A stretch of DNA of 7,361 nucleotides from a virus (taxonomy: Duplodnaviria > Heunggongvirae > Uroviricota > Caudoviricetes). Below are positions 1 through 7,361 of this stretch, piece by piece. How positions within the stretch are numbered: the first letter of the stretch is position 1; the number at the start of each line of letters is the position of its first letter. The stretch lies in the IMG/VR virus record IMGVR_UViG_2778261543_000006, positions 1 to 7,361 of that record, one strand, 5' to 3'. The translations under genes were made by a program, and so were the position numbers. The notes below the pieces were generated by a model that saw only the letters and a list, made by a program, of their open reading frames with translations, made no database searches and had not been told where the DNA came from.

Positions 1-53
1 TTTTAATCAGCGAGTCAGCTTGGGAAGAAATGACCTGCTTATTCGCACCTTCC
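1..53. repeat. Left arm of a perfect 53-bp terminal inverted repeat; partner at 7307-7359
   Basis: Bases 1-53 are the exact reverse complement of 7307-7359. Identity drops immediately inward (1 mismatch then 3 matches, then unrelated). This copy lies inside the O-like ORF and reads through in frame, so it appears native here. Confidence 0.95.
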
Positions 54-265
54 CTAACCCAATCCAGTTTTTTATTAAAGCCATATGTTTTGCGCATGAC
101 AGCCAGAAAGACCAGAAGCTGGTGCTGTGTTAATCCGGCCAGCATCACAGCTTCCAGCAACTCATTTGCAATGCGCGTATAACCATCATCGAGATCTGCC
201 ACGCGCGGCTCCTTTTGTGCCACATCCGGCACTGGAAAATTGAATATCTCAGCAGTGTTTGCCAT
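1..265 (-). CDS. Lambdoid replication initiation protein O-like, N-terminal 88 codons; 3' end lies beyond the left window edge
   Basis: Minus-strand ATG at 265..263 preceded by GGGAGG. Translation [88 protein letters not shown], open to position 1. The pattern (..NVADLDDGY.R..N.LLEA...LT..Q..VLLA..RKTYGWNK) resembles the lambda O N-terminal domain as recalled. Absent from the ORF track because it has no in-window stop. Confidence 0.7.
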   Translation of the reverse strand, partial: MANTAEIFNFPVPDVAQKEPRVADLDDGYTRIANELLEAVMLAGLTQHQLLVFLAVMRKTYGFNKKLDWVREGANKQVISSQADSLIK

Positions 266-282
266 AATTCCTCCCGCAATGA

Positions 283-552
283 GTGCGTTACGATTTGCAC
301 CTGAAAGTCGGCTCTGTTCCCGCAGACCGGCTTTCGCCATTTCTGAGCCTGTCATATTGCCCCCAACATGGTGGTAACCATCGCCATCAATGGACCAGCC
401 AGATGCTGGTCAAACGCAAAGATGGTACCTGGACTGCATCAGCTAATTTACGCGGACGACTTTATCTGCATCGCGGCATTGAGCGCACTTATACCCGTGA
501 CTTGCTCGTGGAAGTTTTTCTCGACGGACGCGGCAACGGTCTGAATCACTAA
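283..552 (+). CDS. Hypothetical small ORF occupying the position of lambda kil (GTG start at 283; an internal ATG at 397 would give 51 aa)
   Basis: ORF-track entry of 89 aa ending at TAA 550-552, the position where kil ends in lambda relative to gam. The sequence does not resemble lambda Kil as I recall it, and no convincing RBS was found. Could be non-coding. Confidence 0.2.
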   Translation: MRYDLHLKVGSVPADRLSPFLSLSYCPQHGGNHRHQWTSQMLVKRKDGTWTASANLRGRLYLHRGIERTYTRDLLVEVFLDGRGNGLNH

Positions 553-627
553 TCCCCTTTCCTGTTTTCCGAATCAGCCTGGCATTCCGCGGGCGATTTT
601 TTCACAGCCATTTTCAGGAGTTCAGCC

Positions 628-924
628 ATGAACGCTTATTACATTCAGGATCGTCTTGAGGCTCAGAGCTGGGCGCGTCACTACCAGCAGATCGCCCGTG
701 AAGAGAAAGAGGCAGAACTGGCAGACGACATGGAAAAAGGCCTGCCCCAGCACCTGTTTGAATCGCTATGCATCGATCATTTGCAACGCCACGGGGCCAG
801 CAAAAAAGCCATTACCCGTGCGTTTGATGACGATGTTGAGTTTCAGGAGCGCATGGCAGAACACATCCGGTACATGGTTGAAACCATTGCTCACCACCAG
901 GTTGATATTGATTCAGAGGTATAA
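628..924 (+). CDS. gam: Gam, RecBCD nuclease inhibitor (short GamS form, 98 aa)
   Basis: Translation [98 protein letters not shown] is recognisable as phage lambda Gam with at most a few substitutions. AGGAG RBS 7 nt upstream of the ATG. Followed 5 bp later by bet, as in lambda. Confidence 0.9.
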
Positions 925-929
925 AACGG

Positions 930-1442
930 ATGAGTACAGCACTCGCAACGCTGGCAGGGAAGCTGGCTGAACGTGTCGGCATGGATTCTGTCGACCCACA
1001 GGAACTGATCACCACTCTTCGCCAGACGGCATTTAAAGGTGATGCCAGCGATGCGCAGTTCATCGCATTGTTGATCGTCGCCAACCAGTACGGCCTTAAT
1101 CCGTGGACGAAAGAAATTTACGCCTTCCCTGATAAGCAGAACGGCATCGTTCCGGTGGTGGGCGTTGATGGCTGGTCCCGCATCATCAATGAAAACCAGC
1201 AGTTTGATGGCATGGACTTTGAGCAGGACAATGAATCCTGTACATGCCGGATTTACCGCAAGGACCGTAATCATCCGATCTGCGTTATCGAGATGGCACA
1301 TAGCCTCGCTCAAATTGGAGTCAGGTTTGTGCCAATACCAGTAGAAACAGACGAAGAATTTCATACGTTAGCCGCATCCCTTTCACAAAAGCTGGAAATG
1401 ATGGTGGCGAAAGCAGAAGCAGATGAGAGAGACCAGGTATGA
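930..1442 (+). pseudogene. bet: Truncated bet (Red-beta / RecT-family recombinase): N-terminal 119 codons fused in frame to a 51-codon unrelated tail, probably an exonuclease C-terminal remnant
   Basis: Residues 1-119 (MSTALATLAGKLAERVGMDSVDPQELITTLRQTAFKGDASDAQFIALLIVANQYGLNPWTKEIYAFPDKQNGIVPVVGVDGWSRIINENQQFDGMDFEQDNESCTCRIYRKDRNHPICV) match lambda Bet as recalled. Homology ends at 1286/1287 and the ORF continues IEMAHSLAQIGVRFVP...DERDQV. Lambda Bet is 261 aa, so the recombinase core is incomplete. GAGGT RBS upstream. Confidence 0.8.
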
Positions 1443-1522
1443 CAACCACGGAATGCATTTTTCTGGCAGCGGGCTTCATATTCTGTGTGCTTATGCTTGC
1501 CGACATGGGACTTGTTCAATGA
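1439..1522 (+). CDS. Hypothetical 27-aa hydrophobic peptide (MTTTECIFLAAGFIFCVLMLADMGLVQ), a single predicted transmembrane helix
   Basis: Its ATG overlaps the stop of the upstream ORF (ATGA at 1439-1442) and its stop overlaps the next ATG (ATGA at 1519-1522), the classic phage translational-coupling arrangement. Very short, so coding status is uncertain. Confidence 0.25.
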   Translation: MTTTECIFLAAGFIFCVLMLADMGLVQ

Positions 1523-1734
1523 CACCTCAGCAGGAAAACGCCCTTCGCAGCATTGCCCGTCAGGCTAATTCTGAAATCAAAAAAGCCAGACAGCAGTTTC
1601 CGGATAAAAACGTCGATGACATTTGCCGTAGCGTACTGAAGAAGCACCGCGAAACGGTAACGCTGATGGGATTCACACCGACTCATTTAAGCCTGGCGAT
1701 CGGCATGTTAAACGGCGTCTTTAAGGAACGGTGA
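1519..1734 (+). CDS. Hypothetical phage protein, 71 aa (MTPQQENALRSIARQANSEIKKARQQFPDKNVDDICRSVLKKHRETVTLMGFTPTHLSLAIGMLNGVFKER)
   Basis: Internal ATG of the ORF-track entry 1423..1734, chosen because it is coupled by ATGA overlap to the preceding small ORF. Charged, helical-looking composition. No family recognised. Confidence 0.45.
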   Translation: MTPQQENALRSIARQANSEIKKARQQFPDKNVDDICRSVLKKHRETVTLMGFTPTHLSLAIGMLNGVFKER

Positions 1735-1756
1735 ACATGAAAAGCAAAATCATCAG

Positions 1757-1777
1757 GGAGCTACAGGCTCCTTTTTT
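1757..1777 (+). terminator. Candidate weak intrinsic terminator (GGAGC-tacag-GCTCC followed by TTTTTT)
   Basis: 5-bp stem, 5-nt loop and a T6 run seen directly. The stem is short, and the element lies inside a possible 29-aa ORF (1737..1826, MKSKIIRELQAPFLLFAFILKRINQQFRD). Confidence 0.25.
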
Positions 1778-1832
1778 ATTGTTCGCATTCATCCTCAAGC
1801 GTATTAACCAACAATTCAGGGATTAATGGAAG

Positions 1833-2051
1833 ATGGCAGACATCATTGATTCGGCATCAGAAATCGAAGAATTACAGCGCAATACAGCAATAAAAATGCG
1901 TCGTCTGAACTACCAGACTGTATCCGCAACTCATTGTTGTGAGTGTGGCGATCCGATAGATGAGCGAAGACGCCTGGCTGTTCAGGGTTGTCGGACTTGT
2001 GCAAGTTGCCAGGAGGAGATCGAACTTAAGAACAAACAATGGGGACTGTGA
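1833..2051 (+). CDS. TraR/DksA-family C4 zinc-finger protein, 72 aa
   Basis: Translation contains CxxC-G-x2-I-x3-R ... CxxC (HCCECGDPIDERRRLAVQGCRTCASC), the signature of the TraR/DksA zinc finger. A TraR-like gene is common in the int-proximal accessory region of lambdoid phages. Confidence 0.7.
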   Translation: MADIIDSASEIEELQRNTAIKMRRLNYQTVSATHCCECGDPIDERRRLAVQGCRTCASCQEEIELKNKQWGL

Positions 2052-2098
2052 TGGCCTCAAAGCAGCAAATTTCAACATCGTCCAACTGAGGTGTAAAA

Positions 2099-2377
2099 AT
2101 GTTCAGAATCATTTTTCCTAACACCTGGTACGTCGACCACCACGGCACTCCCTGCAAAATCCTGCGTTCTACCCACAACAAAGTTCACTACATCCGAAAA
2201 GGCAGAACATGTATCGCCAGCATGTTCCGCTTTAATCATGACTTTGAACCTGTGAATAAAGCTGATGCAGATCGGATAGCAGAAGAGATCGAAACGGCAG
2301 AACACATTAAGAAGTTACGTGACATGCGTTCAAAAAGCAGAGGTAACCATGGAATCATACAGCCTCACACTCGATGA
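2099..2377 (+). CDS. Hypothetical phage protein, 92 aa
   Basis: Strong RBS (GAGGTG) 6 nt upstream of the ATG. Same orientation as the int operon. No family recognised. Confidence 0.4.
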   Translation: MFRIIFPNTWYVDHHGTPCKILRSTHNKVHYIRKGRTCIASMFRFNHDFEPVNKADADRIAEEIETAEHIKKLRDMRSKSRGNHGIIQPHTR

Positions 2378-2720
2378 GGCCTGTCAGTTTCTTAAGATAT
2401 CCAGACCAACCGCCACCAACTGGATACGAACAGGCCGCCTACAGGCAACACGTAAAGATCCAACCAAGCCAAAATCTCCTTACCTCACAACACGGCAAGC
2501 CTGCATTGCGGCGCTTCAGTCTCCGCTGCATACTGTCCAGGTGAGCGCGGGTGATGGCATAACAGAGGAAAGAAAATGTCACTCTTCCGCAGAAATGAAA
2601 TATGGTATGCCTCGTATTCGCTCCCGGGCGGGAAACGAATTAAGGAATCTCTTGGCACAAAGGACAAGCGGCAAGCTCAGGAGTTGCACGACAAGCGAAA
2701 AGCAGAACTCTGGCGAGTAG
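2349..2720 (+). CDS. xis: Putative excisionase / AlpA-like helix-turn-helix protein; 3' end runs 145 nt into int and may be frameshift-extended
   Basis: Internal ATG at 2349 with GAGGT RBS. N-terminus [33 protein letters not shown] fits the winged-HTH excisionase pattern. Sits immediately upstream of and overlapping int. Its 123 codons are longer than typical excisionases. Confidence 0.45.
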
Positions 2721-3739
2721 AAAAGCTAGGGGATTTACCTGATGTCACTTTTGAAGAGGCCTGCCTAAGATGGCTTGAGGAAAAAGCTGATAAAAAATCT
2801 CTCGATTCAGATAAAAGCCGGATTGAGTTCTGGCTTGAACATTTTGAGGGTATAAGGCTTAAAGATATCTCGGAGGCAAAGATTTACTCTGCTGTAAGCA
2901 GAATGCATAACAGAAAGACGAAAGAAATATGGAAACAGAAAGTTCAGGCCGCCATCAGGAAAGGTAAAGAACCGCCTGTTTATGAACCAAAGCCAGTATC
3001 AACTCAGACAAAGGCAAAGCATCTTGCCATGATAAAGGCCATTCTCCGTGCTGCAGAACGCGACTGGAAGTGGCTGGAAAAAGCGCCTGTCATCAAGATA
3101 CCAGCGGTCAGAAACAAGCGAGTCAGATGGCTGGAAAAGGAGGAAGCAAAACGCCTTATTGATGAGTGCCCCGAACCACTGAAATCTGTCGTCAAGTTTG
3201 CGCTGGCAACTGGTCTGAGAAAGTCGAACATCATAAATCTGGAATGGCAACAAATCGACATGCAGCGACGAGTTGCCTGGGTGAATCCAGAAGAGAGCAA
3301 ATCAAACCGCGCCATTGGTGTGGCGCTGAACGATACCGCCTGTAAAGTGTTGCGTGATCAAATAGGCAAGCATCACAAATGGGTGTTTGTACATACCAAG
3401 GCGGCTAAGCGAGCAGATGGAACATCAACGCCTGCGGTCAGGAAGATGCGCATCGACAGCAAGACATCATGGCTATCAGCTTGTCGTCGTGCAGGAATTG
3501 AAGATTTCCGTTTCCATGACCTCAGACACACCTGGGCAAGCTGGCTGATTCAGTCAGGCGTCCCATTATCAGTGCTTCAGGAAATGGGCGGATGGGAGTC
3601 CATAGAAATGGTTCGTAGGTATGCTCACCTTGCGCCTAATCATTTGACAGAGCATGCGAGGAAAATAGACGACATTTTTGGTGATAATGTCCCAAATATG
3701 TCCCACTCTGGAATTATGGAGGATATAAAGAAGGCGTAA
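2576..3739 (+). CDS. intD: Phage tyrosine integrase (site-specific recombinase), 387 aa, IntD-like (DLP12 family)
   Basis: GAGGAAAG RBS upstream. C-terminal catalytic motifs visible: Arg in [16 protein letters not shown]-x-x-R in [11 protein letters not shown], and the tyrosine in MVRRYAHL. The N-terminus [28 protein letters not shown] and the position next to argU match the E. coli DLP12 integrase as I recall it. Confidence 0.9.
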
Positions 3740-3754
3740 CTGATTGAATTGTAA

Positions 3755-3831
3755 TGGCGCGCCCTGCAGGATTCGAACCTGCGGCCCACGACTTAGAAGG
3801 TCGTTGCTCTATCCAACTGAGCTAAGGGCGC
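3755..3831 (-). tRNA. argU: tRNA-Arg (anticodon UCU), 77 nt with encoded CCA
   Basis: Minus-strand sequence GCGCCCTTAGCTCAGTTGGATAGAGCAACGACCTTCTAAGTCGTGGGCCGCAGGTTCGAATCCTGCAGGGCGCGCCA folds as a cloverleaf with the anticodon loop cuUCUaa. Matches E. coli argU, a known lambdoid prophage attachment site. Confidence 0.93.
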
Positions 3832-3862
3832 GTTGATACCGCAATGCGGTGTAATCGCGTGA

Positions 3863-3890
3863 ATTATACGGTCAACCCTTGCTGAGTCAA
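3863..3890 (-). promoter_or_regulatory. Candidate sigma-70 promoter for argU (-35 TTGACT, 16-bp spacer, -10 TATAAT)
   Basis: Read on the minus strand: TTGACT at 3890..3885 and TATAAT at 3868..3863. The -10 hexamer ends 31 nt upstream of the mature tRNA 5' end, consistent with a short processed leader. Confidence 0.45.
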
Positions 3891-4073
3891 TGGCTTTTGA
3901 TCTGGTTGCTGAACAAGTGAACGACCGCGTCTGATTTTCTGATTTATTTCGCTATAGCGGCAAACAAACACACACCGCTGCGCGTCTGAATCAAGAAAAC
4001 CCGTATTTTCATGTATCAAAGTACAATTTACCGCCCTAACGGAAAATTGTCCGCTCCTATGAGACTGGTAACT

Positions 4074-4706
4074 ATGAAACCAACGTCGGTGATCATTATG
4101 GATACTCATCCTATCATCAGAATGTCTATTGAAGTTCTGTTGCAAAAAAACAGTGAATTGCAGATTGTCCTGAAAACGGATGATTACCGCATAACCATCG
4201 ATTATCTCCGAACCCGTCCTGTTGATTTAATCATTATGGATATAGACTTGCCCGGAACAGACGGTTTTACCTTCCTGAAAAGGATCAAACAAATCCAGAG
4301 CACAGTGAAAGTGTTATTTTTATCATCGAAATCAGAATGCTTTTATGCTGGCAGAGCGATACAAGCTGGTGCTAACGGTTTTGTCAGTAAATGCAATGAT
4401 CAGAATGATATTTTTCATGCCGTTCAGATGATCCTCTCCGGATACACGTTTTTTCCTAGCGAAACGCTTAACTATATAAAAAGCAATAAATGTAGTACGA
4501 ATAGTTCAACGGTCACTGTGCTATCTAATCGTGAAGTGACCATATTACGTTATCTGGTTAGCGGATTATCTAATAAAGAAATTGCCGATAAGTTATTACT
4601 TAGCAATAAAACAGTTAGTGCGCATAAATCTAATATTTATGGCAAGCTAGGTTTGCATTCAATTGTAGAGCTTATCGACTACGCCAAATTATACGAATTA
4701 ATATAA
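4074..4706 (+). CDS. fimZ: FimZ, LuxR/NarL-family two-component response regulator (210 aa) regulating fimbrial expression
   Basis: Receiver domain (DLIIMDIDLPGTDG) and C-terminal LuxR HTH (LSNREVTILRYLVSGLSNKEIADKLLLSNKTVSAHKSNIYGKLG). Start taken at MKPTSVIIMD, the internal ATG of ORF 4011..4706, giving the known 210-aa length. AT-rich gene, as is typical for fimZ. Confidence 0.9.
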   Translation: MKPTSVIIMDTHPIIRMSIEVLLQKNSELQIVLKTDDYRITIDYLRTRPVDLIIMDIDLPGTDGFTFLKRIKQIQSTVKVLFLSSKSECFYAGRAIQAGANGFVSKCNDQNDIFHAVQMILSGYTFFPSETLNYIKSNKCSTNSSTVTVLSNREVTILRYLVSGLSNKEIADKLLLSNKTVSAHKSNIYGKLGLHSIVELIDYAKLYELI

Positions 4707-4708
4707 TA

Positions 4709-5224
4709 TTAATTATAATTGATCATAAATATCGCATCCGCTTTCGCCACACCTGGCCGAACACCGCTGGCTAACGCTCGATAATTGGCAAAAAAGTTTA
4801 GTGTGACATTGCCATTTGCATCTACTTCCTCAGTCGGGCTCGCCTCCCCCAGTGCGAGCCGGGAGCGATCGCTATTACGTAATTCGATGGCGACGGTTTG
4901 TGCCATTGCGGGATCATCCAGAGCCAGCAGGTTGGTATCGGATGCCGGCGTTCCCGTAAATAAAATCGCAACTGAACCCGGAGGACATCCCTCCAGCCGC
5001 AGGCTAAAAGGGACGAGTGCCGTGGTATCGCCAGCGTTCAGTAATTGTGTCGTAGGCCATCTGCCTAAATCTACCGTCTTATCAATATCCGCAGTGTTTA
5101 CGGTACAGGAGAAATCAACAACGTTACCGTGCAAATTGATATTAATCGTTCCCAAAGGGTCAGCTGCCCATCCACTGGAAATCCACAGTAACCCGCAGAA
5201 ACAGCTAAAGAGTGCTCTTCTCAT
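4709..5224 (-). CDS. sfmF: SfmF, minor fimbrial subunit (171 aa)
   Basis: Start at MRRALFSCFCGLLWISSGWA (signal peptide) with a GGAG RBS, rather than the upstream ATG of ORF-track entry 4709..5419 that would overlap sfmH. Fimbrial-subunit-like composition. Lies between sfmH and fimZ as in the E. coli sfm locus. Confidence 0.85.
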   Translation of the reverse strand: MRRALFSCFCGLLWISSGWAADPLGTININLHGNVVDFSCTVNTADIDKTVDLGRWPTTQLLNAGDTTALVPFSLRLEGCPPGSVAILFTGTPASDTNLLALDDPAMAQTVAIELRNSDRSRLALGEASPTEEVDANGNVTLNFFANYRALASGVRPGVAKADAIFMINYN

Positions 5225-5234
5225 TCTCCGTACC

Positions 5235-6242
5235 TCATTGATAATCGACGCGTAAATACCCCAGCGCGCTAAACGGCCCTTCGGTCGGTTTTTGACCGGT
5301 AATACTGATAGGCCAGGCGCGAAGTGTGACATTGGCTGCCGCAGCTGCATCCAGACGGAAAGGAATAACGCTATTGAGATCGTTAGGCGTGATCGGCGTA
5401 TCGTTCTGATCGGCGACAATAAAACCTAAATCCTGATTGTCCGACACCATCGCCTGACCAGAAACGGCACTGGCTTCCAGACGCATTGTTAAATAAGCCT
5501 GCGCAGCAACATTCGTACATTTGACCGCAATGCTCTTGGTTTGCGGCATGACACCAGCAGGTCGATTACCCGGCCCTGCCGCACTAAATAACGATGCGCC
5601 GATATCACCAAAATCAAATTCAACAATCTGCCCGGCATTTAATTCGCAGTTTTGCGGTACTTCAACCCGGCCACCAAAACTAATGGTATAAACAGGTGTA
5701 ACCAACGGATCGTAAGGCGTTGATGTCACATACACGGTAAACATCACCTGTCTGGGGATCTCCACCATGTTAATAAAGGGACGAATAACCTTTAAACGAA
5801 ATATTAAACGAGAATCCATCACCCCGAATGGAAGGTTTTGCGAAACGTTAGGATCTGTTCCCATCAGAATATAATTTTGCGGGGGGAACTGAATATCCAT
5901 CACACTATCAACCAGACTCATCGCACCTAATAGATAATCATTTAATTGCATATATTTATAATTATCGATAGTTTCCTGAACAATAAAGTTGGTGACATAA
6001 CTACGGTATGTATAATTCACCAGCGTACCGGGTGGACAAATTGCTGAGACACCTACCCAGCCGGATTTTTCCGGTAAAACAACAATCTGCCCTGGCTGGT
6101 TATTGGTGCTATTAAAGATATTTGAGAGATCATAGTGTTCATCTTCTGCTACGCCAGTACTATTTGCACAAACAGTAGCCCAGGATATGTTTGCCAGACA
6201 CAAACATGCCATCGCCAATAATAATCTGCAGATTATCTTCAT
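5235..6242 (-). CDS. sfmH: SfmH, FimH-like fimbrial tip adhesin (335 aa as called)
   Basis: N-terminal signal peptide MKIICRLLLAMACLCLANISWA, with an AGGAAA RBS immediately after the sfmD stop. Size and two-domain adhesin-like composition fit. An alternative internal start is possible. Confidence 0.85.
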   Translation of the reverse strand: MKIICRLLLAMACLCLANISWATVCANSTGVAEDEHYDLSNIFNSTNNQPGQIVVLPEKSGWVGVSAICPPGTLVNYTYRSYVTNFIVQETIDNYKYMQLNDYLLGAMSLVDSVMDIQFPPQNYILMGTDPNVSQNLPFGVMDSRLIFRLKVIRPFINMVEIPRQVMFTVYVTSTPYDPLVTPVYTISFGGRVEVPQNCELNAGQIVEFDFGDIGASLFSAAGPGNRPAGVMPQTKSIAVKCTNVAAQAYLTMRLEASAVSGQAMVSDNQDLGFIVADQNDTPITPNDLNSVIPFRLDAAAAANVTLRAWPISITGQKPTEGPFSALGYLRVDYQ

Positions 6243-6254
6243 TGATAATTTCCT

Positions 6255-7361: not shown

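Follow-up and report, generated by a model that had tools for sequence, protein, structure and literature searches.

The closeness of an O-like replication gene to gam in the stretch of DNA analysed here (the window, 7,361 nt in full) is very probably a deletion scar. The window is best read, from its sequence, as an Escherichia coli chromosomal contig carrying a DLP12-type cryptic lambdoid prophage at argU. We propose that illegitimate recombination at an AT dinucleotide (403–404) would have removed the immunity region of this prophage, about 3–3.6 kb, a size that, like the content of the lost block, was inferred from mosaic relatives with differing immunity cassettes (2,991–3,628 bp) and not from the ancestor itself. 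The arrangement is the outcome of ordinary decay of a prophage and does not represent a new phage layout.

The gene positions on which this reading depends were confirmed by translations, Pfam matches and the list of open reading frames. As the sequence-only reading had described, O starts at 265 on the minus strand and gam at 628 on the plus strand, and the two are divergent and separated by a 362-bp interval (266–627) that holds an ORF at 283–552. The O translation from the ATG at 265–263 has the N-terminus MANTAEIFNFPVPDVAQKEPRVADLDDGYTRIANELLEA... and reads MANTAEIFNF...VADLDDGYTRIANELLEA, which aligns with MTNTAKILNF...VADLDDGYARLSNMLLEA of lambda O. Its match to the Pfam Phage_rep_O profile (E = 1.3e-19) covers positions 1–50 of 95 only. 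An IS5-like element cuts the gene at 53/54, next to the target CTAA, and leaves a stub of 70 codons. A Shine-Dalgarno sequence, GGAGG, lies at 272–276 on the minus strand, just 5' of the start. PGAP places the O start 90 bp further upstream in some genomes (window-equivalent 355), overlapping the ydaT stop; we disfavored this start because the lambda alignment and the Shine-Dalgarno sequence favor 265. The Gam product matches PF06064 over positions 1–98 of 98 (E = 3.4e-65) and corresponds to residues 41–138 of lambda Gam (the short form) with two substitutions.

We compared the window with intact relatives to locate the deletion joint. BLAST against the intact argU prophages of STEC384 (L001) and JB2 (L002) returned three collinear blocks (54–411, 398/403–1296 and 1286–7306) at 96.6–99.9% identity, and 99.4–99.9% at best. 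These two prophages and the cultured phage IdasGreatGrand (record PP925829) share the order ren - P - O - YdaT - cro-like - cI-like - hypotheticals - Kil - Gam - Bet - Exo ... Int. Against JB2 and IdasGreatGrand, the left block matches without a mismatch up to position 404 and the right block does so from 403 onwards, which places the joint (joint 1) at the shared AT. Compared with JB2, IdasGreatGrand and STEC384, the window lacks 3,628, 3,617 and 2,991 bp there, respectively. The distance between the same two blocks in these relatives bears out the earlier proposal of a large internal deletion that fused the pR-side and pL-side modules. At joint 1 a gene is broken on each side, the ydaT-type gene on the left and kil on the right. 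A second joint (joint 2) removed the 3' part of bet, exo, a DUF1317 gene and the 5' part of a DUF1382 gene. Base-by-base comparison revealed no IS, att scar or long homology at joint 1 and no IS or att scar at joint 2. Both joints thus have the features of a microhomology deletion: collinear flanks, a 2-bp shared crossover and no mobile-element or att scar. The features of the window are collected in Table 1.

Table 1. Positions of genes, gene remnants, joints and signals in the window.
Feature	Position	Strand	Evidence and remarks
IS5-like (ISKpn26-family) terminus	1–53		Inverted repeat CTTATTCGCACCTTCC at 38–53; target CTAA at 54–57
O', first 70 codons of a lambda-O-type replication initiator gene	56–265	-	Translation, Pfam Phage_rep_O, lambda alignment
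Sigma-70 promoter-like site, TTGAAT-17-CATAAT, TG before the -10	240–268	+	Lambda pO homologue by position and sequence
Native ydaT-O spacer	266–351	-	Contiguous with O in all relatives (96–99% identity); carries the O Shine-Dalgarno sequence
ORF, 89 aa, GTG start	283–552	+	Chimera: 40 codons antisense to the ydaT'-O spacer, in frame with kil'
Stable hairpin, 14 pairs and one bulge, followed only by UUU	303–335	+	MFE -28.8 kcal/mol for 274–360, z = -2.8
ydaT-type 3' remnant (cII slot), stop and last ~17 codons, ..LAGPLMAMVTTMLGAI*	352–404	-	Matches the JB2 YdaT C-terminus
kil', last 49 codons of a KilR/Kil-family cell-division inhibitor gene	403–552	+	Protein comparison, PHROG 294, PF27398
Joint 1, deletion crossover	403–404		2-bp exact microhomology AT within an imperfect 8/10 match (ATnCnGGTC)
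Two native terminator-like hairpins with T-runs	495–511, 577–594	+	Terminator scan; between kil' and gam; also in JB2
Native kil-gam spacer	553–627		
gam, RecBCD-inhibitor gene, 98 aa, intact	628–924	+	Pfam Gam, full length; AGGAG 7 nt before the ATG
Bet'-DUF1382' in-frame fusion, 170 aa	930–1442	+	RecT at residues 24–102, DUF1382 at 120–167 (Pfam)
Joint 2, crossover	1286–1287		TA microhomology; 1,293 bp missing
intD, tyrosine integrase, 387 aa	2576–3739	+	ORF list and Pfam; abuts argU
tRNA-Arg(UCU), argU	3755–3831	-	ARAGORN; DLP12 attachment site
Second IS5-like terminus	7307–7361		Inserted in sfmD; target TTAA at 7303–7306

The layout of the contig identifies its chromosomal site. The window runs IS5 end / O' / ydaT' / kil' / gam / bet' ... 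intD / argU / fimZ / sfm genes / IS5 end. Its first 58 nucleotides correspond to the element terminus that follows the ISKpn26 transposase genes in JB2, and the reverse complement of 7307–7361 is an exact match to 1–53 plus 2 extra bases. The two ends are the same IS5-like terminus in opposite orientation, each abutting a 4-bp target, and the window therefore resembles a short-read contig broken at IS5 repeats. Beside argU and intD lie fimZ, sfmF, sfmH and part of sfmD. Positions 2481–7306 are 99.4% identical to the argU/intD/fimZ/sfm region of K-12 MG1655, which is annotated as the cryptic prophage DLP12. Integration at the 3' end of argU, an adjacent intD and neighboring fimZ/sfm genes are the marks of DLP12. 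The window covers the integrase-proximal arm of the prophage. The right arm of DLP12 is outside the window, which stops at the IS5 in O. It can be seen in a public contig (L005, GCA_002512315.1) that is identical to window positions 54–7306 at 7253/7253 bases and is without both IS5s. This contig carries P, ren and a gene for the full 309-aa O, and its right arm comprises ren, emrE, ylcJ, ybcK, ybcL, ybcM, ybcO, rusA, ylcG, an antiterminator Q homologue and an nmpC-type porin gene.

The interval between O and gam consists of native spacers and the ends of two broken genes. The sequence-only reading had found no cII-like frame ending just upstream of O, and this holds: only the last ~17 codons of a ydaT-type gene are left there. 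The intact JB2 YdaT is a 179-aa protein (Pfam YdaT_toxin, E = 2.7e-30). One phage record annotates the ydaT-type gene as 'CII-like', and the gene occupies the lambda cII slot. On the other side of joint 1, the kil' product is identical to the C-terminal 49 aa of a 68-aa annotated protein. PHROG 294 (Kil) spans residues 20–96 of the 96-aa JB2 ORF, of which the window retains 48–96, so that kil' keeps 49 of at least 77 family-conserved residues. The N-terminal third or more of kil, its ribosome-binding site and its promoter were deleted. The kil product carries the precomputed Pfam label PF27398 KilR; our own Pfam profile search gave no match for the kil-position protein or for the product of ORF 283–552. 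By direct comparison, the kil-slot ORF is unrelated in sequence to the 47-aa lambda Kil, and we rejected its identification as lambda Kil. The ATG at 403 was likewise rejected as a native kil start, since the direct comparison identifies it as an internal Met. We read the 283–552 ORF as a chimera made by the deletion. It has no Shine-Dalgarno sequence before its GTG. Its exact 89-aa product appears in 13 public contigs under the name 'hypothetical protein [Escherichia coli]'.

We used the JB2 prophage as a guide to what the lost block held. Besides the 5' 90% of ydaT and the 5' part of kil, the block missing relative to JB2 encodes a 75-aa cro-like repressor (PHROG 35), a 230-aa CI-like repressor (PHROG 4 and 6201) and two cargo ORFs of 337 and 149 aa without a family match. 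It also contains a bidirectional terminator and a strong pL-like promoter, TTGATA-17-TATTAT, at L002 5115–5143. Two copies of a 16-bp motif, AATAGCAATAnnTATT (L002 5101–5116 and 5126–5141), overlap this promoter, and the same motif (AATAGCAATACGTATT) recurs in the divergent cro/cI region of JB2. A motif shared by the pL-like site and the cro/cI region is the expected oL/oR pattern, so the pL/oL of the relative lies inside the deleted block. The earlier suggestion that gam was left without a repressor-controlled pL agrees with this placement. The suggestion that the missing genes were cII, cro, cI, rex, N and cIII stood in part: cro-like and cI-like genes were lost, but the set is not literally that of lambda, and the slots hold different genes. 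A PHROGs search of the missing JB2 block recognized no N-, cIII- or rex-like protein and left the 337-, 149- and 62-aa ORFs without families, so the lambda gene list applies by analogy only. An Rfam match to isrJ in this block (29.1 bits against a gathering score of 37) falls on the bidirectional terminator and was treated as a chance match.

We propose the following model for how the window acquired its present form. The ydaT-type gene, which immediately precedes O, would have been broken in its 3' end, and the kil-family gene, which immediately precedes gam, would have been broken internally. The whole immunity region would have been lost between these two breakpoints, including the cro-like gene, the cI-like repressor gene, oR, the lysogen cargo genes and pL/oL. 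O and gam would now face away from each other at such short distance because this region was deleted. A second, similar deletion at the TA of 1286–1287 would have fused bet to the DUF1382 gene and removed exo, and IS5 would have cut O later. Removal of the repressor would have been tolerated because the same event took pL and disabled kil, and gam would have been left without a dedicated promoter. The product would be a dead remnant, without a repressor, pL, exo or a complete O on the contig and with a truncated kil. The content of the prophage in the window is defective in the same sense: repressor, cro, pL and exo are absent, kil and bet are truncated and O is cut by IS5.

We examined the possible sources of gam transcription in the remnant. 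A promoter scan of 1–1000 on the gam strand returned the site at 240–268 as its sole promoter-like match against a chance expectation of 0.7, which is not significant; the site carries weight because it is homologous to lambda pO. It aligns with TTGAGT-17-CATAAT of lambda, its -10 overlaps the O start codon, and the predicted transcription start is near G276, directed towards kil' and gam. The -10 of lambda pO lies 8–13 nt rightward of the oop 5' end at 38,675 (PMC5869508), so it overlaps the O ATG at 38,686. A LexA site has been reported within lambda oop-pO (PMC5869508). The sequence downstream of 240–268 is not homologous to lambda oop, and the gene upstream of O is ydaT-type, not cII. An Rfam scan of positions 1–1500 at E <= 1 gave no oop-like or other RNA match. 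The hairpin at 303–335 may be a weak oop-like terminator. It was not called by the terminator scan; in EC05 (NZ_CM169495), another argU remnant, the sequence differs at the bulge (312) and by a U-G to U-A change at 330, both of which are compatible with the stem. On these predictions, 240–268 is the only candidate promoter facing gam, about 350 nt upstream of it. Three hairpins (303–335, 495–511 and 577–594) lie in between, so gam is probably poorly transcribed and probably expressed weakly if at all. Weak read-through into gam from the pO-like site would be a minority possibility.

The joints were traced in public genomes. Carriers were found by exact-protein look-up of the Bet' fusion in draft assemblies, and nine places were inspected, from 24 contigs in 122 listed collection blocks. 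The exact fusion protein is present on 79 contigs. Six of the nine inspected places contain the exact 40-nt sequence of joint 1 (L005, L006, L008, L011, L012 and L013); they come from different projects, with contigs of 168–322 kb among them. The recurrence of joint 1 in six independent assemblies, together with the 100% identity of L005, indicates that the joint has been passed on by descent and was not produced during assembly. The IS5 copies were inserted afterwards, as L005 has joint 1 without them. Joint 1 was found in none of 5,426 complete E. coli genomes and joint 2 in one (PSS-07). The joint 1 lineage is rare among complete genomes.

Further losses are nested around these joints. In L007, L009 and PSS-07, a deletion runs from P' into kil' and ends at window-equivalent 423. 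L008 has a deletion from 429 to 813 and a 44-aa gam stub; L010 has a deletion reaching 804 and no gam. O is truncated at 167 in L013, and the segment 557–2499 is inverted in L006. Most sister alleles, including PSS-07, retain gam. The breakpoints in kil are at 403 in the window lineage, at 424 in EC05 and at 423 in PSS-07, L007 and L009. DLP12 occurs in 74% of 638 genomes in a study that discusses prophage decay of this kind (PMC6379469). The window lineage represents progressive erosion of a grounded prophage, which is a well-described process.

We considered whether the joint could have arisen in other ways or belong to a different kind of element. A compact phage type that natively has O adjacent to gam and encodes its immunity elsewhere would account for the recurrence of the arrangement in several public assemblies, but every carrier is a DLP12-type remnant at argU and not a phage. 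The sequence-only reading had named a contiguous native 266–627 segment in related intact phages as the observation that would overturn a deletion. None of the 302 matching phage records holds such a segment, and none covers at least 80% of 1–1000 in one place; their matches begin at 398 in phages that share this type of kil and at 546 in Stx phages, whose kil is different. Joint 1 truncates two genes that are complete in relatives, and the cultured IdasGreatGrand has its 3,617 bp between the same two blocks. We consider a native layout extremely unlikely. The chance that a chimeric contig was joined at a short repeat is close to negligible: the window is a short-read-style contig with an IS5 repeat of about 55 nt at both ends, but a 2-bp microhomology is far too short to mislead an assembler, and the exact joint recurs in the six assemblies from different projects. 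Recombination between two resident lambdoid prophages is conceivable in genomes that carry a median of 2–3 matching places with homologous O/gam regions, and an adjacent deletion mediated by IS5 is suggested by an IS5 350 bp from the joint. Both flanks nevertheless match the same JB2 prophage best, at one locus and in one orientation (99.4% for 54–404 and 99.8% for 403–1287, as two collinear blocks), and the joint contains no IS sequence or long homology. The IS5-mediated deletion was rejected because L005 has the joint without IS5. We judge an origin by either of these two routes to be highly unlikely.

The deletion could also have created a unit in which the pO-like promoter drives useful Gam expression, either constitutive or SOS-responsive. 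This idea draws on an intact gam with a strong Shine-Dalgarno sequence, on the pO homologue that faces it, on the LexA site of lambda oop-pO (PMC5869508) and on the retention of gam in most sister alleles, including PSS-07. Against it, gam is truncated or lost in other sisters (the stub in L008, its absence from L010 and a partial gene in EC05), a pattern that does not point to selection for keeping the gene. The path from the promoter to gam contains three hairpins, of which two have T-runs, and the lineage is rare, with joint 1 in 0/5,426 complete genomes. Constitutive inhibition of RecBCD is generally costly. We consider a domesticated Gam very unlikely. A more elaborate version holds that the pO-type promoter drives a new kil'-gam-bet' transcript that gives the host a low-level, possibly SOS-modulated RecBCD inhibitor, and that the independent deletions repeatedly ending within the first third of kil reflect selection for disarming this gene upon repressor loss; we regard this version as very unlikely. 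We conclude that a deletion of the immunity region from a DLP12-type prophage best explains the O-gam junction.

Both the mechanism (microhomology-mediated deletion of an immunity region) and the outcome (a grounded remnant) are well known. Joint 1 itself may be undescribed in print, though public assemblies hold it with its neighbors annotated as partial or hypothetical. The striking juxtaposition of genes was left by a deletion in a cryptic prophage family that is already well known, and it has little import beyond annotation hygiene. Three features need a corrected annotation: ORF 283–552 as a chimera, the 170-aa 'Bet' as a Bet'-DUF1382' fusion and O as a stub cut by IS5. The DLP12 decay alleles form a nested series that could be used to mark lineages.

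We compared the window allele to known systems. JB2, STEC384 and IdasGreatGrand are 96.6–99.9% identical to the retained blocks and have the same gene order on both sides of joint 1, but they carry the 3.0–3.6 kb immunity block and a 1.3 kb bet-exo block. The early region of lambda has a homologous O N-terminus, homologous pO hexamers and a homologous Gam, and its gene order and strands match those of the window. It differs in that a gene with a YdaT domain fills the cII slot of the window type, the protein of the kil slot has no sequence relationship to lambda Kil and the RNA downstream of the pO-like site is not homologous to oop. EC05 is an argU remnant with the order O - ydaT' - kil' - gam' and a deleted immunity region. 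Compared with the window, it retains an additional 147 bp of ydaT and lacks a further 21 bp of kil, its joint corresponding to window position 424. It also has a second deletion from gam (817) to a DUF4222 gene (2117). Since EC05 keeps more of ydaT and less of kil, its deletion was an independent event and neither allele derives from the other.

The closest reference is DLP12, the cryptic lambdoid prophage of E. coli K-12 (Lindsey et al. 1989, as cited in PMC6379469), annotated in NC_000913. The K-12 prophage occupies the same argU 3'-end site, has the same intD, is 99.4% identical over 2481–7306 and shares its right arm with L005, and both alleles are without an immunity region. In K-12 the whole stretch from exo' to P' (exoD'-peaD') is gone and ren contains an IS3. 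The window allele has retained kil', gam, bet' and a number of small genes, as well as P and O (in L005). Its immunity region was lost by a different, smaller deletion, and a separate deletion affected bet and exo. K-12 keeps an exo fragment that is absent from the window allele, so neither derives from the other. These sequence comparisons support classing the window allele as a member of the DLP12 family and as a structural allele different from the K-12 reference.

The second deletion, at joint 2 (1286-1287), removed 1,293 bp and took exo and the DUF1317 gene with it. It left an in-frame fusion of truncated Bet (RecT) to truncated DUF1382, a 170-aa product encoded at window 930-1442. NCBI records label this Bet'-DUF1382' fusion "phage recombination protein Bet", and the exact protein is found in 79 contigs and one complete genome (PSS-07).

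Breakpoints inside kil also occur at several loci besides the window. The right breakpoints fall at window-equivalent positions 403, 423 and 424, a span of 21 bp, and the deletions that produced them are either independent or nested. A deletion hotspot inside kil may be the reason for this clustering. Alternatively, the breakpoints may cluster through selection against an intact kil once the repressor had been lost.

In L006, a sister-allele assembly of the same lineage, the counterpart of window 557-2499, which runs from gam to the DUF4222 gene, lies within 9628-12073 and is inverted relative to its flanks. Overlaps of ~10 bp at both ends of the inverted segment suggest that the inversion arose at short imperfect inverted repeats. 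The window itself ends in the termini of IS5-like copies that interrupt O after codon 70 and sfmD, respectively, and neither copy is present in the sister locus L005. Because the same terminus occurs in inverted orientation at both ends, a 7.25-kb segment is bracketed by two inverted copies, and recombination between them could invert it. At window 2319-2720, an ORF with an HTH_17-type excisionase-like N-terminus overlaps the start of int. In RefSeq its equivalent is annotated as a partial HTH pseudogene, and xis thus appears to be degraded as well.

In the intact argU prophage of JB2 (L002), a 16-bp motif, AATAGCAATAnnTATT, occurs both in the divergent region of cro/cI and, upstream of kil, at a promoter-like site. 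Its copies are candidate oR/oL operators of that immunity type. An Rfam isrJ match in JB2 (4907-4970) scored 29.1 bits, below the gathering score of 37, and is probably due to chance. The match falls on a bidirectional terminator that separates the lysogen cargo genes from the putative pL.

Coordinates of kil-internal breakpoints, IS5-like termini and candidate operators
Feature	Locus	Position	Remark
kil-internal breakpoint	L003 (E. coli EC05)	within 6212-6900	
kil-internal breakpoint	L007		
kil-internal breakpoint	L009		
kil-internal breakpoint	L016 (PSS-07)		
IS5-like (ISKpn26-family) terminus	window	1-53	target CTAA 54-57, YTAR-type
Same terminus, inverted	window	7307-7361	target TTAA 7303-7306, YTAR-type
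AATAGCAATAnnTATT, 16-bp motif	L002 (JB2)	2630-2645, 5101-5116, 5126-5141	

PGAP calls O inconsistently between genomes (783-1802 in the intact prophages L001 and L002 versus 5283-6212 in the remnant L003). The 339-aa call starts 90 bp further upstream and overlaps the ydaT stop, whereas the 309-aa call starts at the lambda-equivalent MANTA codon. Alignment to lambda and the SD lead us to favor the 309-aa form. On the plus strand of window 240-340, a pO-like promoter and a hairpin (303-335) predict an RNA of ~60 nt that is antisense to both the 5' UTR and the ribosome-binding site of O. Among ydaT-type prophages this region shows high conservation, with matches in 2,173 complete genomes. Although its sequence is not homologous to lambda oop and its T-run is weak, the promoter and hairpin are oop-like in their architecture.

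Follow-up and report, generated by a model that had tools for sequence, protein, structure and literature searches.

A DLP12-type prophage remnant at argU with an intact gam gene and an in-frame bet–orf63 fusion

The stretch of viral DNA analyzed here (7,361 nucleotides, hereafter the window) is very probably the integrase-proximal arm of a DLP12-type cryptic lambdoid prophage of Escherichia coli, inserted at argU and preserved at an intermediate stage of decay. Its present organization is best explained by ordinary decay of a cryptic prophage, in which gam has been retained because the deletions are recent and not because the gene is under selection; we assign this reading a probability of roughly 0.9. 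At least four lesions have accumulated in this arm: a microhomology-mediated deletion of 1293 bp fused codon 119 of bet, in frame, with codon 13 of orf63; a further deletion of about 3–3.6 kb took away the 5' end of kil together with the immunity and early-left promoter regions; an IS5-like element entered gene O; and a second IS5-like element entered sfmD.

Location and gene order of the prophage remnant

Members of the DLP12 type are recognized by an IntD integrase gene that adjoins the gene for tRNA-Arg(UCU) beside fimZ and sfm, and this arrangement is found in the window. The genes follow in the order integrase, argU, fimZ–sfm, and positions 2481–7306 are 99.4% identical to DLP12 of E. coli K-12. 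The following features define this part of the locus:

2576–3739, plus strand: intD-type integrase gene, which marks the prophage end (Pfam Phage_integrase; annotated as intD in relatives and in K-12)
3755–3831, minus strand: argU, the gene for tRNA-Arg(UCU) and attachment site of DLP12-type prophages (ARAGORN, Rfam tRNA, K-12 annotation)
beyond the argU tRNA: fimZ and sfm fimbrial genes (open reading frame listing, direct reading)

Less-decayed copies of the element are present in the E. coli strains STEC384 (L001) and JB2 (L002). Both possess, in the same orientation as the window, the genes ren, P, O, ydaT, a cro-like gene, the repressor, kil, gam, bet, exo and DUF1317, followed by DUF1382, a hypothetical gene, a TraR/DksA-like gene, DUF4222, a xis remnant, intD and argU. 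A first-pass annotation of this DNA had described it as a prophage remnant, which is borne out by intD, argU, the fimZ–sfm context and the existence of less-decayed relatives with the same order of genes.

The window shares with DLP12 of K-12 (intD-xisD-exoD'-peaD-renD) the argU attachment site, intD and the fimZ–sfm flanks, and the downstream module of DLP12 (ren, emrE, ybcK and further genes) is common to the relatives of the window. In K-12, however, everything from the xis remnant to ren has been lost, neither gam nor bet is present, and an IS3 insertion is found; the window represents a less-decayed state with other deletions and with IS5-like insertions. The second reference is the red/exo–xis region of lambda (gam-bet-exo-orf60a-orf63-orf61), whose gene order is the same as that of the window and whose nucleotide identity amounts to 96.5–97.5% over window positions 546–1296 and 1286–2028. 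In contrast to lambda, the window lacks the 1293 bp that separate codon 119 of bet from codon 13 of orf63, its kil is a different gene of the KilR type that is truncated at the 5' end, and nothing in it corresponds to cIII, ea10, ral or N. Furthermore, the integrase is of the IntD/argU type, whereas lambda has Int.

In a scan of the window with Rfam for structured RNAs, for example an oop-like RNA, only the tRNA and one spurious antisense match were obtained. An open reading frame at 2319–2720 on the plus strand (123–133 aa) overlaps the start of the integrase gene by about 145 nt; its counterpart is marked as Pfam HTH_17 in the relatives L009, L014, L021 and L022, and the PGAP and K-12 annotations treat the region as a xis pseudogene remnant.

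The gam gene

628–924, plus strand: gam, intact gene for a RecBCD inhibitor of 98 aa in the GamS form (Pfam, BLASTP and PDB matches)

The predicted protein spans the entire Gam profile of Pfam (PF06064; positions 1–98 of 98, E = 3.4e-65, 216.8 bits). It agrees with residues 41–138 of lambda Gam, i.e. with the GamS form, at 96 of 98 positions, and the two substitutions relative to reference lambda are L22I and S61A (GamS numbering). An end-to-end match is also obtained to the solved GamS chains of PDB entries 5MBV and 2UUZ (crystallised or cryo-EM; positions 1–98, E = 2.5e-61). A ribosome-binding site, AGGAG, is located at 616–620, that is, 7 nt before the ATG. The initial description of gam as a full-length gene with a good ribosome-binding site is therefore confirmed by the profile match, by the identity with lambda and by the AGGAG motif.

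The possibility that gam carries inactivating substitutions was examined as well. Its protein is 100% identical to Gam in many phage isolates, among them PhiR11_1, phi458 and ev243; these phages are viable, and we regard the gene as intact. On the nucleotide level, all 297 of 297 positions are identical to gam of less-decayed elements (JB2 and L019). Since the gene is untouched and its product is the same as that of viable phages, the Gam of the window should inhibit RecBCD if it is made; this expectation follows from the literature and structures of lambda GamS and from the identity with the phage alleles.

The bet–orf63 fusion

The open reading frame that follows gam (930–1442, plus strand, 170 aa) is a composite of two lambda genes:

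930–1286, plus strand: 5' part of bet, codons 1–119 of Red-beta (Bet) (BLASTP against lambda Bet; PDB 7UJL residues 1–122; Pfam RecT)
1286–1287: deletion junction, with the crossover in a TA inside the imperfect microhomology TTACCGAG (left) / GTATCGAG (right) (three-way nucleotide alignment, blastn coordinates)
1287–1442, plus strand: 3' part of orf63, codons 13–63 and stop codon of DUF1382/lambda Orf63, in frame with bet (BLASTP, Pfam, PDB 8DSB, PGAP)

The first 119 residues are an exact copy of lambda Bet (120 of 121 positions are identical across the whole BLASTP alignment), and the match to Pfam RecT covers only positions 5–85 of 198. The junction was placed by aligning three nucleotide sequences, the window and the two flanks from the undeleted STEC384 copy, which puts the crossover in the TA at 1286–1287; the microhomology can be written as TA / TAYCGAG. 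Both the extent of the Bet match, 119 codons, and the position of the switch at 1286/1287 had been read correctly from the sequence in the first-pass annotation.

The interpretation of the tail, on the other hand, has to be revised. It had been described as foreign and unrelated sequence with a weak resemblance to the C-terminus of an exonuclease. It is in fact the Orf63 of lambda itself: the tail is identical to residues 13–63 of lambda Orf63 at 49 of 51 positions (BLASTP, E = 6e-35), scores 75.1 bits against a cutoff of 27 with Pfam DUF1382 (PF07131, positions 13–60 of 60), and ends at the native orf63 stop codon. The BLASTP comparison of the tail with lambda Exo returned no alignment, even at E<=100, and an exonuclease origin is ruled out on these grounds. 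Neither the tail nor any other open reading frame of the window belongs to the lambda exonuclease (YqaJ) family, and the window contains no exonuclease gene. The idea that the 170-aa frame is a full-length member of a different protein family was likewise rejected, because Pfam resolves it into a partial RecT and a DUF1382 part and its protein cluster consists of 7 near-identical E. coli sequences.

The segment missing from the window corresponds to positions 7226–8518 of the STEC384 locus, i.e. 1293 bp or 431 codons, an in-frame loss. It comprises bet codons 120–261, the whole of exo (STEC384 7650–8330), the whole of orf60a/DUF1317, and orf63 codons 1–12. A single deletion of about 1.1 kb, taking the 3' half of bet and most of exo, had been proposed. 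That it was a single event and that bet was cut is upheld, but orf63 lies downstream of exo, and the deletion is thus larger, with exo and orf60a removed completely.

The predicted product is not an annealase, as deduced from its sequence and from the residue roles reported for Red-beta. [quoted passage not shown] In the fusion, the N-terminal annealing domain is represented only by residues 1–119, all five template-strand contacts lie beyond this point and are absent, and the C-terminal Exo/SSB-binding domain is missing entirely, the frame turning to Orf63 at residue 120. It is this lack of the DNA-binding residues and of the Exo/SSB-binding domain that argues against annealing activity. The earlier conclusion that neither a functional recombinase nor a functional exonuclease is left therefore holds, given a Bet of residues 1–119 and a wholly deleted exo.

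Orf63 itself is a dimer of 63 aa with unstructured ends (11 residues at the N-terminus, 9 at the C-terminus), a folded core at about 12–54 and conserved arginines R3 and R10 (PMC10869804). Its free-standing form no longer exists in the window: the start codon and the first 12 residues, including R3 and R10, are deleted, and the remainder (13–63) is read as the C-terminus of Bet. Nearly the entire folded core is nevertheless kept. As a point against pure decay, the in-frame fusion and the preserved Orf63 fold mean that the product might, with low probability, have some activity, either residual or new. One might imagine a dimerised Bet fragment that poisons the Red-beta filaments of superinfecting lambdoid phages, or a developmental modulator similar to Orf63. 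Consistent with this are the reading frame, the retained bet ribosome-binding site, the dimeric core, and the presence of the Red-beta subunit contacts K36, K61, D68 and D80 (PMC9512822). However, an in-frame outcome is expected by chance in one of three cases, the Bet fragment is cut off within the N-terminal domain and might be unable to fold, and no promoter evidence was found for the fusion. We consider a new function of this kind a very slim prospect, and the distribution of the allele, described below, also bears on it.

The gene that follows the fusion is located outside the deletion:

1423–1734, plus strand: homologue of orf61, the next gene of the exo–xis region (54/56 identical to lambda orf61; annotated as hypothetical protein in relatives)

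The identity of 54/56 refers to the first 56 residues of a frame that is 103 aa long here and 61 aa long in reference lambda; one of the two has a frame difference. PGAP calls only a 71-aa part of this homologue, at 1519–1734.

Upstream deletion and transcription of gam

A second deletion, which the first-pass annotation does not contain, is located upstream of gam. Five features describe this region:

57–265, minus strand: 5' fragment (about 69 codons) of a lambda-O-type replication initiator gene, cut by an IS (translation MANTAEIFNF...RVADLDDGYTRIANELLEA; aligns to the annotated 'replication protein' of STEC384 and JB2)
240–268, plus strand: promoter-like site, TTGAAT-17-CATAAT with an extended -10 TG (consensus scan)
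398–411: upstream deletion junction (blastn pieces, direct reading)
403–552, plus strand: 3' 49 codons of kil, a KilR-type cell-division inhibitor gene (full gene of 68 aa in STEC384 and JB2)
571–599, plus strand: terminator-like hairpin with a trailing U-run; the gam ribosome-binding site lies about 25 nt further on (scan match 577–594; RNA fold)

In blastn comparisons with STEC384 and JB2 the window matches in three pieces, and the segments 54–409/411 and 398/403–1296 map to separate places. The first of these is minus-strand sequence from gene O (5' end) and from ydaT (3' tip), and from 398/403 the sequence resumes inside kil. Relative to both strains, about 3.0–3.6 kb are missing, which took most of ydaT, the cro-like gene, the repressor, accessory genes and kil codons 1–19, and presumably also the early-left promoter region. 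The junction coincides with a short imperfect microhomology, ATsCkGGTC, that can be read directly on both sides.

Since the early-left promoter region was taken by this deletion, gam would be left without its native promoter. Expression of gam is probably very low, and N-type antitermination should likewise have been lost. That Gam would inhibit host RecBCD if expressed had been stated already; the upstream deletion makes the proviso, expression, the weak point of that statement.

Upstream of gam, the plus strand has no promoter-like site other than the candidate at 240–268. This site matches the consensus at 9 of 12 positions, in a scan that gave fewer sites than were found in shuffled sequences. 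It is the positional homologue of pO, the oop promoter of lambda, where TTGAGT-17-CATAAT occupies the same place; in both, the -10 element overlaps the start codon of O. Transcription from lambda pO runs leftward and ends at tO (PMC5869508). In the ancestor-type locus, with its ydaS/ydaT-type immunity region, a search beyond the pO-like site gave no tO-like terminator, and no oop-like RNA follows the site there. The upstream deletion has brought truncated kil and gam to within about 130–350 nt of the site, which now faces kil, gam and the bet fragment. The hairpin at 571–599 lies in between (-11.3 kcal/mol, z -2.0 by RNA fold) and may act as a terminator. At most, gam expression would depend on read-through from the pO-homologous site past this hairpin.

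A pO-type candidate promoter that possibly feeds gam is the sole mildly interesting residue of the locus. On such a reading, constitutive low-level transcription from 240–268, set up by the immunity-region deletion, would yield truncated kil, gam and Bet–Orf63; carriers would then be partly RecBCD-inhibited, and their recombination of linear DNA, their CRISPR adaptation or their sensitivity to phages would be changed, or they would produce a dominant-negative Bet fragment against superinfecting lambdoid phages. We hold this to be highly improbable.

Equivalents of the kil frame in the relatives L007 and L009 are marked as Pfam KilR in precomputed annotations, though a local Pfam scan of the frame in the window gave no match. 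The ATG at 403 sits on the deletion junction itself and opens a 49-aa frame that gene callers still mark as KilR. A longer frame on the plus strand at 283–552 (89 aa) is an artefact in which kil is fused to antisense O/ydaT sequence.

Occurrence and variants of the allele

The exact bet/orf63 junction is present in one of 5426 complete E. coli genomes, the closed genome of PSS-07 (NZ_AP027673.1). The exact 170-aa protein is encoded on 79 contigs and found in 122 index blocks, where it is named 'phage recombination protein Bet', for example in GenBank BEB68420.1. The neighboring orf61-like gene, by comparison, occurs in 48,213 index blocks, and full gam-bet-exo adjoins it in almost all of the ten contexts listed. 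The allele is already contained in public data, with annotation in deposited genomes; in PSS-07, PGAP divides the frame between a pseudogene for bet and a DUF1382 coding sequence of 49 aa. As regards published work on DLP12 variants with gam, bet and exo, no such allele is described among the titles and abstracts listed.

These data also decide whether the junction could be a mis-join in the assembly or a chimeric contig. The window is bounded by IS repeats, as is typical of short-read contigs. However, the junction is far from the IS ends, and it recurs identically in one complete, closed genome as well as in dozens of NCBI, ENA and Logan assemblies of independent origin; an artefact is thereby ruled out for practical purposes.

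The carriers of the bet–orf63 allele are about 99.9–100% identical to each other. Window positions 54–7306 are identical to L007 and L009 at 7253 of 7253 positions, and the comparison of 423–7306 with PSS-07 gives 1 mismatch in 6884 nt. PSS-07 has the same bet/orf63 junction as the window but a larger left-hand deletion, by which a remnant of P abuts gam, and it is without the IS5 insertions. Erosion from the left is a feature of this near-clonal set: the deletion extends to position 423 in PSS-07 and L010 and to 167 in L014. In the sister variant L011 (7861–7995), which has the same fusion, a further deletion of 384 bp (window 430–813) took place at a TACC microhomology, removing the ribosome-binding site and the 5' half of gam and leaving a frame of 44 aa. 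Hence, gam is dispensable within the carrier lineage.

What has to be weighed against decay is the idea that gam has been domesticated as an anti-RecBCD gene, i.e. that it is selected and expressed, for instance from the pO-like promoter, and partly inhibits RecBCD, with consequences for recombination, linear-DNA uptake or phage susceptibility. The gene is intact, its ribosome-binding site is good, it does not differ from functional phage alleles, and the pO-homologous candidate promoter now faces it. Strain HCM-25C-3 (L005) moreover contains a different, independent deletion between bet and DUF1317 that eliminated exo and part of bet but kept gam, so that two independent deletions have spared the gene. 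Among the eight contexts listed with the bet–orf63 junction, seven keep the full gam, which is also what weak selection for gam would predict. However, with carriers as near-clonal as these and with gam the same as in less-decayed elements at all 297 positions, there has been no time for decay; gam was halved in L011 within the same lineage; and K-12 DLP12 has lost the entire region. The native promoter is deleted, and a hairpin with a U-run precedes the gene. Constitutive Gam, furthermore, leads to a loss of viability similar to that of recBC mutants. The identity of gam with the less-decayed copies, together with its truncation in L011, means that an intact gam is no evidence of selection. 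We therefore regard domestication as very improbable and favor decay with recent deletions.

The same distribution bears on the fusion as a functional protein. Its persistence on 79 contigs could be taken in favor of a function; the small cluster of near-identical sequences, set against the abundance of the orf61-like neighbor, and the treatment as a pseudogene by PGAP argue against it, as does the bet deletion of HCM-25C-3, which appears to be out of frame according to the PGAP coordinates.

The importance of the locus is slight and lies mainly in annotation hygiene, because the 170-aa 'Bet' of the databases is a Bet–Orf63 chimera. It also illustrates the stepwise, microhomology-driven decay of a DLP12-type prophage in a region of fully characterised lambda genes. 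If gam were expressed, carriers would be partly RecBCD-deficient, which would bear on recombineering, phage susceptibility and genome stability.

One assembly among the relatives (L008, 7628–9570) carries the segment corresponding to about window 557–2499, which starts a little before gam and stops a little short of int, inverted with respect to its flanks. The overlaps at its breakpoints comprise about 10 nt, CTTTCCTGTT and the reverse complement CTTGCCGTGTT, which are only loosely similar.

Insertion sequences

Both ends of the window consist of IS sequence:

1–56, plus strand: end of an IS5-like element (ISKpn26 family) in replication gene O (98% match to ISKpn26 ends in JB2)

The other end, 7307–7361, has the same ISKpn26 terminus, CTTATTCGCACCTTCC, in inverted orientation, as read directly from the sequence. 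The tetranucleotides at the insertions are CTAA (57–60) in gene O and TTAA (7303–7306) in the usher gene sfmD. The relatives L007 and L009, which are 100% identical over 54–7306, are without the IS. The window resembles a short-read contig bounded by IS repeats, and its arrangement is structurally similar to a composite transposon. In JB2, two copies of ISKpn26 are located in fimZ (10942–13974 of the JB2 locus; about window 4467–4633), and one lies in sfmD at a place other than that of the window, which suggests that the argU–fimZ–sfm neighborhood is a recurrent target of the IS5 family.

Follow-up and report, generated by a model that had tools for sequence, protein, structure and literature searches.

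[quoted passage not shown] If this ORF is a gene, it can be asked in addition whether its peptide matters or only the act of translating it.

The locus and its setting

By sequence, positions 1286-2051 of the window belong to the lambda-type exo-xis early-left block, of which they form the orf63-orf61-orf73 segment, and the element that carries the cluster is a decayed, DLP12-like defective prophage at argU. The gene order is gam, bet', orf63', the 27-codon ORF, orf61, orf73, DUF4222, a xis remnant, intD, and argU, in agreement with the synteny of the block (exo-orf60a-orf63-orf61-orf73-(ea22/variable)-xis-int on the pL-transcribed strand). Nucleotide identity to lambda is 98% over 1286-1860, lambda, 933W, VT2-Sakai, HK630, and ev243 share the gene order and 96-100% nucleotide identity over 1286-2051, and 174 phage records span 80% or more of 1250-2100. 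Intact relatives have exo and orf60a upstream; the window copy lacks exo, orf60a, ea22, codons 1-12 of orf63, and the 3' half of bet. The immunity/pL region has been lost too, which makes expression in this particular prophage doubtful.

In lambda and Stx (Shiga-toxin) phages the block is transcribed from pL during early lytic growth, and it affects both prophage induction and the choice between lysis and lysogeny. An earlier note, made from the letters alone, had placed the cluster among int-proximal cassettes, which it said often carry genes for host interaction or defence, but the cluster is the conserved exo-xis block (orf63, orf61, t2, orf73), and PADLOC HMMs gave no match at E <= 1 to the 27-aa, 71-aa, 31-aa, or DUF4222 products. 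The 27-codon ORF is the new part, the rest of the cluster being exo-xis genes that are already known; it is absent from the published exo-xis gene lists, and the literature up to 2024 gives five proteins for the conserved block.

Table 1. Features of the orf63-orf73 segment, in window coordinates.
Feature	Coordinates	Strand	Basis
In-frame fusion ORF Bet(1-119)::Orf63(13-63), 170 aa, ends GTATGA	930..1442	+	ORF list, Pfam, RefSeq, alignment to ev243 and lambda
Unannotated 27-codon ORF (MTTTECIFLAAGFIFCVLMLADMGLVQ)	1439..1522	+	Sequence; ATGA overlap at each end
orf61 homologue, 71 aa (RefSeq WP_000188870.1)	1519..1734	+	RefSeq CDS at identical coordinates; contexts with own GAGG site; synonymous excess; AlphaFold2
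A6 run inside orf61; A7 in laboratory lambda truncates its orf61	1579..1584	+	Alignment; BW2952 annotation; review
31-codon ORF (GTG 1731; 29 codons from ATG 1737), AAGGAA 1723-1728	1731..1826	+	ORF lists
Intrinsic-terminator-like hairpin (stem 1755-1773) and T-run	1755..1778	+	Scan; fold -10.2 kcal/mol, z = -3.3
7-codon ORF (MEDGRHH)	1826..1849	+	Read from sequence
orf73 homologue, TraR/DksA-type zinc-finger protein, 72 aa	1833..2051	+	Pfam zf-dskA_traR, RefSeq

Immediately upstream, a deletion with its junction at approximately 1286-1288 joins bet codon 119 in frame to orf63, and the single 170-aa product matches both Pfam RecT and DUF1382; RefSeq, for an identical genome, annotates the same interval as a pseudogene of bet, at 930-1292, followed by a DUF1382 CDS at 1293-1442. 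The earlier note had called this ORF a bet' tail whose stop overlaps the 27-aa start, and the overlap stands, but the tail is not random sequence: it comprises the last 51 codons of lambda orf63, with the N-terminal 12 residues gone, and the residues encoded by 1293-1439 match DUF1382/Orf63 (PF07131; profile positions 15-60 of 60) with 74.1 bits and E = 9.4e-21 against a gathering threshold of 27 bits.

An unbroken chain of overlaps runs from orf63 to orf73. The fusion stop (TGA 1440-1442) overlaps the ATG of the 27-codon ORF at 1439-1441 to give ATGA at 1439-1442, the stop of the latter (TGA 1520-1522) overlaps the orf61 ATG at 1519-1521 to give ATGA at 1519-1522, and (A/G)TGA at 1731-1734 and TAATG at 1824-1828 complete the series; at the third link GTG 1731 forms a GTGA overlap with the orf61 stop, and lambda has an ATG there and thus another ATGA. 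A Shine-Dalgarno-like stretch, GAGAGAGA, lies 6 nt upstream of the 27-codon ORF. Overlaps of the ATGA/TGATG type couple translation, as in the trp operon, and the window chain is alike in its overlaps, with coupling here being predicted from the sequence; unlike the trp operon type, it includes two links that are no more than very small ORFs, of 27 and 31 codons.

The further ORF with AAGGAA, hairpin, and T-run that had been noticed downstream is present as described, with 29 or 31 codons. Its hairpin coincides with a terminator, t2, already predicted to lie between orf61 and orf73, and is overlapped by a predicted promoter, p1, whose -10 box lies in the T-run (Bloch et al. [quoted passage not shown] A review cites just two extra ORFs in this block from lambda ribosome profiling, of 31 and 7 aa, which counts against translation of the 27-codon ORF. 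The sole 31-aa ORF listed on the leftward-transcribed strand of lambda from orf60a to orf73 is the 31-codon ORF, which is probably 'orf2313' (31 aa), and the 7-codon ORF, whose ATG begins on the final A of the TAA that ends the 31-codon ORF and which overlaps the orf73 start, may correspond to the 7-aa 'orf2311'. The orf73 product matches zf-dskA_traR (PF01258) at residues 33-64 with E = 2.8e-9 and 37.3 bits (cut-off 24.9), its CxxC...CxxC arrangement is visible, and the function of lambda Orf73 is treated in PMC9239242.

Frame-specific selection over the 27 codons

All copies of the 27-codon ORF are less than 10% diverged and confined to Escherichia lambdoid phages, so that a test of selection draws on only about 30 substitution events: among 307 loci the ORF interior (1442-1518) carries 29 distinct substitutions, of which 15 are synonymous in the 27-codon frame against an expected proportion of 0.27 (P = 0.0035). 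Among common variants the count is 9 of 12 (P = 7e-4), and the other two frames on the same strand give 6/29 and 7/29. By the same method omega is approximately 0.35, compared with 0.44 for orf61 and 0.42 for orf73, and the control genes have 25/53 (orf61, P = 0.0026) and 34/71 (orf73) synonymous changes. These data support the conclusion that the 27-codon frame behaves as protein-coding. The earlier note had named conservation as a check on these small ORFs, and the outcomes diverge: the 27-codon ORF has a synonymous excess rather than equal synonymous and nonsynonymous change, and the 31-codon ORF has no significant constraint at the protein level (13/34 synonymous, P = 0.11).

The antisense frame that shares wobble positions has a weaker excess (12/29, P = 0.026), of a kind also seen as a by-product for orf61 and orf73. 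An antisense ORF at 1321..1506 was rejected for that reason, for the loss of its ATG through 1504C>T in several loci, and for the lack of signal in its orf63 part.

Searches for more distant relatives gave little further variation. No tblastn match of the peptide in phages fell below 90% identity except one by chance, and a scan of one genome per species recovered only Escherichia and lambda-contaminated assemblies of unrelated taxa. A degenerate back-translated pattern, in which a non-canonical wobble base was required, had one informative viral match, a haplotype (L313) with all five of its differences synonymous in the 27-codon frame; the five matches of the same pattern in metagenomes were all due to chance.

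It could be argued that the DNA is conserved as a regulatory element, either a weak promoter or an RNA structure, and that the ORF is incidental. A weak promoter, p2, has indeed been predicted within the stretch by BPROM (score 0.59; -35 ATGCAT, -10 TCATATTCT; Bloch et al. 2014). However, the variation has a three-base periodicity in one frame, which a promoter or RNA element would not produce, a consensus scan of 1250-2150 found no promoter-like site on either strand (such scans being weak evidence), and no Rfam family was matched. We regard this explanation as very improbable.

The start of orf61

The 27-codon ORF is identical in lambda, where it occupies 30,925-31,008, with its ATG at 31,008, and lies inside annotated "orf61" in another frame, which starts at 31,024. 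Upstream of the 71-aa ORF its frame stays open (103 aa from ATG 1423 or 93 aa from ATG 1453) and overlaps the 27 codons, and the classic lambda and Phi24B annotations of orf61 use this longer frame. If the longer protein were the real product, the 27-codon ORF would be a meaningless alternative frame. This frame is open in the window, the largest protein cluster (P0003), with 1695 members, represents its 93-aa form, PHROG 303 is built on that form, and a yeast two-hybrid study and the deletion studies worked with this model. Moreover, after a 14-nt difference in Escherichia sp. E1V33 (L170), the corresponding ATG, which has a GGAGG site and lies in an ATGA overlap, falls in the long orf61 frame, such that a 93-aa protein results and the 27-codon ORF is not intact.

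The pattern of variation nevertheless argues against the long form. From 1456 onward only 6 of 24 changes are synonymous in the long frame and the rest are radical (for example G>R, H>Y, S>P, C>Y, and C>F); 1450G>T creates a TGA in 107 loci; ATG 1423 is lost in the commonest haplotype; and ATG 1453 has no usable Shine-Dalgarno sequence. In 20 contexts (~11%) orf61 begins at the same ATG as the 71-aa ORF, with its own GAGG site, directly after the stop of another gene and with neither a 27-codon ORF nor an extension upstream, which fixes its start at 1519. RefSeq annotates the 71-aa form, and the 71-aa protein alone models confidently with AlphaFold2 as three helices (pLDDT 89.5); in the 93-aa model, according to a review, residues 1-23 come out differently with different modelling methods. 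It is quite unlikely, then, that the long form is the real gene. Sequence comparison and modelling together place the true start at ATG 1519 and predict that Orf61 is a 71-aa, three-helix protein and, as part of the explanation we prefer, the historical models (61 aa in lambda, 93 aa in Phi24B/933W) probably use the wrong frame over the stretch occupied by the 27-codon ORF.

The profile searches that the earlier note had proposed assign the 71-aa product to phrog_303 (E = 4.7e-36, profile positions 23-93 of 101), and with the 27-aa peptide there was no meaningful match in Pfam, PHROGs, NCBIfam, or PADLOC. Some orf61 copies are named ZapA in RefSeq; the match to ZapA (PF05164) has 16.1 bits and E = 0.014, below the 23.8-bit gathering threshold, and a Foldseek search of the model against the PDB returned nothing at E <= 0.001, with no ZapA among the matches listed. 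A weak ankyrin-repeat-like sequence match is also present. Apparent distant Orf61 homologues at 51-57% (P0071, P0073, P0074) proved to be frameshifted assemblies of near-identical DNA. A programmed frameshift from the 27-codon ORF into orf61 was considered and rejected: there is no slippery heptamer, and the fusion proteins in databases come from indel-ridden assemblies. Lambda Orf61 is truncated according to a review, and the lambda lysogen BW2952 is annotated as 'frameshifted' at the A run.

Distribution and possible role of the peptide

Of 5426 complete E. coli genomes, 3142 (~58%) carry the 84-nt ORF, with 4255 copies in total. The double-overlap arrangement recurs in 145 of the 178 contexts distinguished among IMG/VR and phage sequences, so that the chaining of small ORFs by ATGA overlaps, one of the first things noticed here, is not due to chance. 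In 21 contexts a 185-aa Dam methylase (Pfam E = 2e-56) takes the place of orf63, with homology restarting exactly at the ATG of the 27-codon ORF, the ATGA overlap retained, and GGGAGG located 4 nt upstream.

We propose that the exo-xis segment contains a separate 27-codon gene between orf63 and orf61, that it encodes a hydrophobic peptide whose translation is coupled to that of its neighbours, and that the peptide itself is functional, an explanation to which we assign a probability of about 0.65. Ribosomes ending on the upstream gene, either orf63 or the Dam methylase in the other mosaic, would restart at the first ATGA on the 27-codon ORF, and termination at the second would pass them to the weakly signalled orf61 start. 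The peptide would matter in its own right; its likeliest role is that of a small accessory peptide, embedded in the membrane, that acts on a membrane target of the host or the phage in early lytic development. It is from the observed ORF architecture, conservation, frame-specific purifying selection, mosaic boundaries, and hydrophobicity that we infer translation, coupling, a membrane location, and a biological role for the 27-aa product.

A simpler proposal is that the 27 codons are solely a translational relay, carrying ribosomes by termination-reinitiation from the upstream stop to orf61, with a peptide that has no function of its own. The ATGA overlaps are conserved at both ends, the Shine-Dalgarno match at the orf61 start is weak (-3.9 kcal/mol), the small ORF is absent where orf61 has its own GAGG site, and the adjacent 31-codon ORF looks like such a relay, being reportedly translated in lambda yet unconstrained. 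A pure relay should tolerate amino acid changes, however, and the peptide is identical in 126 of the 145 contexts, across 14 DNA haplotypes; where replacements are seen they are mainly conservative hydrophobic swaps, and the omega value given above likewise counts against this proposal, which we consider unlikely.

Among the 34 ATG-initiated ORFs of 20-40 aa in the window the 27-aa product ranks first in hydrophobicity (GRAVY 1.62), and its best 19-residue Kyte-Doolittle window is 2.33. Its apolar core spans 16 residues, C6-A21, between E5 and D22, and the peptide has no basic residue. The single transmembrane helix predicted in the earlier note is thus borne out insofar as the peptide is hydrophobic enough for one membrane-embedded helix, but the core is short for a transmembrane helix and flanking basic residues are absent. 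The sequence of the peptide was not found in the searchable literature or in the Sakai small-ORF supplements. KdpF (29 aa), AcrZ, and CydX of E. coli are similar in length, have one apolar stretch, and are operon-encoded and translationally linked to their neighbours, and KdpF likewise lacks basic residues; the 27-aa peptide differs in having no sequence similarity to them and no known partner, and in being phage-borne, with early lytic expression, if any, and a membrane insertion that is predicted.

The peptide also resembles the type I toxins Hok/Gef, Ldr, Ibs, ShoB, TisB, and DinQ, which are hydrophobic, prophage-associated, and 19-50 aa in length, and the earlier note implied a toxic 27-aa membrane peptide neutralised by the co-translated 71-aa protein. 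Size and hydrophobicity and the tight linkage of the two ORFs in the 145 contexts are compatible with such a pair. It is disfavoured, however, by lambda, in which the 27-codon ORF is intact alongside a frameshifted orf61 with no obvious need for an antidote, and by the contexts in which orf61 occurs alone. In addition, the ORF is internal to a polycistronic early operon with ATGA coupling rather than a stand-alone regulated cassette, it lacks the basic residues of type I toxins, neither a dedicated promoter nor an antisense promoter or sRNA was found in the scans described above, and there is no PADLOC match. A toxin/antidote pair is therefore highly improbable.

Published genetics of this stretch may bear on the proposed gene. 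A lambda "orf61" frameshift mutant, in which phage development is delayed after induction (Bloch et al. 2014), deletes window base 1490 and thus alters codon 18 of the 27-codon ORF; the real orf61 of lambda is already frameshifted. Ribosome profiling of lambda is reported to show translation over annotated orf61. We suggest tentatively, as a reading that may well prove wrong, that the 27-aa peptide is a genuine unnamed gene product of lambda and Stx phages, and that its loss rather than that of Orf61 lies behind at least part of the published "orf61" phenotypes; these would be delayed development after induction, a shift in the lysis-lysogeny balance, and perhaps some of the "bin" block to host replication.

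Nothing about the 27-codon ORF suggests a biological system of a new kind. If it is a real gene, though, a genome that ranks among the most studied in biology has a gene without a name, and the lambda (61 aa) and Phi24B/933W (93 aa) models of orf61 are partly artefacts, such that the results built upon them, namely structural models, two-hybrid interactions, and the phenotypes of deletions or frameshifts, would need to be re-read. A peptide encoded in more than half of complete E. coli genomes would also offer a concrete target for simple genetics.

Gene arrangement and prophage setting

The earlier note described small ORFs chained by ATGA overlaps behind a gene with a bet' tail, and all of its features were found in place by direct reading of the sequence (see the table). 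The host element is a decayed lambdoid prophage of the DLP12 kind, located at argU and less reduced than its K-12 relative DLP12; its immunity region and pL are gone, and because pL is missing, the cluster may be silent in this prophage. Positions 1250-2100 match E. coli PSS-07 exactly, for which RefSeq gives the order ren and P' (other strand), gam, a bet pseudogene, a DUF1382 protein, a hypothetical protein at 1519-1734, a TraR/DksA regulator, DUF4222, a partial helix-turn-helix gene, intD, tRNA-Arg, and fimZ. At 206-924 the P' remnant and ren (minus strand) adjoin gam in its 98-aa short form (plus strand), so the deletion must span the entire immunity region (kil, cIII, N, pL, cI, cro, cII, and O).

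Alignment to lambda and phage ev243 identifies 1286-2051 as the orf63-orf61-orf73 part of the exo-xis region, with ~98% identity to lambda; the cluster, taken as a whole, is a known one. The bet' tail corresponds to residues 13-63 of Orf63 (Pfam DUF1382, 74 bits). A deletion fused them in frame to Bet residues 1-119, with 2 bp of microhomology (TA) at a junction around 1286-1288, and took out the remainder of bet together with exo, orf60a, and the first part of orf63. In a search of 5426 complete E. coli genomes, PSS-07 is the sole record among the 25 best listed whose match runs unbroken over this junction. The hairpin within the third small ORF is the predicted terminator t2, with the predicted promoter p1 in the T-run region (Bloch et al. 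2014, PMC4195576), and lambda Orf73 binds RNA polymerase (PMC9239242). A terminator-like hairpin and T-run is also present on the minus strand at 1586-1603, inside orf61; the region holds two such sites, a number within chance expectation (mean 1.2).

Features of the small-ORF cluster and its neighbours, in window coordinates
Feature	Position	Strand	Basis or remark
170-aa ORF	930..1442	+	3' end is GTATGA
27-codon ORF, product MTTTECIFLAAGFIFCVLMLADMGLVQ	ATG 1439, TGA 1520-1522	+	sequence
71-aa ORF	1519-1734	+	ATG 1519 overlapped by the 27-codon ORF TGA
Third small ORF	GTG 1731 (31 aa) or ATG 1737 (29 aa, preceded by AAGGAA) to 1826	+	sequence
Hairpin and T-run	stem 1755-1773	+	inside the 31/29-aa ORF
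7-codon ORF, MEDGRHH (MKDGRHH in lambda)	1826-1849	+	TAATG overlap with the 31-aa ORF stop; overlaps the orf73 start
Orf73/TraR homologue, 72 aa	from 1833	+	Pfam

Two gene models and selection on the reading frames

The 71-aa ORF is the 3' portion of a longer open frame, absent from the earlier description, that overlaps the 27-codon ORF in a different phase and encodes 103 aa from ATG 1423 or 93 aa from ATG 1453. Two gene models compete for 1423-1734: a long orf61, or the 27-aa ORF followed by a 71-aa orf61. In lambda, orf61 is annotated (30839..31024) from the equivalent of ATG 1423, with a 20-nt overlap with the orf63 stop; Stx-phage annotations give a 93-aa orf61 from the equivalent of 1453; and the current RefSeq pipeline calls the 71-aa protein from 1519, leaving unannotated a 76-nt gap after orf63 into which the 27-aa ORF fits exactly.

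Lambda encodes an identical 27-aa peptide and differs by a single base over the stretch aligned from upstream of orf63 to 1657. The A-run at 1579-1584 is A7 in laboratory lambda versus A6 in all other copies, and because of this extra A the orf61 frame ends after 61 codons. As judged from this sequence, lambda orf61 is a frameshifted pseudogene; RefSeq labels the copy in lysogen BW2952 frameshifted, NC_001416 (about 30,9xx) still lists a 61-aa protein, and in a review lambda Orf61 is described as apparently truncated and unfolded (PMC8614690). A7 occurs in 14 loci, mostly lambda contamination of unrelated assemblies. Near-complete lambda (~48.4 kb contigs) is present in Shewanella, Pseudomonas, Bradyrhizobium, Kitasatospora, Oceanobacillus, and other assemblies (loci L171-L184), almost certainly as DNA contamination or a spike-in.

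Substitutions were scored in 307 loci from IMG/VR contigs, phage records, and E. coli genomes; the fetched loci partly overlap, and counts are therefore given as distinct substitutions and de-duplicated contexts, with an expected synonymous fraction of 0.27-0.28 for all P values. Within the 27-aa ORF, 15 of 29 substitutions are synonymous in its own frame (P = 0.0035), in a test resting on ~30 events with statistics that ignore recombination among copies, and 9 of 12 are synonymous among variants in at least three loci (P = 7e-4). The other two same-strand frames give 6/29 and 7/29, neither significant (0.84 and 0.75). The controls behave similarly to the 27-aa frame (orf61, 25/53, P = 0.0026; orf73, 34/71, P = 2e-4), and omega is roughly 0.35 for the 27-aa ORF, 0.44 for orf61, and 0.42 for orf73. 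All copies belong to Escherichia lambdoid phages and have diverged by <10%; among 178 distinct 1.2-kb contexts, 126 of the 145 bearing the ORF encode the identical peptide, from 14 DNA haplotypes. One haplotype, recovered by a degenerate-pattern search, has five differences, each of them silent in the 27-aa frame and amino-acid-changing in the long frame. From 1456 onwards only 6 of 24 changes are synonymous in the long frame, the others including G>R, H>Y, S>P, C>Y, and C>F; moreover, 1450G>T makes a TGA in 107 loci, and the 1423 ATG is absent from the commonest haplotype.

The antisense frame that shares wobble positions has a weaker excess (12/29), but this by-product also appears at orf61 and orf73, and the antisense ORF, whose ATG is lost in several loci, was rejected. 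The 31-aa ORF (13/34, P = 0.11) looks unconstrained as a protein. No synonymous excess is seen in the 3' part of orf63 (1293-1438; 8/31), and its C-terminal tail has two alleles, ADERDQV and ANERDPA; this end of Orf63 seems to be under weak constraint.

Alone, the 71-aa Orf61 gives a confident three-helix AlphaFold2 model (pLDDT 89.5), for which Foldseek found no significant neighbour in the PDB. RefSeq names some copies 'cell division protein ZapA'; the Pfam ZapA score, 16.1, is below the threshold of 23.8 bits, and no ZapA-like structure is among the Foldseek matches listed. A weak similarity to an ankyrin-repeat motif is seen at residues 42-64 (GFTPTHLSLAIGMLNG; E = 3e-4 with ankyrin-1).

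Mosaic contexts of the small ORF

The commonest arrangement, orf60a-orf63-[27 aa]-orf61, is found in 123 distinct contexts. In 21 others orf63 is replaced by a 185-aa Dam methylase gene (Pfam E = 2e-56), and homology restarts precisely at the small ORF ATG, with the ATGA overlap kept and GGGAGG 4 nt upstream; this shows that the small ORF can move as a unit with orf61, predicted to be coupled to any gene that precedes it. A third arrangement, orf60a-250-aa ORF-orf61 (20 distinct contexts), has no 27-aa ORF, and orf61 begins at the same ATG with its own GAGG site and its first seven codons different, which places the orf61 start at 1519 and argues against the long frame. The 250-aa ORF (741-1493 in locus L094, and relatives) replaces orf63 and the 27-aa ORF in ~11% of contexts, and a Pfam search gave no match.

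The long frame is favoured by a fourth context, in Escherichia sp. E1V33 (locus L170, 1300-1720), where a 355-aa gene with a DGQHR motif ends GCATGA and overlaps an ATG with GGAGG upstream. The first seven bases are those of the small ORF, and because the next 14 bases of the E. coli copies are missing, this ATG reads through the long frame into orf61 as a 93-aa protein; all that persists of the small frame is a 17-codon GTG remnant. This arrangement was found in none of 5426 complete E. coli genomes, and we read it as a lineage-specific fusion; it shows that the 27-aa peptide is dispensable in some phages, and with it the 93-aa model stays an unlikely candidate.

Earlier mutants and the putative role of the peptide

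The exo-xis literature to 2024 gives five proteins for the conserved block, without the 27-aa ORF; the peptide sequence was not found in the searchable literature, and in databases it occurs solely as a sporadic "hypothetical protein" entry (UniRef A0A0A2SGE8_ECOLX). Two unrelated 428-aa glycosyltransferase-like proteins (P0082 and P0083) share its 90% cluster, evidently a clustering artefact. Lambda ribosome profiling is reviewed as confirming the annotated ORFs and adding 7-aa and 31-aa ORFs, orf2311 and orf2313 (PMC8614690); footprints on the 27-aa ORF would be credited to the annotated orf61, because that gene contains it. On the leftward-transcribed strand of lambda orf60a-orf73 (locus L003, 2890-3720) the single 31-aa ORF listed, with an ATG start within another ATGA overlap, is the homologue of 1731-1826, and this third ORF of the cluster is thus probably orf2313; the 7-codon ORF may be orf2311.

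In the lambda "orf61" frameshift mutant of Bloch et al. 2014 (PMC4195576), the missing base is the C at 1490, within codon 18 of the 27-aa ORF and before the real orf61 start; phage development was delayed in this mutant after induction with mitomycin C or H2O2. Dydecka et al. 2018 made delta-orf61 mutants by replacing the annotated orf61 sequence, which spans the entire small ORF in lambda and the greater part of it in Phi24B.

The peptide has an apolar core of 16 residues between E5 and D22 and zero basic residues, and ranks first in hydrophobicity among 34 comparable window ORFs. The proposal that it is a toxin rescued by the 71-aa product is disfavoured: in lambda the peptide is retained beside a dead orf61, and in the 250-aa ORF context orf61 occurs with no 27-aa ORF. 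The Shine-Dalgarno-like match at the start of the 27-aa ORF is moderate (GAGAGAGA, -5.3 kcal/mol) and becomes strong in the Dam methylase context; that of orf61 is weak (-3.9 kcal/mol). We infer a termination-reinitiation relay from orf63 through the 27-aa ORF, orf61, and the 31-aa ORF to (the 7-aa ORF)/orf73, in which 31-aa translation might, speculatively, help ribosomes stay on the mRNA over the t2 hairpin, and the 27-aa link is additionally selected for the peptide itself. The 27-codon ORF is a credible but uncharacterised small gene, hidden by the classic lambda annotation, whose product is most plausibly a small membrane-embedded modulator.
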